A stretch of 64,000 nt of DNA from the NCBI GenBank assembly GCA_036557165.1, contig DATBIA010000095.1, positions 85,909 through 149,908 of the forward strand, in the 5' to 3' direction. Origin of the DNA: Bryobacteraceae bacterium (GTDB lineage: Bacteria > Acidobacteriota > Terriglobia > Bryobacterales > Bryobacteraceae). The position numbers were made by a program, and so were the translations under genes. Below the pieces are notes generated by a model, which made no database searches, was not told where the DNA came from, and worked only from the letters and a program-made list of their open reading frames with translations. Of this stretch, positions 1-64,000 are shown piece after piece; positions within the stretch are counted from its first letter, which is position 1, and every line of letters starts with the position of its first letter.

Positions 1-104
1 TGGAATACGACTTGTATTATTTGAAGCATATGTCCACGCTCTTCGATATTCGGATCATCTTTCACACCATCAAGACGGTAATTTCGGGAAAGGGGGCGCA
101 CTAA
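1..104 (+). CDS. 3' end of a bacterial sugar transferase (polyprenyl-phosphate glycosyl-1-phosphate transferase, EpsB/WbaP-like). The 5' part lies outside the window.
   Basis: Frame 3 reads EYDLYYLKHMSTLFDIRIIFHTIKTVISGKGAH, followed by TAA at 102-104. This matches the conserved C-terminal block of the Bac_transf family. Confidence 0.7.
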   Translation, partial: EYDLYYLKHMSTLFDIRIIFHTIKTVISGKGAH

Positions 105-182
105 GCTTCTCAAATACCGGCCCGCAGTCGGAGAGATCAAACGGGCCGGCACAAAATCGTTGCGCCCGAGGATTGGACATAT

Positions 183-2450
183 ATGCAGAGTGTGTCAGTG
201 AGGCGAGGCTTGGCGTGCGCCATTCTCGCCTTCGCCTGTGCGAGCGCGTGCTCGCAGCGCGCCGACGTGCGCAAGCTGCGCTTCATGGAAAACGGCCGGC
301 GGTTTTACGATAAGGGCGATTATTCCAGGGCGATCATCGAGTGGAAGAACGCGGTCGGGATCGCCAACGGAGACGCCGAGCCATATTACTGGCTTGGCAT
401 GGGCTATATCGGCGCGGGCAATATTCCCTTGGCGATCGATAGCTTCCGCAAAGCGGCGGAGATTAATCCCAAGCACGCCGCCGCTCAACTGCACATGGCG
501 GAGCTGCTCACGCTCAGCAACGACCCGGATTTGTTGCAGGACGCACTCAAGCGCCTTCAGATTGTGTTGAGCGCTGCCCCGTCGGCGAACGCTCTGAACG
601 CGATCGCGCTGACGGAATTTAAGCTGGGCAACGAGGAAAACACGCAGTCCTATCTCGAGGACGCCCTGGCGCGGTTTCCCCAATCGATGTCGTCCTATGT
701 GATTCTCGCGAAGTTGAAGATCCTGAAACGCGATCTGCCGGGAGCCGAGGACGTGCTTAAGAAAGCCATGACGGTTTCGCCCAATTCGGCGGACGCGCGT
801 CTTGCGCTGGCGGACTTCTACATCGCCGTCGGCCGAATGCCCGAGGCCGAGAAGCTCATGCGCGAGGCCCTCGCTCTGGATAAAAAAAGCGGCTTGCCGC
901 TGTTTAATCTGGCGCTGCTCGAATACCGGCTCGGGCGCAAGAGCGAGGCCGAGGAGCATTTCCGGCAGCTTTCCCAATATTCGGATCCGCAGTTTAAGCC
1001 GATGCACGCCATCTATTTATTCAAAGAGGGAGACAAACAAGGCGCCGTCGCCGAACTCGAAAAGCTGGCGCGCGACAACCCCAAGGAGATCGGGATCCGG
1101 AGCCGGCTGCTGGCCGCCTATTGGGCGGTGAACCGGCTCGATCTGGTGGAGCGGGTATTGAATGAGACAATCAAGAAGCAGCCCAAGGATCTTGAAGCCA
1201 TGCTCCAACGCGGCGAGCTTTACGTCGCCACCGAGCGCTTCCCGCAGGCGCAGGCCGATCTGGAGCAGGTGCTCGCGCTGCGCCCCGACGCCGCAGTGGT
1301 GCATTTCGTCCTGGCGAAACTCCAGCAGGCGCGCGGATCGGATGTGGGCTATCGCCAGGAATTGCAGGAAGCGATCCGGCTAAATCCCGGGCTTCTACAG
1401 GCGCGGCTCGATCTGGCGCGGCGGCTCACCGAATCCGGCGCCCCCGAATCCTCCATCAAGCTGCTGGACGAGGCTCCGGAGATCAATCGCATCAATCTTG
1501 CGCTAATCGCCGAGCGCAATTGGGCGCTGCTGGCGCAGAAAAACTACGGCGAGCTTCAGAAGAACCTGAAAATCGATCTGAGCCAGGCGCGTCTGCCGGA
1601 TCTGCTGACGCAGGATGGCTGGGTGAAGATCAAGCAGAAAGACTACGCCGCCGCTCGTGCCTCACTGGAGGAAGGCCTCAAGAAGGCGCCTTCCGACATA
1701 CGGCTGCTGACTGCCCTCGCCGCGGCGTACACGGCCGAGCACAAGACTTCCGAATTCAGCGCCAGAATCCGGCAGTACGCGCGGGATAACAAGTCGCCCG
1801 AGGTCGAGTACTTCGCCGGAGATTGGCTCCGGCAGGCCGGCGATCGCGCCGGCGCGCGGGCATTCCTCGCGGCAGCCAAGGCTGCCGATCCGAATTTTCA
1901 CGAGGCGGATCTGGGTCTGGCGGCCCTGGATGTGGCCGATGGCAAGCTGGATAGCGCGCGAACACTGCTCAACCAACTGGCTAACCTGCGCGATCGGGAT
2001 GTCTCGTTGCGAGCCAAAATCGCCGATCTGGATATTCAACAGCACCGCGTGCCCGACGCGATCGATCAGTACCGCAAAATCCTGGCCGTGGACCGGGGCA
2101 ACGTCTACGCTTTGAATAACTTGGCTTACCTGCTGGCGAGCCAGAATCAACCCGACGAAGGCTTGGCCTACGCGCAACAGGCCAAGGAACTGGCGCCCAC
2201 CCTTCCCCAGGTGGACGACACTCTGGGCTGGGTGCTCTATCAAAAGGCGGTGTATGGAGAAGCCGTGATGCACCTGGAGGCAGCCGCCGCCAAGAAGAGT
2301 TCCGATCCAGCCATCCAGTACCACCTCGGCTTGGCGTATTACAAAACCGGCAAGGACGAACGGGGGGCCCGATTGCTGAAGCAAGCACTGAAGCAAGCCC
2401 CAAACATGGAAGAAGCCAAACTGGCCCGACAGCAGATGGGGATTGAGTAG
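183..2450 (+). CDS. TPR-repeat (lipo)protein, PEP-CTERM-system PrsT-like
   Basis: 755-aa ORF. The N-terminal signal sequence has a Cys cluster (LAFACASACSQ). The rest is tandem TPR-like repeats, e.g. YYWLGMGYIGAGNIPLAIDSFRKAAEINP and ALNNLAYLLASQNQPDEGLAYAQQAKELAP. It lies between the priming transferase and the PEP-CTERM and chain-length genes. Confidence 0.65.
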   Translation: MQSVSVRRGLACAILAFACASACSQRADVRKLRFMENGRRFYDKGDYSRAIIEWKNAVGIANGDAEPYYWLGMGYIGAGNIPLAIDSFRKAAEINPKHAAAQLHMAELLTLSNDPDLLQDALKRLQIVLSAAPSANALNAIALTEFKLGNEENTQSYLEDALARFPQSMSSYVILAKLKILKRDLPGAEDVLKKAMTVSPNSADARLALADFYIAVGRMPEAEKLMREALALDKKSGLPLFNLALLEYRLGRKSEAEEHFRQLSQYSDPQFKPMHAIYLFKEGDKQGAVAELEKLARDNPKEIGIRSRLLAAYWAVNRLDLVERVLNETIKKQPKDLEAMLQRGELYVATERFPQAQADLEQVLALRPDAAVVHFVLAKLQQARGSDVGYRQELQEAIRLNPGLLQARLDLARRLTESGAPESSIKLLDEAPEINRINLALIAERNWALLAQKNYGELQKNLKIDLSQARLPDLLTQDGWVKIKQKDYAAARASLEEGLKKAPSDIRLLTALAAAYTAEHKTSEFSARIRQYARDNKSPEVEYFAGDWLRQAGDRAGARAFLAAAKAADPNFHEADLGLAALDVADGKLDSARTLLNQLANLRDRDVSLRAKIADLDIQQHRVPDAIDQYRKILAVDRGNVYALNNLAYLLASQNQPDEGLAYAQQAKELAPTLPQVDDTLGWVLYQKAVYGEAVMHLEAAAAKKSSDPAIQYHLGLAYYKTGKDERGARLLKQALKQAPNMEEAKLARQQMGIE

Positions 2451-2694
2451 CTTCGGCCTTGGGGCGCCGGGCAGGCGGAGCGCGCCTTGAATTTGCAAAT
2501 CCCGCAAGTCGGGCGAAAATCCTCCTTCCAGAAGGTTCTCTGGTTCATCCGCGATTCCCCTGCTGCCCTGGAAGCGCTTAGGTTTCGCCAGGTTTTTTCC
2601 CTGTGTGAGGAAAATAGGATCGTAAGCCGGATCTCGGGGATTCACCTGTTAAGGGTGTTCGTCTAAGCTATTGATCCTAAACGGCAATGTTATT

Positions 2695-2710
2695 TGGTCC
2701 CTAGAATGCA
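2695..2710 (+). promoter_or_regulatory. sigma-54-type -24/-12 promoter element upstream of the PEP-CTERM protein gene
   Basis: TGGTCCCTAGAATGCA has the GG and GC dinucleotides at the exact consensus spacing (TGGCAC-N5-TTGCA). It lies 64 nt upstream of the ATG at 2775. A GGAGG Shine-Dalgarno sequence is at 2758-2762. Confidence 0.4.
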
Positions 2711-2774
2711 GCCGAAGGAAGCCAAGCAGTAACATCAAATAACAACCAAGAACAAACCGGAGGAATGTTTTTTC

Positions 2775-3485
2775 ATGAGGAATAAGTTTCTAGCTCTGGC
2801 TGGACTGGCGGCTGTTTCCGTCGTTCTGTCCCCGTCGGCTCACGCCACTCTGTTGTGTTTGCCTGTCCTGAATCCCTTGGGCCTTTCGTTTCCGCAGGTG
2901 GACGACACGTGCGCTGCGGATCATAACGGCACGAACCCGATCGGCACTCTTTTGTCCGACACGGGTGTCCAACCGTTTAATTTCACTGCCGGGAGCGGCG
3001 CGACGGCCATAAACACAAAGGGCAGCCTTCAGGAAGTCGTTTACCGGGAAGCGGGCGGGACTCTGGACTTCTATATTCAGGTGCAAGTAACCGGGGGCGT
3101 TGGGGGCTTCGGTGACGTCACGAGCACCGGCAACTTCACGGGGTTTACGACGCTGGTGGGAACGGTCAGCCCGATCCAGCTTTTGGGGCCCGGCAGCGTT
3201 CAACCGCTGATCGATACTCGCAGCGGGCCGGGAGACACAATACGTTGGACCTACCTGACAGGCATCAGTCCAGGACTCAATTCGTTCACTATGGCGATCA
3301 GCACCAACGCCACTCAGGACGCTCCCGGGAGCATAGGCTTGATCGGAGCGAACGGCGGCACTCAGACTTTGGCTGGATTTGAGCCGATCTCGGCGGTTCC
3401 GGAACCGGTATCGATCATCCTGCTGGGCACGGCTTTGGCCCTGTCGGCAGTATTCATCAGACGGCGGCAGGCATCAAGGTCTTAA
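2775..3485 (+). CDS. PEP-CTERM sorting-domain protein (putative exosortase substrate)
   Basis: Signal peptide MRNKFLALAGLAAVSVVLSPSAHA. The C-terminus is VPEPVSIILLGTALALSAVFIRRRQASRS, i.e. a (V)PEP motif, a hydrophobic helix and an Arg cluster, which is the canonical PEP-CTERM architecture. Confidence 0.9.
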   Translation: MRNKFLALAGLAAVSVVLSPSAHATLLCLPVLNPLGLSFPQVDDTCAADHNGTNPIGTLLSDTGVQPFNFTAGSGATAINTKGSLQEVVYREAGGTLDFYIQVQVTGGVGGFGDVTSTGNFTGFTTLVGTVSPIQLLGPGSVQPLIDTRSGPGDTIRWTYLTGISPGLNSFTMAISTNATQDAPGSIGLIGANGGTQTLAGFEPISAVPEPVSIILLGTALALSAVFIRRRQASRS

Positions 3486-3552
3486 TTCTTCTATCAGTTA
3501 GTCCTCCGAGTGGGGCGTCGGGCCTTAACCTTCGGCCTCCCTTCTTCTTCAT

Positions 3553-3578
3553 GGGCGCCCGGTGAAATCCGGGTGCCC
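3553..3578 (+). terminator. GC-rich hairpin downstream of the PEP-CTERM gene (possible intrinsic terminator)
   Basis: GGGCGCCCGG-TGAAAT-CCGGGTGCCC forms a 10-bp stem with one G-U pair. It is followed by a pyrimidine-rich tail, TTCTCATCTG, that is not strongly U-rich. Confidence 0.45.
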
Positions 3579-3701
3579 TTCTCATCTGTAAGCGAGTGAC
3601 GATGCGAATCGTTTGAACTTTATCCCACAGAGCACCACCCTCAGCCATCTTCCCAACCCCACTCGGTCGCTAGCCTCAAGTAATTCAATCGCAAGCCGAT
3701 T

Positions 3702-3717
3702 TGGCTCATAGGATGCA
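3702..3717 (+). promoter_or_regulatory. sigma-54-type -24/-12 promoter element upstream of the chain-length-determinant operon
   Basis: TGGCTCATAGGATGCA has GG and GC at consensus spacing. It lies 40 nt upstream of the ATG at 3758. Confidence 0.45.
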
Positions 3718-3757
3718 GAAGCACTCAGGCAACAAGATGTTGACGAGAAATTGACAT

Positions 3758-5515
3758 ATGGCCTCTCCAGCTCCTCCCATCAAGCCGACGTTGGCTTTGG
3801 CCCAATTTGCTCCGCTGACTCTCTTACGGATGTTGTGGCTGCACCGGCTCGCCATCCTGGTAGTTTGGCTGACGGCGTCCGGGATCACGGCGGTGGTTGT
3901 CTCCATGCTTCCGGCGGAATATCAGGCCGAGATTTCGATCCTGGTCGAGCCGCAGAAAATCCCCGGCAGCGTCGTGCAGTCGATGGTGACCACCCCTCTT
4001 CAAGACCGGCTACAGACCATTAGCCAGCAGATTATGAGCACGGCGCAACTGCAGAAGGTGGTTGACGATTTCGGCCTTTATAAGGCCGAGAAAAAGGACC
4101 TGATCCCCGAAGAGATCACGCAGATGATGCGCAAAAACATCGCGGTGAGGATGGATAAGGGCTGGTCGAATAACGCGCCGGGAGCGTTTCGCGTGCAGTA
4201 CAAGGGAGCGGACCCGGCGGTGGCGGCGCAGGTGGCCAACCGGCTGGGGAACATGTTCATCGAAGCGAATTTGCAGTCGCGCGAGACCACTGTGGAAGGA
4301 ACCTCGGAGTTTCTGGAGACGCAGCTTCAGGACGCCAAAAAGCGCCTGGACGATTCCGAAGCCCAGATCAGTGCCTATAGAAGCCGGCACAATGGCGAGT
4401 TGCCGGAGCAAGTCAACACGATCAACGGCACTTTGTCGCGCCTGGAAATTCAGCAGAACGCCGATAGATCCCAGATCGCCCGCGACGAAGATCAGAAGCA
4501 GACGTTGGCGGACACGATTCCTCTGGCCGAAGCGAGTCTGAATAGCCTGGTGGACCAGGACGCGGAAGCCGAGTTGGCGGCGGCGCAAGCCGCTTCGGCC
4601 GCTCAAAATCGTGGCCCGGCGGCCGCCAAGGCCGCCGCTCCGCCGCCCAGAGTGCTGAAGGATTCGGAAAAGCTTGAAATCCAACTGGCGGCCGATGCGG
4701 AAACGCTCGGGCCGGCGCATCCGGAAATCAAGCGCTTGAAAATCGAGATCGCCAAGGCCAAAGCCGCCGAGGCGAAGCTGGGCGAGACGTTGGCGCAAGC
4801 CGCGCCGCCGGCTCCGAGCGGCAGTTCCGGCGCGCAGCAGGACGCTTCGGCCGTTCCGCCCTCGCCCACGGCGTCGGCTCCAGCCGGCCCGAAAGTGCGG
4901 CGGGAGCGTCCGGAAATCGGGCAGGCAAGGGACCGAATTCGGCAACTCAAACTGCAAACCGACAAATACGACAAAGAGATTGCGGCGTTGAATGACGACC
5001 TGAAGCGGATCGCGCAGGGCATTGCCGAAACGACGGCTAGATTGAACGAAGTTCCGGTCCGGGAGCAGGAAATCGCGCAGATTACGCGCGATCACGCGGC
5101 TCTTCAACAGGAGTATGGGGCTTTGGTGACGAAATCGAACGCGGCCAAGATTTCGACCGATATGGAGCTGCGGCAGAAATCGGAACGATTCACCATCAAC
5201 GATCCGGCGCACGTGCCCAGCAAGCCGATCAGCCCGAACCGCCCGATCCTCGATCTACTGGGGTCGCTGGGAGGATTGATTTTGGGATTGGTGGGATCCT
5301 TCGCGCAGGAGTTCCGCAAAAACCGCATGCTGGGGGCGTGGGAGCTTCCCGAAGAAGTGATGGTGCTGGCGGAGGTTCCAAGGATTTCGCCGGCCCACGC
5401 TGCGGCGGGCGGATTCTGGAGCGGATGGGGCTGGCCGAGGCGGATCGCGGTGTGCTCGGGAGTGCTGGCGCCGATTCTTGCCCTGCTCTACGCCGCCAAA
5501 GTATATCTGCGCTAA
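3758..5515 (+). CDS. polysaccharide chain-length determinant (Wzz/GumC family, PEP-CTERM-locus type)
   Basis: N-terminal TM helix (LAILVVWLTASGITAVVVSML), a long coiled-coil and low-complexity periplasmic region, and a C-terminal TM helix (LLGSLGGLILGLVGSFA). It sits directly upstream of the ATPase and tyrosine-kinase genes. Confidence 0.8.
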   Translation: MASPAPPIKPTLALAQFAPLTLLRMLWLHRLAILVVWLTASGITAVVVSMLPAEYQAEISILVEPQKIPGSVVQSMVTTPLQDRLQTISQQIMSTAQLQKVVDDFGLYKAEKKDLIPEEITQMMRKNIAVRMDKGWSNNAPGAFRVQYKGADPAVAAQVANRLGNMFIEANLQSRETTVEGTSEFLETQLQDAKKRLDDSEAQISAYRSRHNGELPEQVNTINGTLSRLEIQQNADRSQIARDEDQKQTLADTIPLAEASLNSLVDQDAEAELAAAQAASAAQNRGPAAAKAAAPPPRVLKDSEKLEIQLAADAETLGPAHPEIKRLKIEIAKAKAAEAKLGETLAQAAPPAPSGSSGAQQDASAVPPSPTASAPAGPKVRRERPEIGQARDRIRQLKLQTDKYDKEIAALNDDLKRIAQGIAETTARLNEVPVREQEIAQITRDHAALQQEYGALVTKSNAAKISTDMELRQKSERFTINDPAHVPSKPISPNRPILDLLGSLGGLILGLVGSFAQEFRKNRMLGAWELPEEVMVLAEVPRISPAHAAAGGFWSGWGWPRRIAVCSGVLAPILALLYAAKVYLR

Positions 5516-5521
5516 AACCCG

Positions 5522-6574
5522 ATGTACGAGAAATATTTCGGTCTCACCGCCAATCCATTCAGCATGACGCCCGATCCGGCCATGCTTTTCATGACGCCTA
5601 CCCACCGGGAGGCGCTGGCCGGGCTGGCTTACGCGATTCTTGAGCGCAAGGGATTCGCTGCCTTAACCGGCGAGGCGGGAACGGGCAAGACCAGTTTGCT
5701 GGCGCGGACTTTAACCGTGCTTCCCAAAACGCGCGTGGTTTCAAGCGTCATCCTGAACCCGAGCCTGAACGAAAACGAGTTCATCGAGATGATGCTGCTC
5801 GATTTCGGCTTCCGGCATCTGCCGCAAAGCAAAGCCCGGCGTCTGCTGCTATTTCAGGAATTTCTGCTGAAGACGCAATCGGCCAATCAGATCGCGGTGC
5901 TGGTAGTGGACGAGGCGCACAAGCTGACGCCCTCGGTGCTCGAGGAAGTCCGGCTGCTCAGCAATCTGGAATTTCCGGGAACGAAACTTCTGCAAATCGT
6001 ATTGGCGGGCCAGCCCGAACTCATTGACGTCCTGGGCCGTCCGGATCTGAGGCAACTGAATCAACGCGTCTCGGTCCGGCTTTCTATCGGTTTGCTGAAG
6101 CCTTCCGAGATCCGGCATTACATCGCACTGCGGTGGTCCAAGGCGGCTTCGACGCAGCCGCCCTTTTCCGATCCTTCGTACGGGGAGATTGGGAAGTGGT
6201 CGCGCGGCATCCCGCGGCTGGTAAATTCGATTTGCGACAACGCGCTGATGCTGACGTTCGCCGAGACGGCGCCGGCCGTGGAGCCGCATCATGTGACGGA
6301 AGCGTGCCGGGACTTGTCGCTGGCCGAGCCGGGAGTCAAGCTGTACGCCGTCCCGGCTCCGGCCGGCGCTGGGGCCGGGCCGGCTCACTCGCTCAATGGC
6401 GCAAGCCCAGCGACGGCTCCGCAGGAAGCAAGCGCGGTCGCCGCCGGCTCGATTCCGCGGGCGATCCCGCTGGCCGGCCCGACGGCGCCTCTGCGGACCT
6501 TAGGCGGCTATCCTCCCGCGCCCAAGCCTCCGGGGTGGTGGCGGTGGATGACGCGGCGCAGGGCCGCGCAGTAG
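5522..6574 (+). CDS. ExeA/GspA-like AAA ATPase (PEP-CTERM-locus putative secretion ATPase type)
   Basis: N-terminus MYEKYFGLTANPFSMTPDPAMLFMTPTHREAL, Walker A GEAGTGKTS, Walker B VLVVDEAH. The C-terminal tail is Ala/Pro-rich. Confidence 0.8.
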   Translation: MYEKYFGLTANPFSMTPDPAMLFMTPTHREALAGLAYAILERKGFAALTGEAGTGKTSLLARTLTVLPKTRVVSSVILNPSLNENEFIEMMLLDFGFRHLPQSKARRLLLFQEFLLKTQSANQIAVLVVDEAHKLTPSVLEEVRLLSNLEFPGTKLLQIVLAGQPELIDVLGRPDLRQLNQRVSVRLSIGLLKPSEIRHYIALRWSKAASTQPPFSDPSYGEIGKWSRGIPRLVNSICDNALMLTFAETAPAVEPHHVTEACRDLSLAEPGVKLYAVPAPAGAGAGPAHSLNGASPATAPQEASAVAAGSIPRAIPLAGPTAPLRTLGGYPPAPKPPGWWRWMTRRRAAQ

Positions 6575-6580
6575 GAGAAC

Positions 6581-7558
6581 ATGAGCAAGATTTTTCAAGC
6601 GCTGCACGGGACGCAAAATGAGGTTTCCGACCTCCTGCCCGAGTTGATCGGGGAAGGAATAGAGGGAAACGAGCCAGCGCCTCATCTTCCCGCGCCGGGT
6701 GAGGAAGTGGACGCGACCCTTCAACCCATAGTGGCCCCCGTCGCGGCCGTTCCAGCCGCAGCCATGTACGCTCCTCCAAAAGAGAGCGCGCCGGCCGCTC
6801 CGCCCGCGGTCGCGGCCGCCCCGGGGGGCGCCCGCAGGACTCCGCTGGCGCTACAGTCCTCAAGTCCATTGCTTCCCTTCGAAAATCCGCATGCGCATGC
6901 GGCCGAGCAGTACCGGATTCTTCGCACCAAGCTGGCTCATCATCCCAAGCGGCCGAAAATGATCGTGGTTTCAAGCGCGAACCCCGGAGACGGAAAGACG
7001 TTCACCGCGATTAATTTATCGGGCGTGCTGTCGCTTAAGGGCGACGCGAAAGTGCTGCTGATGGACGCCGATTTCCGCCGGTCGGCCATTCACGCGCAGC
7101 TTGGATTGCCGGAAGGGCCGGGTCTTTCCGAGGTGGTTTTGGGCGCTTGCCAGTTTGACGACGCGGTGATCCAGGCCGAGCAGTTTCCCAATCTACACAT
7201 CCTAGTGAACGGGAAACTGGCGAACATGAACCCCAGCGAGTTGTTGGATTCGCCTTATTGGCGGGCGCTTTGCCAGATGACGCGCAAGCGCTATCAGTAC
7301 GTGATTGTGGATTCTCCTCCCGTGGCGGCCGTGGCCGACTATGAACTGATTCAGATGGCCGCCGATGGGATGGTGCTGGTGGTGCGCCCCGAGCACACCA
7401 ATCGAAGCGCCTGTTTCAAGGCGATTGAGACGATTCCCCGGGACAAGTTCCTGGGGGTGATTTTGAACTGTGCTCAGCCCTGGTTTCTTCATAAGGCCTA
7501 CGGTTACGAGTACAACTACGGATACGGCTACGCTTCCGACGCGGCGGCTAAAAGATAA
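6581..7558 (+). CDS. BY-kinase-like protein (CpsD/EpsG-type exopolysaccharide tyrosine autokinase)
   Basis: Walker A SANPGDGKTFT, Walker A' VLLMDADFRR, Walker B YVIVDSPP. A C-terminal tyrosine cluster reads AYGYEYNYGYGYAS. Confidence 0.85.
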   Translation: MSKIFQALHGTQNEVSDLLPELIGEGIEGNEPAPHLPAPGEEVDATLQPIVAPVAAVPAAAMYAPPKESAPAAPPAVAAAPGGARRTPLALQSSSPLLPFENPHAHAAEQYRILRTKLAHHPKRPKMIVVSSANPGDGKTFTAINLSGVLSLKGDAKVLLMDADFRRSAIHAQLGLPEGPGLSEVVLGACQFDDAVIQAEQFPNLHILVNGKLANMNPSELLDSPYWRALCQMTRKRYQYVIVDSPPVAAVADYELIQMAADGMVLVVRPEHTNRSACFKAIETIPRDKFLGVILNCAQPWFLHKAYGYEYNYGYGYASDAAAKR

Positions 7559-7593
7559 CGCGGCGGCTGGGGCGGCGGACGATATAACTTTAT

Positions 7594-7622
7594 TGTTTTT
7601 AGTCACTTGCATCCTTATGGTG
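7594..7622 (+). promoter_or_regulatory. weak sigma-70-like -35/-10 pair upstream of the XRE gene
   Basis: TTGTTT at 7594-7599, a 17-nt spacer, then TATGGT at 7617-7622. Each hexamer matches only 4 of 6 consensus positions. Confidence 0.25.
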
Positions 7623-7750
7623 TGAGTGAAAGGGCGGAGCTATACCGTTACGGATCTGCGCACAGTGGCCTTTGGCGGCTCCGGGAATTCCGCTGAGGAA
7701 CTCGCCCACCGGAGAAAGAGGCAGCCTGTGCGCTGGGTGAAGGCGCAACC

Positions 7751-8062
7751 ATGTACCCCAATCTCAAACTGCAACTGTGGATGAGCGGCATCCGCCAGAA
7801 CCGGCTGGCTAAGATGCTCGAGATCGACGAGACGACCCTGAGCAAGATCGTGAACGGGTTCCGGCAGCCCACGCCGGAAGTGCGCGGACGCATCGCTTCG
7901 GCGCTCAAGACGGACGAGAAGTGGCTCTTCCAAACGATCGCCGAGAAGCTGGACCGGGACGACCCGAGCCAAAAGCTGGACGAGAGTCCGGACCGGACGC
8001 CGCGCGGACAGAAGACCGAAAACAGGCTGCAGCCGGCCAGGCACGGGGCCAACCCGGCGTGA
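7751..8062 (+). CDS. XRE-family helix-turn-helix transcriptional regulator (small)
   Basis: LWMSGIRQNRLAKMLEIDETTLSKIVNGFRQPTPEVRGRIASAL is a typical HTH_3 core. The C-terminal ~40 aa are charged and look disordered. Confidence 0.7.
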   Translation: MYPNLKLQLWMSGIRQNRLAKMLEIDETTLSKIVNGFRQPTPEVRGRIASALKTDEKWLFQTIAEKLDRDDPSQKLDESPDRTPRGQKTENRLQPARHGANPA

Positions 8063-8102
8063 AGCCGGGCGCTCGAACGCGGCCCTAAGACAATCGAAAT
8101 CG

Positions 8103-10028
8103 ATGTGTGGAATCGCAGGCTATCTGAGCAGCGATAAATCGCGGCTCGATCCCGAGGTGCTGAAGAGCATGTGCGACCGCTTGGCGCACCGCGGTCCGGA
8201 TTCGTACGGTTGGTTCGCCGATCCTCCCGTGGCTTTGGGGCATCGGCGTCTGAGCATCATCGATTTGAGCACCGGAGATCAGCCGCTGGGAAACGAAGAC
8301 GGATCGATCCAGGTGATCTTCAACGGCGAAATCTACAACTACAAAGAGCTGCGCCGGGAGCTGCGGGAGAAGGGGCACCGCTTCCGGACCGAAAGCGATA
8401 CGGAAGTGCTGGCGCACCTCTACGAAGAAGCCGGCGAGCGGCTTCCGGAATTTTTGAACGGCATGTTTGCGTTCGCGCTTTGGGATTCCGGGCGCGAACG
8501 ATTGCTGCTGGCGCGCGACAGGCTCGGTAAGAAGCCGCTCTATTACACCGCGTCGACGCCGGGGCTCGCGCTATGCTTCGCCTCGGAGCTAAAGGCGCTG
8601 GCGCTTGCGCCCGGATTCGAGCGGCGCATCAACCATCGGGCCGTCGCCGATTTTCTGAGCCTATCTTACGTGGGCGATCCCGATACGATTTACGAGAACG
8701 CGTTCAAGCTTCCTCCGGGCGGGGCGCTCTCGGCCACGCGCTCGGGCTTCCGGGTTTGGCGCTACTGGCGTCCGGCGCCGGCGACGGATGCGCGTCCATC
8801 TTTTGACGAGCGGATCGAGGAGATTCAAACGCTCGCGCGGGATGCCGTCGGCAGGAGAATGATCAGCGACGTGCCGCTCGGCGCGTTCTTGAGCGGCGGC
8901 GTGGACTCGACCGCCGTGGTGGGGCTGATGGCGGAGCAATCGGCCGAAGCTGTCAAGACATTTTCGATCGGCTTCACCGATAAAAAGTTCGACGAGCTCG
9001 ACTATGCGCGGCTGGCGGCGAAGAGCCATGGGACCGATCATCGGGAGCAGGTGGTTTCGCCGCGCATCGAGGACGTTTTCGACGTGCTGGTGGATCATTT
9101 CGACGAGCCGTTCGGCGACTCCTCCGCGATTCCGATGCTGTACGTTTCGCGCATGGCGCGGCGGCACGTGACGGTGGCGCTGTGCGGCGACGGCGCCGAT
9201 GAGATGTTCGGCGGCTACCGGCGTTATTTCTTCGGCGTCTTCGAACAACGGCTGCGCGAAAAATTTCCGGATTGGTTCCGGAGGCGGGCCTTCAAGGCGG
9301 GCGCGCGTTATTATCCCAAGTTCGATTACCTGCCGCGCGTCTTCCGAGCCAAGACGCTGCTGGCGAATGTGGCCGACGATCTGGGCGGCGCCTATTTCAC
9401 TTCCATGTCGGCGTTTCGCGATGCAGGTTTGGAGGCGGTGCTTTCGCCGGATGCCCGGCGCGCGTTGGGGGGCTATTCGACGCGCCAGCGATTCCAGGGG
9501 CTTTTCCAACAGGTGCGCGAGCACTCGCCGCTCGATCAACTTCAATGGGTGGATACGCAGACTTATCTGCCGGGCGACATCCTGGTGAAGGCGGACCGCG
9601 CGACCATGGCGTATTCGCTGGAATCGCGCTCGCCGTGGCTCGACTACCGGCTGGCGGAGCTGGCGTTTCGATTGCCGGCGCAGTTCAAAGTCCACGGCCG
9701 GATCGGCAAATATATTTTCAAGCGGGCGATGGCGTCCTATATTCCCCCATCCATCGTCGAGCGGACCAAGATGGGATTCTCGGTGCCGCTGGCGGATTGG
9801 TTTCGCACCTCGCTCAAGCCGCTGTTCCAGTCGCTGGTGCTGGGCTGCGGCATGGAGGAGCTGTTGTCGCTTGGGGAAGTAAGGCGGATCTGGGAGGAGC
9901 ACCAGTCGCGGCTGCACAATCACGACCGCAAGCTGTGGAACCTGCTAATGCTGGCCGCGTGGAACCGGCGCCACCGGCTGCGGGAGGACTCGCCGGAGCT
10001 TACGGCGGCCGGAGTCTTTGGCGAGTGA
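8103..10028 (+). CDS. asnB: asparagine synthase (glutamine-hydrolysing) family amidotransferase, exosortase-locus type
   Basis: MCGIAGY Ntn nucleophile start. Class-II GATase domain (HRGPD, RRLSIIDL) and synthetase domain SGGVDS PP-loop. 641 aa. Confidence 0.9.
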   Translation: MCGIAGYLSSDKSRLDPEVLKSMCDRLAHRGPDSYGWFADPPVALGHRRLSIIDLSTGDQPLGNEDGSIQVIFNGEIYNYKELRRELREKGHRFRTESDTEVLAHLYEEAGERLPEFLNGMFAFALWDSGRERLLLARDRLGKKPLYYTASTPGLALCFASELKALALAPGFERRINHRAVADFLSLSYVGDPDTIYENAFKLPPGGALSATRSGFRVWRYWRPAPATDARPSFDERIEEIQTLARDAVGRRMISDVPLGAFLSGGVDSTAVVGLMAEQSAEAVKTFSIGFTDKKFDELDYARLAAKSHGTDHREQVVSPRIEDVFDVLVDHFDEPFGDSSAIPMLYVSRMARRHVTVALCGDGADEMFGGYRRYFFGVFEQRLREKFPDWFRRRAFKAGARYYPKFDYLPRVFRAKTLLANVADDLGGAYFTSMSAFRDAGLEAVLSPDARRALGGYSTRQRFQGLFQQVREHSPLDQLQWVDTQTYLPGDILVKADRATMAYSLESRSPWLDYRLAELAFRLPAQFKVHGRIGKYIFKRAMASYIPPSIVERTKMGFSVPLADWFRTSLKPLFQSLVLGCGMEELLSLGEVRRIWEEHQSRLHNHDRKLWNLLMLAAWNRRHRLREDSPELTAAGVFGE

Positions 10029-11334
10029 CGGAATTTGTGTGATCACGGAGCGGGACGGCATCCTATCGCGGGCCGGCGGCGCGGCCCCTATATTCGAGTG
10101 GTTGACCTGGCTTTCAAGCGAGAAATGGAAGGCATTTTCGCTGATCTTCGCACTGTCAATGAGCGTGCGGCTGATTTCGCTCGCCCGAACGCCGCGGGAA
10201 CGGATCGTGACGCCGGCCGAGGCCGAGAAAATCGCGTTAGCGCTCGCGGCCAAAGGCGAGTTTGCGGATCCTTACGTGATCCCAACGGGTTATACGGCGC
10301 ATTGTCCGCCCTTTTACCCGCTGCTCGTTTCCGGAATTTATCGCGCGTTCGGCTCGGGATACGCGGGCAACATGGTCCGGTGCATCCTGCTGATCTCGGT
10401 GTATTCGATTTTTTACGGGCTGTTTCCGTGGTTCGCGCGGGCCTTTGGATTTCCCTCGGCGGTGGGAGCCATGGCGGGGCTGGTTTCCGCGGTTGTGCCA
10501 CTGAAGCGCTCGGCGGAGGTTTTCCTGGGTTGGGAAGAGCCCTATTCGGCGTTCCTGATTGTGGGTCTGTTCCTGCTCACCCGGCGGATCTGGACGAACG
10601 GTGGAGGATTGGGCTTGGCGGTTCTATACGGGGTTGTCTGGGGAGTTGCCTTTCACATGACCCCTTCGCTGCTGCCGGTCGCGTTGGGTCTTTGCGCCGT
10701 CGATTTGTTCCGCTTCCGTGCCAAGGCGAAGACTCAGACCGTGGGATGGTGGGCGATTTCGCTGACGGCTATGGCGCTGACGGTGCTTCCCTGGACGGTG
10801 CGGAATCACGAACGTCTGGGCGGGTGGATCTTTATGCGCAGCAATGCGGGGATCGAGCTTTACATCGCGAATCAGGACGGCGCGCAGCCTTCAAACGGAG
10901 AAAACGCGGCCGTGTTGCGCCGCGCTCATCCCTTTCGGAGTCAGGCAGTGGCGCGGCGGATTAAAGAGATCGGCGAGGTGGCGTACAATCGCGAACTGCT
11001 TCAAAAGACGGTTGCGTGGATGGCGGCGCGGCCGTGGACTTTTCTATCGCTCACATCCAGAAGAGTGGTCTACTTCTGGCTCGGCCCTCCAGAGTCTTTG
11101 GCCACAACGATCCCAACCGCGATCATTACCGTTTTGGCGCTCCTGGGACTGTGGACGATGGGGGCTTCCCATCCAATCGAGACTTGGCTTTTCGGCACGG
11201 CGTGGTTACTGTACCCCCTGATTTATTACCTAGTGAGCTACAGCCACCGCTATCGAGCGCCGATGGAATGGACGATCACGCTGTGCGCGTGCGCGTTCGT
11301 GTGGCGGAAGCTGGAAGCGGCGTCGGGCGGATGA
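10018..11334 (+). CDS. polytopic membrane glycosyltransferase, GT-C fold (PMT_2/ArnT-like)
   Basis: Multiple TM helices, WTVRNHERLGGWIFMRSNAGIELYIANQD-type segment, and a C-terminal YSHRYRAPMEW. The start is uncertain: the ORF opens with TTG at 10018 and overlaps the asnB stop. Confidence 0.6.
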   Translation: MASDGICVITERDGILSRAGGAAPIFEWLTWLSSEKWKAFSLIFALSMSVRLISLARTPRERIVTPAEAEKIALALAAKGEFADPYVIPTGYTAHCPPFYPLLVSGIYRAFGSGYAGNMVRCILLISVYSIFYGLFPWFARAFGFPSAVGAMAGLVSAVVPLKRSAEVFLGWEEPYSAFLIVGLFLLTRRIWTNGGGLGLAVLYGVVWGVAFHMTPSLLPVALGLCAVDLFRFRAKAKTQTVGWWAISLTAMALTVLPWTVRNHERLGGWIFMRSNAGIELYIANQDGAQPSNGENAAVLRRAHPFRSQAVARRIKEIGEVAYNRELLQKTVAWMAARPWTFLSLTSRRVVYFWLGPPESLATTIPTAIITVLALLGLWTMGASHPIETWLFGTAWLLYPLIYYLVSYSHRYRAPMEWTITLCACAFVWRKLEAASGG

Positions 11335-12896
11335 GCATGGCGGATATTTCGATAGCCGCTCCAGCGGGGATTCCGAGCGTGCGAGAGCAATCGCGCGCGC
11401 GGGGCGTTTTTATCGCTTTTTCCGCGCTGTTTGCGATTTGCCTGGTTCCGCTGGCGCTAGTCGAGTTACCGCCGCTGAACGACTATCCCAATCATCTGGC
11501 TCGCGCCTACATTCAGATTTACGGCTCAGCTTCGCCTTTGTTGAAGGAGTTCTATCGGCCGGCATGGGCCTTTCAACCGAACCTGGCCATGGATCTAGTG
11601 GTGGGGGCGCTGGGACGGCTGCTGAATATCGAATTGGCGGGCAAAGTTTTCCTGGGGTTGGTCTTCCTTTCGATTTCCAGCGGCGCCTGGGTTCTGCATT
11701 GGGCGCTGCATCGCAAGTTTTCGTATTGGCCGCTGGCGGCGTTCCTGCTTCTGTTTAATCGGATTTTTCTGGGCGGCATGGTGAGCTTTCTGTTCACGCT
11801 CGGGCTGGCGATGTGGGCTTTGGCGGGGTGGGTGGCTCTTGCGGACCGGCCCGCGATTATGCGAGGGGCGTTCGCGCTGCCCACGGCGTTCGTCCTGTAC
11901 CTGTGCCATTTCGAAGGATTCGGAATTTACGCGCTGATCTTGACGGCTTACGAAGCGTCGCGCTCGCGCGGCCTGCCGTGGAAGGAGAAACTCGGGCGGC
12001 TCGGCGTTGCGGCGGCGCAGTTTGTTCCACCACTCGCGGTCTTCGCCGCGCTGAGCCGCACCGCCAACCAGACCGGCGCGATCTCCTTGAGCAGCGTGAT
12101 GGGCAAGCTTACCGCGCCGCTGAATCTGTTCTACAACTATCACCCGGTTTTGGACGGCGTTTCCTTCTTACTGGTCGCCGGCGTTGTGTTGTACGGGCTG
12201 ATTCGAAGAGATCTGGCGTTTGCGAAATTCACCGTTCTGCCGTTGGCCGCTCTGGCTGCGATTTACCTGGCGCTTCCCGACGCGATGTTGGGGAGCCACG
12301 GCGTGGACCGGCGAATTCCACTGGCTTTTGCGCTGCTGTTGATCGCATCGACGGAATGGGTTGCGAGACCATCGTTTCGGGACGCGGGGGTTGCGGCGGC
12401 ATTGACCGTCTTGTTCGCAGTGCGGATGGCCGCGATCGCGGAAGCGTGGCGCTCGGCCAATCCGCTATATGCGCAATATTTCGCGGCTTTCGGCGCGCTG
12501 CCCGAAGGCGCGAGGCTAGCCGTGGCGACGGCGCATAAGTGGAGCGAGACGACAGTTCATCCGCCGGTCCATTCGATCGCGGCGATGGCGGCGATCCGGA
12601 GGTCGGCGTTCGTGCCCATAATTTATGCCGATCCGCGCGAGGAGGCTCTCGCCTTCACGCCCGAATATAAGAGGCTGGCCGATCTTCAGGCGGCACGGGT
12701 GTATTTTCCCGAATTTCTGGAACGGATGAAAATACCCGCCGAGCGCGACGCGGTGAATCCATTTCGAGCCGACCGGTTGGCTCCGTTCGATTATTTGCTC
12801 GAGGTAAATCCTACGGACTTCCCGGTTCCGGGGCCGGAGCGGGCGACTACTTTGTTTGAAGGACAAAATTTTGTTCTATACAGGCTTGGCCATTGA
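11331..12896 (+). CDS. polytopic membrane protein of unknown function (GT-C-like topology) with a C-terminal soluble domain
   Basis: The track ORF 11016-12896 is trimmed to the ATG at 11331, which forms an ATGA overlap with the preceding stop. The first loop is ELPPLNDYPNHLARAY, followed by at least 10 hydrophobic helices. Confidence 0.55.
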   Translation: MSMADISIAAPAGIPSVREQSRARGVFIAFSALFAICLVPLALVELPPLNDYPNHLARAYIQIYGSASPLLKEFYRPAWAFQPNLAMDLVVGALGRLLNIELAGKVFLGLVFLSISSGAWVLHWALHRKFSYWPLAAFLLLFNRIFLGGMVSFLFTLGLAMWALAGWVALADRPAIMRGAFALPTAFVLYLCHFEGFGIYALILTAYEASRSRGLPWKEKLGRLGVAAAQFVPPLAVFAALSRTANQTGAISLSSVMGKLTAPLNLFYNYHPVLDGVSFLLVAGVVLYGLIRRDLAFAKFTVLPLAALAAIYLALPDAMLGSHGVDRRIPLAFALLLIASTEWVARPSFRDAGVAAALTVLFAVRMAAIAEAWRSANPLYAQYFAAFGALPEGARLAVATAHKWSETTVHPPVHSIAAMAAIRRSAFVPIIYADPREEALAFTPEYKRLADLQAARVYFPEFLERMKIPAERDAVNPFRADRLAPFDYLLEVNPTDFPVPGPERATTLFEGQNFVLYRLGH

Positions 12897-13825
12897 ATAG
12901 CATGTCTTCTCCGAACGCGGCGATTCTGGCGAGGCGGGCCCGCGCGAGCGGCTCTATGCCGATGGGCCTGCTCCGATGTATGCGCCCGGCGCAGTGGATC
13001 AAGAACGGCTTCGTTCTGGCGCCGGTGATTTTTTCATCTAAGTTGATGCGGCCCGACATGGTGCTGCGGGAGGTGGTGGCGTTCGCGGCGTTTTGCCTGG
13101 TGGCGAGCGGGATTTATTTGTGGAACGATTGCCTGGACTGGAAAGCAGACCTGGCGCATCCCGAAAAAAAACTGCGCCCTATTCCTTCGGGGCAGTTGAG
13201 CGCCGTGTCGGCGGCCGTGTTCGGATCGGCGTTTCTGATTGCGGGGGTGGGGGGCGGGCTCGCGCTGGGCCGCGCGACCTGGCTTCTGCTGGGCGCCTAT
13301 GCGGCCATAAACATTTTGTATAGCTTCTGGCTGAAGCACTGGGCGATCGTGGATCTGATGTCGATCGCCGCCGGATTTGTATTGAGAGTGGTAGCGGGCG
13401 CAACCGCGATTGGAGTAGAGGCGTCTCACTGGCTGCTGATGTGTACGTTTCTCCTCGCGCTGTTTTTAGGGATCGCCAAACGGCGGCAGGAATTGGTTCT
13501 GCTCGCGGGAGATTCTTCACGGCATAGGCGAGTGCTCGACGACTACACGATTCCTTGGCTCGATCAGGTGGGCACGGTGGTTTCGGCGGCCACCATTGTG
13601 GCTTATGCGCTCTACACTGTTGCGCCAGAGACGCAAGCCCGGTTCGGAACCGACCGGTTGATCTACACGCTTCCGTTTGTTATTTACGGCATGTTGCGCT
13701 ATCTGCAATTGGTCCAGAACGGGGATCGCACTGGAAATCCGACCGGGGTTTTACTGACCGACAAGCCGCTAATGATATGTCTGGCGGGGTGGATTGCCGC
13801 CTGCGCGGGGATTATTTACCGATAG
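12893..13825 (+). CDS. UbiA-family prenyl-phosphate phosphoribosyltransferase (decaprenyl-phosphate phosphoribosyltransferase-like)
   Basis: RPAQWIKNGFVLAPVIFS, Asp-rich motif YLWNDCLDWKADLAHPEKKLRPIPSG, RRVLDDYT, and the tail LLTDKPLMI...IIY. This pattern matches the Rv3806c-type subfamily. The start is TTG at 12893 or ATG at 12902. Confidence 0.8.
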   Translation: MNSMSSPNAAILARRARASGSMPMGLLRCMRPAQWIKNGFVLAPVIFSSKLMRPDMVLREVVAFAAFCLVASGIYLWNDCLDWKADLAHPEKKLRPIPSGQLSAVSAAVFGSAFLIAGVGGGLALGRATWLLLGAYAAINILYSFWLKHWAIVDLMSIAAGFVLRVVAGATAIGVEASHWLLMCTFLLALFLGIAKRRQELVLLAGDSSRHRRVLDDYTIPWLDQVGTVVSAATIVAYALYTVAPETQARFGTDRLIYTLPFVIYGMLRYLQLVQNGDRTGNPTGVLLTDKPLMICLAGWIAACAGIIYR

Positions 13826-13841
13826 AAGGCGCAATGGCGCG

Positions 13842-14510
13842 ATGCTGAAGGCTGCGATCGTGGACGTGGATGGCACTCTGTATGATCTGCGGCGAGTGCG
13901 CCGGCAAATGGCGGGGCGATTGATGCGGTTCGCCGCGTTGCATCCGTTCGGCGGGTGGAAAACAATTCGAGCCCTGAAGGCCTTCCGTGAGGCCCAGGAG
14001 CGGATGCGTTGTTTGGGGACCGCCTTGGGACAAGCGGATAAGGCGGCGATGATGTGCGATTATCCGGCGGAGTTCGTGCGCGCGTGCGCGGCCCGGTGGA
14101 TGGAACGGGAGCCTTTGCCCTGGGTGGCGGAAGCGCGTTATCCGGGCGTGGCGGAATTCTTCGAATGGGCGAAGCGGCGCGAGCTGCCGGTGGGGGTGGT
14201 TTCCGACTACGACCCACGGGAAAAATTGCGGGCGCTCGGATTGGATGCGGAAGTGGCGGTGTGGGCGCAGCAGGAAGAAGTGGGGGCGTTCAAGCCTGAC
14301 CCACGCGGTTTGATCGTGGCCGCTCGGCGGCTGGGCGTAGAGCCCGCCGAAGCGGTTTATATAGGCGATCGCGAAGAGGTGGACGGAGCGGCGGCTCGCG
14401 CGGCGGGCATGCCGATCTTGATCTTGGGAACCGGCCGCGACTGGCGGGGGATCGTGGCGCATCTGGAGGCGGCGATCGGTCGGGAGGAGAAAGCGATAGT
14501 CAGCGTATGA
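13842..14510 (+). CDS. HAD-superfamily phosphatase
   Basis: Trimmed to the ATG at 13842 (MLKAAIVDVDGTLYD). HAD motif I is DVDGT, motif II VGVVSD, motif IV YIGDREEVD. Confidence 0.75.
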   Translation: MLKAAIVDVDGTLYDLRRVRRQMAGRLMRFAALHPFGGWKTIRALKAFREAQERMRCLGTALGQADKAAMMCDYPAEFVRACAARWMEREPLPWVAEARYPGVAEFFEWAKRRELPVGVVSDYDPREKLRALGLDAEVAVWAQQEEVGAFKPDPRGLIVAARRLGVEPAEAVYIGDREEVDGAAARAAGMPILILGTGRDWRGIVAHLEAAIGREEKAIVSV

Positions 14511-16210
14511 GTGAAGTACTTTCACCCTCTCCCTCGCTCGCGGCGGAGGCGCCCGCGCCGGGGAATCCCGTCCCTAGTTGGCGAGCCGCTCTTCCGTTCG
14601 TGGCGTTGACGGCGGCCGTTGCGGCGTTGTTGCTCACGGCGCCATACGGCAAGGACATGTGGTGGAGCGACGCTCCACGCCACGCCATGGACGGCGCGTT
14701 TTATCGCGATCTGGCGCGGCAGGTGATCGGTCACATGCCCCTGGCGAACGTGAAGCAGTTCGCCATGAATTACTACCTCAAATATCCGGCGCTGACGATT
14801 TTGTTTTATCCTCCGCTGTTTCCGTTTGTCGAGGGGGGATTTTTCGGGATTTTCGGAGTGTCGCTGTTTACGGCTCTGATGGCCGTGTCGGCGTTTTATC
14901 TGGCGCTGGCATGGGGATCGTATGTGCTGTGCCGCCGGTGGATGGATCGCGCGCCGGCGCTCGCGGCGACGCTGCTGTTTGTCGGCGCCCCGGAGGTGGC
15001 CTCATGGGGACGGCAGGTGATGCTGGAGATCCCCGCCTGCGCTTTCCTGGTGTGGAGCGCGGTGGCGTTTCTGCGCTATGCGGACCGGCGCAAGCCGGCA
15101 ATGGCATATGTGCTGGCGCTGCTTCTCGCGGGCGGAGCCTACACCAAGCAGACGGTGCTGTTCATCGTCCCGGCGCTGCTGTGGACACTGTGGAAAAAGA
15201 GGGGCGCATCCATGCTGCGCGACCGCCATTTGTGGGGCAGCGCGGCGCTCCTGACGGCGCTGGTGGCGCCTCTAGCGGCTCTGAATTTGACGCTGGCGCG
15301 GCTGAATGTGGGATCGGTAGTGGGCGGGCGCTGGAATCAGATCCCGGTGTTTTCCTGGGAGGGCTTGTCTTTCTACGCGCGGATGCTGCCCGGGCAAGTC
15401 ACCTGGCCGGTGGCGCTATTGGCACTGATTGGCGTGGGCGCGGCGGCGTTCCAAAAAAAATGGGGCGAAGGCGAATCGTTCTTTCTGGCCTGGCTGGCGG
15501 TAGGCTACATTTTCTTTTCGCTGATCGCGCTGAAGGAGCCGCGCCATACGGTCACCATTCTGCTGCCGATGGCGTTCTTCGCGGTCCGGGCCATTCGAGC
15601 CATCGCGGGCGCGCGGCTTGCGCCGGCGCTGGCGACGCTGTTTGCAGCGGTGATTTTCTCCAATACGCTGTGGCGCCACCCGGCGCCGTATGTGGACGGA
15701 TATGGCCAAGCGGCCGATTACGTCGTGTCGCGGGCGCCGAGAGGCTCCGTGATTCTTTTTTCGGGATATCGCGACGGAGCCTTCGTCTTCGACGTGCGCC
15801 GGCGCGTGGACCGGCCCGACCTGTGGGTGCTGCGCGCGGACAAACTGCTGTTGCGAGTTCCCCAGCGCCGGGAGTTGGGTCTGGAAGAGCTGAAAGTTTC
15901 CGAAGCGGACACGCTGGATATGATTAACCGGTTCGGCGTGTCTTACGTGGTGAATCAGGCGAACTTTTGGGACGATCTCAAGAACATGCAGCAGTTGCAG
16001 CATGTGCTGCATTCGAGCCAATTCCGGAAGGTGGCGGTGATTCCAGTGTCCTCGAACGTGAACCATGAGGACCGGGAGCTGGAGATTTATCAGAACCTCG
16101 CGCCGGCGAAGGTGAAGGTGAAGGAGAGACTGAAGTTGGAGCTGCCGATCATCGGGATCCAAGTGGAGGGAACGATCGACAGCAGCGACACGACGGGGGG
16201 AGCGCGGTAG
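14507..16210 (+). CDS. GT-C membrane glycosyltransferase (ArnT/PMT_2 family)
   Basis: ATGA overlap with the HAD stop. First-loop motif WWSDAPRHAMDGAFY, about 11 TM helices, then a C-terminal soluble domain. 567 aa. Confidence 0.7.
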   Translation: MSEVLSPSPSLAAEAPAPGNPVPSWRAALPFVALTAAVAALLLTAPYGKDMWWSDAPRHAMDGAFYRDLARQVIGHMPLANVKQFAMNYYLKYPALTILFYPPLFPFVEGGFFGIFGVSLFTALMAVSAFYLALAWGSYVLCRRWMDRAPALAATLLFVGAPEVASWGRQVMLEIPACAFLVWSAVAFLRYADRRKPAMAYVLALLLAGGAYTKQTVLFIVPALLWTLWKKRGASMLRDRHLWGSAALLTALVAPLAALNLTLARLNVGSVVGGRWNQIPVFSWEGLSFYARMLPGQVTWPVALLALIGVGAAAFQKKWGEGESFFLAWLAVGYIFFSLIALKEPRHTVTILLPMAFFAVRAIRAIAGARLAPALATLFAAVIFSNTLWRHPAPYVDGYGQAADYVVSRAPRGSVILFSGYRDGAFVFDVRRRVDRPDLWVLRADKLLLRVPQRRELGLEELKVSEADTLDMINRFGVSYVVNQANFWDDLKNMQQLQHVLHSSQFRKVAVIPVSSNVNHEDRELEIYQNLAPAKVKVKERLKLELPIIGIQVEGTIDSSDTTGGAR

Positions 16211-16347
16211 CGACTGTTCCGTTACCTCGGCCGGGACTAGGGCCGACGACAGGAATTTTTCATCCGCTTCTGCGATGGATCGGGAGCGGCAAGCGTGGAT
16301 TCAACTGACTTGGGAATCGCAAAAATCATGGTAATTTCGGAAAGATT

Positions 16348-18783
16348 ATGAATCGCAGAATTCTGTTTTTAATACCGATCTTGCCGGTCATTCTGACACC
16401 GGCGGCGGTTCACGCTCAAGTCCCGAACAAGATGACTCTCGTCGAACAGGCAGGAGTCACCACCGCCAATTATCCGGTACAGTTCGGCAGGCCATTCGTA
16501 CAGGGAGAAATCGCTGATTATCCGCAGGCGGTCCTGAACGGAGCGCCGGTGGCCACGCAAGCCGACGTAAAACAGCGCTGGCCCGACGGGAGCGTCAAGC
16601 ACGCCGTCATCTCGTTTCTGATCCCCAATTTGACTTCCCATTCCACCGTGGCGGTAACGTTTCAGGATCAGGGCTCGGGAAACAACACGCCTTTGAGCCA
16701 AGCCCAGATGCTCGGCGGCAACTTCAATTTCGACGCCGAAATGGATCTGACCAACGGCAGTACGATCACGGCGGACGCACGGACGATGCTTATGCAGGCG
16801 AGCGGATGCCAACCTTGGGGCGGTTCGCCGCCTCCGGTGTGCGCCTTGTGGACATCGGGCAATATCGCGCAGACGATCATTCTGGCGGATCATTCGACGA
16901 ATCGCGCCTACGACATCGGGTTCGACTCCAATCGCTCCTTCCGTCCGATTTTTCAGGCGACATTCTGGCCCACCATCAACAAAGTGATGGTGCGGTTTAT
17001 CGGCGAAAACGCGGACACACTGGCCTTGCAGACGCAGACTTATTCGCTGGCGCTGAGCACGGGAACGCCGCTAGCGCAGGTTTACACCAAGCCGACGTTC
17101 ACGCAATCCGGCGCGTCGCGATGGACCAAGGTCTTCTGGATCGGCGGAGCGCCCTCCGCGATTTCCATCGACCACAATATCTCCTATATCGAGGCGACCA
17201 CATTTGTCCCCAACTACGACACCTCGGTCGCCATCACGGGATCGGCGGTCAACAATTACTGCAATAACTGGAAAAACGCCAATACGGATATCGGGGGAGC
17301 GGGAAACTGGACCAAGAACATGCCGGTCACCGGCTCGCGGCCCGATATCGGTCCTTACCCTGACTGGACGGTACTTTGGCTGTACACGGGGAACAGTTGT
17401 TTGGAGGCGGCGGCCAGGGGGAACGCGGATCTGGCGGCGTCGTGGACGGTTCACATAAGAGAAGGCGCGCCGGGCAAAATCATGCTGCGCACCGATCCGC
17501 CGGGATCAAGCACGGCCTTGGGGCACGTGGTGTCGGTGAGCGGGAGGCCGACCGTGAGCGGCACGGGAAATTTCAACACCAGCGCGGCGGATCAGATCCA
17601 TACGGTGGGCGCGATGGGGACGCAGGGCTGGAACGACGATATGGCGCACGAGCCGGAAGTCGCGTCGCTGGTCTACACTTTAACCGGCGATTTCTGGTAT
17701 TTGGAAGAGGCGTGGTTTTGGGCGAGCTACGACACGGCCGGCGAGCTCAATTATCCTCCTTACCAGCGTTTTGGCGCCCTGGGGATGCTGAATCATTCTC
17801 AGATCCGCGCCATGGCGTGGCAGTTGCGGAACCGGGTGAATACGGCGTTCGTAAGTCCGGACGGCACGCTGGAGCAAAACTACTTCAACACGTTGGTCGA
17901 CGATGCCCTGGCTTGCGAGGAAGGGGCGAGAAATATCACGACCACCGCTTACAACGGCAGCACGGCCTGGAACTTGTGCCGGAACCAGTTCGCCACCTCG
18001 GATTCCGAAGCGGGATTTCCGGGGTTCAAGCAAGTGAAGCCCGGCACAGTAACGCCTCTGCACCAATGGGCGGGCGGGGGAGCCGATTTCGCGCAGGACG
18101 AATACGGGGTGTGCTCCTCTACCGGAGGAATCCAGCCCTCGCCGTGCACGACACCGACAGTATTGGCCGCGACCTCTTTCTTTGAAAGCGATTACCTGCT
18201 GTACTCGTTGGGGCGGGCGAAGGAGTTGGGATACCGGTCGGGCGCCCTGCTGAGCTGGCTCGGATCCCTGTACACGGGGATGCTCACGGATCCGAATTTC
18301 AATCCGTTCCTGATCGATAACGGGCGAGTGCCGACGATCAAGCTGGACGGGAGCTATTTTTCGACGTATGCGGACTTGAAGACCGGCTATGGGCCGACCT
18401 GGATCAACCGGACGTCGCTCGGCAGCGGCAACGATCCGGACGGATACGCCGCTTACGCGATCGCCGGGATTTCCTATCTGGGCCAAGAGCCGAATGGGCC
18501 GGCTGCGTGGAATTTCATGCGGGGCCACTACAACTGGAGCGTTTTCATGAATCTTCCGAAATGGGCCATTGCGCCGCGGGGCGGGGCCGGAATCGTGACA
18601 TCGTCCTGCGATCTGAATCAGGACGGAACGGTGGACGCTTTGGATGTGCAGCTATCGATCGGCCAGGCCCTGGGGCAGTCGCCTTGCACCGGCGATCTGG
18701 CGGGGACTGGAACCTGTAACGTGGTTGACACGCAGAGGGTGATCAATGCGGCTTTGGGCGGGAGCTGCCGGCTTGGGCCGTAG
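16348..18783 (+). CDS. large secreted protein of unknown function with a C-terminal dockerin-like repeat
   Basis: Signal peptide MNRRILFLIPILPVILTPAAVHA. The C-terminus is CDLNQDGTVDALDVQLSIGQALG...NVVDTQRVINAALGG, a D-x-N-x-D-G-x-V-D Ca-binding dockerin repeat pattern. I recognised no catalytic motif. Confidence 0.7.
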   Translation: MNRRILFLIPILPVILTPAAVHAQVPNKMTLVEQAGVTTANYPVQFGRPFVQGEIADYPQAVLNGAPVATQADVKQRWPDGSVKHAVISFLIPNLTSHSTVAVTFQDQGSGNNTPLSQAQMLGGNFNFDAEMDLTNGSTITADARTMLMQASGCQPWGGSPPPVCALWTSGNIAQTIILADHSTNRAYDIGFDSNRSFRPIFQATFWPTINKVMVRFIGENADTLALQTQTYSLALSTGTPLAQVYTKPTFTQSGASRWTKVFWIGGAPSAISIDHNISYIEATTFVPNYDTSVAITGSAVNNYCNNWKNANTDIGGAGNWTKNMPVTGSRPDIGPYPDWTVLWLYTGNSCLEAAARGNADLAASWTVHIREGAPGKIMLRTDPPGSSTALGHVVSVSGRPTVSGTGNFNTSAADQIHTVGAMGTQGWNDDMAHEPEVASLVYTLTGDFWYLEEAWFWASYDTAGELNYPPYQRFGALGMLNHSQIRAMAWQLRNRVNTAFVSPDGTLEQNYFNTLVDDALACEEGARNITTTAYNGSTAWNLCRNQFATSDSEAGFPGFKQVKPGTVTPLHQWAGGGADFAQDEYGVCSSTGGIQPSPCTTPTVLAATSFFESDYLLYSLGRAKELGYRSGALLSWLGSLYTGMLTDPNFNPFLIDNGRVPTIKLDGSYFSTYADLKTGYGPTWINRTSLGSGNDPDGYAAYAIAGISYLGQEPNGPAAWNFMRGHYNWSVFMNLPKWAIAPRGGAGIVTSSCDLNQDGTVDALDVQLSIGQALGQSPCTGDLAGTGTCNVVDTQRVINAALGGSCRLGP

Positions 18784-18813
18784 GGAAGCTTTGCGCCTTT
18801 CTTGAATCTTATT

Positions 18814-18847
18814 GCGGGGCTGAAGCCCCGCGCGGGCTAAAGCCCGC
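18814..18847 (+). other. two tandem perfect GC-rich stem-loops (REP-like element or intercistronic terminator/stabiliser)
   Basis: GCGGGGC-TGAA-GCCCCGC at 18814-18831 is immediately followed by GCGGGC-TAAA-GCCCGC at 18832-18847. The element ends 7 nt before the ATG at 18855. Confidence 0.5.
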
Positions 18848-18854
18848 CCTCCAA

Positions 18855-19937
18855 ATGCCCGCGATTTCCGTCGTCGTTCCGCTCTACAACAAAGAGCGTT
18901 ATATCCGGCGTTGCCTGGAATCCATCTGTCGCCAAACGATGCGCGACTTCGAGGTCCTCGTGGTGGACGATGGATCGAGCGACGCCTCGGCGGAAATCGC
19001 GGCTTCCATCCCCGATCCTCGAATTCGGGTGATCCGCCAGGAGAACCGGGGCGAGGGAGGGGCGCGCAACCGAGGTATCCAGGAATCGCGCGGCGAACTG
19101 GTGGCCTTTCTCGATTCCGACGACGAATGGCGGCCGTCGTTTCTCGAAGCAATTGCGGATCTCAGGCGAGCCTATCCGGAGGCGGGCATTCTCGCCACCG
19201 GATACAGGCGATGCCGGAGCGGTCCGCTTGATATGGAGACGACGCTGGCCGACCCGCCCAGCGGTACGCGCCGGCTGGTTCCAAATTACTTGAGCCTGGC
19301 GATGCGCGGGAATCTGGTGTGCTCGTCAAGCGTGGCAATTCTGCACTCGGTTCTCGCGGAGGTGGGCGGATTTCCAGAGCGCGAGCCGTTCGGCGCCGAC
19401 CGCGACTTATGGGTGCGGATCGCGCTGAAGTATCCGTTGGCCTACGATGTCCGCGTGTGCTCGATTTATCATTCCGAGGCGGAGGGGAGGGCGCAGGACC
19501 GGCGGCCGGTGGGTCCGGTTTGCCCGCCTGTGGTCCGGACCCTCCGGAAGGCGGTAAAGGAAGGCCGCATCCCTGGGCATCGGTTACGCGAAGTGCAACT
19601 GTACAGCGATCTGACGCAGATGCAGTACGTTTACTGGCAGATGCACGTCCGCAACCGAGCCAATGCCGTGGCACTTTTGCGCGAGGGGTACTTTCTTCCT
19701 TGGTTCCGCATCCTAGCGCTGGGGTGTCGCGCTTTGTTGAGCTTTCTTCCCGTCCGCGTGGTGGAGGCTATTCGCCTGAAGCCTCAGAACGCAACGCAAC
19801 GTGTGAAGTCGCTGTTTTCTAGCGGCGGCACGGAATACCGGCACAAGGACCTTCTGATTCGCGAAGTCCCTACGGAGATTGACACCGCGGACCCGGAGCT
19901 TGGCGCCACGGACCTCCAGACGACCAATTCGCTCTGA
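18855..19937 (+). CDS. family 2 glycosyltransferase
   Basis: ISVVVPLYNKERYIRRCLESICRQTMRDFEVLVVDDGSSD is a classic GT2 N-terminus with DxD. LDSDDEW is also present. Confidence 0.85.
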   Translation: MPAISVVVPLYNKERYIRRCLESICRQTMRDFEVLVVDDGSSDASAEIAASIPDPRIRVIRQENRGEGGARNRGIQESRGELVAFLDSDDEWRPSFLEAIADLRRAYPEAGILATGYRRCRSGPLDMETTLADPPSGTRRLVPNYLSLAMRGNLVCSSSVAILHSVLAEVGGFPEREPFGADRDLWVRIALKYPLAYDVRVCSIYHSEAEGRAQDRRPVGPVCPPVVRTLRKAVKEGRIPGHRLREVQLYSDLTQMQYVYWQMHVRNRANAVALLREGYFLPWFRILALGCRALLSFLPVRVVEAIRLKPQNATQRVKSLFSSGGTEYRHKDLLIREVPTEIDTADPELGATDLQTTNSL

Positions 19938-19950
19938 TTCACGTTTCCGC

Positions 19951-21429
19951 ATGAAGCTTTCCAAGATTCTTCAGCAGTCGTCCATCTACCTGATGGGCGA
20001 CTTTCTCCGGCGCGCGCTCGGAGTGATTCTGCTCCCGTTCTACACACATTATCTTTCCAATGCGGAGTACGGGACCATCGATTTGCTGGATCTGCTGGTG
20101 CTCGTAGCCAATGTCAGCCTGGGGGGGATGGCGATCGGCGATGCGATGGTGCGGATCTACTACGAGGAGGAGAATCGCGAGCCTGGAGCGGTGGTTTCTA
20201 CGGCGCTCTGGTGCATCTCGGGCGTGAGCGCGGTGCTGACAGCCCTGGGGATATTTTTTGCCGCGCCGATCGGCCGCATGCTGTTCCACGCGCCGGGAAA
20301 CGAGAGCCTGATCCGAATGGCGTTCCTGGCCCTGTTTTGCGGCAACATCGTCGAAACGGGTTTGGTTTATCAGCGCCTCCGGCAAAGACCGGGTTTCTTC
20401 ATTCTGCTTTCGGGCGGATTATTAGCGTTGAACGCCGGGTTGAATATTTATTGCATCGCTTTCGCGGGGTGGGGACTGTGGGGCTTCTTCTGGAGCAAGC
20501 TGGTGGTGGCGGCGGTGGGCGCGGTGGTGCTGCTCGGGTCGATTGTACGGGAAGTCCGGTGGAGTTTCCGGTTGGATCTGGCGAAACGCATCGCAAGCTT
20601 CGGCACCCCGCTGATTTTATCCGGCTTTTCAGTGTTCATCATTCATTTTTCCGACCGCTTCTTTTTGAGCCAGTACTCGACCCTGGCGGAGATCGGCATT
20701 TACGCGGTGGCCTATAAGTTCGGATTCCTGATCAGCAACATGGTGGGGACGCCGTTTGAGAGCGCCTGGAACGTGCAGATGTACAACTATGCGTCGTCTC
20801 CGGGTTGGCAGCGGCAGTTCGCGCGGGTGGTTCGCTATCTGCTTTTCGTTCTGGTGCTGGCGGGGTTGGCGCTGAGCGTCACAGGCGACGAGGCGCTCGC
20901 GTTGATCGCGCCGCCTTCTTACGCGGCGGCCGCGATGCTGGTTCCGATCCTGGTGCTGGCTTACGTGGTGCGCGAAGTGGGCGACTTTTTCCGGGGCGTT
21001 CTGTTCGTGAATAAGCGCGTCCGGCTGTTCAGCGCGCTCACCTGCGTCTGCGGAGCGCTGAATCTGGCGCTGAACCAGACTCTGATACCGCGGCACGGAG
21101 CGCGGGGCGCGGCGTGGGCGACGCTGATCACGTGGTTTGTCTACATGGTGGCGTGCTGGGTGTTCGTGCATCGCGAGCACCGATTTCCATTTCCGATACG
21201 ATCATTTGCGACGATCTTCGGGCTCGCCGGAGTCGTTTACGCGGCGTCGGGCGTGGTGAATCGCTTGCCCACGATTTGGCAGTGGGGGCCGGACGCGCTC
21301 ATGATCTTGCTTTTCGTGGGGCTGCTCTGGACCAGCGGATATTTTCCGCAAGAAGATCGCAAGGCCATAAAAGAGCGGCTGGCGATTTGGCGATCGGGGC
21401 GGCTGGTGGGCGTCGCGAGCGGTGGATGA
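19951..21429 (+). CDS. Wzx-type polysaccharide flippase (MOP superfamily)
   Basis: Trimmed to the ATG at 19951 (MKLSKILQQSSIYLMGDFLRRALGVILLPFYTHYLS). About 12-14 TM helices follow. Confidence 0.8.
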   Translation: MKLSKILQQSSIYLMGDFLRRALGVILLPFYTHYLSNAEYGTIDLLDLLVLVANVSLGGMAIGDAMVRIYYEEENREPGAVVSTALWCISGVSAVLTALGIFFAAPIGRMLFHAPGNESLIRMAFLALFCGNIVETGLVYQRLRQRPGFFILLSGGLLALNAGLNIYCIAFAGWGLWGFFWSKLVVAAVGAVVLLGSIVREVRWSFRLDLAKRIASFGTPLILSGFSVFIIHFSDRFFLSQYSTLAEIGIYAVAYKFGFLISNMVGTPFESAWNVQMYNYASSPGWQRQFARVVRYLLFVLVLAGLALSVTGDEALALIAPPSYAAAAMLVPILVLAYVVREVGDFFRGVLFVNKRVRLFSALTCVCGALNLALNQTLIPRHGARGAAWATLITWFVYMVACWVFVHREHRFPFPIRSFATIFGLAGVVYAASGVVNRLPTIWQWGPDALMILLFVGLLWTSGYFPQEDRKAIKERLAIWRSGRLVGVASGG

Positions 21430-22493
21430 GCGGTTTGATTCACACGGCGAGGAAATGGCTTTACCGGGTAGGGGCGCTCGGGGCGTATCACCGGATCCGC
21501 AACCGCCGCGCGCTTACCGTGGCAATGTTCCACAGGGTGCTTGCGACCGGCGATCCGCGAGCCGCGGCGGCCGATCCGGTATGGACAGTGTCGGATGAGT
21601 TCTTCGAAGACTGCCTTCGGTTTTTCGTCAAACACTACCACGTGATCGGCTTGGGCGATCTGCTGGATTCACTCGCCGGACGGCGCGAGCTGCCGGAACG
21701 GCCGCTGCTGATCACGTTCGACGACGGTTGGGCGGACACGGAAGAATATGCCGCGCGGTCGCTGCAGAAGATGAATCTACCGGCCGTGGTATTCGTAGTG
21801 GCGGAATCGGTGGGCGGCCGAGAGCCGTGGTCGGAAACGGTGCGGCGGCTGTGGCGGCGCGCGGAAATGAGGCCGCCAATTCTCGAATCAATCGAGAAGG
21901 CCACATTGAAACGCGCGGAGAGTCTCGCGGAGATTATTCAGACGCTGAGCGGTCTTCAGCCGGACGCGCGCCGCGCGTTGACCGATCGTCTGCGCCAATT
22001 CGAGCCCGCGCGGGACGAAATGATTTCGCGCGAGCAGATCGCGAAGCTGCGTCTGGCGGGATGCGCCATCGGCTCCCACGGCCTTACGCATACGTCGATT
22101 TCGCTAGCGCCGGATGCTTGGAATGAGCTGTACGAATCGCGGCGAGCTTTGGGCCGGATGCTCGGCGATGGCGCCGAGGCGCTGGCGGCGTTTTCCTTCC
22201 CGAACGGCAGATACAATGCCGAATCCATTCAATTGGCCGGCGAAGCGGGCTACGCTTGCGTGTTCACGAGCGACAGTCATTTGAATTCCACCGGCGAATG
22301 CCGATCAACGCCCGCGGTGTTTGGACGAATCGACATTTCCGGGCGACCCAATAGCGACGCCCGCGGAAGGTTGCGGGAGGAAGCCCTGGCGGCGTGGCTA
22401 TTTCCACGCGCGATCAAACCCGTGGCCGGAATTGGAACTAGCAAGGGCGCAAACTCCAAATCGAATCGGGAGTCGGATGCAGTCGCCAGGTGA
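21426..22493 (+). CDS. polysaccharide deacetylase (NodB homology domain)
   Basis: Trimmed to the ATG at 21426, which forms an ATGA overlap with the wzx stop. Motifs: LLITFDDGWADT, IGSHGLTH, FSFPNGRY. Confidence 0.8.
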   Translation: MSGLIHTARKWLYRVGALGAYHRIRNRRALTVAMFHRVLATGDPRAAAADPVWTVSDEFFEDCLRFFVKHYHVIGLGDLLDSLAGRRELPERPLLITFDDGWADTEEYAARSLQKMNLPAVVFVVAESVGGREPWSETVRRLWRRAEMRPPILESIEKATLKRAESLAEIIQTLSGLQPDARRALTDRLRQFEPARDEMISREQIAKLRLAGCAIGSHGLTHTSISLAPDAWNELYESRRALGRMLGDGAEALAAFSFPNGRYNAESIQLAGEAGYACVFTSDSHLNSTGECRSTPAVFGRIDISGRPNSDARGRLREEALAAWLFPRAIKPVAGIGTSKGANSKSNRESDAVAR

Positions 22494-23529
22494 GCTGCGA
22501 GGGCGGACGATTTCGGCCACGGCGCTGAGCGCGGCCGAGATCGTGGCGTGGGACGCGCTTTGCCGCGAGGTCCCACAATTGTCGAGCCCGTTTTTGTCGC
22601 CGCATTATGCGCTTGCGGTCGCCGCGGTGAGGCCGCATGTCTATGTTTGCGTGCTGACGCGCGCCGCGCGGCCCGTGGGTTTTTTGCCATTTCAGTTCAG
22701 GACGGCGGTTCATCGCCTGTTGCGCAGCGCCGAGCGCGTGGGCGAAGAGATGACCGATTATTTCGGTCTCATCGCGCAACCCGGTTTGAAGCTGGACGCG
22801 TCATGGCTGCTGCGACTGAGCGGACTTCAAGTTTTGAATTTTAGCCATCTAGACGAAACGCAGGCTGAATGGGGCTTGAGCGGGGAAGAGCCGGAGGCAG
22901 GTTACCTGATGCGGCTCGACGAGCCTGAGCCTTATTGGCAAATGCTGCGCCGGACGCACAAGGAATTCGTCACGAACACCGAAAGGCGCGCGCGGCAGGT
23001 GGAGAAAGAATGCGGTCCGCTTCGATTCACCGCCGACGAGCGGAATTGGCGCGAGCCACTGGACAATCTGCTCCGATACAAAGCCCGGCAATATGCCGCG
23101 ACGGGCAGAAGCGATTTATTCGCGGTCGGCTGGAAAAGAGCGCTGGTGGAGAAACTGGCGGCGATGCGCGAGGAAACATGCGCCGGGATGTTATCCACGC
23201 TGCATGCCGGAGAGACCTGGCTCGCGTCGCATTTCGGGTTGCGCTGCGGAGGCGTGCTGCACTATTGGTTTCCGGTTTACAACCCGGAGTTCTCACGCTT
23301 CGGGCCGGGGCGTTTGCTCATCAAGGCGCTGATCGATCACTCGCGCCAGATGAACCTTCGGCTGATCGATCATGGCGGAGGCGAGGCGCGATACAAGCAG
23401 GAATGCTCGAATTCCGCGCATACCTATTACCGAGGGGTCTGGCAGAGGGCCGGCGTGCGGAGTTTGCTGGGGCGGGCGGCGGAGTCCGCGCGATGGCGGA
23501 TGGAGCGGGCGGCGGCGGAATCGAGATAA
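22477..23529 (+). CDS. GNAT-fold acyltransferase, CelD/BioF2-like (Acetyltransf_6 type)
   Basis: Trimmed to the ATG at 22477, overlapping the previous gene by 17 nt. Motifs: SPFLSPHYALAV, LHYWFPVYNPEFSRFGPGRLL, and the GEARYK tail. Confidence 0.65.
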   Translation: MQSPGELRGRTISATALSAAEIVAWDALCREVPQLSSPFLSPHYALAVAAVRPHVYVCVLTRAARPVGFLPFQFRTAVHRLLRSAERVGEEMTDYFGLIAQPGLKLDASWLLRLSGLQVLNFSHLDETQAEWGLSGEEPEAGYLMRLDEPEPYWQMLRRTHKEFVTNTERRARQVEKECGPLRFTADERNWREPLDNLLRYKARQYAATGRSDLFAVGWKRALVEKLAAMREETCAGMLSTLHAGETWLASHFGLRCGGVLHYWFPVYNPEFSRFGPGRLLIKALIDHSRQMNLRLIDHGGGEARYKQECSNSAHTYYRGVWQRAGVRSLLGRAAESARWRMERAAAESR

Positions 23530-25616
23530 TGGAAAAAGACAATGTAATGCCCGCCAGATCCACGGTGGTCCTTCGCGGCGCGATCGTGGGGATGCTGGTG
23601 TGGCTAATGTACGCGGCGGTCGAGGATCTGTTCTGCTCGGCGGGAACGGCATCCACCAACCCCTTCTGGGTTTTCGCCTCCTGGCACTGGCGATTAGTGG
23701 GCGATCTGGCGCTGACCTTCGCGATTGGCGGCGCCGTGTTAGGGGCATTGTTAGGCTTGGCGGCCGCGGGACGGACCCGGCGCGAAGCCGATCTTTTTCT
23801 GAGGAATTCCGCCTGTCTGGCTCTGATTGGGGCGTTTCTGCTTCAAGCGATTTTCGTGGAGGCTGCCTCGTTCGCGTGGCCGGACCTTGCAACCTGCGCC
23901 GCGGCGATAGCGCTGGGGATCGCGCTGGCTTTGAGCCTGGGGGTGAAATCCTGGTCCGAAAAAATTGGGCGGCACGTTTATCCCTGGATGGTGGCCCTGG
24001 TGCTCGCGGGCGGACCATGGGTGAGGACGGGCCTGCTTCGGGTGCTGCTGTTCGCAGGCGTCGCGGCGGCGATTCTTATTTCAAAGAGAATTGCGATGCG
24101 GGGCTGGGGCGCTCCCAGCCTGATCCGGCAGGCCGCGGCTGTGGCGGCGATGCTCGCGGCGGCTGTGGGGGCGAGCCTTTATTACGACAACGACGTGGTT
24201 TTGGGAGGGCTGGCCAACGTGAAGCCGGGTGCGGCGGGCGTTCCCAATATCGTCCTGATCACGATGGACACGGTGCGCGCCGACCATCTGCCGTTGTATG
24301 GGTACAGCCGCAACACCGCGCCCAATTTATCGGCGTTTGCGGCGCAAGCGACGCTTTATAAGCATACGGTGGCGGTTTCGAACATGACGCTGGCGACCCA
24401 CGCGTCGCTGTTCACCGGACTCTATCCGAGCGCGCATGGAGCACATTACGATCCGCCGCGCAATCCGGCGGGGCGTCCGCTGGGGAGCAACTTTCCGACG
24501 GTAGCGGCGATGCTCGCGCGGCGCGGCTACGCCACCCTGGCCGTGATCGCCAATCACGGATATCTCAACCCATATTACGGATTGGATCGCGGCTTCGACG
24601 TGTACGACGCGCGGCAGCCGGTGCCGGTGCTGCACTCCGCCTCGCGGCTGCATTTGCGAAACGGCGTCCGCAAATTTCTGGGATTGTTTATGTACACCGC
24701 CGAGTTCGATATTTTGACGCGACGCGCGGAAGAGATTAACGAGACGGCGTTTAAGCTAATTGGCCAAGCCAAACAGCGGCAGGCGCCCTTCTTTCTATTC
24801 CTGAACTACATGGACGCGCACGGGCCTTACGTTCCGCCCGCGCCGTACGACCGCATGTTTCCGGGCCGGTTGAGCGATTTTTCCGAACGCCGATACGAGC
24901 GGATGCAGCGCGAAGTAATGCAGCTTAAGCGCGAGATCGCGCCGCGCGAGCGGGAACACCTGATCTCGCAATACGACGGCGGCATCGCGTACATGGATTC
25001 GCAAATTGGACGGCTGTTCGCTCGCTTGAAGGAACTCGGGCTATACGACGACGCGCTGATCGTGGTGACTTCCGATCACGGAGAGGAATTCGGCGATCGC
25101 AATGCGCTGGATCATGGGATTTCGGTGTACCACGACGAGGTGAACGTTCCGTTTGTTATTAAATATCCTGGGCAGAGGGAAGGCCGAGCGGTGGATGAGA
25201 TGGTAAGCCAGATCGATGTGGCGCCTACGCTGCTGGAAGCGGCCAAGGTTCCACAACCATCTACGTTCTCGGGGCAGAGTCTGACCCAGCCGATCGCGCC
25301 CGGCCGTCATTTGTACAGCGAAGCCTTTCCGCCAGATCTGTCGGCTCGCTGGGACGCGCGGTTTCGAAGAACGCAGCGGGCGGTTTACGAGGATTTTCAG
25401 AAGTTTATCGAGTCGAGCACGGGACAACGCGAACTCTACGATTTGCGGGCCGATCCGGAGGAACGGTCGGATGCATATCGCGAAAACGCGCAGTTGGCCG
25501 CGTCTATGCAGTCGACCCTGGAGCAATGGCTGTCCCATCAACCGAAATTCACGCACGGGACGGCCACGCCCGAACAGGTCTTGCAGCAATTAAAGTCTTT
25601 GGGCTATGTTCAATAA
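23529..25616 (+). CDS. membrane-anchored sulfatase-fold (alkaline-phosphatase superfamily) protein; probably a transferase or hydrolase rather than a true sulfatase
   Basis: Trimmed to the ATG at 23529, overlapping the TAA of the previous gene. About 190 aa of TM helices are followed by PNIVLITMDTVRADHL, TSDHGEEFG and DHG. The CxPxR position reads T-L-A-T-H. Confidence 0.75.
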   Translation: MEKDNVMPARSTVVLRGAIVGMLVWLMYAAVEDLFCSAGTASTNPFWVFASWHWRLVGDLALTFAIGGAVLGALLGLAAAGRTRREADLFLRNSACLALIGAFLLQAIFVEAASFAWPDLATCAAAIALGIALALSLGVKSWSEKIGRHVYPWMVALVLAGGPWVRTGLLRVLLFAGVAAAILISKRIAMRGWGAPSLIRQAAAVAAMLAAAVGASLYYDNDVVLGGLANVKPGAAGVPNIVLITMDTVRADHLPLYGYSRNTAPNLSAFAAQATLYKHTVAVSNMTLATHASLFTGLYPSAHGAHYDPPRNPAGRPLGSNFPTVAAMLARRGYATLAVIANHGYLNPYYGLDRGFDVYDARQPVPVLHSASRLHLRNGVRKFLGLFMYTAEFDILTRRAEEINETAFKLIGQAKQRQAPFFLFLNYMDAHGPYVPPAPYDRMFPGRLSDFSERRYERMQREVMQLKREIAPREREHLISQYDGGIAYMDSQIGRLFARLKELGLYDDALIVVTSDHGEEFGDRNALDHGISVYHDEVNVPFVIKYPGQREGRAVDEMVSQIDVAPTLLEAAKVPQPSTFSGQSLTQPIAPGRHLYSEAFPPDLSARWDARFRRTQRAVYEDFQKFIESSTGQRELYDLRADPEERSDAYRENAQLAASMQSTLEQWLSHQPKFTHGTATPEQVLQQLKSLGYVQ

Positions 25617-25625
25617 CGTCCCCTC

Positions 25626-26996
25626 TTGCGGGGAATAGGAAGCCTTCGGAGGAGCTTCGTGCAGTTACGCGACATTTTATTCACGAGCATCATGCTGGCG
25701 CTGATCGCCTACGCCTTCCGGCGTCCATGGGTGGCGATTCTGATCTGGGCCTGGCTGAGCTACATGAACCCGCATCGTCTGTGTTATGGATTTGCCGCTT
25801 ACAACATACCTTGGACGACGATCGCCGCGATTCTGACGATCGGCGGTCTTTATATTTCGGGAGAAAAGAACTATTTCCCGTGGACGCGGGAAACCGTGCT
25901 GTTAACCATCTTCTGCTTATGGATGACGGTGACGACCTTGTTCGGCCTTAATCAGACGGGCGCGTGGCCGTACCTGGACCGCGTGCTGAAGATTCAAGCG
26001 ATGATCTTCGTTACGTTTTTTGCGATGAAGGGACGTTTCCGCATAGAGGCGCTGGTGTGGGTGATGGCGCTCTCGATCGCCTTTTGGGGGGTGAAAGGCG
26101 GCCTCTGGACATTGCTTCGGGGAGGCGGAGGGCATGTGGAAGGGCCGGTCAATTCGATGATCTTCGGGAACAACGAACTTGCGCTGGCTTTGGTGATGGT
26201 ATTGCCGATGATCTCTTATCTGCAACTGCAGAACACGAACAAGAGAATCCGCTGGGCCCTTACCGGAACGCAGATCCTGTGCGTGGTTGGAATCGTGGGA
26301 ACCTACTCCAGAGCCGGGTTTCTGGCGCTGTGCGTGATGTGGGCCTTGCAGTGGTGGAAGAGCCGGCACAAGTTGATTCTGGCTATGGCCGTCGTGCTAG
26401 TGGCGCCTCCGATCATTTACTTCATGCCCCATGCGTGGCTGGAGAGAATGCATACGATCACGAACACCAGCGAGGACACCATGGACGGCTCGGTGAAGGG
26501 GCGGCTGAACGCCTGGCGGACGGGGATCAACATTGCGAAAGACCACCCGATTGTGGGAGGCGGATTCAAAGTTTTGAACTCCCCGGTGTTTGCCCAATAT
26601 TCGCCCGACCCTAAGGATCAACATGATGCCCACAGCATCTACATTGAAACCCTGACTGAACAGGGCTTTCCCGGATTTCTGATGTTCATGGGGCTGGGCG
26701 TGTTCACGTGGTTCACTCACCGCCGCGTGGTGAAGATGGCAAGGAGACTGCCGGAACTCCAGTGGGCGAGTGATTTGGTCACACACGTTCAGTTAGGCCT
26801 GATCGGGTACGCGGTGGGAGGCGCCTTCGCCGGCCTGGCGTATTTCGATTTGCCCTATCACATGATGTCGGTTATCGTTTTGTGCGGAGTCTTCGCCAAG
26901 GACGCGGTTAGGGCGGCGGCGCGGGCGAGCGCGCAGGCGGCTTGGGAGGCTCAGAGCGCCCAGGCCCCGCCCGAGCTGGCTGTTCAGGAAGCTTAA
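25626..26996 (+). CDS. O-antigen ligase/polymerase-like membrane protein (Wzy_C; exosortase-system-associated type)
   Basis: RRPWVAILIWAWLSYMNPHRLCYGFA N-terminus, a Wzy_C-like core (YSRAGFLALCVMW) and about 10 TM helices. The real start may be the GTG at 25659. Confidence 0.8.
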   Translation: MRGIGSLRRSFVQLRDILFTSIMLALIAYAFRRPWVAILIWAWLSYMNPHRLCYGFAAYNIPWTTIAAILTIGGLYISGEKNYFPWTRETVLLTIFCLWMTVTTLFGLNQTGAWPYLDRVLKIQAMIFVTFFAMKGRFRIEALVWVMALSIAFWGVKGGLWTLLRGGGGHVEGPVNSMIFGNNELALALVMVLPMISYLQLQNTNKRIRWALTGTQILCVVGIVGTYSRAGFLALCVMWALQWWKSRHKLILAMAVVLVAPPIIYFMPHAWLERMHTITNTSEDTMDGSVKGRLNAWRTGINIAKDHPIVGGGFKVLNSPVFAQYSPDPKDQHDAHSIYIETLTEQGFPGFLMFMGLGVFTWFTHRRVVKMARRLPELQWASDLVTHVQLGLIGYAVGGAFAGLAYFDLPYHMMSVIVLCGVFAKDAVRAAARASAQAAWEAQSAQAPPELAVQEA

Positions 26997-26999
26997 TCC

Positions 27000-27980
27000 A
27001 TGCGGCCAGACGCGGAATCCGTTCTCACTCCCGCCGAGTACTACGACGACCGCCACGCGCGCGGCTGGATGGATGAATGGCCTGAAGCGAAACGCAGCCG
27101 GGTGGTGAACCTCATACGAGACGTGGCTGGGGAGGCGCCGGCGAGAATCCTCGAATACGGTTGCGGAGTGGGCGTGTTCGCCAACGCAATGAAGCAGGCC
27201 ATGCCGCAATGGGAAGTGCACGGCTGCGATATCTCTTCCACCGGCGTCGCCAGGGCTCGCGAGAGATATTCAGGTGTTGAGTTTCACGTGCTGACCGAGG
27301 GCTCGGCTACCCCGTCGCTTGGTAAATTCGACGTCATCTACACGCATCACGTTCTTGAGCATGTGGACGACGTCGGCAAAGCGCTGGCCCGCATTTCGCG
27401 CGCGCTCAAGCCAGGGGGCAAGGCGGTTCATATCGCTCCGTGCGCGAATGCCGGATCGCTGGAGCATACGATTTCCCGGCTGAAGGATAATGGCGCCACG
27501 GCTAACGGCTGCTTTCATCACGACGATTCTTCGCATGTGCGAAGGCTGACCTCCGCCGAGCTAACGGAAGCGTGCCGGCGGGAGGGCATGCTCCCTAGAA
27601 CAACTCTATTCGCGAACCAGTTCTGGGGAGGGTTGGATTATTTGACGGCCGAATACCATCGAACACTCCTCGATTGGTTGAGCCCAGCCGGGGCCGCCAC
27701 GGCCGCGGCTCGCAGAAAGCTTTCGGCGCTGACGATTGGCATCGTCGGCTTGTCCTTGCTCCGCAAGGGACCAAAGTACGTGTTTTCGCTATTCGGAGAG
27801 CCGGCATCTCTCGGGAAAAAATTGGCGCTGACGTTGTTTGCGATTCCGGCGGCCCTCTTCTATCCGTTTGCAACCGCGATCGACAGGTTCATTCGGGCGA
27901 TGGCATCGTGGGAATGGAAATCAAAACGATTCCAGCCGAACGGCAGCGAGATGTACGCGGTCTTCGAAAAGGCTGGATGA
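27000..27980 (+). CDS. class I SAM-dependent methyltransferase with a C-terminal hydrophobic hairpin
   Basis: Motif I ILEYGCGVGVF and post-I/II motifs (VIYTHHVLEHV, LKPGG). The C-terminus has two hydrophobic segments, LSALTIGIVGLSLL and LALTLFAIPAALFYPFATAI. Confidence 0.75.
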   Translation: MRPDAESVLTPAEYYDDRHARGWMDEWPEAKRSRVVNLIRDVAGEAPARILEYGCGVGVFANAMKQAMPQWEVHGCDISSTGVARARERYSGVEFHVLTEGSATPSLGKFDVIYTHHVLEHVDDVGKALARISRALKPGGKAVHIAPCANAGSLEHTISRLKDNGATANGCFHHDDSSHVRRLTSAELTEACRREGMLPRTTLFANQFWGGLDYLTAEYHRTLLDWLSPAGAATAAARRKLSALTIGIVGLSLLRKGPKYVFSLFGEPASLGKKLALTLFAIPAALFYPFATAIDRFIRAMASWEWKSKRFQPNGSEMYAVFEKAG

Positions 27981-29512
27981 TCACTCGCGCAGTCCTGATC
28001 CGGGATGCGGCTCTGAGCGTCCTGCTCTTGGGCGGAGTCTTCGCATATAACGCCCGGTACTGCGACGATTCGATTTTTACCACAGACGGGGTCGATTACC
28101 TCCGCGATGTGCGGCGCGGATTCTGGGCCAACTACTTCGACACTCAAAGCGGCGGGCTATGGGGACTCATTTCCGTCATCCGAAATCATCCGGAAGCCCG
28201 CTCGGGGCTGTGGGACTATTTGGAGCGGAATGACGACGCCGCGGCGGACCTCCATTTCCACGTGCCCGTCGGCCTATATCCGAATATGGTCGCGCGGAAT
28301 TTCGGCGGAGGAGACCGCGCGCAGAGGCTGGTGGCCGCCGGGGAAGGCGGGCTGGTCGCGGCGATTGTGTTTGCGGGTCTCAGATTTGCCGGAGTCGCGC
28401 TTCCGGTATCGTTCTTGACGGCAGCTTTTGTGGGCTTGAGTCCCGCGATGGTGAGCAGCTCGACGGACGTCAGTCCGCACATGGTCTTTCTCGCAGCGGT
28501 TCTGATCGCGGGTTTCGCGTTGGCGCGTTTTCTGGAGACGGGCGCGAAATCGGCGCTGGCGCTCGCGGCTGGAAGCTTTGCCGCCTCCGCCGCCACGCTG
28601 GAGTTATCGATCATCGCGGCGCTCGCGTTCTTTGCCGGCGCCGGCGTTTGGCTGTTGCGGATGAAACGGAAAGAGGTGCGCTTCTTTTTGATGCCCGCCG
28701 CGATGGTCTTTGCCGCGGTATCGTTTATCGTTTGGCCGGGAGGTTGGATCCGCGGGGGGTATGCGCTAAGCTATGGCGTCTTTATCTTCCTGGCGCTGTT
28801 TCGCAGGGAAAACTATTTTGGCAGCGATTCGCTTGCGGTGACGTCGATGCGCGCGGCCCAGCAAAGTTCGCTCATTCTTATCGTCTTTGCCATGACAGTG
28901 GCCGGCGTGATTTATTTGCTCGCGAAGAGGCGTTGGAGTCCGTATCTTCAGATTTTCGCGCTGCTCGCCGCCGGTTTTGCGGGGCAGGGAATGCTGAATC
29001 ATTTTCGGAACCCCGCCTATGCGTCCCATTTCATCGTGACAGCGGGAGTGGTGTTCGCGTTGTGCGTTCAGAGTCTGCTGGATGCCTCGGAGGGCTCCGC
29101 GCGCTATGCCGTTTGGGCGGCAGCCTCGGCGGGAATGCTGCTCGCAGTTCTCGGCGCGCGCGGCTGGCCGGCCCTTAGTCTTCAGCGGCAGCAGGAGCAG
29201 CGCGCTTCGTCAGATCGCGTGGAAGAGGTGACCGAGCAGGTGAAGCGGAACTGGCCCGTCGGCTCCACGATCGTCTCCAACAATCGATTCAACGGAGTCT
29301 GGCGCTATTATCTGCCGGGTTACCGGATTGAAAAAACGACGAGCGCCGAGACGCTGGAGCCGCGTTATGGAACGCAGTCGCGGGAATACGCGGTGATCGC
29401 CCTTCCCGAACTGTTGAGCGATCATTGGCGGCAAGAGCTTGAGCGGAACGATCATCAGAAGGTGGGCGGCTTTGTCATCTCCCGTATGTCCGCGCCGTCG
29501 GCAGGGCAATGA
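27977..29512 (+). CDS. polytopic membrane protein, possible GT-C-type glycosyltransferase
   Basis: Trimmed to the ATG at 27977, which forms an ATGA overlap with the methyltransferase stop. More than 10 TM helices, then a C-terminal soluble ~100 aa. Confidence 0.5.
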   Translation: MITRAVLIRDAALSVLLLGGVFAYNARYCDDSIFTTDGVDYLRDVRRGFWANYFDTQSGGLWGLISVIRNHPEARSGLWDYLERNDDAAADLHFHVPVGLYPNMVARNFGGGDRAQRLVAAGEGGLVAAIVFAGLRFAGVALPVSFLTAAFVGLSPAMVSSSTDVSPHMVFLAAVLIAGFALARFLETGAKSALALAAGSFAASAATLELSIIAALAFFAGAGVWLLRMKRKEVRFFLMPAAMVFAAVSFIVWPGGWIRGGYALSYGVFIFLALFRRENYFGSDSLAVTSMRAAQQSSLILIVFAMTVAGVIYLLAKRRWSPYLQIFALLAAGFAGQGMLNHFRNPAYASHFIVTAGVVFALCVQSLLDASEGSARYAVWAAASAGMLLAVLGARGWPALSLQRQQEQRASSDRVEEVTEQVKRNWPVGSTIVSNNRFNGVWRYYLPGYRIEKTTSAETLEPRYGTQSREYAVIALPELLSDHWRQELERNDHQKVGGFVISRMSAPSAGQ

Positions 29513-30759
29513 TTGCGCGGGAGACAAGGGGCGCGTGCGTGGTCGCTCCCGTCGTCGCGAATGAGACGGCGCGACTACGCATCCTCAGTCTAAGCTGCGT
29601 CTATCCAAACCCGGACGATCCGCATCTGGGAAGTTTTGTGAGATCCCGGATCAAGCACGTCGGGAAATTGGCGGAGGTCAAGGTTCTCGCGCCTATCGCG
29701 CAGCTCGATTTCGCGCGTGGTGGGCGGGCGCGCTCCGGCAGGGGGATTCCCTCCCGCCTGTGGGACGAAGAGATCGAGGTCTTTCATCCTTCCTGGATCT
29801 ATCCGCCCGGGGGCAACGCGATCAACCCGGCGTTCCTTTTTCTGCGGCTGCTGCCCCTGGCGGCCCGCATTAGGAAAGACTTTGAATTCGATTTGATCGA
29901 CTCGCATTTCGCGTTCCCGGATGGCATCGCGGCGGCCTTGCTCGCCCGGAGGCTCGGTGTTCGTTTCTCGGTAACTCTGCGCGGTAGCGAGCTGCTGCAC
30001 GCGCAATATCCGCGGCGCAGGAAATTCATGGGATGGGCCCTCCGCCGCGCGAGCGCCGTGATCGCGCTTTCAGAGGAGTTGAAGGTGTTTGCAGTGTCGC
30101 TGGGCGCCGATGCAGCGCGGGTGAAAGTCATTCCGAACGGCATCGATCCCGCGATTTTTTATCCGCGCGACCGGGATCGCTGCCGCGCAAAGCACGGGAT
30201 TAACAGAGAAAGAAAAATCGTTCTTTCCGCGGGGTCGCTGATCGAGTTGAAGGGCCATCATCGGACGGTGAAAGCTGTTGCCGCTATTCGCGCGAAGGGG
30301 CTGGATGTCGAATTCTTGATTGCCGGAGGCGCGGGGCGCGCCGTGCAATACGAGCCGGAAATTCGCAAGCAGGTGGCCGATTCAGAGCTTCAGGACCGCG
30401 TCCGCCTTCTGGGAGAAATTCCGCCCGACGATCTGGCCGAGCTGATGTGCGCAGCGGATGTGTTCTGCCTCGCCAGCTCGCGGGAAGGATGGCCGAACGT
30501 AGTGCATGAAGCGCTGGCGTGCGGAACACCGGTGGTAGCGACGCGCGTGGGGGCAGTGGCGGAGATGATTCCTTCTTCGGACTACGGCTTTGTGGTCCCT
30601 CCAGGCGAAGTGGAAGCGCTTTCAAAAGCACTGCGTGAGGCGCTTGAAAAAGAGTGGGATGGCGCCGTGATCTCGCGGCTCGCGCAGGCGCGCACGTGGA
30701 CTCAGACGGCCAGTGAAGCGATCGATTTCCTGCGCCAACGGGCGGCGGTTGGGAAATGA
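29509..30759 (+). CDS. family 4 (GT-B) glycosyltransferase
   Basis: SREGWPNVVHEALACGTPVVATRVGAVAEMI is the E-x7-E region typical of GT4. Start and stop each overlap the neighbouring gene by 4 nt. Confidence 0.85.
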   Translation: MIARETRGACVVAPVVANETARLRILSLSCVYPNPDDPHLGSFVRSRIKHVGKLAEVKVLAPIAQLDFARGGRARSGRGIPSRLWDEEIEVFHPSWIYPPGGNAINPAFLFLRLLPLAARIRKDFEFDLIDSHFAFPDGIAAALLARRLGVRFSVTLRGSELLHAQYPRRRKFMGWALRRASAVIALSEELKVFAVSLGADAARVKVIPNGIDPAIFYPRDRDRCRAKHGINRERKIVLSAGSLIELKGHHRTVKAVAAIRAKGLDVEFLIAGGAGRAVQYEPEIRKQVADSELQDRVRLLGEIPPDDLAELMCAADVFCLASSREGWPNVVHEALACGTPVVATRVGAVAEMIPSSDYGFVVPPGEVEALSKALREALEKEWDGAVISRLAQARTWTQTASEAIDFLRQRAAVGK

Positions 30760-31721
30760 AAACGCTGATTACCGGTGGGGCGGGATTCATCGGATCGCAC
30801 CTGGCGGAGCGGCTGATTCGGGAAGGTTGCGAGGTCGCCATCGTGGACGAGCTTAACGATTTCTACTCGCCCAAATTGAAATGCGCGAATTTGGAGGCCG
30901 TTAAAGGGGCGGCGCGGGGACGCCTGGCGCCGTTCTTTCAGGCGGATATTTGCGACGAAGCCGCGATGGCGGATGTGTTCGACCGGGTGGAGCCGGAGAT
31001 GGTGATCCATTTGGCCGCGCGCGCCGGAGTCCGCCCGAGCTTGGAGCAGCCGCTGCTCTACGAGCGAGTCAACGTTCATGGAACGGCGGTGCTTCTGGAG
31101 GAATGCCGGAAAAAGGGCATTAAGCACTTTATATTCGCCTCGTCGAGCTCCGTTTACGGCGCCGCGAGCCGGGCGCCGTTCCGCGAGGACGATCCCGTCT
31201 GCCGGCCCATCTCGCCGTATGCCGCGACCAAGCTCGCCGGCGAAGCGATCTGCCATACCTATTCGCACCTGTACGGAATGCGCGTGGTCTGCCTTCGTTT
31301 TTTCACCGTCTACGGACCGAGGCAGCGGCCGGACCTGGCGATCCGGAAATTCACCGATCTGATCGAGCGGGGCGAACCGGTTCCGGTTTTCGGAGACGGC
31401 TCCAGCAGCCGCGACTACACATTCATCCAAGACATCGTAAATGGCGTCGTAGCCGCCACGCGCTACAATTGCGCGTACGAGATCTTCAATCTTGGAAATT
31501 CTCACCCCGAAAATCTGCTCGATTTGATCCGCGCTTTGGAAGAGGCGATCGGGAAACGGGCAGAGATCCGCTGGCTCCCGGATCAGCCCGGAGACGTACC
31601 AATCACTTATGCCGATATCGGCAAAGCGGCGCGGCTGCTCTCGTATTCACCGCAGACCCCGTTCCGCCAGGGGATTTGCGAATTCGTCGAGTGGCGCCGG
31701 GCGGTTAATGGCCTCGCCTAA
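30756..31721 (+). CDS. NAD-dependent nucleotide-sugar epimerase (SDR; UDP-glucuronate 4-epimerase-like)
   Basis: MKTLITGGAGFIGSHL Rossmann motif, SSSSVYG, catalytic YAATKLAGE. Confidence 0.8.
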   Translation: MKTLITGGAGFIGSHLAERLIREGCEVAIVDELNDFYSPKLKCANLEAVKGAARGRLAPFFQADICDEAAMADVFDRVEPEMVIHLAARAGVRPSLEQPLLYERVNVHGTAVLLEECRKKGIKHFIFASSSSVYGAASRAPFREDDPVCRPISPYAATKLAGEAICHTYSHLYGMRVVCLRFFTVYGPRQRPDLAIRKFTDLIERGEPVPVFGDGSSSRDYTFIQDIVNGVVAATRYNCAYEIFNLGNSHPENLLDLIRALEEAIGKRAEIRWLPDQPGDVPITYADIGKAARLLSYSPQTPFRQGICEFVEWRRAVNGLA

Positions 31722-32807
31722 AAGCGCGGCGTATTCGCGGACCATTCGTTCCTTCGAGTAGCGCTCCACCGCGCGCCCGCGATTGGCTGCGCCGATCCGA
31801 GCGCGGCGCTCGGGATTTTCAGCGACCTGCCGGAGCGCCTGCGCATAGCCCTCCTCGTCGTCCGGCGCGACGACACAACCCTCCGACGTTTCCCCCAGAA
31901 GCTCCCGGCTGTCGCCGACATCTGTGCAGACGACAGGCAGTCCCGACGCCATCGCTTCGAGCTGAGCGTTCGAGACTTGCTCGGTCGCCGAGGACATCGC
32001 GAAGACGTCCAGCATGGCGAGATAAGGCGCCGGGTCCAGCTGCCGCCCCGGAAAAATCACGCGTCCGGCCAGGCGAAGATCCGCAGCCAGTTTTTGCAAC
32101 TCGTCGCGGCACGGGCCTTCGCCGGCCAGGATCAAGCGGGCATCCGGCAAATTCGCCGCGTGGAACGCGCGGATCAGCAATCCCAAATTCTTCTCCGGGC
32201 GCAGGCCGCCGAGATAGCCGATTAAGATCGTTCCTTCGGGGATGTTTAACGTCTGGCGGCCGGCTGTATTGCGCCCGGGTTTGTAGCGAGCCACGTCCAC
32301 TCCCGTGGAGATCAGCCGGACTTTTTTCGATGACAGCTTGTACTGGTCGCGGGCGACCCGCAGCATAGTTCGCGAAGTCGCCACGGTTTGAAACACCGCG
32401 TTCAGAAGCGCTCTGCGGGCCCAGACGCGGCGGCGCAGCAAGCGCGTAGCTTCCTCTTGCGTGAAGCCGCACTCGTTGTGAATCACCGGGCAGATTCCCG
32501 CGAGCCGCGCCCCCAGCGTCGCCTCAATCGAGCCCCAGTTGTAAGTCAGAACCGCCGCGGGCCGGATCGACCTCACCAGATTGCGAAAGAAGAGCGCGCC
32601 CGATCCAGTCGGCGGAGGACCTTCCACGGTGGCATCGATGCACACCGAGAGCGAAGAGGCCGCTTCCAGGTTCTTATCGAGCGAGACGATCCGGTGAGCA
32701 AAGGAAGGCCCCAGCGAATTGAGGATCGAAACCATCCGCAGCTGAGTGCCGCCGGCGCCGAAGCCCGGAAATACGTGCAGCAGGCGCGGAGGGGGGGCCT
32801 CAGTCAT
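31647..32807 (-). CDS. GT4 glycosyltransferase, PEP-CTERM/EpsH1-system-associated type (stp2-like)
   Basis: Trimmed to the ATG at 32807 (MTEAPPPRLLHVFPGFGAGGTQLRMVSILNSL). C-terminal motif: SSATEQVSNAQLEAMASGLPVVCTDVGD. Confidence 0.8.
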   Translation of the reverse strand: MTEAPPPRLLHVFPGFGAGGTQLRMVSILNSLGPSFAHRIVSLDKNLEAASSLSVCIDATVEGPPPTGSGALFFRNLVRSIRPAAVLTYNWGSIEATLGARLAGICPVIHNECGFTQEEATRLLRRRVWARRALLNAVFQTVATSRTMLRVARDQYKLSSKKVRLISTGVDVARYKPGRNTAGRQTLNIPEGTILIGYLGGLRPEKNLGLLIRAFHAANLPDARLILAGEGPCRDELQKLAADLRLAGRVIFPGRQLDPAPYLAMLDVFAMSSATEQVSNAQLEAMASGLPVVCTDVGDSRELLGETSEGCVVAPDDEEGYAQALRQVAENPERRARIGAANRGRAVERYSKERMVREYAALLGEAINRPAPLDEFANPLAERGLR

Positions 32808-33975
32808 ATACCAGGACTTTCCCGGCTGGCTGAAGCATCTCCACAACTCTTTGCGCGTTCGATTCCCACAGCAGGCCGCGCTCGTAGATTGCGCGAAGCG
32901 CGTTCCTGCCGGTTCTCGACCGCAGATCCGAGTCGGTGGCAAGCGCGCTCAAGGCGCGCGCGAAGCTCTGCGTGTCGCCGGGGCGGAACAGGACCGCGCT
33001 ACGTCCGTTCTCCAACAACTCCTCGATGTTTTCCTGCCGCGGCGCCACGATCGCTTTGGCCAGCCCCATGTACTCCAAAATCTTCATCGGGCAGCAATAT
33101 TCGTTCGCCGCGGGCTGCACCGCGATGTCTACCAGGTCCAGATAGGCGGGGACTCGCTCGTGAGAAACCGGGCCCGTGAAGATGACGGAATCCTGAAGCT
33201 GATGAGCGGCCACGTAACGCTTCAACTCCTCCGTCGCGGGACCGTCGCCTACTAGCAACAGCACGGCCTGCCCGTTCCATAGCCCGGATTCGCGGAACGC
33301 TTCGAGCAGTAATTCGATGCCATGCCATGGCCGGAACCACCCGACGAAGCCGATGGCTACGCGGCCGCGGATGCCCAGCGATTCGACGAGCCGCGGGTCC
33401 CGGGCTGCGTTGAATCGCTGAAGATTGACCCCGTTCGGCATCAGCCGGAGCTTTGACTCCCGCACTCCGTTCTCGATCATGATGCGGCGCAGGGGCCCGG
33501 AGACCACAACCACTTTCGTCGCGCGATTGCAGACGACACGCTCGATCCAAGCCGCGAGCTTGTGAGCGCGGATTTCCTTTTCGCGGCTCATTTCGAGCGC
33601 TAACGGGGAGTTCACCTCTACGACAATCCTCTTGCCGCAGATCGCCGCCGCCACGACGCCGGAAAAATTCAACAGCGAATAGCGCTCGTAAATGAAGTCG
33701 GCGCGGCTGCGGCGGATTTTCAGGCACAGCCACGGAATCGCGAAGAGGTTATATCCGAGCTGCACCAGCTCGGACAAAAAAGGAATGGCCCGCAGCAACT
33801 TCTTCAAGCCCGATTCGCGGGCTTCGCGCTCCGGCTCGCTCGCGCGATTTTCGGTTTCGACCAACGAGGCCACTTCCACCTCGTGCCCGAGCTGCCTGAA
33901 TGCCGAGATCATTTCGAGAATGTGGACCTTCTGCGCGTCGGTCGCCCTGGTCCGGTGATGATAAAGGATCTTCAC
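32800..33975 (-). CDS. GT4 glycosyltransferase
   Basis: Trimmed to the GTG at 33975, which forms a GTGA overlap with the upstream stop (VKILYHHRTRATDAQKVHILEMISAF). C-terminal motif: CCPMKILEYMGLAKAIVAP. Confidence 0.8.
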   Translation of the reverse strand: MKILYHHRTRATDAQKVHILEMISAFRQLGHEVEVASLVETENRASEPEREARESGLKKLLRAIPFLSELVQLGYNLFAIPWLCLKIRRSRADFIYERYSLLNFSGVVAAAICGKRIVVEVNSPLALEMSREKEIRAHKLAAWIERVVCNRATKVVVVSGPLRRIMIENGVRESKLRLMPNGVNLQRFNAARDPRLVESLGIRGRVAIGFVGWFRPWHGIELLLEAFRESGLWNGQAVLLLVGDGPATEELKRYVAAHQLQDSVIFTGPVSHERVPAYLDLVDIAVQPAANEYCCPMKILEYMGLAKAIVAPRQENIEELLENGRSAVLFRPGDTQSFARALSALATDSDLRSRTGRNALRAIYERGLLWESNAQRVVEMLQPAGKVLVYD

Positions 33976-35156
33976 GAGATCATGGCTCCACGCTCTTCGC
34001 CTTCCATCGCTTCGAGCAACGGACGCAAGTTCGTTTCCCAAGAGAAGCTGGCCCGCGCGCGCTCGCGAATAAACGGCTCGCAACCTGGTTGGTCGTTCAT
34101 GCCCTCAAGCTGCCGCGCGTAGTCCTCGCTCGATTCGCACATCGACACGCCCTCGGGCAAGGTCTCTCCGAAACTGCTCGCCACACCGGGCGAAGCCAGG
34201 ATGCGCTTGCCCATCGCGAGGGCTTCCAGCACTTTGTTTTGTACTCCGCGCGCGATCCTCAGCGGAGCGACCATCGCAAGAGCGTGACTCAGGTACGGCC
34301 GCACGTCGGCCACGCCGCCCGTTACGGTGATTCCGGGCTTCGCCGCAAGGCGTTGGACAGCGCGCGCCGGATTACGGCCCACGATGAGGAACTCCAGGTT
34401 CGGCCACTGCGTGCGGAGTTGGACGAAAATCGCGTTCGCAAACCATCGGCAGGCGTCCACATTTGGAAAGTAATCCATTTGGCCCACGAACACCACGTAT
34501 CTCCGGTTTTCGAGGCCGGACGCAGCTGGGCAGACGGCTGGATTGAAGTATTCGAAATCGATCCCATTGATGTAGCTCTCGACGCCAGCGCCGGGCGCGA
34601 TTCGCTTCAGCAAATCCCTCTCGCGCGGGGTGGTCAGGAAGACGCATTCCGCCCGCCGGGCATAGGCGGCTTCCAACGCGCGGAGTCTGTTTCCCTCGAT
34701 TCTATACAGTGCCCCGGGCCAGCGCCGATCAGCATAGTCCAGCCATTTCTCGGAATCCACATCTACCATGTCGATCCAAAGCGGAACATCCGCCGGCGCA
34801 AACTGGACGACGGCGGAAGAATAGGCCAAAGTAGCATCAATCGGCAACCGCCGAAGCGATTCGATGTGCCTCCGCATCCTCTTGCTGCGATAGAAATCCG
34901 CGCTAATGGCTCCTCCAGCCGCGAAACGAAAGGCCGCTGAGGCAAGCGCGCGATAGGGCGGCAGGCGCTCGGCGAAAACCGAGGCACAGCGGTCTTTGAG
35001 TTCGTGCGCTCTCGCGACCTCTTCCGCGTTCTTTGCGAAGCACGCCAGATGGACGCGGTGCTTCGCCGCCAGCAGGTTCAGTTCGTGCCAGGCGCGAATC
35101 TTCTCGCCCTTATCGGGAGGATTGGGAACGCAGTGCGAGAGGAAGAGGATGTCCAT
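33972..35156 (-). CDS. GT4 glycosyltransferase, PEP-CTERM/EpsH1-system-associated type (stp1-like)
   Basis: MDILFLSHCVPNPPDKGEKIRAWHELNLLAAKHRVHL is the signature N-terminus of this family. Motif QNKVLEALAMGKRILAS is also present. Confidence 0.8.
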   Translation of the reverse strand: MDILFLSHCVPNPPDKGEKIRAWHELNLLAAKHRVHLACFAKNAEEVARAHELKDRCASVFAERLPPYRALASAAFRFAAGGAISADFYRSKRMRRHIESLRRLPIDATLAYSSAVVQFAPADVPLWIDMVDVDSEKWLDYADRRWPGALYRIEGNRLRALEAAYARRAECVFLTTPRERDLLKRIAPGAGVESYINGIDFEYFNPAVCPAASGLENRRYVVFVGQMDYFPNVDACRWFANAIFVQLRTQWPNLEFLIVGRNPARAVQRLAAKPGITVTGGVADVRPYLSHALAMVAPLRIARGVQNKVLEALAMGKRILASPGVASSFGETLPEGVSMCESSEDYARQLEGMNDQPGCEPFIRERARASFSWETNLRPLLEAMEGEERGAMIS

Positions 35157-35163
35157 CTGGATT

Positions 35164-35241
35164 TGGTAGGCGGAGCAGGGATTGAACGCTGCAGCCTCCT
35201 CTGTGTTTAATAGAGGCGCTCTACCATTGAGCTATCCGCCT
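35164..35241 (-). tRNA. tRNA-like gene, non-canonical, isotype undetermined
   Basis: The minus strand reads AGGCGGA-TA-GCTC-AATGGTA-GAGC-G-CCTCT-ATTAAACAC-AGAGG-AGGCT-GCAG(C)G-TTCAATC-CCTGC-TCCGCCT-A-CCA. It has a perfect 7-bp acceptor stem, a perfect D arm with GG, a TTCAA T loop and an encoded CCA. The anticodon loop is 9 nt, and an extra C bulges between T-stem positions 52 and 53. Confidence 0.6.
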
Positions 35242-35246
35242 ATTCC

Positions 35247-36302
35247 TCAGGGCACATGCCGGATCAACAATGGTCCCAGCGCCCTGGTCAGCCCCAGAGG
35301 CAGCCGCTGCCAGCACAAAATCGGCAACCGGAACGCCGGGTTCGCCGGGGAATAATTCGGCAAAGTTTTCCCTTTGACTAAGTGTACTTCGTAGGGCAAT
35401 TCGCGTTCCACCATGCCCCAGTGGGATTTGAAATCATAGGAGCCCTTCACTCGCTTGCTGCGGCCGAAATCGAAGACCCGATATCCGTTTTGACCGCCCC
35501 ACCGCATCTGGTCGTAATACATGAAGTTGTTCGGCTGAGCGGCATTGTAGGCAGGATCGGAAGCGCCATAGTACGGCACCACTTGATCGCGAAAATAGAA
35601 GCTGAACACCGCCGCCACTACTTTGCCGTTCAGGGTCACCTCGCGGATGTCCGACATCCCCTGGAATTTTTCCAGGAGTGTCGCGAAATGGCTCCTGGGA
35701 AAACAGGGCGTACCCAGCCGGCGAAGATTTCTCGAATATAGATCCTCGAAAGCGCGGCAATCGGAAAACTCGCGGCGCGAAACCATGCCTTCCTTGAGAG
35801 ACTTCCGAACCGCTGCACGAGTTTTGCGCGGAATCGAGTTCAGGATGGCTTCCTCGTCCGGGCCGATTTCCTGCGTGAAAGTCACGTAACGCGAGATGCG
35901 TGGCAGGCCGGAGCACTGCTGTTCCCAGGCGTTGCGCAGCTCCAGATCGCGGACCTCGAGATCCGAGGCCAGCTGCCTGGCGCGTTCCAGCAGAAGCATC
36001 CGCGCGTCGTCCGAATCGGCCAGAATCCCGCCATAGACGGCAAATGGAGAAGAGATCAGGCGCTTTCCAGTGACGAAGCCGCCCGTCAGAAACAGCGGCA
36101 AGACGGCGCTTATACGCTCCCCGCGCTTGGCTAGAAGATAAAACGGCCGATAGCCGAACGTCCGCTCGATGCTTTCTTTCCAGGCGATTAAGTGGAAGGG
36201 GCTTCCCTGCGGGTGGCCGAAGACGAACCTGTCCCACGCGGCATGATCGGCCGGTTCGAGCTTTCCGGCCGTGATTGCCTCGGTGGCCGTCTGGGCGGGC
36301 AT
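35247..36302 (-). CDS. FemAB-family protein, PEP-CTERM-system-associated type
   Basis: HPQGSPFHLIAWKESIERTFGYRPFYLLAKRGERISAVLPLFL, and the C-terminal region NFMYYDQMRWGGQNGYRVFDFGRS...SYDFKSHWG, typical of the FemAB/aminoacyl-transferase fold. Confidence 0.8.
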   Translation of the reverse strand: MPAQTATEAITAGKLEPADHAAWDRFVFGHPQGSPFHLIAWKESIERTFGYRPFYLLAKRGERISAVLPLFLTGGFVTGKRLISSPFAVYGGILADSDDARMLLLERARQLASDLEVRDLELRNAWEQQCSGLPRISRYVTFTQEIGPDEEAILNSIPRKTRAAVRKSLKEGMVSRREFSDCRAFEDLYSRNLRRLGTPCFPRSHFATLLEKFQGMSDIREVTLNGKVVAAVFSFYFRDQVVPYYGASDPAYNAAQPNNFMYYDQMRWGGQNGYRVFDFGRSKRVKGSYDFKSHWGMVERELPYEVHLVKGKTLPNYSPANPAFRLPILCWQRLPLGLTRALGPLLIRHVP

Positions 36303-36314
36303 AGCGAGTGTTAA

Positions 36315-36330
36315 CGCAACTCCTTTGCCA
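36315..36330 (-). promoter_or_regulatory. sigma-54-type -24/-12 promoter element immediately upstream of the FemAB-family gene
   Basis: The minus strand reads TGGCAAAGGAGTTGCG, a near-consensus match to TGGCAC-N5-TTGC. It ends 12 nt before the ATG at 36302. Confidence 0.45.
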
Positions 36331-36469
36331 ACGTGAGGAGGGTGGGCTTTTGCCTACGCGAGGCTTTAGCTTCGCGATCAGCTGGCGCTTCGTCCTAAAC
36401 TTCTGGCATCATTCCAAAGCCTTGGGAATCAGGGGCTTCCAGTCCGGCCAGCCGATATACTGGCCTTGT

Positions 36470-37072
36470 ATGTGGAAGGCAGTGAAATGGATCGCGGGAA
36501 CGTGCGTGGTCCTGTATATTCTCTTGAGCGCGACCCCGCTGGCGGACGTCTACAGTGCCCCGCTCTATGTCAAGCCCGATCCGCGAAAAAGCGATGCTAT
36601 CGTGCTGATGTCAAGCGGAGCTATCAATGACGAGTGGGTGTCGACGGACGCCGCTCAGCGAACCTGGGGAGCTTTGAACCTATACAGGCAGCGCTACGCT
36701 CCCGTGATTGTCAGTGCGGGCGGCGAGCGCCAGGCGGGGATCCAAGCGAGAATGCTGGAGCAAGCCGGTGTGCCCCATGAGGCGATCGCGATCGAGACGT
36801 CCGCCACAACTCACTATTCGGCGATCGGGCTCTCCCAAATGATGGCGGACCGGGATTGGCGATCGCTGGTGGTGGTGACATCGCAGATGGACGTCCCACG
36901 CGTACGCGGCGTTTTTAGGAAGCTGGGAATTACGGCGTCATACTTCCCCGTGCCTGAGTTCTACATGCCGCAACATTTCCACTTTTTCCGGCGGCCGGCG
37001 TTCGATATCGCTTATCACGCGACCTACGAATACCTGGGGCTTTTGGATTACAAATGGCACGGCTGGATCTAG
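36470..37072 (+). CDS. DUF218 (YdcF/ElyC-like) domain protein
   Basis: Trimmed to the ATG at 36470 (MWKAVKWIAGTCVVLYILL, a signal/TM segment). Motifs: DAIVLMSSGA, VIVSAGGE, ETSATTHYSA, LVVVTSQMDVPR. Confidence 0.7.
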   Translation: MWKAVKWIAGTCVVLYILLSATPLADVYSAPLYVKPDPRKSDAIVLMSSGAINDEWVSTDAAQRTWGALNLYRQRYAPVIVSAGGERQAGIQARMLEQAGVPHEAIAIETSATTHYSAIGLSQMMADRDWRSLVVVTSQMDVPRVRGVFRKLGITASYFPVPEFYMPQHFHFFRRPAFDIAYHATYEYLGLLDYKWHGWI

Positions 37073-37141
37073 CGGCGGAAGATGTTCGCGGCTCGCTGGA
37101 TAGGCTGATTTGTCCGGCCAAGCTATCCTGAGATCAACCCC

Positions 37142-38389
37142 ATGCAGCACGAGGTTGTCGAGGCCGAGGGCCACCTGATCGATTCCCATTTGATGGAGCA
37201 GATCTTCGACACCGTCGTTGAATACGACGGGCAATTCGAAGTTCAGGAGTTCCGGATCGGCCGGACCAATGCCGAGCCTTCGTATTTGCGGCTGCGAGTA
37301 CAAACGGAACAGCCGTCCGATATGGATCAGTTGCTTGGGCAACTGCTCGGGTTGGGTTGTACGCCAGTGGATACCGGCGACGCCGAACTCGCTGTAGTTG
37401 AGAGGGACTGCTGCGCGCCGGAGGATTTCTACTCGACCACCAACCACCGCACGATGGTGCGCTGCGAAGGCGAATGGTACGAAGTGCGGGACCAGCGCAT
37501 GGACGCGATGATCGTGATCTCGGAAGGCCGAGCCGCTTGCCGCCGCTTGCGCGACCTGCGAAAAGGCGATTGTGTGGTGGTGGGCATGCGAGGGATTCGC
37601 GTCATGCCGGAATCGAAAGAGCGCGACCGCCTCGCGTTCGCGTTCATGAGCAACACCATCTCGTCCGAGCGGCAATTGGAAACCGCTGTCCGTCAGACCG
37701 CTGCCTTGCTTGAACAGACGCGCGCGGAGGGAAAAAAAATCGTAGTAGTGGCCGGGCCCGTGGTGGTGCATACGGGAGGCGCTCCGGCGCTCGCGGAGTT
37801 GATTCGAGACGGCTGGGTGAGCGTGCTGCTCGCGGGCAACGCATTGGGGGTACATGACATCGAGGCGGCGCTGTTCGGCACGTCTCTCGGCATCCGCCAG
37901 AGCGACGGCCGGCAAGAAGAACACGGGCATCGCAACCACATGCGGGCGATCAACGCTATCTATCGGGCTGGGGGAATCGCTGAAGCTGTGGAATCGGGCC
38001 GGCTGACACGCGGAATCATGTACGAGTGCGCCATGGCGCGGGTTCCGTTCGTTCTCGCGGGAAGCCTACGCGACGACGGCCCATTGCCGGATACGATTAC
38101 CGATATGAATCGGGCCCAGGACGCCTATGCCGACCAGTTAAAGGGCGCCGGGCTCGTGTTGTGCCTGGGGTCGATGCTGCATTCGATCGCCGTTGGCAAC
38201 ATGTCGCCGAGCTGGGTGAAGATTGTGTGCGTCGACATCAATCCGGCCGTCGCGACGAAAGTAAGCGATCGCGGCACGGGGCAGGCGATCGGCGTCGTCA
38301 CCGACGTCGGACAATTTCTTGGATTATTGGCGGTTCAACTGCGGCGCGAGGGCGGTGAATCGCGGCGCGCGGAGACCTTGGGAAAGTGA
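37142..38389 (+). CDS. LOR/SDH-domain protein (TIGR00300-type; ornithine cyclodeaminase-like family)
   Basis: N-terminus EAEGHLIDSHLMEQIFDTVVEYDGQFEVQEFRIGRTNAEPSYLRLRV resembles the conserved start of this family. 415 aa. Motif: AGNALGVHD. Confidence 0.65.
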   Translation: MQHEVVEAEGHLIDSHLMEQIFDTVVEYDGQFEVQEFRIGRTNAEPSYLRLRVQTEQPSDMDQLLGQLLGLGCTPVDTGDAELAVVERDCCAPEDFYSTTNHRTMVRCEGEWYEVRDQRMDAMIVISEGRAACRRLRDLRKGDCVVVGMRGIRVMPESKERDRLAFAFMSNTISSERQLETAVRQTAALLEQTRAEGKKIVVVAGPVVVHTGGAPALAELIRDGWVSVLLAGNALGVHDIEAALFGTSLGIRQSDGRQEEHGHRNHMRAINAIYRAGGIAEAVESGRLTRGIMYECAMARVPFVLAGSLRDDGPLPDTITDMNRAQDAYADQLKGAGLVLCLGSMLHSIAVGNMSPSWVKIVCVDINPAVATKVSDRGTGQAIGVVTDVGQFLGLLAVQLRREGGESRRAETLGK

Positions 38390-38796
38390 GCCGGCAGTAC
38401 ACTGACAAGCACGCCGAAGCCGGCGTTCGCGCCGAGCTTCCCACAATCGAAACCTGGCCCAACCAGTACCGCACCGGCTATGAAATCGAGATCGCGATGC
38501 CGGAATTTACGTCCGTGTGTCCGAAAACGGGACTGCCGGATCATGGAACGCTGACGTTGCGCTATGTTCCGGATCGGCGTTGCCTTGAGCTCAGATCGTT
38601 GAAAATGTATTCTCTGGCGTATAGGAATGTGGGCATTTTTCAGGAAAACGTAGTGAATCGGGTTCTTCAGGACGTGGTCAAAGCGGCCCAGCCGATTGCC
38701 GCCACAGTGGTGGGAGAATTCGCGGCGCGCGGCGGCATACCGACCAAGATCACGGCTACTTATTCCAAGCGCGGACGATCCAGACATGCACGATGA
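38386..38796 (+). CDS. queF: NADPH-dependent 7-cyano-7-deazaguanine (preQ0) reductase
   Basis: EFTSVCPKTGLPDHGTLTLRYVPDRRCLELRSLKMY carries the catalytic Cys and the QueF motif; the size fits the type I enzyme. The GTG start overlaps the preceding stop. Confidence 0.9.
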   Translation: MSRQYTDKHAEAGVRAELPTIETWPNQYRTGYEIEIAMPEFTSVCPKTGLPDHGTLTLRYVPDRRCLELRSLKMYSLAYRNVGIFQENVVNRVLQDVVKAAQPIAATVVGEFAARGGIPTKITATYSKRGRSRHAR

Positions 38797-40213
38797 CGAG
38801 CTGATGGCCGCGATTCACGAGGTGCGCGCGCGCGCGCGGGCCCGCACGCCTAATGGAAACCTTGGGCTAGAGGGCGTGGCCGCGCCCGACCTAACGCCAC
38901 TGCTTCAAGCGCGTGATGTCGCCGAGGCGAAGGTAGCCGCGATCGGAACCGTCAATCCGCGGCCTCCCGGCTTGAAAAACTCGATCGCGCAAGGATTCAA
39001 GCGACTGATCGCCCGCGCTCTGGATTGGCACGTTCGGGAGCAAGTGGAATTCAACCGGGCCGCCGTGGCCTGCGTTCAAACGACCCTCGACGTTCTAGCC
39101 GAGACGAGCCGCGCGATCGCCGCGCTGGCGTCGCATCATCGGCAGATTCGCGAGGAGATGGAGGCGCGCGAGAAGCCGCTTCGCGAGGCATTGGAAGCCT
39201 ATCATCGCGAGTCCGCCGAAGCGGTGGGAGAAATGCGCGACGTCCGCCGCCACTGGGCCGAGTGGCGTCCGGCCTTTGAAGAGCGGCGCTCGGCGAGCGA
39301 GATTCACATTCTGCGGACCATTTCGGAATTGCAAGGCGCATTTCAACATCGCGTGACGCTGCTGGAGCAAAGCTACCGAGATCTCGCGCGGCAGCAGCAC
39401 GATAGCTTCACCGCCGCCTTGGAGCGCAATACGGTCGACGTGCAGAAGCGGCTGTGGCAGGATCTGGAGCAGATCCGGAGGGAATACGAGGGACTGATCT
39501 ATACCGAGCTGCGCGCGCTGCGTCAAAAGCAAGCGGCGGCGGGAGCGCCCGCGCCTGCGACTCAGACGACTGCGCCTGCGATCGACTGGCTTCGGTTTGC
39601 CGGCGTCTTTCGAGGATCGGAAGATCGCATACGGGAGCGCCAGCGAGGGCACGCGGCTCGTTTCGCGGGCGCAGTCCACGAAATTCTCGACGTCGGCTGC
39701 GGGCGGGGCGAATTTTTGGAAGCCGCGCGCGAGTTGGGCCTCACGGCGCGCGGCGTCGATCTGAGCCAGGAGTGCGTCGCTTTGTGCAGTTCGAGAGGAT
39801 TGGCCGCCGAGCGCGCAGAACTGTTCGAGTTTGTGGCCGGGCTGCCAGACCGTTCCCTTGGCGGCGTTTATTGCTCGCAGGTCGTCGAGCATCTTCCGCC
39901 GGAAAGCGTTCCGGCTTTGGTAGCGCTACTTGCCGCCAAGCTGCATCCCGGCGCCTTGGCGATCATCGAAACTCCGAACCCCGAATGCCTCGCGATTTTC
40001 GCGACGCACTTCTATCTCGATCCGACCCACACCCGGCCAGTACCCGCTCCGCTGCTGCGGTTTTATATGGAGGATGCCGGCTTTGGCAGCATCGAAGTGG
40101 AACGCCTGGCGCCGGCGGTCGAGTCGATGCCCGCGCTGGCGGACCTGCCGCCGTCGGTGCGGGAGGCTTTCTTCGGAGGGCTTGACTACGCGATCCTGGC
40201 GCGGAAATTGTAG
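38786..40213 (+). CDS. class I SAM-dependent methyltransferase with a long N-terminal coiled-coil region
   Basis: Trimmed to the ATG at 38786 (MHDDELMAAIHEV). Motif I ILDVGCGRGEFLE. Further motifs VYCSQVVEHL and LHPGALAIIETPN. Confidence 0.7.
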   Translation: MHDDELMAAIHEVRARARARTPNGNLGLEGVAAPDLTPLLQARDVAEAKVAAIGTVNPRPPGLKNSIAQGFKRLIARALDWHVREQVEFNRAAVACVQTTLDVLAETSRAIAALASHHRQIREEMEAREKPLREALEAYHRESAEAVGEMRDVRRHWAEWRPAFEERRSASEIHILRTISELQGAFQHRVTLLEQSYRDLARQQHDSFTAALERNTVDVQKRLWQDLEQIRREYEGLIYTELRALRQKQAAAGAPAPATQTTAPAIDWLRFAGVFRGSEDRIRERQRGHAARFAGAVHEILDVGCGRGEFLEAARELGLTARGVDLSQECVALCSSRGLAAERAELFEFVAGLPDRSLGGVYCSQVVEHLPPESVPALVALLAAKLHPGALAIIETPNPECLAIFATHFYLDPTHTRPVPAPLLRFYMEDAGFGSIEVERLAPAVESMPALADLPPSVREAFFGGLDYAILARKL

Positions 40214-40225
40214 CATCGGCGCATA

Positions 40226-41116
40226 ATGAAAGGCGTGATTCCCCTGACCGTGATCCTGCTGGCCGGCGGCGCCGCGTTCGCGCAAGATTTTTCCGATATC
40301 CGCGTGGAGACTATCGCACGCGATGTGAATCATGCCGAGGGACCGGTCTGGTCGCTGGATGGATTTCTACTTTTCAGCGACACCGTGACGGACCGAATCG
40401 AGAAATGGGCGCCCGGCAAGGGCGTCTCGGAGTTCGCAAGCCGCGCGGGCGGCGCCAACGGCAACGCTTACGACGAGCAAGGGCGCCTCTATACCTGCGA
40501 ATTCCGCGAAAGACGTGTCACGCGGACCGCCAAAAACGGCAGGATGGACGTGCTCGCGTCGCGCTACGAAGGCAAACGCCTGAACGCGCCCGACGATATC
40601 GTCGTCCGGCGCGATGGCAACGTTTATTTCACCGATCCGGCGTTCGGGAACCAACAGGATTCGCGCGAACTGGATTTCTACGGCGTATTCCGCATCACTG
40701 GCAAGGGCGAGCTGGAGCCGGTCGCGAAATGGACCACTCGGCCGAACGGCATCGCGCTTTCGCCGAACGGGCGTCTACTGTATGTTGCGGATTCCGATGC
40801 GCGGTCGGTGCATGTGTTCGACCTGGACCGCGGCGGATCGGCTTCCAACGATCGCGTTTTTATTCCGAAGGTCGAGGGTGTGCCCGGCGGATTGCGCACG
40901 GACGAAAAGGGAAATCTCTACGTCGCGGCAAAGTATTTATCGGCATATTCGCCGCGGGGAGAGCTGCTGCATGATATTCATTTGTCCCAATCGCCCACCA
41001 ATCTCACATTTGGCGATCCGGATTTTTCCACGCTCTATATCACGGCTCGCAACGCGGTTTACCGGGTCCGAATCGGCGTGAAAGGGGCCCTTCAGTATGC
41101 GGCGCAGGTACCCTAA
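40226..41116 (+). CDS. SMP-30/gluconolactonase/LRE-family protein (secreted)
   Basis: Signal peptide MKGVIPLTVILLAGGAAFA. Motifs: EGPVW, NAPDDIVVRRDGNVYFTDP, PNGIALSPNGRLLYVADS, TNLTFG. Confidence 0.8.
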   Translation: MKGVIPLTVILLAGGAAFAQDFSDIRVETIARDVNHAEGPVWSLDGFLLFSDTVTDRIEKWAPGKGVSEFASRAGGANGNAYDEQGRLYTCEFRERRVTRTAKNGRMDVLASRYEGKRLNAPDDIVVRRDGNVYFTDPAFGNQQDSRELDFYGVFRITGKGELEPVAKWTTRPNGIALSPNGRLLYVADSDARSVHVFDLDRGGSASNDRVFIPKVEGVPGGLRTDEKGNLYVAAKYLSAYSPRGELLHDIHLSQSPTNLTFGDPDFSTLYITARNAVYRVRIGVKGALQYAAQVP

Positions 41117-41540
41117 GCATCCATTGCTAGGAGTCGGCGCGCTCATTTTCACGCGAGCCGGAAGGCGCGGCCCGATTCTTCTCATCGAGCGCGGGGGCAA
41201 GCCGCTGAAGGGCTATTGGTCGCTTCCGGGAGGCCTGGTCGAACCGGGCGAACAACTCGAAGAAGCGGTGCGCCGCGAAGTGGAGGAAGAAACCGGGCTG
41301 CGCATCGAGCCGACGCGTCTGTTCGAAATCTTCCAGCGCATCATGCGCGACTCCCAGGGCCGCGTGGAGTACCACTACGTGCTCGCCGATTACGTTTGCA
41401 GAGTGGTGGGAGGCAAATTGCGCGCGGGGGACGACGTGAGCCGGGCGGAATGGGCGCGGCGCTCGGAATTGCAGCACTATCGCCTGACCGAGGGAACGCT
41501 CGAAGTAATTGAGCGCGCTTTTTCGAGCGATGCACGTTAA
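41097..41540 (+). CDS. NUDIX hydrolase
   Basis: Nudix box GYWSLPGGLVEPGEQLEEAVRREVEEETGL. Confidence 0.85.
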   Translation: MRRRYPKHPLLGVGALIFTRAGRRGPILLIERGGKPLKGYWSLPGGLVEPGEQLEEAVRREVEEETGLRIEPTRLFEIFQRIMRDSQGRVEYHYVLADYVCRVVGGKLRAGDDVSRAEWARRSELQHYRLTEGTLEVIERAFSSDAR

Positions 41541-43914
41541 TCCCGTTCTTGAATTCGAGGAGCTTCGGGCGCTGCTCGGCCGGTACGTGCGCGGGCCGCT
41601 GGGGCGGGCCGAGCTGTCCCGCGTGGCGCCTTCTTCCGATCGAACGGAGATTGAAACCGCGCTGGCGGACGCGGCGGAAGCCATCGAATATCTAAGAACC
41701 TCTTCACAACCGCAGCCTTCAGCACGAGGAGCGGCGATCCGCCCGCGGTTTGATTTCGGAGCCGATCCGGGCCCTATCGTCGCACGGTTGCGTATCGAAG
41801 GAGCGACACTCGAGGCCACGGAGATTTTCGAACTGGCGCGGCTGCTGGACGCCGCCTCCGAAATTAGATCGCTGATTCTCGCGCCTGAAGCGAAGTTTCC
41901 ACGTCTGGCGGCCCATGCTTCCGGAATCGCCGATCTTCGCGACGTGGCGTCCGAGCTTCGCGGCAAGATCCTGCCCGACGGGTCGCTCGCGGACAGCGCG
42001 AGTCCGGCCCTGAACCGCATCCGCAAGGATTCAGAACGGCAGCGCCGCCTGATCGAGGAGTCGCTCCAACGTTTTTTACGAGCCCATCAAGAGGATGGGA
42101 CGCTGCAGGAAGATTTCGTCACGATCCGCAACGACCGTTTTGTGGTGCCCGTGGTCACCGGGCGCGAGCGTCGCGTGGAAGGCGTCATTCACGGCTCTAG
42201 TGGCAGCGGCCACACGGTTTTTGTCGAACCGCTCGAAACCATCGATCTCAACAACGAGCTGGTCCGACTCCATGAGGACGAGCTGCGTGAAATCCATCGT
42301 TTGCTGCGCGAGTTCACGGCGCGCCTTCGGGAGCATGCGGCGGCGATCGCGGCGTCCACGGAGGCGCTCGCGCGGCTGGAGTTGCTCTTCGCGAAAGCGG
42401 AATTCGCAGCGGATTTCGGCTGCGCGATTCCGCGATTAAGCCCGGAAGGACAACGGCGATTGGCGTTGCGCGAGGCACGGCATCCGCTACTCGAAAGCAT
42501 TTTCCGTCCGCAACGCAAAAGGGTCGTCCCTGTGTCGCTTTCCTTAGAAGCCAGCGACCGGACGCTGCTGATCAGCGGCCCGAATACCGGCGGCAAGACG
42601 GTGACCCTCAAGTCTGTCGGACTTCTCGCGCTGATGACTCATGCCGGCATCCCTGTTCCCGCCGCCGAAGCTGAGTTTCCGCTGTTCGATCGCGTGTTGG
42701 CGGACATAGGAGACCATCAATCGCTGCAAGAAAGTCTCAGCTCGTTTTCCGCGCATGTCCTCGCGATCCGATCGATGCTGGAGCAAGCGACGCCCGATTC
42801 GCTGGTCCTGCTCGACGAATTAGGTAGCTCCACCGATCCCGAAGAAGGTGGCGCGCTGGGCGTCGTCGTGCTGGAGGCATTTCGCAACTGTGGCGCCTTC
42901 GCGCTGGCGACGACTCATCTGACTCCGATGAAGGTCTACGGCGCGACGGCTGCCGGCGTTCGCAACGCGTCCATGGGATTCGATGAAGCCACGCTAGAGC
43001 CGACGTATGTCCTGCGCCTCGGATCGCCGGGCAAATCGGCGGGACTCGACATTGCGGCCCGGCTGGGCTTCGATCCCGAGATGATCGAGGCGGCCCGCGC
43101 CCGGATGAGCCACACGGAACGCGATGTTGCGCGGTTCCTGGCCGAGTTGGACCAACGCTTGCGCTCGATTCAGGAAGAGCGAGACCGCCTCGCCGCGCGC
43201 GAGCAATCACTGAACGCACGGGAAGCTTCGCTCGAGCAAACTTGGGAGCGGAAATATGCCGCGAAAATCCGCGAGATGGAGCAGCGCGCCGCGGAACTTG
43301 CCGGGGAATTTCAGAAGCGCGCCGAAGCTGTGATTGAAGAGTTGAGCCAAAAGGCCCCTCCCCGCAAGGCGCAGGTGAAGATTGCCAAGACTCAACGCGA
43401 ATATCGGGAGGCCGTGGAATCCCTTGCGCCGGAGGCTGGGGCGAAAATCGCCCCACGCCTGAAGCTCGGCGAGGGAGTGCGCGTACGGTTGAAGGGAGTT
43501 CGCCAGCCCGCCACCGTGCGCCGTCTGCTTTCGGGAGAGTTTTTGGAAGTCGAAGCGGGATACCTGAAGTTGCGGGTGCCATCTTCGGACGTCGAAGAGG
43601 TGTTGCCGCCCTCCGAAGCGCCCAAGCGTCCTTCCGGGATTGAATTCCATCAGGGCCCCAGTTTTGAAACTTCCTATCGCGAGATCAATCTCATCGGCCA
43701 GCGCGCCGAAGAGGCGTGCGGAAATGTCGAGAAGTTTCTCGATAGCGCGATCTTGGCGCAGATGGACATAGTCCGCATCGTACACGGGCACGGGATGGGG
43801 ATCTTGAAACGCGCCGTGGCCGAGCTTTTGAAAGATAATCCGCACGTCGCGAAATTCTATGCCGCTCCACCCGAGCAGGGCGGCTCCGGTGCTACGATCG
43901 TTGAATTAATTTAG
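41530..43914 (+). CDS. mutS2: endonuclease MutS2 (MutS domain V plus C-terminal Smr domain)
   Basis: Walker A LLISGPNTGGKTVTLK, LDELGSSTDPEEG, and Smr domain INLIGQRAEEA...VRIVHGHGMGILKRAV. The start is taken as the ATG at 41530; the track ORF opens at 41509. Confidence 0.9.
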   Translation: MHVNPVLEFEELRALLGRYVRGPLGRAELSRVAPSSDRTEIETALADAAEAIEYLRTSSQPQPSARGAAIRPRFDFGADPGPIVARLRIEGATLEATEIFELARLLDAASEIRSLILAPEAKFPRLAAHASGIADLRDVASELRGKILPDGSLADSASPALNRIRKDSERQRRLIEESLQRFLRAHQEDGTLQEDFVTIRNDRFVVPVVTGRERRVEGVIHGSSGSGHTVFVEPLETIDLNNELVRLHEDELREIHRLLREFTARLREHAAAIAASTEALARLELLFAKAEFAADFGCAIPRLSPEGQRRLALREARHPLLESIFRPQRKRVVPVSLSLEASDRTLLISGPNTGGKTVTLKSVGLLALMTHAGIPVPAAEAEFPLFDRVLADIGDHQSLQESLSSFSAHVLAIRSMLEQATPDSLVLLDELGSSTDPEEGGALGVVVLEAFRNCGAFALATTHLTPMKVYGATAAGVRNASMGFDEATLEPTYVLRLGSPGKSAGLDIAARLGFDPEMIEAARARMSHTERDVARFLAELDQRLRSIQEERDRLAAREQSLNAREASLEQTWERKYAAKIREMEQRAAELAGEFQKRAEAVIEELSQKAPPRKAQVKIAKTQREYREAVESLAPEAGAKIAPRLKLGEGVRVRLKGVRQPATVRRLLSGEFLEVEAGYLKLRVPSSDVEEVLPPSEAPKRPSGIEFHQGPSFETSYREINLIGQRAEEACGNVEKFLDSAILAQMDIVRIVHGHGMGILKRAVAELLKDNPHVAKFYAAPPEQGGSGATIVELI

Positions 43915-44241
43915 AAGCTGTCGAGGGTTCAGGCACAAAGCCGCGGCTGTCTCGCCGGCCCCAAGTCGAGCGTTTTCGCCAGATACGTGGCGTGCGCGCT
44001 GAGAATCAAGCCGCGCATTTCGCCGTGCATCCAGACTCCGGTTTTTTGAGCCTTCCGCGCCTGGCTCAATTTCGGTAGCGGATAACGGAGCGGGCTCTCT
44101 TCATGCCCAGCAGGAGCGTTCGCAACTTGCGCATCGACCCATCAAAACGGGGCCAGCTAGTTCAAGCGTTCGCTGGAATCCTGAGCTCGAGGCCGCCCGC
44201 CCCACGCGGCAAAAGCGGCCGGGACAAAGCGTAGGTCGGAA

Positions 44242-45249
44242 CTAGTCCGCCCGGGCGCGGGCGACTTCGACTTTTGAATGTTGCGGCTCCGCCACCCATA
44301 GCAAGAACGCTCCCCCAGCCACTAGCACGAGATCTGTCAATTCTGGAGTGCGCGCCGGCAGATAGCGTTGCGCCCACTCGCCCGCGGCGAGCACTGCCAT
44401 GGGAATGCCTATGGCAGAGAGCCAGCCAACGCCCCTGAGGCGCATCGCCCAAACCACCAGCGTATAGAAGAACAGCTTTTGAAACAGGAGCGGATAATAA
44501 ACCTCCGCGCGGCTGTAGAACAGACTTTCGAATGGGAGCCATGAAAAATCCTGTCGCGCTCCCCAACGGAAGGGCCTCAGTTCCTGAATGGCTAGCCAGA
44601 CCAGGAGCGCCGGCGCCAGCAGGCGCCCCGCCGTCCGCCTATGGGGCCGCAAGGCGATGACCAGGGCGAAGACTCCTATACATTCGTTCACCAGGGAACT
44701 CCAGGCCAATGGAGATGCTTCCTTCGGCAATGCTCGACGACTCGCGGCCGGAAGAAGCAAAAAGGCGTTCCACACGATCCACAGGGTCGCAAGGACCGCG
44801 CCATCGGGCGCAATGCGTTTGGTAAATGCGGGCGCCGATAGATGCCGGCGCTTCCATATAAACGATGTCGCGGCGCCCAAAACCGTCCCGAGCGTGTTGG
44901 CTGTGAGATCGTCAAAATCGCCAACGCGGAGTGTGTAACGCTGCGCCAGCTCAATGCCCAGTGAAAGGCCAAAACCCGCCGCTACGGCGATGAACAAGCC
45001 GACGGCGCCGGCGTCGAAAGCCAGGAAGGCAGCCGCGCCCAGCGGAATATAGAACAGGATGTTCAAAAGGAAATCGAGAACGAAGCCGCGCGAACGGAGG
45101 GGTATCCAGAAGAGAGGCGGCGCATGAGGATTCCAGTGGAATTCCCAAGGGTAAAGCGAAGCGTAGGCCACGACAGCGGCATAGAGCGTGAGGAATAGAG
45201 CGGCCCGCCGGGTGTGGAGCATTCCCTCCCACGATACCGTGAGCAACAT
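44242..45249 (-). CDS. VanZ-like membrane protein with an extended C-terminal TM domain
   Basis: N-terminal VanZ pattern (LNILFYIPLGA...ELAQRYTLRVGDFDDLTANTLGTVLG), followed by more TM helices. Confidence 0.6.
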   Translation of the reverse strand: MLLTVSWEGMLHTRRAALFLTLYAAVVAYASLYPWEFHWNPHAPPLFWIPLRSRGFVLDFLLNILFYIPLGAAAFLAFDAGAVGLFIAVAAGFGLSLGIELAQRYTLRVGDFDDLTANTLGTVLGAATSFIWKRRHLSAPAFTKRIAPDGAVLATLWIVWNAFLLLPAASRRALPKEASPLAWSSLVNECIGVFALVIALRPHRRTAGRLLAPALLVWLAIQELRPFRWGARQDFSWLPFESLFYSRAEVYYPLLFQKLFFYTLVVWAMRLRGVGWLSAIGIPMAVLAAGEWAQRYLPARTPELTDLVLVAGGAFLLWVAEPQHSKVEVARARAD

Positions 45250-45270
45250 AGCGGCTCGACGGGTTCCGAT

Positions 45271-46017
45271 CTATACGCGGTTGATCAGGCTGGCGACATA
45301 GCCCGCCCCGAATCCGTTGTCGATGTTGACCACCGTCACGTTGCTCGCGCAACTGTTGAGCATTCCGAGCAGCGCCGCCAAACCGTGAAAGCTCGCGCCA
45401 TAACCGACGCTGGTGGGGACGGCGATCACCGGAGCGGCGACCATTCCGCCGACGGCGCTGGGTAGGGCGCCTTCCATGCCGGCGCAGACGATCACCACGC
45501 GAGCTTCGTTCAGACGATCGCGATGGTGCATTAGCCGATGGATGCCCGCGACGCCAATATCGTGGATCGCAAATACCTCGTTTCCCATGACCTCGGACGT
45601 TATTTGCGCCTCTTCGGCGACGGGCAAATCGCTCGTGCCGGCGCAGACCACCGCGATCTTGCCCTTGCCCGTGATGGCCCGGTCGCGCCAGATGCGCACG
45701 GCTCGGGAAGCGCGGAAGTATTCGGCTTCCCCATGTTCAATCCGCAGCCGCTCGGCCGCTTCCTCCGGAGCGCGCGTCACCAAAACATTGCGGGCGCGGG
45801 CTAATAGGGCGGACACGATAGCCGATATCTGATCCGGCGTTTTTCCAGTGCCGAAAACCACTTCGGGAATTCCGTGGCGCAGCGCGCGGTGATGATCGAC
45901 GTTGGCGAATCCCAGATCCTCGAACGGCAGGTGGCGCATGCGCTCCATCGCCGCATCGACGTCCACGGCGCCCCCGCGGACTTGTTCTAGAAGTCCGCGC
46001 AAGTGGTCGCGATCCAT
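45271..46017 (-). CDS. larB: nickel-pincer cofactor biosynthesis protein LarB (PurE-like carboxylase/hydrolase)
   Basis: [49 protein letters not shown], and [17 protein letters not shown]-type motif ([17 protein letters not shown]). Confidence 0.8.
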
Positions 46018-46041
46018 AACCGAAGGGTAGCAGGGGGCCTA

Positions 46042-46887
46042 TTAGTGCGTCATCGCGTAGACGATGTAATTCACGCCGATGCGGATGCCCAGCGCGGAGT
46101 ATTTTTCCGCGTAGCTGGGATCGTCGGCCCACTCCCAGGAATCGCCCAGATCGGAATCGAACGTCATGGCGGCCATCACTCGCTTGTTGTCGTCGTAGAT
46201 GCCCCGCCAGGCGGGCGGGCAGCCGTCGCACTTTTCGGTGATGCCCGTTCCCCGGTAGCGCGCTCCGGGAACCTGATAGCGGTCGTTCAGATCGTAGACG
46301 GTATGGAAAATCGCGTCGCGATCGTCGATATCCACCGCTTGGCGCTCGGGGAAAACGCGCTGCATGCTTTCCTCGAAAACTTCCCATCCCTGCGCGCCCC
46401 AGAAGTCGTCGCACATGAAGAAACCGCCGCGCTGGAGGTAATCGCGGAGCTTAGCGGCTTGGGTATCCGTGAGGCGCCAGGTGCCGGGCTGAACCGCGTA
46501 CAACCATGGCCAGTTGTAAACGTCGTCGCCGTCGTCGAGATCCACGGGTTGCTCGACCGACCGCGCGTCGACCCGCGTCAACCGCCGCAGAGCCAGCATG
46601 AAATGGCGATCGGCGCGCGGGTAATCCTGCGTCCACATGGAGTAGCCGTGCTTCCAGTCCGCGCCTCCGCGATAACCGAAACCGCCCCGCACGCCCGGAT
46701 ACTGCGGATACATCAGGCGCGCGAAAACGTACTCGGTCTTCTGTTGATAATCGGCGGGGAGCGGAAAATCATTGTATTCGATGCCGGGATATTCGCGGAA
46801 GGGGCGCTGGAACGCAAACAAACTGCCGACCAGGAGGGCGGTGCCGCCCGCGCACCAACAAGCCCGCTTGAGGAGCCGCCGCGCCAT
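46042..46887 (-). CDS. DUF4159 domain protein
   Basis: N-terminal anchor, then FREYPGIEYNDFPLP, WTQDYPRADRHF, YNWPWLYAVQPGTWRLTDTQAAKLRDYLQRGGFFMCDDFWG. Confidence 0.7.
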   Translation of the reverse strand: MARRLLKRACWCAGGTALLVGSLFAFQRPFREYPGIEYNDFPLPADYQQKTEYVFARLMYPQYPGVRGGFGYRGGADWKHGYSMWTQDYPRADRHFMLALRRLTRVDARSVEQPVDLDDGDDVYNWPWLYAVQPGTWRLTDTQAAKLRDYLQRGGFFMCDDFWGAQGWEVFEESMQRVFPERQAVDIDDRDAIFHTVYDLNDRYQVPGARYRGTGITEKCDGCPPAWRGIYDDNKRVMAAMTFDSDLGDSWEWADDPSYAEKYSALGIRIGVNYIVYAMTH

Positions 46888-46937
46888 GACCCGAGCATAT
46901 CACTGTAGGGGCCGGCAGGCGATGATAAACTTCCCAG

Positions 46938-49685
46938 ATGCGCCGCGCTTTTCGACCCCTGGGCGTTCTATGTCTAGTCGCTCCCGGGCTTCTCGCGCAG
47001 CGCATCCCCGGTCGGATCGAAGACGGCCTAAGAATAGCTTTGCCGGGAGCAGTTCGGGAAAGAACGCTGCCCCAAGACGACGCAGGCGCCGTTGAGCCGG
47101 ATTTTCCATTGCCGTCGCTGGTCTTGTATTTGAAGCAATCTTCCGCGCAACGGCAATCGCTGGCCCGATTCCTAGGCGATTTGCAGAATCCGGCATCGGC
47201 GAATTACCGCAAATTCCTGACGCCCGAGCAGTACGCGGACCGCTTCGGCCTGGACTCCTCTGATATCGCTAAGATCCGCGCGTGGCTGGAATCGCAGGGA
47301 TTCCAAATCTCCCAGGTTAGCCGCGGCCGCACCTGGATCGCTTTCCAAGGGACTTCGGAGGGAGCACGGCGCGCTTTCGGCGCGGAGATTCACCGCTACC
47401 TGGATGGAGGCCAGATCCGCTACGCGAACACGCGCAATATTTCGATTCCAGCGGCTCTGGATGGCGTTGTCGCGGGTGTGCGAGGACTCGACGATTTCGT
47501 GGCGGAGCCCGAAATTCGTTTCACGCCGGCTCCGGAATTCAACAGCTCCGATGGATCTCACAGGCTCGCGCCCGACGACCTCGCGACGATTTATGACATC
47601 GCTCCGCTTTACGCGGAGGGCATCGACGGCTCCGGCCAGACAATTGCGATAGTCGGCGCCAGCCGGTTGAATCTTTCCGATGTCGCAGCTTTTCGCACGC
47701 GGTTCAATCTCCCGGCGAATGTCCCCCAAACCATGCTAGTGCCGGCTTTTCCGGATCCGGGCTCAGATTCGGCCGCCGTAGAAGCGGCGCTCGATGTGGA
47801 ATGGAGTGGCGCGGTGGCCCGCGGTGCGAACATCCTCTACGTCTATTCGATAGATCCGTATATCGCGCTGCAATACGTGGTGGATCAGAATCTGGCGCCG
47901 GTGGTAAGCGCGAGCTATAGTTTTTCCGGACGGTGCGAGCAGGCCCAAGATCCCGGAACGCTGGCGTTCTTTCAGCAACTGGCGCAGCAGGCGAGTGCGC
48001 AGGGGATCACGTGGGTCAACTCGTCCGGCGATGCGGGCGCGGCCGGATGCGACCCCAACGGCTACCCTCTTTCGCAGAATGGCGCTGCCGCGCGATTTCC
48101 CGCGAGCATTCCAGAAGTGACGGCCGCCGGGGGCACTCAGTTCGACGAGTCCGGCGGCGCGTATTGGAACGCTCAGAACGATGGGAATGGAGCGTCCGCG
48201 GTCTCCTACATTCCGGAGCGGGCGTGGAACGAGTCCGCGGCCGACAAGGCGCTCTGGGCGGGCGGCGGCGGAGTGAGCGTCTTTTTTCCGAAGCCCGCGT
48301 GGCAGGCCGGTCCAGGCGTGCCGAACGACGGCTACCGCGATCTACCGGACGTGGCGCTTTCGGCGGCGGCGCACGACGGCTATTTCATCTACTTCTCCGG
48401 TTCCACGGGGACCGCCGCCGGCACCTCCGCGGCGGCTCCGGTTTTTGCGGGCATGCTCGCGCTAGTGAATCAATCTCTGGTGGCAGGCGGCGCGCCATCC
48501 CGGCCCGGTCTGGGTAACGTCAACCCGCTGCTCTATCGCTTGGCGTCGAACGTTCCGCAGGCATTCCACGACGTAGGCGCGGGAGATAACATCGTGCCCT
48601 GCGCGGCGCCGAACTGCCCGCTAGGCTTTACCGGCTACAGCACGAGCGCGGGATACGATCTAGCCACTGGGTTAGGTTCCCCGGATCTCTACGTTTTTCT
48701 ACACCAGTGGAATACGCAATCCCCAAAGAGATCGCAGATCTCGGTATCGTTCAGCGAAAATCCGGTGTATCAACAGGTCAATCCGGGCCGGGGTGTCCCT
48801 CCGTGGAGCATCACGATCACTCTGGCCGAGGAGGAGGGCGTCGCCACATCGCTCACCGATTTCACGATAGATGGCAAGAGCTTTCTCTCACTTTTTCCGA
48901 ACACCGCGATCCCAGCGTATGGCAAGATCTCAACCACTCTCGGATACGCTACTTTGAACACGCCCATAAGCATTACGTTCGGGTTTACAGGCGCAGACGC
49001 GAATGGAGCGCAATGGAGCCGCCAGATCTCTGTGCCATTTCTTGGCCTACCGGCCGCTCCCACCGTGAGCGATCTCACCAACACGTTTTCCTACGACCAT
49101 AGCTATGCGCCGGGAATGCTGCTCACTGTGTGGGGAACGAATTTGGGAGCGGCGCCGCAGGCGACGGCGGCCGTGCCGCTGGAGAGTTACATGGGCGGGT
49201 TTTACGCGGCCATAAACGGCATTCGCGCGCCTCTGTTCTATGTTTCCCCCACTCAGGTGAATCTTCAAATTCCTTATGAGGTGACGCCGGGACCGGCCAC
49301 GCTGATCGTATACACTTCCGCCGGCGCATCGTCGTTGTCGTTTCAAGTGTCACCATCCGCTCCCGGAATCCTTCTGCCGAACGCCAGCGGGAGCCCCGGC
49401 CAGATCTATACGTTGTACATGACCGGTGACGGCCTTGTGACGCCTGCGGTTCCGGATGGATCCACGCCTTCAGGGTCCGCCGCGCCGCGGCCACGGCTTC
49501 CGGTGACTGTGACGATAGGAAACGCGACCGCCCCTATTCAATTCATCGGCATTCCGAGCTGGTCCATCGGCGCGACACAAATCAACTTTCAGGTTCCGCC
49601 GGACGCTCCTACCGGCCCGCGGGACCTTGTGGTTACGGTCGGCGCGAGCACAAGCGCGGCTGTGAGGTTCACGGTGACGCCATGA
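46938..49685 (+). CDS. S53 (sedolisin/kumamolisin-like) peptidase with a C-terminal TIGR03437-type domain
   Basis: Signal peptide and pro-kumamolisin-like prodomain (FLTPEQYADRFG), and the catalytic Ser motif AAGTSAAAPVFAGMLAL. The C-terminal ~200 aa (YAPGMLLTVWGTNL...APLFYVSPTQVNLQIPYEV...APGILL...IQFIGIPSWSIGATQINFQVP) match the Solibacter C-terminal domain pattern. Confidence 0.8.
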   Translation: MRRAFRPLGVLCLVAPGLLAQRIPGRIEDGLRIALPGAVRERTLPQDDAGAVEPDFPLPSLVLYLKQSSAQRQSLARFLGDLQNPASANYRKFLTPEQYADRFGLDSSDIAKIRAWLESQGFQISQVSRGRTWIAFQGTSEGARRAFGAEIHRYLDGGQIRYANTRNISIPAALDGVVAGVRGLDDFVAEPEIRFTPAPEFNSSDGSHRLAPDDLATIYDIAPLYAEGIDGSGQTIAIVGASRLNLSDVAAFRTRFNLPANVPQTMLVPAFPDPGSDSAAVEAALDVEWSGAVARGANILYVYSIDPYIALQYVVDQNLAPVVSASYSFSGRCEQAQDPGTLAFFQQLAQQASAQGITWVNSSGDAGAAGCDPNGYPLSQNGAAARFPASIPEVTAAGGTQFDESGGAYWNAQNDGNGASAVSYIPERAWNESAADKALWAGGGGVSVFFPKPAWQAGPGVPNDGYRDLPDVALSAAAHDGYFIYFSGSTGTAAGTSAAAPVFAGMLALVNQSLVAGGAPSRPGLGNVNPLLYRLASNVPQAFHDVGAGDNIVPCAAPNCPLGFTGYSTSAGYDLATGLGSPDLYVFLHQWNTQSPKRSQISVSFSENPVYQQVNPGRGVPPWSITITLAEEEGVATSLTDFTIDGKSFLSLFPNTAIPAYGKISTTLGYATLNTPISITFGFTGADANGAQWSRQISVPFLGLPAAPTVSDLTNTFSYDHSYAPGMLLTVWGTNLGAAPQATAAVPLESYMGGFYAAINGIRAPLFYVSPTQVNLQIPYEVTPGPATLIVYTSAGASSLSFQVSPSAPGILLPNASGSPGQIYTLYMTGDGLVTPAVPDGSTPSGSAAPRPRLPVTVTIGNATAPIQFIGIPSWSIGATQINFQVPPDAPTGPRDLVVTVGASTSAAVRFTVTP

Positions 49686-49707
49686 GCGGGTGTGAGAACA
49701 TCGGCAT

Positions 49708-50739
49708 ATGATCCTTGACATACACGCCCACGTATGCGCCGCCCCCGAGTTGTATCAGTGGCGAGCCGTCCAGATGGCCGCTCGCGGCGCGCACGGTTAC
49801 GCTCCCAAACGATTTAGCGACGACTTTGTCCGCGATCACGCCGACACCAAGCGGAATCTTCGAATCATGGATTCGGTGGGAACGGACGTGCAATTTCTCT
49901 CACCGCGCCCGTTTCAACTGATGCACGCCGAAAAACCCTGGAAAATGGTCGAAGCCTGGGCTGTGGCGAATCACGAGTACATCGCCCAGCAGGTAAAGGC
50001 CTTCCCGAATCGGTTCCAAGGCGTCTGCAGCATGCCGCAGGCCGCCGGCGAGCCCGTGACCTTCGGTCTCCCTGAGTTGGAGCGTTGCGTGAAGCAACTC
50101 GGGTTTATCGGGACGCTGATCGACACCGATCCAGGCGAAGGCGATGGCAGCACTCCCACGCTGGGGGACGAATACTGGTATCCGTTATGGGAAAAAATGG
50201 TTGAGCTTGACGTTCCTGGTCTCATTCACTCTTCCGGCTGCAAGCACGGGCGTGAGACCTACAGCCAGCACTTCATCAGCGAGGAAAGCCTGGCCGTGCT
50301 GTCATTGATCAAATCGCGCGTTCTGGACGATTTCCCGAAACTGAAGATTATCGTCGCGCACGGCGGGGGCTCGATTCCCTATCAGATCGGGCGCTGGCAG
50401 GCGGACTACGCGCTCAAAGGCGGCGGCCCGGTTGAAGAATTCGACCGCCGTTTGAAAATGTTGTACTTCGATACATGCCTGCACGCGAAACGCTCCCTCG
50501 AAATGTTGATTCAAGTCGCGGGTAGCGCCAATGTGCTGTTCGGCACGGAGAACCCGGGCTCGGGATCAGCCGCGAATCCGGCAACGGGCAAAAGCTTCGA
50601 CGATATCAAGCCGCTGATCGACTCGATTGAGTGGCTCACCGAACAAGACAGACGAAATATCTTCGAGCACAACGCGCGGCGGCTGTTTGCGCGGGTGTCC
50701 GTTCCAAGGGCCGCGGCGCCCGCAGGCGCGAGAGCATAG
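49708..50739 (+). CDS. amidohydrolase_2-family metal-dependent hydrolase, hydratase or decarboxylase (LigJ/ACMSD-like)
   Basis: MILDIHAHV start (HxH metal ligands), IIVAHGGG, FGTENPG. Confidence 0.7.
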   Translation: MILDIHAHVCAAPELYQWRAVQMAARGAHGYAPKRFSDDFVRDHADTKRNLRIMDSVGTDVQFLSPRPFQLMHAEKPWKMVEAWAVANHEYIAQQVKAFPNRFQGVCSMPQAAGEPVTFGLPELERCVKQLGFIGTLIDTDPGEGDGSTPTLGDEYWYPLWEKMVELDVPGLIHSSGCKHGRETYSQHFISEESLAVLSLIKSRVLDDFPKLKIIVAHGGGSIPYQIGRWQADYALKGGGPVEEFDRRLKMLYFDTCLHAKRSLEMLIQVAGSANVLFGTENPGSGSAANPATGKSFDDIKPLIDSIEWLTEQDRRNIFEHNARRLFARVSVPRAAAPAGARA

Positions 50740-51750
50740 ATGGCGCGCATCGCGTTCGGACTGGGGACATCGCACGGTCCCATGCTGTCGATTCCTCCCG
50801 AGTATTGGAAGGATCGCGTTTCGGCCGATCGAGAGAATCCCAAACACTTTTTCAAAGGTAAGGTCTACAACTTCGACCAAATGATCGAATTGCAGAAAAA
50901 CGGGAACCTAGGGGAGCAGATCGCGTCCGAGGTATGCCGGGAACGCCATTGGCGCTGCCAGAAGGCGATTGGTTCGCTCGCGGATTTTTTCGAAGAACAC
51001 CGTCCTGACGCGGCGGTGGTGGTCGGCAACGATCAGATGGAGATCTTCACGGACGAGCACGTTCCCGCGTTTGCTGTGTTCTGGGGGAAGTACGTGGAGG
51101 GGCATCCGCGCTCGGCGGAGTTTCTGGCGAAGCTGAATCCGGGAGTAGCTCGCGCGGAAGCGGACCGCACGCCGCCCGTATACACCGAATATCCTTGCCT
51201 TCCCGCTCTAGGAAAACACATCATCGAAAGCGCGGTCGCCGAAGGATTCGATATTTCGCAGATCACCAAATATCCGTCGGGCGTCATTGGGTCCAATGCG
51301 GCGCCGCACGCGTACGGTTTCGTCTACCGGCGCGTGATGCGCGACAGAGTTGTGCCCCACGTACCGGTGTTCGTGAACACGTTTTATCCTCCCAACCAGC
51401 CGCCGGCGCGGCGCTGTTACGATTTCGGACGCGCTCTTGCTCGCTCGATCGTGTCGTGGCCGGAGGATCTGAACGTTGCGATGATCGCCTCGGGCGGCCT
51501 GACGCATTTCGTCGTCGATGAGGAGTTCGATCGCGAAGTTCTGGGCGCCTTGCAACGGAACGATGAAACCGCGCTTTCGCGATTTTCCGAAAACTTGTTT
51601 CAGTCCGGGACCTCCGAGATCAAGAACTGGATCGCCGTCGCGGGCGCGATGGCGGAAACCGGACTTACGATGAAACTGCTGGATTACGTCCCCTGCTACC
51701 GCTCGGAAGCGGGGACGGGAAGTGCGATGGGGTTTGCACTATGGGATTGA
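50740..51750 (+). CDS. class III extradiol ring-cleavage dioxygenase (LigB family)
   Basis: MARIAFGLGTSHGPML start typical of LigB-type subunits. Motifs NDQMEIF and ASGGLTHF. Confidence 0.7.
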   Translation: MARIAFGLGTSHGPMLSIPPEYWKDRVSADRENPKHFFKGKVYNFDQMIELQKNGNLGEQIASEVCRERHWRCQKAIGSLADFFEEHRPDAAVVVGNDQMEIFTDEHVPAFAVFWGKYVEGHPRSAEFLAKLNPGVARAEADRTPPVYTEYPCLPALGKHIIESAVAEGFDISQITKYPSGVIGSNAAPHAYGFVYRRVMRDRVVPHVPVFVNTFYPPNQPPARRCYDFGRALARSIVSWPEDLNVAMIASGGLTHFVVDEEFDREVLGALQRNDETALSRFSENLFQSGTSEIKNWIAVAGAMAETGLTMKLLDYVPCYRSEAGTGSAMGFALWD

Positions 51751-52775
51751 AGAAGAGTGCTCTCTGGATCGTGTTGCTCGGTGCGGCGGCGTTGCCGGCC
51801 CAGCCGTTGCAGAAAGTAAAGATCAACTATCCGACGCGCACCGGCCAAGTCTGGCCGCTATATATCGCCAAGGAAGGCGGCTATTACCAGAAGTATGGCC
51901 TCGATGTAGATCTGGTATTCGGAGTTCACCCCGCCGGTATCGCGATGATCGTCAGCGGTGACGCCGTAATGACCGCGTACACGCTGGAGCAATCCATGCA
52001 AGCCGCTTCCAAAGATGGATCGTTGATTGCCCTCGGCAGCCCGTTCAAGAAGAGCTTGTTCGCGCTCATGGCCTCCAAGGACATCAAGAGTATGCGCGAT
52101 CTGAAAGGCAAGCGCGTCGGAGTGAGCCAGATCGGCGACGCGCCATACAACTATACGATTGGGCTGATCGCCAAATCGGGCTTGAGTCCACGCGACGTTC
52201 AATGGGTGCCCATTGGCGCCGACGTCAGCGCCCGCGCCGCCGGGTTGACCAGCGGCCGCGTCGATGCGACCATGATCACCGCGCCGGTATATTTCAAAGT
52301 CGAAAAGCTCGGCTATAACAATTTAGCCAATATCAGCGACTACGACGACATTTACGCGCCCTCTGTGTATCTATTCAAAAAGGCCACCATTGCCGCGAAC
52401 CCGAAGCTTCCGGAGCAGTTAATGAAAGCTCACGCCGAGGCGATCAAGCGATTCTATGACGACAAAGCGTTCGCCATTAAGGCATACCTGGCGTGGGACA
52501 AACAGGATCCGAGCGATATCGAACGCGTTTACGACCATTATGCGCAAGTTAACACTTACGAGCGAGTTCCCTACATTCCAGCGGCGGCTGTGCAGTACAT
52601 GCTCGATCATCCCTCCGACGAGCGATTGGCGGCGGAGATGCGGGCCTTCGATTTCCGCAAAGTGATCGATAACAGTCTTGTGGACCGGTTAGTGAAGGAA
52701 GGCTTTTTCGAAAAACTCTTCGGACCCGGCATCAAGACCGAAGAAGAGCGGAAAGCAAAGCTGGCGTTCCGCTAG
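51741..52775 (+). CDS. ABC-transporter-type substrate-binding protein (NMT1/THI5-like, NitT/TauT family)
   Basis: Signal peptide MGLKKSALWIVLLGAAALPAQP. Motifs LKGKRVGVSQIGDAPY and VQWVPIG. Confidence 0.7.
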   Translation: MGLKKSALWIVLLGAAALPAQPLQKVKINYPTRTGQVWPLYIAKEGGYYQKYGLDVDLVFGVHPAGIAMIVSGDAVMTAYTLEQSMQAASKDGSLIALGSPFKKSLFALMASKDIKSMRDLKGKRVGVSQIGDAPYNYTIGLIAKSGLSPRDVQWVPIGADVSARAAGLTSGRVDATMITAPVYFKVEKLGYNNLANISDYDDIYAPSVYLFKKATIAANPKLPEQLMKAHAEAIKRFYDDKAFAIKAYLAWDKQDPSDIERVYDHYAQVNTYERVPYIPAAAVQYMLDHPSDERLAAEMRAFDFRKVIDNSLVDRLVKEGFFEKLFGPGIKTEEERKAKLAFR

Positions 52776-52924
52776 CGATTCCTTTAACAGGTCCTCAAGC
52801 GTCGGAGCGTAGAGCAAACGCAGGCTGACCCCCATGGACGCCCTTTACCAAGCCGCGTGAACCTGGATTTGGTATGCAGGCGCCGGCTGCATTCGGCCGC
52901 CAACGAAATCGAAATGCGCGCTTT

Positions 52925-55900
52925 CTAGAATTGGAATCGCGCCACCAATTGGCCCGACCTCGGCGCGCTGAATACCGTTCCGTTGTTGATATAGCCGAAG
53001 CCCGCAGTCGTCTGGCCGGCGGCTGTGGTGGTCTGGGTTGCCGATGGATTCGTCGCGGTTGGGTTGCTCATTTCCGTGCGGTTGAACATGTTGGTAAATT
53101 CCGCGCGGATCTGGAGGCTGGCGCGCTCTTTCACGCGGAAAACACGGCCGATACTGATGTTTTCCACGGGACGGCGTTGGTAGCGGTAGTCGGTATAGTA
53201 CGCCGCGGCGGTCCCCCACTGGCCGGCAGGCGGATTCGTCCACGCCGCGGGGTTCAACACGAACGTCTTGTTCGGGTCGAAGCAGTGGCAGTTGAGGTCC
53301 TGAGTGAACAGCGGGACGCCGGGCACACGGTTAAACAACGTGCTCTGGAACAAATATGTCGCTAGACCGTTGGTGGAGGTCCCGGTTGGAATGGGCAGAC
53401 CACTCGCATAACGCAGCAGCGATCCTATCTGCCAGTCCCGCGCGAGCCAAGAGAGCGCCTTCATGCCCGTCTGGCCGGCGCTCCACTTGGGCGTGGTATA
53501 GCTGCCGGAGAAAACGAATTGGAACGGCTGATCGAACACCGAAAGGTCTTTGTTGTTGGCGCGGTTAAAAACATCGTTGAGAATTACGCCGTCGCCGCGG
53601 CCGAAATCGTCCTCCACTCCCTCGGTGAGCTGCTTGGCCCAAGTGAACGCGGAGCCGAATTCCAATCCATGCGAGAACCTCTTGGTCGCCTTCATTTGCA
53701 GCGATTCATACCACGTGTCGCCGTCCGGCACCCAATGCCAGTTGGAAATATTTCCGTACTGTGGGAACGGACGCAGGGATTGCGCGACAGTGGACAGACT
53801 GGGGAACCCCGGATAGGGCAAGCCAAATCCGCGCGACGCGGCCAAGCTCGAACCGACGGGAGAACCCAAGAGCGTACGGTCCGCCAAGCTGTTCAAGTTC
53901 AGTCCCTGCGACGCGAGGAATTGCGGCGTCACGCAATTGGGGCAGATCATCCCGCCTGCGTTCCACCATGCGCCGCGGTTGCCGACGTAAGTCGCCTCGA
54001 CCAGAATGTTGCGGGCGATTTCGCGTTGCACTCCGAGGCTCCATTGCAATACTCGCGCGGGCCGGCCGGCATTTTGATCCTGCTCCTGCGGCGCCGATCC
54101 CAGCGTGCCGGGAAACAGACCCTGGCCGGGATTGAAATTCGGGAACGTGAGCTTGTAGGGCATCCCGTTACTCATTACAAACGCTGGGTCTCCATAAGAG
54201 GCTGTCGCGTATTGATACTGAGTAACTGACGATAATCCTAGATTGTTATTGTCCGTCTTGTAATACGACACGCCGGCGCCCACACGCAGGACAGTCTTGG
54301 GCGTGATCTGATAAGCCAGTCCAAGGCGTGGTCCAAAGGCGAATGGGTAATTCTTGGAGTACAGACAATTGCAGCGGCCACCGCCGTAGCCTTCGCCGAT
54401 GATGGCGCCCAATCTTCCCCCGGCATTCGGGTTCGGCGTGGACGGAGACCAGATCAAGTAATAGCCGTTGCCGTCTTGCAAATAGGTGGAAAAATCGTAG
54501 CGCAGCCCGTAGTCGATCGTCAGCTTGCGCGTGGCTTTCCAGGAATCCTGGGCGAAGCCGGAGAGCGAATGCGCTCCCATGTGGTTATGCACCGGAACGG
54601 CGGAGAATCCTCCGTCCACGGCGCCCAGAAGGAAACTAGCGTACGAGTATCCCACCGTAGACGGCAGACTCACCCCGTTGAGAGCGGGAAGACCCGTTTC
54701 ATTGGGACTGAAATTGAGCCATCCATCGGTGTAAGTCTCATTGAACATCTGATAGCCGTCCACCATCATTTCGCCGCCGAATTTGAAGGTGTGATTGTTA
54801 TGCACCCACGTAAGGCTGGTATTCGCGGTGGGCTTACGGTAAGTCATATGGATCTGGTTGCCAGGGCCGGTGGTATAGCTCATTCCGCCCTGATTGCCGA
54901 GCAACGTCGAATTGGGAGCGCCCACAACAGCTCCGATCACCGGAAATAGAGTCGAATTGGTTCCCGTCAGGCCAAGCTGAGCGGCGGAGTCGAATCGATC
55001 GCTGTGATCGTTAATCCGAGTGTCTACGAGCCCGGCGCCGAAATGCAGCAGGAGCGTGGGCGTTATGGTTTGATCGAAATTCAGGCGATAGGTATTCGAA
55101 TTGACCAGACGGGGCTGACCGCTTCGGATGGGAGGCGGCAGAGCGCCATTGTTCGGATTATCCTGGCGGTTCAGCGACCAGAATCCCGTGATCTTCGACT
55201 TTGCGCTCAACTGGTAATCAGCTTTCAGCGATGGAATCAACGTATATTTCGGGTTTGTATACGTCGGCAAATAGTTGTTGATAAGACCGGAGCTGGTGGG
55301 CTGAGGAATCAGGTTCTGAATCTTCACCGCCACAGGATCGAAATCGGTAGCCGGGATCATATTGTTGGGAAACGGATTGCGGTATCGCAAACCGCCGACG
55401 AAGAAATCGGTGGAAGGATCGTAGATCGTGTTTTCGAGCACGGGGCGTCCGAAGCCGTCGTTGTTCTCCAATGTGCGTCCCGTGAGTGTCTTACTAAAAT
55501 CGCCGTTGCGATAGGCGAGTGTCGGAACGGTGCCGCTCACGTTATTCGTGATGGTCGTTTCGCCGAAATGCTCGAAGCTGAAAAAGAAGAATGCTTTGTC
55601 GTGGCCGTTATAAATCTTAGGCAGCACTACGGGGCCGCCGAATGTAAACCCCCAATCGTTGCGCCGCTGCCGGGGCCGCAGCAGATTGCCATTGCCGTCG
55701 CTGGTGAATGGCGTGCCCGCGTTCAGCGCTTCGTTGACGAAGTACTCATACGCGCCTCCGTGGAATTGATTGGTTCCCGAGCGCATGGTGACGTTGAATA
55801 GACCGCCGCCGGCCTGGCCAAGCTCCGCCGCGTAATTGCTGGTCTGGACCGCGAACTCCTGCATCGCGTCCACGCTGCCCTGCGTCTGAGACTGCGCGGA

Positions 55901-56506
55901 ATACCAGCCGTTCGTCGCGTCCTGACCTTCGATGCGCATGGCTTGCGTATTCGCAGGCATGCCGTTGATGCGAATATCAACGTCGGGAGCGTAGGTGGCG
56001 CCGGGGAGCAACTGCACCACCGCGTATGGATTGCGAATGCCGGACGAGCCCGCGCTTGCGCCGATGCCCATCACGGGAAGATTGTTCATCGTAGTCGTTG
56101 TGACTGTGTGGCTGAGCTCGCCGCTTTCGGTGTTGAGCAAAGGAGCGGCTTCGGTAACGGTGACCGACTCTGTATTGGCGCCGACTTCAAGCACAGCGTC
56201 GACGCGATAAGTTTCCGCCACATTCACTGTGACGTTCTTTCGTACGAATTTTTTGAAACCAGGTACGGTGATGCTCAATTCGTACTGGCCGGCGGGCAAT
56301 TGAGCCAGGGTATAGTTTCCGGTGGCGGAGGTTCCTGCCTGATATACAGCCCCGGTTTCGATATTCCTGATCTCGACCGGCGCATTCGCCACCACGGCGC
56401 CCGCAGGATCGCTAACGGTTCCGGTGATGGTTCCGCGATCGCTCTGCGCCAAAACGGCGCCCGAAAGCACACAAAAACAGCCCGCAATTACGAGAATCCT
56501 CATCAA
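52925..56506 (-). CDS. TonB-dependent receptor with an N-terminal carboxypeptidase-regulatory-like domain
   Basis: Signal peptide, then GTITGTVSDPAGAVVANAPVEIRN...GNYTLAQLPAGQYELSITVPGFKKF, then a plug and a long beta-barrel. 1193 aa, ending in ARFQF (terminal Phe). Confidence 0.85.
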   Translation of the reverse strand: MMRILVIAGCFCVLSGAVLAQSDRGTITGTVSDPAGAVVANAPVEIRNIETGAVYQAGTSATGNYTLAQLPAGQYELSITVPGFKKFVRKNVTVNVAETYRVDAVLEVGANTESVTVTEAAPLLNTESGELSHTVTTTTMNNLPVMGIGASAGSSGIRNPYAVVQLLPGATYAPDVDIRINGMPANTQAMRIEGQDATNGWYSAQSQTQGSVDAMQEFAVQTSNYAAELGQAGGGLFNVTMRSGTNQFHGGAYEYFVNEALNAGTPFTSDGNGNLLRPRQRRNDWGFTFGGPVVLPKIYNGHDKAFFFFSFEHFGETTITNNVSGTVPTLAYRNGDFSKTLTGRTLENNDGFGRPVLENTIYDPSTDFFVGGLRYRNPFPNNMIPATDFDPVAVKIQNLIPQPTSSGLINNYLPTYTNPKYTLIPSLKADYQLSAKSKITGFWSLNRQDNPNNGALPPPIRSGQPRLVNSNTYRLNFDQTITPTLLLHFGAGLVDTRINDHSDRFDSAAQLGLTGTNSTLFPVIGAVVGAPNSTLLGNQGGMSYTTGPGNQIHMTYRKPTANTSLTWVHNNHTFKFGGEMMVDGYQMFNETYTDGWLNFSPNETGLPALNGVSLPSTVGYSYASFLLGAVDGGFSAVPVHNHMGAHSLSGFAQDSWKATRKLTIDYGLRYDFSTYLQDGNGYYLIWSPSTPNPNAGGRLGAIIGEGYGGGRCNCLYSKNYPFAFGPRLGLAYQITPKTVLRVGAGVSYYKTDNNNLGLSSVTQYQYATASYGDPAFVMSNGMPYKLTFPNFNPGQGLFPGTLGSAPQEQDQNAGRPARVLQWSLGVQREIARNILVEATYVGNRGAWWNAGGMICPNCVTPQFLASQGLNLNSLADRTLLGSPVGSSLAASRGFGLPYPGFPSLSTVAQSLRPFPQYGNISNWHWVPDGDTWYESLQMKATKRFSHGLEFGSAFTWAKQLTEGVEDDFGRGDGVILNDVFNRANNKDLSVFDQPFQFVFSGSYTTPKWSAGQTGMKALSWLARDWQIGSLLRYASGLPIPTGTSTNGLATYLFQSTLFNRVPGVPLFTQDLNCHCFDPNKTFVLNPAAWTNPPAGQWGTAAAYYTDYRYQRRPVENISIGRVFRVKERASLQIRAEFTNMFNRTEMSNPTATNPSATQTTTAAGQTTAGFGYINNGTVFSAPRSGQLVARFQF

Positions 56507-56635
56507 TAAACTCCCCTTTTAGCCGAGCCAACTAATCGACACTATACCCCTCCGCTACAGCCGGTCAATAGTCATTGTGCATAGACAAGAGGAAGTTTTC
56601 TGCATGCAGGAGGCGGCGCGTCGGTGGAGATGCCG

Positions 56636-57766
56636 TCAACGCGGGAAGACGCGCTCGCCGCTTAGATACGTCTCCAACACTTGCAGGCGGCCGCCATCGA
56701 AGCGGAACTTCACGATGTCGGCGCGATCTCCGGGCTGAAGGCCGCGGAGCCGTGCGGCAACGCGTCCGGCGCGGGCGGGATTAATAGTCGCCATGGCGAC
56801 GGCGTCGCGCAAACCGATGCCCAAGCGGCGAACCGCGTTAGAGATCGCGGCATCCATACGCAGGTTGGATCCGGCCAGCCGAGAGCCTCCCTTCAGCACG
56901 ACCCGATCCTCGCGATGTTCGAGCTCCACCTCTCCCAGGCTCGGACCGACCGCATCGGTGATAAGAATACTTCGTTCGATTCCCTTCGCGCGAAGGGCGA
57001 CCCGCAAGAAGGCATCCGGCAGATGCACGTCGTCCACAATGAAGCTGGCGGCGAGGCGATCATCCGCAAGCTGCTCCCACAGATAATTGCGATGGCGCGG
57101 GAGCGTGGGATGACCGGCATTTCCCAGGTGCGTCGATAGGGTCGCGCCGGCGCGTACCGCCTCCTGGATCTGCGCGGGCGTGGCGGCGGTGTGACCAATG
57201 GCGGCAGCCACTCCGTCGCCCACCAGTTGTTGGATATAACTCGGCGCTTCGGGCCACTCGGGCGAAAGCGTGACCAGGCGAACCGCGCCATTGGCCGCGT
57301 CTTGCCAACGGCGATATTCCGCGACATCGGGCGGCCGCACCCATCGGGCTGGATGCGCGCCGCGAGGGCCGTCCTCGGGCGAGATATGAGGGCCTTCGAT
57401 GTGGAAGGCTTCTATTGCCGCGCCGCGCGCGATGGTTTCGCGGACTCGTGCGAGATTCGCCAGCGCGCCGAGCATCGCTTCGGGTGAAGCTGTGATCACC
57501 GTGGGAAAAATCCGCGTGACGCCCGTGGCGAAAAGCGAATCGAGCGAAGCGGCAATCGCTTCCGGCGAAGCAGTGGGGGAATTGTAATCGACGCCTGCGA
57601 AGTCCCTCAAGACGCCATTAATCTGAAGATCGATGAAGCCGGGAGCGAGCCATGTCTCCGGTTCTTCGGAAGCCGCTTCCAACACCGGCTCGGAATGGGC
57701 GATGGCGCGGTCGAACTCCAACTCCATCATTTCGCCGGAGAAGATGTAACGTCCTTTACATCTCAT
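56636..57766 (-). CDS. N-acetylglucosamine-6-phosphate deacetylase-like amidohydrolase
   Basis: APGFIDLQINGVLRDFAGVDYN resembles the NagA GFID-Q-NG metal-binding motif. Motifs STHLGNAG and ITDAV are also present. Confidence 0.65.
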   Translation of the reverse strand: MRCKGRYIFSGEMMELEFDRAIAHSEPVLEAASEEPETWLAPGFIDLQINGVLRDFAGVDYNSPTASPEAIAASLDSLFATGVTRIFPTVITASPEAMLGALANLARVRETIARGAAIEAFHIEGPHISPEDGPRGAHPARWVRPPDVAEYRRWQDAANGAVRLVTLSPEWPEAPSYIQQLVGDGVAAAIGHTAATPAQIQEAVRAGATLSTHLGNAGHPTLPRHRNYLWEQLADDRLAASFIVDDVHLPDAFLRVALRAKGIERSILITDAVGPSLGEVELEHREDRVVLKGGSRLAGSNLRMDAAISNAVRRLGIGLRDAVAMATINPARAGRVAARLRGLQPGDRADIVKFRFDGGRLQVLETYLSGERVFPR

Positions 57767-58130
57767 TGCTATCGTGGTTTATTCACAAGTTACCCACACC
57801 GGAGCGGCGCCCGCCTGGCGGAAATGCTTCAAATACAACGTGGAAAGGCTCGCAAGGAACTTGTTGAAAACCGAAATTCCTTATGGCGTCGCTTGCCGTC
57901 TCCTGGTACAACGGATAACAGATTTCTGCGCGCGGAGCCGGAGGGACTGGGTCAGTCTCGGGGGAGGTGGCCTGCCATTCGGCTCTCGCGCGGAAACCGT
58001 CCTCCCGAGTATAATGCGGTAACCCGGGCTTCCACTGCGCGGCTGGCCCAAAGCCAGTCTCCATTGGATTCCGCGTCTGACCTCCGACGGACGTTGGCCA
58101 ATTCGCGCAGCCATAGGGGCTCGGGTTTTT

Positions 58131-58430
58131 TTACTGAATCCGCCGGCTCCTCGCGGTCCCGTTCACCAAATCGATCAGGGCATTCACCCGCTCGTCGGTG
58201 TGCTTCACCGCGTCCGCCAGTTGTCTTTGCAATTCCACCAGCCGCGTCATCTGCTCCGCCAGAACCACCTGGGAGTTGAGCATGCGCTTGTGCTCTCCTG
58301 TGAACCGCTCGTGTTCCTCGAGCAAACGGCCGTGCTGCTCCACGAAATGGACGTAGGAGTTGACCATTTTTTCGAGGAGGCGCTCGATGCGTTCGAACCG
58401 GGTCGTGGGATTGCTGCCGTTGGGTTCCAT
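58131..58430 (-). CDS. small coiled-coil protein of unknown function
   Basis: 99-aa ORF with heptad-like charged/hydrophobic periodicity (RFERIERLLEKMVNSYVHFVEQHGRLLEEHERF...). It lies 18 nt downstream of the FNR-like gene on the same strand. Confidence 0.5.
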   Translation of the reverse strand: MEPNGSNPTTRFERIERLLEKMVNSYVHFVEQHGRLLEEHERFTGEHKRMLNSQVVLAEQMTRLVELQRQLADAVKHTDERVNALIDLVNGTARSRRIQ

Positions 58431-58448
58431 CTGCCCAGTTTACCCGCA

Positions 58449-59138
58449 TCAGTCGTATTTTTCGTAGAAAATCTGCTTTCTGTCGAAGCCCATGGCTTTC
58501 AGCGTTCGGCGCACGTCGTCCACCATCGCTTTTAGCCCGCATAGATACACGTCGAGATCGCGCCGGCTGCCGAGCGCTTCGTTCAGATGTTCTTGCACAT
58601 GGCCCGCGCGGCCGCTCCAGCCGGATTCGGGACGGCTCAGCGTGGGCCAATAGCGAAAATTCCGAAAGCGCTGAGCCAATCGCTCGAACTCCTGCCCGTA
58701 CATCAGATGGGTTTCATATCGCACGCCGAACAGCAGCGTGATCGCGGGCGCCGCGTCCGTCAGGTGAGCTTGCAGCATGGAACGAAAAGGCGCGATTCCA
58801 GTGCCTGTGGCGACGAACAGCGAATCCCGGGGAGGCTGGCGCATGACGAACATGCCTAACGGCGGCTTCATCTCGACCGCTTCGCCGGGCTTCATCTCGA
58901 ATAATGAATTTGAGAACAGCCCTTCCGAAACCCGATTCAGGCACAGCTCAAAGCGGTTGCCGCCGAAGGGCGGCGACGCGATCGAGTAGGCGCGCGTAAT
59001 TTCCTTGCCCTCGATGGGAGCGGTGAACGATACGAATTGGCCGGGTGCGAAATCGAGCCGGTCCACTCCTTCGGCCTCGAATACGAAATGCCGAACCTGA
59101 GGCGCCAGATCGAACGCTTCGATCAGTTTGGCCCGCAT
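58449..59138 (-). CDS. ferredoxin-NADP reductase-like FAD/NAD(P)-binding oxidoreductase
   Basis: FAD-binding RAYSIASPP (RxYS) and NAD-binding FVATGTGIAPFRSM. YLCGLKAMV is near the C-terminus. Confidence 0.75.
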   Translation of the reverse strand: MRAKLIEAFDLAPQVRHFVFEAEGVDRLDFAPGQFVSFTAPIEGKEITRAYSIASPPFGGNRFELCLNRVSEGLFSNSLFEMKPGEAVEMKPPLGMFVMRQPPRDSLFVATGTGIAPFRSMLQAHLTDAAPAITLLFGVRYETHLMYGQEFERLAQRFRNFRYWPTLSRPESGWSGRAGHVQEHLNEALGSRRDLDVYLCGLKAMVDDVRRTLKAMGFDRKQIFYEKYD

Positions 59139-59500
59139 ACGGGGTGAGTTCTAGCGCGGTCGAGCAGGGCATCCACCATCCCCGGATGTCCGTCGAGCGG
59201 CGGCGTCACGTCGATTTCGATTCCGGGGTTGGCAAGCCTCGCCTTCGCGACCAACTTCGGGAGGTCGCGCTGGAGATGGAGACCGAGCGTAAGGAAATAG
59301 GGAATGACCAGGATCCGCGTGGCGCCCCGAGCGGCTAATGCCCGCGCGGCGTCGTCTAAATTAGGCCGCCCCCCTTCCAGAAAGGCAGCCGTGACGTGCT
59401 CCAAATGCCCCTGCCGGGCCATTTCGGCCGCCACCGAGCGCACTGCTTCGTTCGCCGATTCCACGCTCGATCCGTGCGCGAATACGATGTAGCCGGTCAT
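59123..59500 (-). CDS. CbiX/SirB-type (small) sirohydrochlorin chelatase
   Basis: MTGYIVFAHGSSVESANE and VIPYFLTLGLHLQRDLP carry the catalytic His pattern of CbiX(S). 125 aa. Confidence 0.7.
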   Translation of the reverse strand: MTGYIVFAHGSSVESANEAVRSVAAEMARQGHLEHVTAAFLEGGRPNLDDAARALAARGATRILVIPYFLTLGLHLQRDLPKLVAKARLANPGIEIDVTPPLDGHPGMVDALLDRARTHPVCGPN

Positions 59501-60117
59501 ATCGTCAATGCGGCTTTTTCGCGCTCCGGAAACGCCTGCCTCAAGAAATCGTGGAACATCCGCCCGCGAGGCCGACCGTTGTTATTTGCAAGTTGAAGAC
59601 GTTGCAGGAACACGAGTACGCCCAGAACGTCCGCGTCACGCAGGCTGTGGATCGCGGAGCTTTCGGCCATTCGCTTGGATAAATTCTCAACCGCGATTTT
59701 CAGGTGCTGTTGAATCGCGGCAGCATACGGATTCGGCGAGCGCGTTTCGTAGATCAGGCCGGATTGCAGCGTGCGGTAGGTCTTGATCAGAGCTTCCAGC
59801 GCTTCGCCGGCGTCGCCGTCGACGGCCCTTTCCTCCTCCATCGCTTTTACAAGCGCCAGCGCAAGCCAGACGATCAGCGGCTCCTGCTTTTCGATGAATT
59901 CGTCGGTCACACGGATGTCGCGGTTGGGAAGCTGGTCTTGGGAGATCTCGATCGGCCGCTCGTGCGTGCGCGCTTCTTGAAGATATTGGCAGCCTGAAGG
60001 GCAGTCGATGGTGTTCTCGCGTCCTGCGCCGCAGCAGGCTGGACAGATGTCTCCGCCTACGCCGGGACAATACCGCCGGGCGCGCTTTTTCTCACAAATT
60101 TTGCAGGGAACGTTCAA
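59497..60117 (-). CDS. Cys-rich (putative zinc-ribbon) protein of unknown function
   Basis: N-terminus CKICEKKRARRYCPGVGGDICPACCGAGRENTIDCPSGCQYL has nine Cys in 40 aa. The rest is helical. ATGA overlap with the CbiX gene. Confidence 0.5.
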   Translation of the reverse strand: MNVPCKICEKKRARRYCPGVGGDICPACCGAGRENTIDCPSGCQYLQEARTHERPIEISQDQLPNRDIRVTDEFIEKQEPLIVWLALALVKAMEEERAVDGDAGEALEALIKTYRTLQSGLIYETRSPNPYAAAIQQHLKIAVENLSKRMAESSAIHSLRDADVLGVLVFLQRLQLANNNGRPRGRMFHDFLRQAFPEREKAALTI

Positions 60118-60130
60118 GGCCGGCTTGCCT

Positions 60131-61048
60131 CTAGTTTAGCGCGCGCGCCCACTTCCCCACTCTTTGGAAAAACATTTTCGCCCGCCCCACATCAAAAAGG
60201 ATTTGCCGCTTCAGGGAATCTGCACTGTCGAACTTTCGCTCATCGCGGACGCGCCGGAGAAACTCAACTCGTATGCACGCCGGGGTTGGCCCGTCAAGCG
60301 CATCCAGAAGAAAGGTCTCGATCGAGAGATCCTCCCCGCCAAAGGTGGGGCGAACGCCAATATTGGTGACGGAATTCCAGCGCCGGCCGTTTTCCGGATC
60401 GGTGGTCCGGGTGATATAAACGCCATTCGCCGGGAGAACCTCCCTCGGGGGACGCAAATTGAGAGTCGGCACGGTTTGCTTGGCGCCGATGCCAAAGCCG
60501 TGAACCACTTCGCCGGAAATCGCGTACGGCCGTTCCAAAAGACGGCAGGCTCGCGACACTTCGCCCCGCTCCAGCAGCGAGCGGATTTCACTGGTGGAGA
60601 CGATCATACCCCGTCGCGCAACCGGCGCCACTAGCCGAGTTTCGAATCCATAGCGCTCGCCCAAAGCCGTAAGCGTACTCGCGTCGCCGGACTGCTTGTG
60701 GCCGAAACGAAAGTTGCCGCCGATCACCACGCCGCGGGCCTGCATTTCGCCGCGCACGTACCGGACCACGAACTCTTCTGGGGATAGGCGCGCGATCTCC
60801 GGCGTGAACCGCAAAATGAAAATCTGTTCGATTCCCAGTCCTCTCATCAGCGCGCATCGATCGTCCAGAGAGGTGAGCGGGCGTGGCGCGCGCTCCGGCG
60901 ATACGACGCACGCCGGATGCGGATCGAAAGTCAACACCGAAGGCGCCACCCCGAACTTCGCCGCCAGGGAAATCGTCTCGCGAAGCAGGCGCGCGTGTCC
61001 CGCGTGCACTCCATCGAATTTTCCGATGGTGAGAGCCGACGGCTTCAC
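60131..61048 (-). CDS. ribF: bifunctional riboflavin kinase / FMN adenylyltransferase
   Basis: Trimmed to the GTG at 61048, which forms a GTGA overlap with the upstream stop. Motifs: IGKFDGVHAGH, GGNFRFG, PTLNL, GVYITR, IGVRPTF. Confidence 0.9.
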   Translation of the reverse strand: MKPSALTIGKFDGVHAGHARLLRETISLAAKFGVAPSVLTFDPHPACVVSPERAPRPLTSLDDRCALMRGLGIEQIFILRFTPEIARLSPEEFVVRYVRGEMQARGVVIGGNFRFGHKQSGDASTLTALGERYGFETRLVAPVARRGMIVSTSEIRSLLERGEVSRACRLLERPYAISGEVVHGFGIGAKQTVPTLNLRPPREVLPANGVYITRTTDPENGRRWNSVTNIGVRPTFGGEDLSIETFLLDALDGPTPACIRVEFLRRVRDERKFDSADSLKRQILFDVGRAKMFFQRVGKWARALN

Positions 61049-61836
61049 TCCACCTCCGCCTCTACTTCGATTTCCAGGCCATCGTAGGCGAGCCGGACAT
61101 GATCCGGCAGCGTGGCCTCTGTGCGCTCGTGCGATAAGTCGTGGCACATGTGCGTGAAGAAAGCCCGCTTGGGCCGCAACTCCTCCACCAGCTGCACCGC
61201 CTGTTCCACGGTGGTGTGTGTCGGGTGAGGGCGATGCCGGAGCGCGTCTAAGAACAACACGTCGAGTCCGGTAAGCTTCTCGCGCGATTCTGGCGGGATC
61301 TCACTATGATCGGTGAGATAGGCGGCCCGCCCGAAGCGGTATCCGAACACGGCGCCTCTGCCATGGCACAAACGGATGGGCGTGAACTCGAGGCCTAGTA
61401 AGTCGAATGGCGAGCCATCCAGCACCCGCAAATCGAGCTTGGGCACCGACGATTGCGTCGGCGCGGAATCGAAAGCATAACGAAACACGCGTTGGATCAC
61501 CTCCAGCGTTTCCTGCGTCGCGTAAATCGGGATCAGCGCTTTTTGGTGGAAATTGAAGGGCCTCACGTCGTCGAGCCCGAGAATGTGATCGGCGTGAGAA
61601 TGGGTGTAAACGATGGCGTCCAGCTTTTCCAGCTTTTGACGCAACACTTGCTCCCGAAAATCGGGCGACGTGTCCACCACGACGTTATAGCCATTGAAAC
61701 GGATCAGGATGGAGGGCCGCAATCGCTTGTCCCTCGGATCGGAAGATCGGCAAACCTCGCACGAGCATCCGATGGTCGGCACGCCGGAACTGGTGCCGGA
61801 CCCAAGTACCGTAATTTTGATATTCGGCGTCTCCAT
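61045..61836 (-). CDS. MBL-fold metallo-hydrolase (PhnP/GPMBL-like)
   Basis: ITVLGSGTSSGVPTIGCSCEVC, HSHADH metal motif, and FTHMCHD near the C-terminus. Confidence 0.8.
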   Translation of the reverse strand: METPNIKITVLGSGTSSGVPTIGCSCEVCRSSDPRDKRLRPSILIRFNGYNVVVDTSPDFREQVLRQKLEKLDAIVYTHSHADHILGLDDVRPFNFHQKALIPIYATQETLEVIQRVFRYAFDSAPTQSSVPKLDLRVLDGSPFDLLGLEFTPIRLCHGRGAVFGYRFGRAAYLTDHSEIPPESREKLTGLDVLFLDALRHRPHPTHTTVEQAVQLVEELRPKRAFFTHMCHDLSHERTEATLPDHVRLAYDGLEIEVEAEVE

Positions 61837-61846
61837 CGGCGAGGGC

Positions 61847-62176
61847 CTAAGCGGCCGGAGGATGCTCGCCGGGCGCTTCGGCGGACTTGGCGCCTTCCTT
61901 CGCCTGTTGTTCGTTGACTTGGACGAAACGGAACCGCAGTTCGGTGAGCGAATTTTCGATCAGCCGCTGCTCCTCGATCGACAAATTGCCGCGCGTCTTT
62001 TCCGCGAGCATCGCCAGCATGTCGATGGCGTGGCGGGCCGAGGGAAAATCCGGTTCCTCCGCGTGTTCGCCTTCACCGCCGAACGAGAGCAACCCAAGCT
62101 GCATTTCCGCTTGGGTTTTCAAGGAAAACACAAGGAATTCAAAAGTCGGCGGTGGCAATGGCAATGTATCGCTCAT
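61847..62176 (-). CDS. DUF1844 domain protein
   Basis: PPPTFEFLVFSLKTQAEMQLGLL...ARHAIDMLAMLAEKTRGNLSIEEQRLIENSLTELRFRF matches the DUF1844 pattern. Confidence 0.7.
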   Translation of the reverse strand: MSDTLPLPPPTFEFLVFSLKTQAEMQLGLLSFGGEGEHAEEPDFPSARHAIDMLAMLAEKTRGNLSIEEQRLIENSLTELRFRFVQVNEQQAKEGAKSAEAPGEHPPAA

Positions 62177-62229
62177 AGGGTTCTGTCACCAGTTTAAAGC
62201 CGCGAGCCTAACGTCTGGAGACGCAACCC

Positions 62230-62871
62230 TCAGTCCGCGGCGTTTGCGAGCGCGGTCTTGAATTGCCGCGCCGCGTTGGCGATCGCCGCAAGATCTCCGC
62301 CGGCCAAAGCCCGGCTCGATACCAGTTCTCCTCCGACGCCAACGGCAATCGCTCCAGCTCGGATGAACTCCGCCGCATTGCTTAGATTGACGCCTCCGGT
62401 GGGAATCATGTCGATTGACGGCAGCGCAGATTTCAGCTTCGCGATATAAGATGGCCCGCCGAGGTTTCCGCAAGGAAAGATTTTCGCCGCGACAGCGCCG
62501 TTTTTCCAGGCCGTGAGAATCTCGCCAGTCGTCAGCGTGCCTGGCATGATGAGAAGTCCGGCTCTCTTCGCGAAATTGAGCGTGGGAACGTCGAGCCCGG
62601 GAGTCACCAGAAACTGCGCGCCCGCTTCCGCGCATTTTTGCGCGATAGCGGCGTCCACAACTGTACCCGCGCCAACCAGCATCCGGGCCGAACGGCGCAG
62701 TTCGCGAATGATCTCGATCGCGCCCGGCACCGTCATGGTAATTTCGACAACGGAAATGCCGCCCGCGCAGATGGCTTCCGCCGCGCGCATCGCCAGTTCC
62801 GGCGAGGCCGCGCGGACCACCGGGATGATCTTCTCTTCGACGATCCGGCTGCGAACGTCCTGCGGGATCAT
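62230..62871 (-). CDS. eda: 2-dehydro-3-deoxyphosphogluconate / 4-hydroxy-2-oxoglutarate aldolase
   Basis: IIPVVRAASPELAMRAAEAICAGGISVVEITMT, GAGTV, KIFPC... and PTGGV motifs of KDPG aldolase. Confidence 0.85.
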   Translation of the reverse strand: MIPQDVRSRIVEEKIIPVVRAASPELAMRAAEAICAGGISVVEITMTVPGAIEIIRELRRSARMLVGAGTVVDAAIAQKCAEAGAQFLVTPGLDVPTLNFAKRAGLLIMPGTLTTGEILTAWKNGAVAAKIFPCGNLGGPSYIAKLKSALPSIDMIPTGGVNLSNAAEFIRAGAIAVGVGGELVSSRALAGGDLAAIANAARQFKTALANAAD

Positions 62872-63941
62872 CTTGCGATGCGAGCGGCCTTTCCCTCCAT
62901 GAGCCGTACGACTTCATCGAGGCTCGCCATGGAGGTATCGCCCGGCGTCGTCATGGCGAGAGCCCCGTGCGCAGCGCCGCATTCAACCGCCCACTGGGGT
63001 CCGCGGCCGCTCAACAATCCATAAATCAGACCGGACGCGAAGGAATCGCCACCGCCCACGCGATCGTAGATCTCCAGATTTCTACGCGTCTGGGCCTCGT
63101 GGAACTGTCCATCCGCGTACAGCATGGCGCCCCAGTCGTTGTGCGACGCGGTCGTCGCTTTGCGCAGAGTTACGGCAACCACAGGAGTCCCGAATTCCTT
63201 CACAGCGTCGCCGATCGTCTCCTTGAACCGGTCCGCCGCTAAATCCGAAAGAGTGCCGCGCTCAAATCCGAGGGCGGCGGCGAAATCTTCTTCGTTGCCA
63301 ACCATCACGTCGACTAGCGGCGCGATTCGCCGGTTTATAGCTTGAGCCTGCGGCTTGCCACCATTCGCCCGCCATACCGACGCGCGATAGTTGAGATCGT
63401 AAGAGACGATGACGCCCGCCCGTTTCGCCGCTTTGACGGCTTCGAGAACGACCTCGGGGGTAGTCGCCGAAAGGCCTGTGAAAATTCCGCCCGTATGAAA
63501 CCAGCGCGCTCCTTGAGCGAACACCGCCGCCCAATCGATATCGCCTGGCTTCAACTGAGAGGCGGCGGAGTTGGCGCGGTCCGAGCAGCCGAGCGCCGCC
63601 CGCACTCCAAACCCGCGCTCGGTGAAGTTTAATCCGTTGCGGACGGTTTTTCCGGTTCCATCGTATTCCACCCAGCGAACCAGCGATTGATCCACGCCGC
63701 CTTGATAGATCAAATCCTGAATCAACCGTCCGACCGGATTATCGGCGAACGCGGTGACGATCGCCGTCTCCATCCCGAAACAGCGCTTCAGGCCTCGCGC
63801 AACATTGTATTCGCCGCCGCCTTCGTGAACTTCGAAATGGCGCGTGGTGGCGATCCGCCGGTCGCCCGGATCGAGCCGGAGCATCACTTCGCCAAGCGCA
63901 ACAAGATCCCAGCGGCGGCCGTCCCTCGGAGGAATATTCAT
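62868..63941 (-). CDS. kdgK: PfkB-family sugar kinase (2-dehydro-3-deoxygluconokinase-like)
   Basis: LGEVMLRL, GGGEYNVA, and the C-terminal GGGDSFASGLIYGLL ATP/anion-hole motif. 4-nt overlap with eda. Confidence 0.75.
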   Translation of the reverse strand: MNIPPRDGRRWDLVALGEVMLRLDPGDRRIATTRHFEVHEGGGEYNVARGLKRCFGMETAIVTAFADNPVGRLIQDLIYQGGVDQSLVRWVEYDGTGKTVRNGLNFTERGFGVRAALGCSDRANSAASQLKPGDIDWAAVFAQGARWFHTGGIFTGLSATTPEVVLEAVKAAKRAGVIVSYDLNYRASVWRANGGKPQAQAINRRIAPLVDVMVGNEEDFAAALGFERGTLSDLAADRFKETIGDAVKEFGTPVVAVTLRKATTASHNDWGAMLYADGQFHEAQTRRNLEIYDRVGGGDSFASGLIYGLLSGRGPQWAVECGAAHGALAMTTPGDTSMASLDEVVRLMEGKAARIAR

Positions 63942-64000
63942 ATCCCGGTTCCCAGGTTGACAGGTCGAAGCGCCGGCGTGAGAATGTGGATCGTCAGCAA

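Follow-up and report, generated by a model that had tools for sequence, protein, structure and literature searches.

A predicted non-decoding, valine-type tRNA encoded beside a FemAB-family gene in PEP-CTERM exopolysaccharide loci of Acidobacteriota

The window, i.e., the whole 64-kb stretch of DNA analyzed here, contained genes of an XrtA/PEP-CTERM-type exopolysaccharide locus, and a tRNA-like gene was identified between the genes encoding a FemAB-family protein and the glycosyltransferase Stp1 (Table 1). Additionally, we found further markers of the locus, including genes for a PrsT-like protein, a chain-length determinant, an ATPase, a tyrosine kinase, and PEP_O_lig_1, and the window was without genes encoding an exosortase, EpsI, or a VimE-like deacetylase. 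A preliminary description made from the sequence had placed the element 5 nt after a FemAB-family gene and 7 nt before the ATG of an stp1-like glycosyltransferase gene on the same strand, and both the ORFs and the assignments to TIGR03019 and TIGR03087 bore this out. The 7-nt spacer from the CCA of the tRNA to the stp1 start contained no Shine-Dalgarno motif. No sigma-70-like promoter was found near the tRNA junction, terminator-like sites around it were not more frequent than in shuffled sequences, and an Rfam scan of the window identified nothing besides the tRNA, neither a T-box nor any other partner element.

Table 1. Coordinates of the tRNA-like gene, its structural parts, and neighboring genes in the window
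Feature	Position	Strand	Evidence
tRNA-Val-like gene, 78 nt, probably non-decoding	35164..35241	-	ARAGORN, Rfam, model R1
Acceptor stem, 7 bp, AGGCGGA/UCCGCCU		-	Read from sequence
D arm GCUC-AAUGGUA-GAGC		-	Read from sequence
Anticodon stem CCUCU/AGAGG, closing 9-nt loop AUUAAACAC	loop 35203..35211	-	Sequence
Variable loop AGGCU, 5 nt		-	Read from sequence
T arm GCAG-C-G / UUCAAUC / CCUGC; unpaired extra C at 35188		-	Rfam alignment insertion
T-stem 5' strand GCAGCG, including extra C at 35188	35187..35192	-	Rfam alignment
Discriminator A73 (35167) and encoded CCA (35164-35166)	35164..35167	-	Sequence
FemAB-family XrtA/PEP-CTERM protein (TIGR03019 pepcterm_femAB), first gene of minus-strand operon	35247..36302	-	NCBIfam, 349 bits vs cut-off 260
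stp1 GT4 glycosyltransferase (TIGR03087)	33972..35156	-	NCBIfam, 367 bits vs cut-off 317
stp3-like GT4 glycosyltransferase	32800-34083	-	NCBIfam, Pfam
stp2-like GT4 glycosyltransferase	31647-32942	-	NCBIfam, Pfam
XrtA/PEP-CTERM-type amidotransferase (AsnB-like TIGR03108 family), same exopolysaccharide locus	8103..10028	+	NCBIfam, 689 bits, top match, below 817 cut-off

ARAGORN made a single tRNA call in the window, which coincided exactly with the minus-strand element at 35164-35241, and the same element matched Rfam RF00005 with 48.5 bits (gathering score, 29; E = 2.5e-7), so that the tRNA-like gene proposed earlier gained the support of a covariance model. In the Rfam alignment, 4 nt of the anticodon loop stand against 2 in the model, and one C is inserted after the fourth T-stem pair, confirming the 9-nt loop and the bulged C read earlier from the sequence. 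The acceptor stem, discriminator, CCA, D arm, variable loop, and T loop had also been described correctly. The element carries canonical tRNA nucleotides (the D-loop GG, GUUCAAU in the T arm, U8, and A14) and folds into a cloverleaf-like structure with a minimum free energy of -29.5 kcal/mol (RNAfold; z = -3.0 against shuffles). When the anticodon loop is numbered from the 3' stem strand, the A-C at 35206-35205 corresponds to A35-C36, and the position equivalent to U33 is occupied by A. The family model R1 scored the element at 101.4 bits, its sole real match in the window; a second match (29718-29808; 17.5 bits, E = 0.019), located inside a glycosyltransferase ORF, was rejected as noise.

The family set comprised 59 distinct versions of the element from Acidobacteriota MAGs and soil metagenomes, nearly all of which sit in XrtA/PEP-CTERM exopolysaccharide loci, with hosts belonging to the Bryobacterales, Solibacteraceae, and Acidobacteriaceae. 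The element was present in eight of the 10 GTDB loci retrieved via FemAB alone and in all three additional distinct acidobacterial-type loci picked by protein only, in keeping with the conservation at orthologous FemAB-stp1 junctions that the preliminary description had named as a check. Approximately 65 metagenome loci retrieved by the RNA pattern alone were FemAB/PEP-CTERM loci, and half of the metagenome pattern matches were discarded as an unrelated class, ordinary tRNA-Ile(GAU) genes in long tRNA arrays. Model R1 scores ranged from 86 to 104 bits in more than 60 loci, and Rfam tRNA scores of five relatives from 41 to 51 bits. The recurrence of the element at this junction in dozens of loci that are independent of each other shows that it is not a product of chance. 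A phage or mobile origin was also rejected: a viral-contig scan with a pattern of the 3' half recovered no family member, its matches being confined to phage tRNA arrays and ordinary genes of the tRNA-Met/Ile type.

The family tRNAs were 81-99% identical (median 88%), compared with 52-83% (median 61%) for the adjoining FemAB proteins, and the spacers around the tRNA varied in both length and sequence. All seven acceptor pairs were Watson-Crick pairs, with G3-C70 invariant, and 98% of the stem cells in the alignment were paired. Compensatory switches from AU to GC, for which the preliminary description had proposed to look, were present in small number (pair 7:66 in eight sequences and pair 51:63 in two), together with covarying tertiary pairs (15:48 as A:U, U:A, or G:C; 26:44 as G:A or A:G); this covariation is sparse in a family so highly conserved, and the pattern used to search the metagenomes had itself prescribed most of the 5' half. 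Changes in the anticodon loop cluster on its 5' side, and the stems, the D and T loops, A73, and CCA are fixed. The element is a member of a conserved family, a tRNA-shaped RNA under selection. Examples of lost constraint were also encountered, namely a duplicated copy in locus L014 that has decayed to 31.5 bits and, as further cases of true decay, the copies in L019 and L027.

The anatomy of the family departs from that of elongator tRNAs in the same two places as the window copy, which lacks both the elongator-type loop of 7 nt (U33, purine at position 37) and the uninterrupted 5-bp T stem. Anticodon loops in the family measure 7-10 nt, and the expanded loop was retained in the relatives, with 8-10 nt in 41 of the 59 versions. 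U33 is present in only 13 versions, an extra nucleotide on the 5' strand of the T stem in 53, and a regular T stem in only two. Seven members have a canonical loop (7 nt, U33, and the anticodon CAC, UAC, or AAC), all of them with the extra T-stem nucleotide. Not one of the 59 is canonical in both the loop and the T stem, and the relatives are thus not the ordinary 7-nt-loop decoders that would have spoken against a special role. These results suggest that the element is probably unfit for protein synthesis and can be predicted to be a non-decoding tRNA, with the inserted T-stem nucleotide and the irregular anticodon loop predicting poor use by EF-Tu and the ribosome.

The amino acid specificity was approached through the identity set of valyl-tRNA synthetase (ValRS), which consists of A35, C36, A73, G20, and G45 (PMC9976931). 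In the loop numbered from the 3' strand, the triplet 34-36 was CAC in 22, AAC in 19, UAC in 14, and GAC in four versions, accounting for 59 of 59. The A35-C36 doublet is therein invariant, with the rest of the loop varying in sequence and length. The discriminator was A in all 59 and CCA was encoded in 58; G45 occurred in at least 90% of the members, position 20 was U or C rather than G, and pair 4:69 was C-G, as opposed to U-A in E. coli. Encoding of CCA is normal for the lineage, as genuine tRNA-Thr and tRNA-Gly genes in L106 also carry it. ARAGORN labels across copies included Phe, Leu, Ser, Tyr, Val, or undetermined, and every member with a 7-nt loop was called Val. We rejected the label of the window copy, tRNA-Phe(aaa), which results from centering the 9-nt loop; the triplet conserved in the family is NAC. 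With the tRNA-Ile(GAU) genes recruited by the search pattern set aside, the nearest tRNAs in the comparison set were tRNA-Val(UAC/CAC). The element is therefore best read as a valine-type tRNA under the E. coli identity rules and 3'-side loop numbering, and ValRS may refuse a loop of 8-10 nt.

The adjoining FemAB-family protein resembles enzymes that consume aminoacyl-tRNA. A profile search of the PDB with this protein returned only aminoacyl-tRNA-dependent transferases (FemX, 6snr, 1.5e-16). Its AF2 model (pLDDT 93.7) has a tandem GNAT-like fold, in line with the sequence similarity to FemX and FemA, and the top 11 Foldseek matches were FemX, FemA, and Sbb17/Sba18 (TM 0.62-0.69). The best reading is thus a predicted enzyme of the aminoacyl-tRNA-dependent type. 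In 50 loci, the FemAB gene ends upstream of the tRNA in the same orientation, with a median of 24 nt (usually 5-75 nt) between the stop codon and the tRNA, and loci with the opposite orientation still fall within PEP-CTERM loci. No tRNA was found within 3-5 kb of FemAB in four Desulfobacterota loci (L010, L132, L134, and L135) or near FemAB in one Bryobacteraceae locus (L008); therefore, a dedicated tRNA is not needed by the FemAB enzyme family as such.

Taken together, we consider it reasonably probable that the element functions as the gene of a non-proteinogenic, valine-accepting tRNA that derives from tRNA-Val, is dedicated to the FemAB enzyme, and forms a conserved part of the acidobacterial XrtA/PEP-CTERM exopolysaccharide locus. 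The dedicated aminoacyl carrier feeding FemAB, as put forward in the preliminary description, is supported by the comparative tests as far as computation goes. The tRNA would be co-transcribed with FemAB in most genomes, or transcribed from its own strand in a few, and excised by the normal tRNA-processing enzymes. Charging by the housekeeping ValRS may be predicted from the retained A35, C36, A73, and G45, the regular acceptor helix, and the CCA. The charged tRNA would be excluded from translation by its 8-10-nt loop and/or lack of U33 and by the extra nucleotide that almost every copy carries in the T stem, the helix gripped by EF-Tu. Linkage and fold suggest that the adjoining tandem-GNAT enzyme would then take this tRNA as its aminoacyl donor. 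For the acceptor, a probable candidate, proposed speculatively by analogy with VimA and Orf11, is an amino sugar from the exopolysaccharide pathway, and an aminoacylated sugar would, by the same analogy, gain a free alpha-amine able to receive PEP-CTERM proteins from the exosortase.

The alternative that survives best, although we regard it as unlikely, is a processing 'punctuation' in which cleavage at the tRNA by RNase P and by 3' processing splits the FemAB-stp1 transcript, uncouples the mRNAs, and leaves stp1 with a leader of 5-7 nt, charging being irrelevant. The tRNA of the window abuts both ORFs, the median distance from CCA to the stp1 start is 7 nt across 43 loci with no Shine-Dalgarno motif, and the promoter search near the tRNA was negative, all of which would suit such a signal. 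However, the tRNA gene lies on the strand opposite FemAB or stp1 in L029, L088, L102, L112, L037, and L119, and has other neighbors in some loci, such as an exosortase gene (L137) or an stp2-like glycosyltransferase gene (L074). A cleavage signal would also not need an invariant A35-C36, A73, CCA, and valine-type anticodon in every copy. Given the loci with opposite-strand tRNA genes, punctuation cannot be the sole function, and of the processing signal named as an alternative in the preliminary description only an added, secondary role of the tRNA may stand.

A regulatory RNA, either a tRNA mimic tuning exopolysaccharide synthesis via its charging state or via binding to ValRS or FemAB, or a quadruplet or frameshift-suppressing decoder, appears very unlikely. 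A sensor of valine charging could likewise keep identity elements in the absence of decoding features, and frameshift suppressors with 8-nt anticodon loops are known. However, the partner element that regulation might involve was missing from the Rfam scan, a loop of 7-10 nt among close relatives is incompatible with a fixed expanded codon, and the linked gene is specifically one for an enzyme with aminoacyl-tRNA-consuming relatives. Finally, a tRNA-Val gene, ordinary or in decay, that came to be located in the operon by coincidence, whether still decoding or a pseudogene, is hardly credible: the seven copies with a canonical loop, U33, and a CAC, UAC, or AAC anticodon and the CCA that is normal in the lineage would fit it, but none of the 59 versions is canonical in loop and T stem together, the changes are concentrated 5' in the loop with the stems, the D and T loops, A73, and CCA fixed while the neighboring protein drops to 52% identity, true decay looks otherwise (L014 second copy, L019, and L027), and a tight link to one gene family over approximately 65 loci is unexpected for a housekeeping tRNA. 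The decaying tRNA considered in the preliminary description was rejected on this pattern of conservation, with stems, A73, and CCA fixed against a diverging FemAB.

The proposed FemAB-dedicated tRNA can be joined with its surroundings into a wider reading, which we offer as a tentative and, as a whole, doubtful proposal. Valine from a translation-excluded tRNA would be put by the TIGR03019 enzyme on a deacetylated amino sugar of the exopolysaccharide, and the valyl alpha-amine would be the long-sought nucleophile to which the exosortase XrtA attaches PEP-CTERM proteins, a counterpart of the Ser/Gly linking sugar of the T9SS. The tRNA would also serve for punctuation in the manner of mitochondrial transcripts, freeing an stp1 mRNA almost without a leader.

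To our knowledge, neither the chemical role of TIGR03019 nor the molecule to which the exosortase attaches its substrates has become known since the system was defined in 2006. The valine-type tRNA gene beside FemAB predicts a donor (Val-tRNA) and a reaction class (tRNA-dependent aminoacylation) for TIGR03019, and, if true, it would represent a new way of removing a tRNA from translation. As far as we know, no non-proteinogenic tRNA had been described outside Gram-positive cell-wall synthesis, none had its exclusion from translation built into the anticodon loop itself, and none was encoded next to its transferase gene, so that this tRNA would be the first in all three respects. In practical terms, annotation pipelines will mislabel these tRNAs, given the ARAGORN isotype labels that differ among copies. 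Our literature search found no paper combining PEP-CTERM/exosortase, FemAB, and tRNA, and a valine-accepting, non-decoding tRNA dedicated to a FemAB enzyme, which is our best reading of the element, was not found described in the literature searched.

Among known systems, the allo-tRNAs and other irregular tRNAs of Acidobacteria, some of which are thought to be non-decoding (Mukai et al. 2017, as reviewed in PMC7609411), are likewise non-canonical tRNA genes of the same phylum. Allo-tRNAs have an 8/4 or 9/3 acceptor/T architecture (12-bp branch) and serine-type features, whereas the FemAB-linked tRNA combines a 7-bp acceptor with a short variable loop and an anticodon of the valine type, and it is associated with a single enzyme gene. 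An allo-tRNA identity was rejected on this architecture (acceptor 7 bp, T stem 5 bp plus bulge, and variable loop 5 nt). Among the valine-accepting tRNA-like structures of plant viruses, the TYMV TLS-Val retains A35, C36, and C38 within a pseudo-anticodon loop and is charged with valine by ValRS (PMC9976931); it is likewise a non-decoding RNA with valine elements and shows that valylation tolerates non-tRNA contexts, but it is a pseudoknotted 3' UTR, in contrast to the free-standing cloverleaf gene in an acidobacterial operon.

On the enzyme side, VimA of Porphyromonas gingivalis and Tannerella forsythia adds Ser or Gly to a sugar of the Wbp pathway by which sorted proteins are subsequently anchored (Veith et al. 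2020, PMC7468200); the amine of the sugar so modified receives the C-terminus of the sorted protein. We found that VimA matches TIGR03019. Its partners are the deacetylase VimE and the AsnB-like amidotransferase WbpS, the GT4 VimF also being needed for A-LPS (PMC7468200), and VimE/WbpS/VimF parallel TIGR03006/TIGR03108/stp1 of the PEP-CTERM loci. VimA differs in its use of Ser/Gly and in acting with the T9SS and PorU instead of an exosortase, and a dedicated tRNA is not reported; the VimA paper makes no mention of tRNA and does not identify the amino-acid donor (PMC7468200). Orf11 uses Gly-tRNA to glycylate an amino sugar (PMC12945691). Together with Sba18 and Sbb17 (streptothricin-type antibiotics; PDB 9wqw-9wqy), it has a FemX-like fold and N-acylates an amino sugar with an aminoacyl-tRNA donor, and these enzymes rank among the best matches to the window FemAB protein by sequence and by fold; they differ in belonging to Streptomyces secondary metabolism and in using ordinary Gly-tRNA, with no linked tRNA gene.

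A further parallel on the RNA side is found in Staphylococcus, whose non-proteogenic tRNA-Gly species are the favored substrates of FmhB and show poor binding to EF-Tu (Rietmeyer et al. 2021, PMC7826273). Like these tRNA-Gly isoacceptors, the donors of FmhB, FemA, and FemB, the acidobacterial tRNA would be an extra tRNA lineage with aminoacyl-tRNA synthetase identity kept. Peculiarities of the D and T arms are linked to poor use by EF-Tu and the ribosome in Staphylococcus, as predicted here for Acidobacteriota, and the tRNA feeds a FemABX-family transferase outside translation, as proposed here. In contrast to the tRNA-Gly isoacceptors, the acidobacterial tRNA gene adjoins the transferase gene, and we know of no such adjacency for the Staphylococcus genes. 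The acidobacterial tRNA is further distinguished by being valine-like, with an anticodon loop that is itself expanded or without U33 and a T stem with an inserted nucleotide instead of altered base pairs, and it belongs to a Gram-negative soil phylum and an exopolysaccharide/exosortase pathway rather than to peptidoglycan.

Only one tRNA was called by ARAGORN in the 64-kb window, and its coordinates and strand are exactly those of the 78-nt cloverleaf reported in the preliminary description. It scored 48.5 bits against the Rfam tRNA model (gathering score, 29), and its minimum free energy structure was cloverleaf-like (z = -3.0). The sequence comprises an acceptor stem AGGCGGA/UCCGCCU with discriminator A and CCA, a D arm GCUC-AAUGGUA-GAGC, an anticodon stem CCUCU/AGAGG around a 9-nt loop (AUUAAACAC), a variable loop AGGCU, and a T arm GCAG(C)G-UUCAAUC-CCUGC. 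Both reported anomalies, the 9-nt anticodon loop and the extra T-stem C, were seen in the sequence and in the Rfam alignment, which placed surplus nucleotides in the anticodon loop and an inserted C following T-stem pair 4.

The genes on either side, described earlier as a FemAB-family gene and an stp1-like glycosyltransferase (GT), were identified as TIGR03019 and TIGR03087 and are separated from the tRNA by 5 and 7 nt, respectively. Elsewhere the window has the gene content typical of an XrtA/PEP-CTERM exopolysaccharide locus, including a PrsT-like TPR protein, a chain-length determinant, an ATPase, a tyrosine kinase, a TIGR03108-like amidotransferase, PEP_O_lig_1, and several GT4 glycosyltransferases. 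The FemAB operon lies at the right-hand end of this locus. A tblastn search of the 64-kb window detected no gene for an exosortase, EpsI, or a TIGR03006-type deacetylase.

Coordinates of the element, of its neighbours in the window, and of features observed in other retrieved loci (L handles)
Locus	Position	Strand	Feature	Remarks
Window	35164-35241	-	element (tRNA)
Window	35247-36302	-	TIGR03019 pepcterm_femAB	upstream of tRNA; 349 bits
Window	33972-35156	-	stp1 glycosyltransferase, TIGR03087	downstream of tRNA; 367 bits
Window	35157-35163		CCA-to-stp1 junction
Window	29718-29808	-	weak family-model match (17.5 bits, E = 0.019)	inside GT4 glycosyltransferase ORF; acceptor-end strings GGGCGGAUAG...CCCGCCCACCA in common with element; probably chance
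Window	37142-38389		ornithine cyclodeaminase	unrelated gene adjoining FemAB operon
Window	41509-43914		MutS2	unrelated gene adjoining FemAB operon
L014	1592-1656		decayed second element copy	31.5 bits
L134	9190-10355		IS element (rve transposase)	splits AsnB-like amidotransferase gene
L135	4133-4970		nucleotidyltransferase/HepT-like (HEPN) toxin-antitoxin pair	inserted between deacetylase and FemAB genes
L150	3835-6281		array of at least 13 tRNA genes	IMG/VR viral contig

The element is linked to TIGR03019. A search with the FemAB protein against one genome per GTDB species yielded 10 loci, one of them from Desulfobacteraceae and the others from Bryobacterales, Solibacteraceae, and Acidobacteriaceae; in eight of the 10, the FemAB stop codon is closely followed by the element, with a spacer of 9-65 nt, and five of these eight gave Rfam tRNA calls of 41-51 bits. 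Conversely, metagenome contigs were searched with a degenerate pattern covering the 5' half of the element only, and the matches split into the element (at least about 65 loci) and ordinary tRNA-Ile(GAU). Wherever the flank of an RNA-found locus sufficed, tblastn showed that a FemAB homologue (52-83% identity) terminates a short distance before the tRNA on the same strand, and stp1 begins directly downstream of the tRNA in most of them. Three loci picked solely by FemAB proteins of about 60% identity (L131, L136, and L137, the last with duplicate record L138) all have the element, followed in L137 by an exosortase gene; together with the eight GTDB loci, they bear out conservation at this junction. 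Loci with exceptional geometry are still PEP-CTERM loci: the tRNA faces FemAB in convergent orientation (L029), is oriented divergently to FemAB or to a deacetylase-FemAB-stp1 operon (L088, L102, and L112), lies between epsI and stp1 but on the opposite strand (L037 and L119), follows stp1 (L125), or precedes another GT (L074). No tRNA was found in four Desulfobacterota FemAB loci and one from Bryobacteraceae (L008). All sampled loci are MAG or metagenome contigs.

Copy number is one per locus, save for L060, where two copies lie in tandem about 160 nt apart, and L014, whose second copy has decayed. These copies, along with one with a degenerate 3' end lacking CCA (L019) and one truncated within the anticodon loop (L027), show what unconstrained copies look like. 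The second match class (at least about 55 loci across L016-L130, e.g., L021, L033, and L085) consists of long multi-tRNA arrays on soil metagenome contigs, with Ile, Phe, Lys, Asn, Glu, Ser, Gln, Met, and other tRNA genes lacking an encoded CCA; they matched because of their tRNA-Ile(GAU), are unrelated to the element, and were set aside as ordinary tRNAs. A tRNA in L150 with an AGGCGG.../...CCGCCUACCA acceptor stem was likewise rejected as a family member, having an ordinary 7-nt loop (CUUAUAA).

Conservation was analyzed in 59 distinct sequences (the family alignment A1 plus three). Identity to the window copy was 81-99% (median 88%) for the tRNA and 52-83% (median 61%) for FemAB, and the spacers flanking the tRNA showed no conservation. 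Stem cells were paired in 98% of cases, with compensatory AU-to-GC switches at 7:66 (eight sequences) and 51:63 (two). The tertiary pairs 15:48 (A:U 46, U:A 2, G:C 1, C:A 6, A:C 3, A:A 1) and 26:44 (G:A 46, A:G 6) covary as predicted for an L-shaped tRNA fold. These counts are modest because the sequence varies so little across the family and because a large part of the 5' half was constrained by the search pattern; every locus found via protein alone also matched that pattern. Discriminator A is invariant, and CCA is encoded in 58 of 59. These data show the element to be a genuine gene of tRNA shape on which purifying selection acts strongly.

Decoder features have been lost systematically in this family. 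Anticodon loops have 7 (18 sequences), 8 (19), 9 (21), or 10 nt (1), so that 41 of 59 retain an expanded loop; position 33 is U in 13 and A in 43; the 5' strand of the T stem has an extra nucleotide in 53; and none of the 59 is canonical in both loop and T stem, as an ordinary decoder at this position would be. All sequences have an A-C doublet two nucleotides ahead of the 3' stem of the anticodon arm, giving CAC (22), AAC (19), UAC (14), or GAC (4) at positions 34-36. The loop sequence 5' of this triplet varies freely, indicating that all extra nucleotides lie on the 5' side.

The element has a valine-type body and anticodon. ARAGORN labelled every 7-nt-loop member tRNA-Val; it called the window copy "Phe(aaa)", a label rejected, given the conserved valine identity elements, as an artefact of centring the anticodon in a 9-nt loop. 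Among the tRNAs collected in this analysis, the closest were tRNA-Val(UAC/CAC) and tRNA-Ile(GAU), and since the search pattern had itself drawn in the latter, tRNA-Val is the sole unbiased match. The acceptor, D arm, CCUCU/AGAGG anticodon stem, and AGGC variable loop of the element recur in the tRNA-Val genes. By rules from model organisms, valine identity comprises A35, C36, A73, G20, G45, and a regular acceptor helix (Giege and Eriani 2023, PMC9976931). The element keeps A35, C36, A73, G45, and G3-C70, and not G20; C36 excludes isoleucine (requiring U36) and methionine (CAU) identity.

The stp1 start codon lies 5-28 nt past CCA (median 7 nt, 43 loci) without a Shine-Dalgarno motif, which makes it attractive to read the element as an RNA-processing ("punctuation") signal: if the tRNA were excised, the stp1 mRNA would be almost leaderless, resembling mitochondrial tRNA punctuation. 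As a sole function, this alternative from the preliminary description leaves the opposite-strand arrangements and the invariant synthetase identity elements unexplained; as a second function, it is possible. A regulatory or frameshift-decoding RNA has no specific support, and an ordinary or decaying tRNA, as also considered earlier, is contradicted by the conservation pattern of the 59 sequences.

At several junctions (L005, L006/L069, L040, L049, L080, L092, and L106), the interval from the tRNA to the conserved stp1 N-terminus (ILFLSH) contains no ATG, GTG, or TTG; here the ORF may extend into the tRNA gene, or its start codon may be non-canonical. The nearest in-frame start in L005, L006/L069, and L080 is a GTG in the T arm, 26 nt before the tRNA end, and L024 and L082 have the same GTG in frame but also a start codon located past the tRNA.

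In PDB sequence searches, the FemAB protein and a 26-sequence profile had no matches other than FemX of S. aureus and Sbb17/Sba18, which are peptide synthases dependent on aminoacyl-tRNA. The AlphaFold model of the window FemAB (pLDDT 93.7) has an aminoacyl-tRNA-dependent type of fold: the top 11 Foldseek matches were FemX (S. aureus and Weissella), Sbb17/Sba18, and FemA, followed by aminoacyl-tRNA-dependent MprF/aaPGS domains. Orf11, the first member of the Sba18 type, uses Gly-tRNA to attach glycine to an amino sugar (PMC12945691). Judging from its sequence, the element would be valylated by ValRS and poorly used by EF-Tu and the ribosome; judging from gene linkage and enzyme fold, FemAB would take the aminoacyl group from it as donor. 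By analogy, we speculate that the acceptor may be an amino sugar that becomes the exosortase nucleophile.

This analogy comes from Orf11 and from Porphyromonas VimA, which matches TIGR03019 and adds Ser or Gly at N-2 to a diamino-uronic sugar of the Wbp pathway once VimE has deacetylated it, the T9SS cargo C-terminus then being joined to the amine of that amino acid (Veith et al. 2020, PMC7468200). These authors, whose paper was the only mention of TIGR03019 in the literature searched, speculate that PEP-CTERM-locus TIGR03019 proteins make a similar sugar, modified with an amino acid, for exosortase, and do not mention a tRNA. The Wbp/Vim linking-sugar pathway is paralleled by Desulfobacterota loci with EpsI, exosortase, deacetylase, FemAB, and stp1 in order and Wbp-like genes (L132 and L134). 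In L132 (Desulfobacula phenolica), deacetylase, FemAB, and stp1 overlap stop-to-start, without a tRNA, and WbpA/B/D/E/I-like genes are present; L134 (Desulfoluna spongiiphila) has a FemAB-stp1 gap of about 310 nt, also without a tRNA, and WbpA- and WbpI-like genes alone within the stretch retrieved. A dedicated valine-type tRNA beside acidobacterial FemAB fits the Vim-like sugar model and would supply its missing donor. No description of such a tRNA was found in the literature searched, and its closest precedent is the non-proteogenic tRNA-Gly of staphylococci (PMC7826273). Unlike that tRNA, the element has valine identity, an expanded or U33-less loop, and a T-stem insertion, adjoins the transferase gene, and sits in a Gram-negative exopolysaccharide/exosortase setting.
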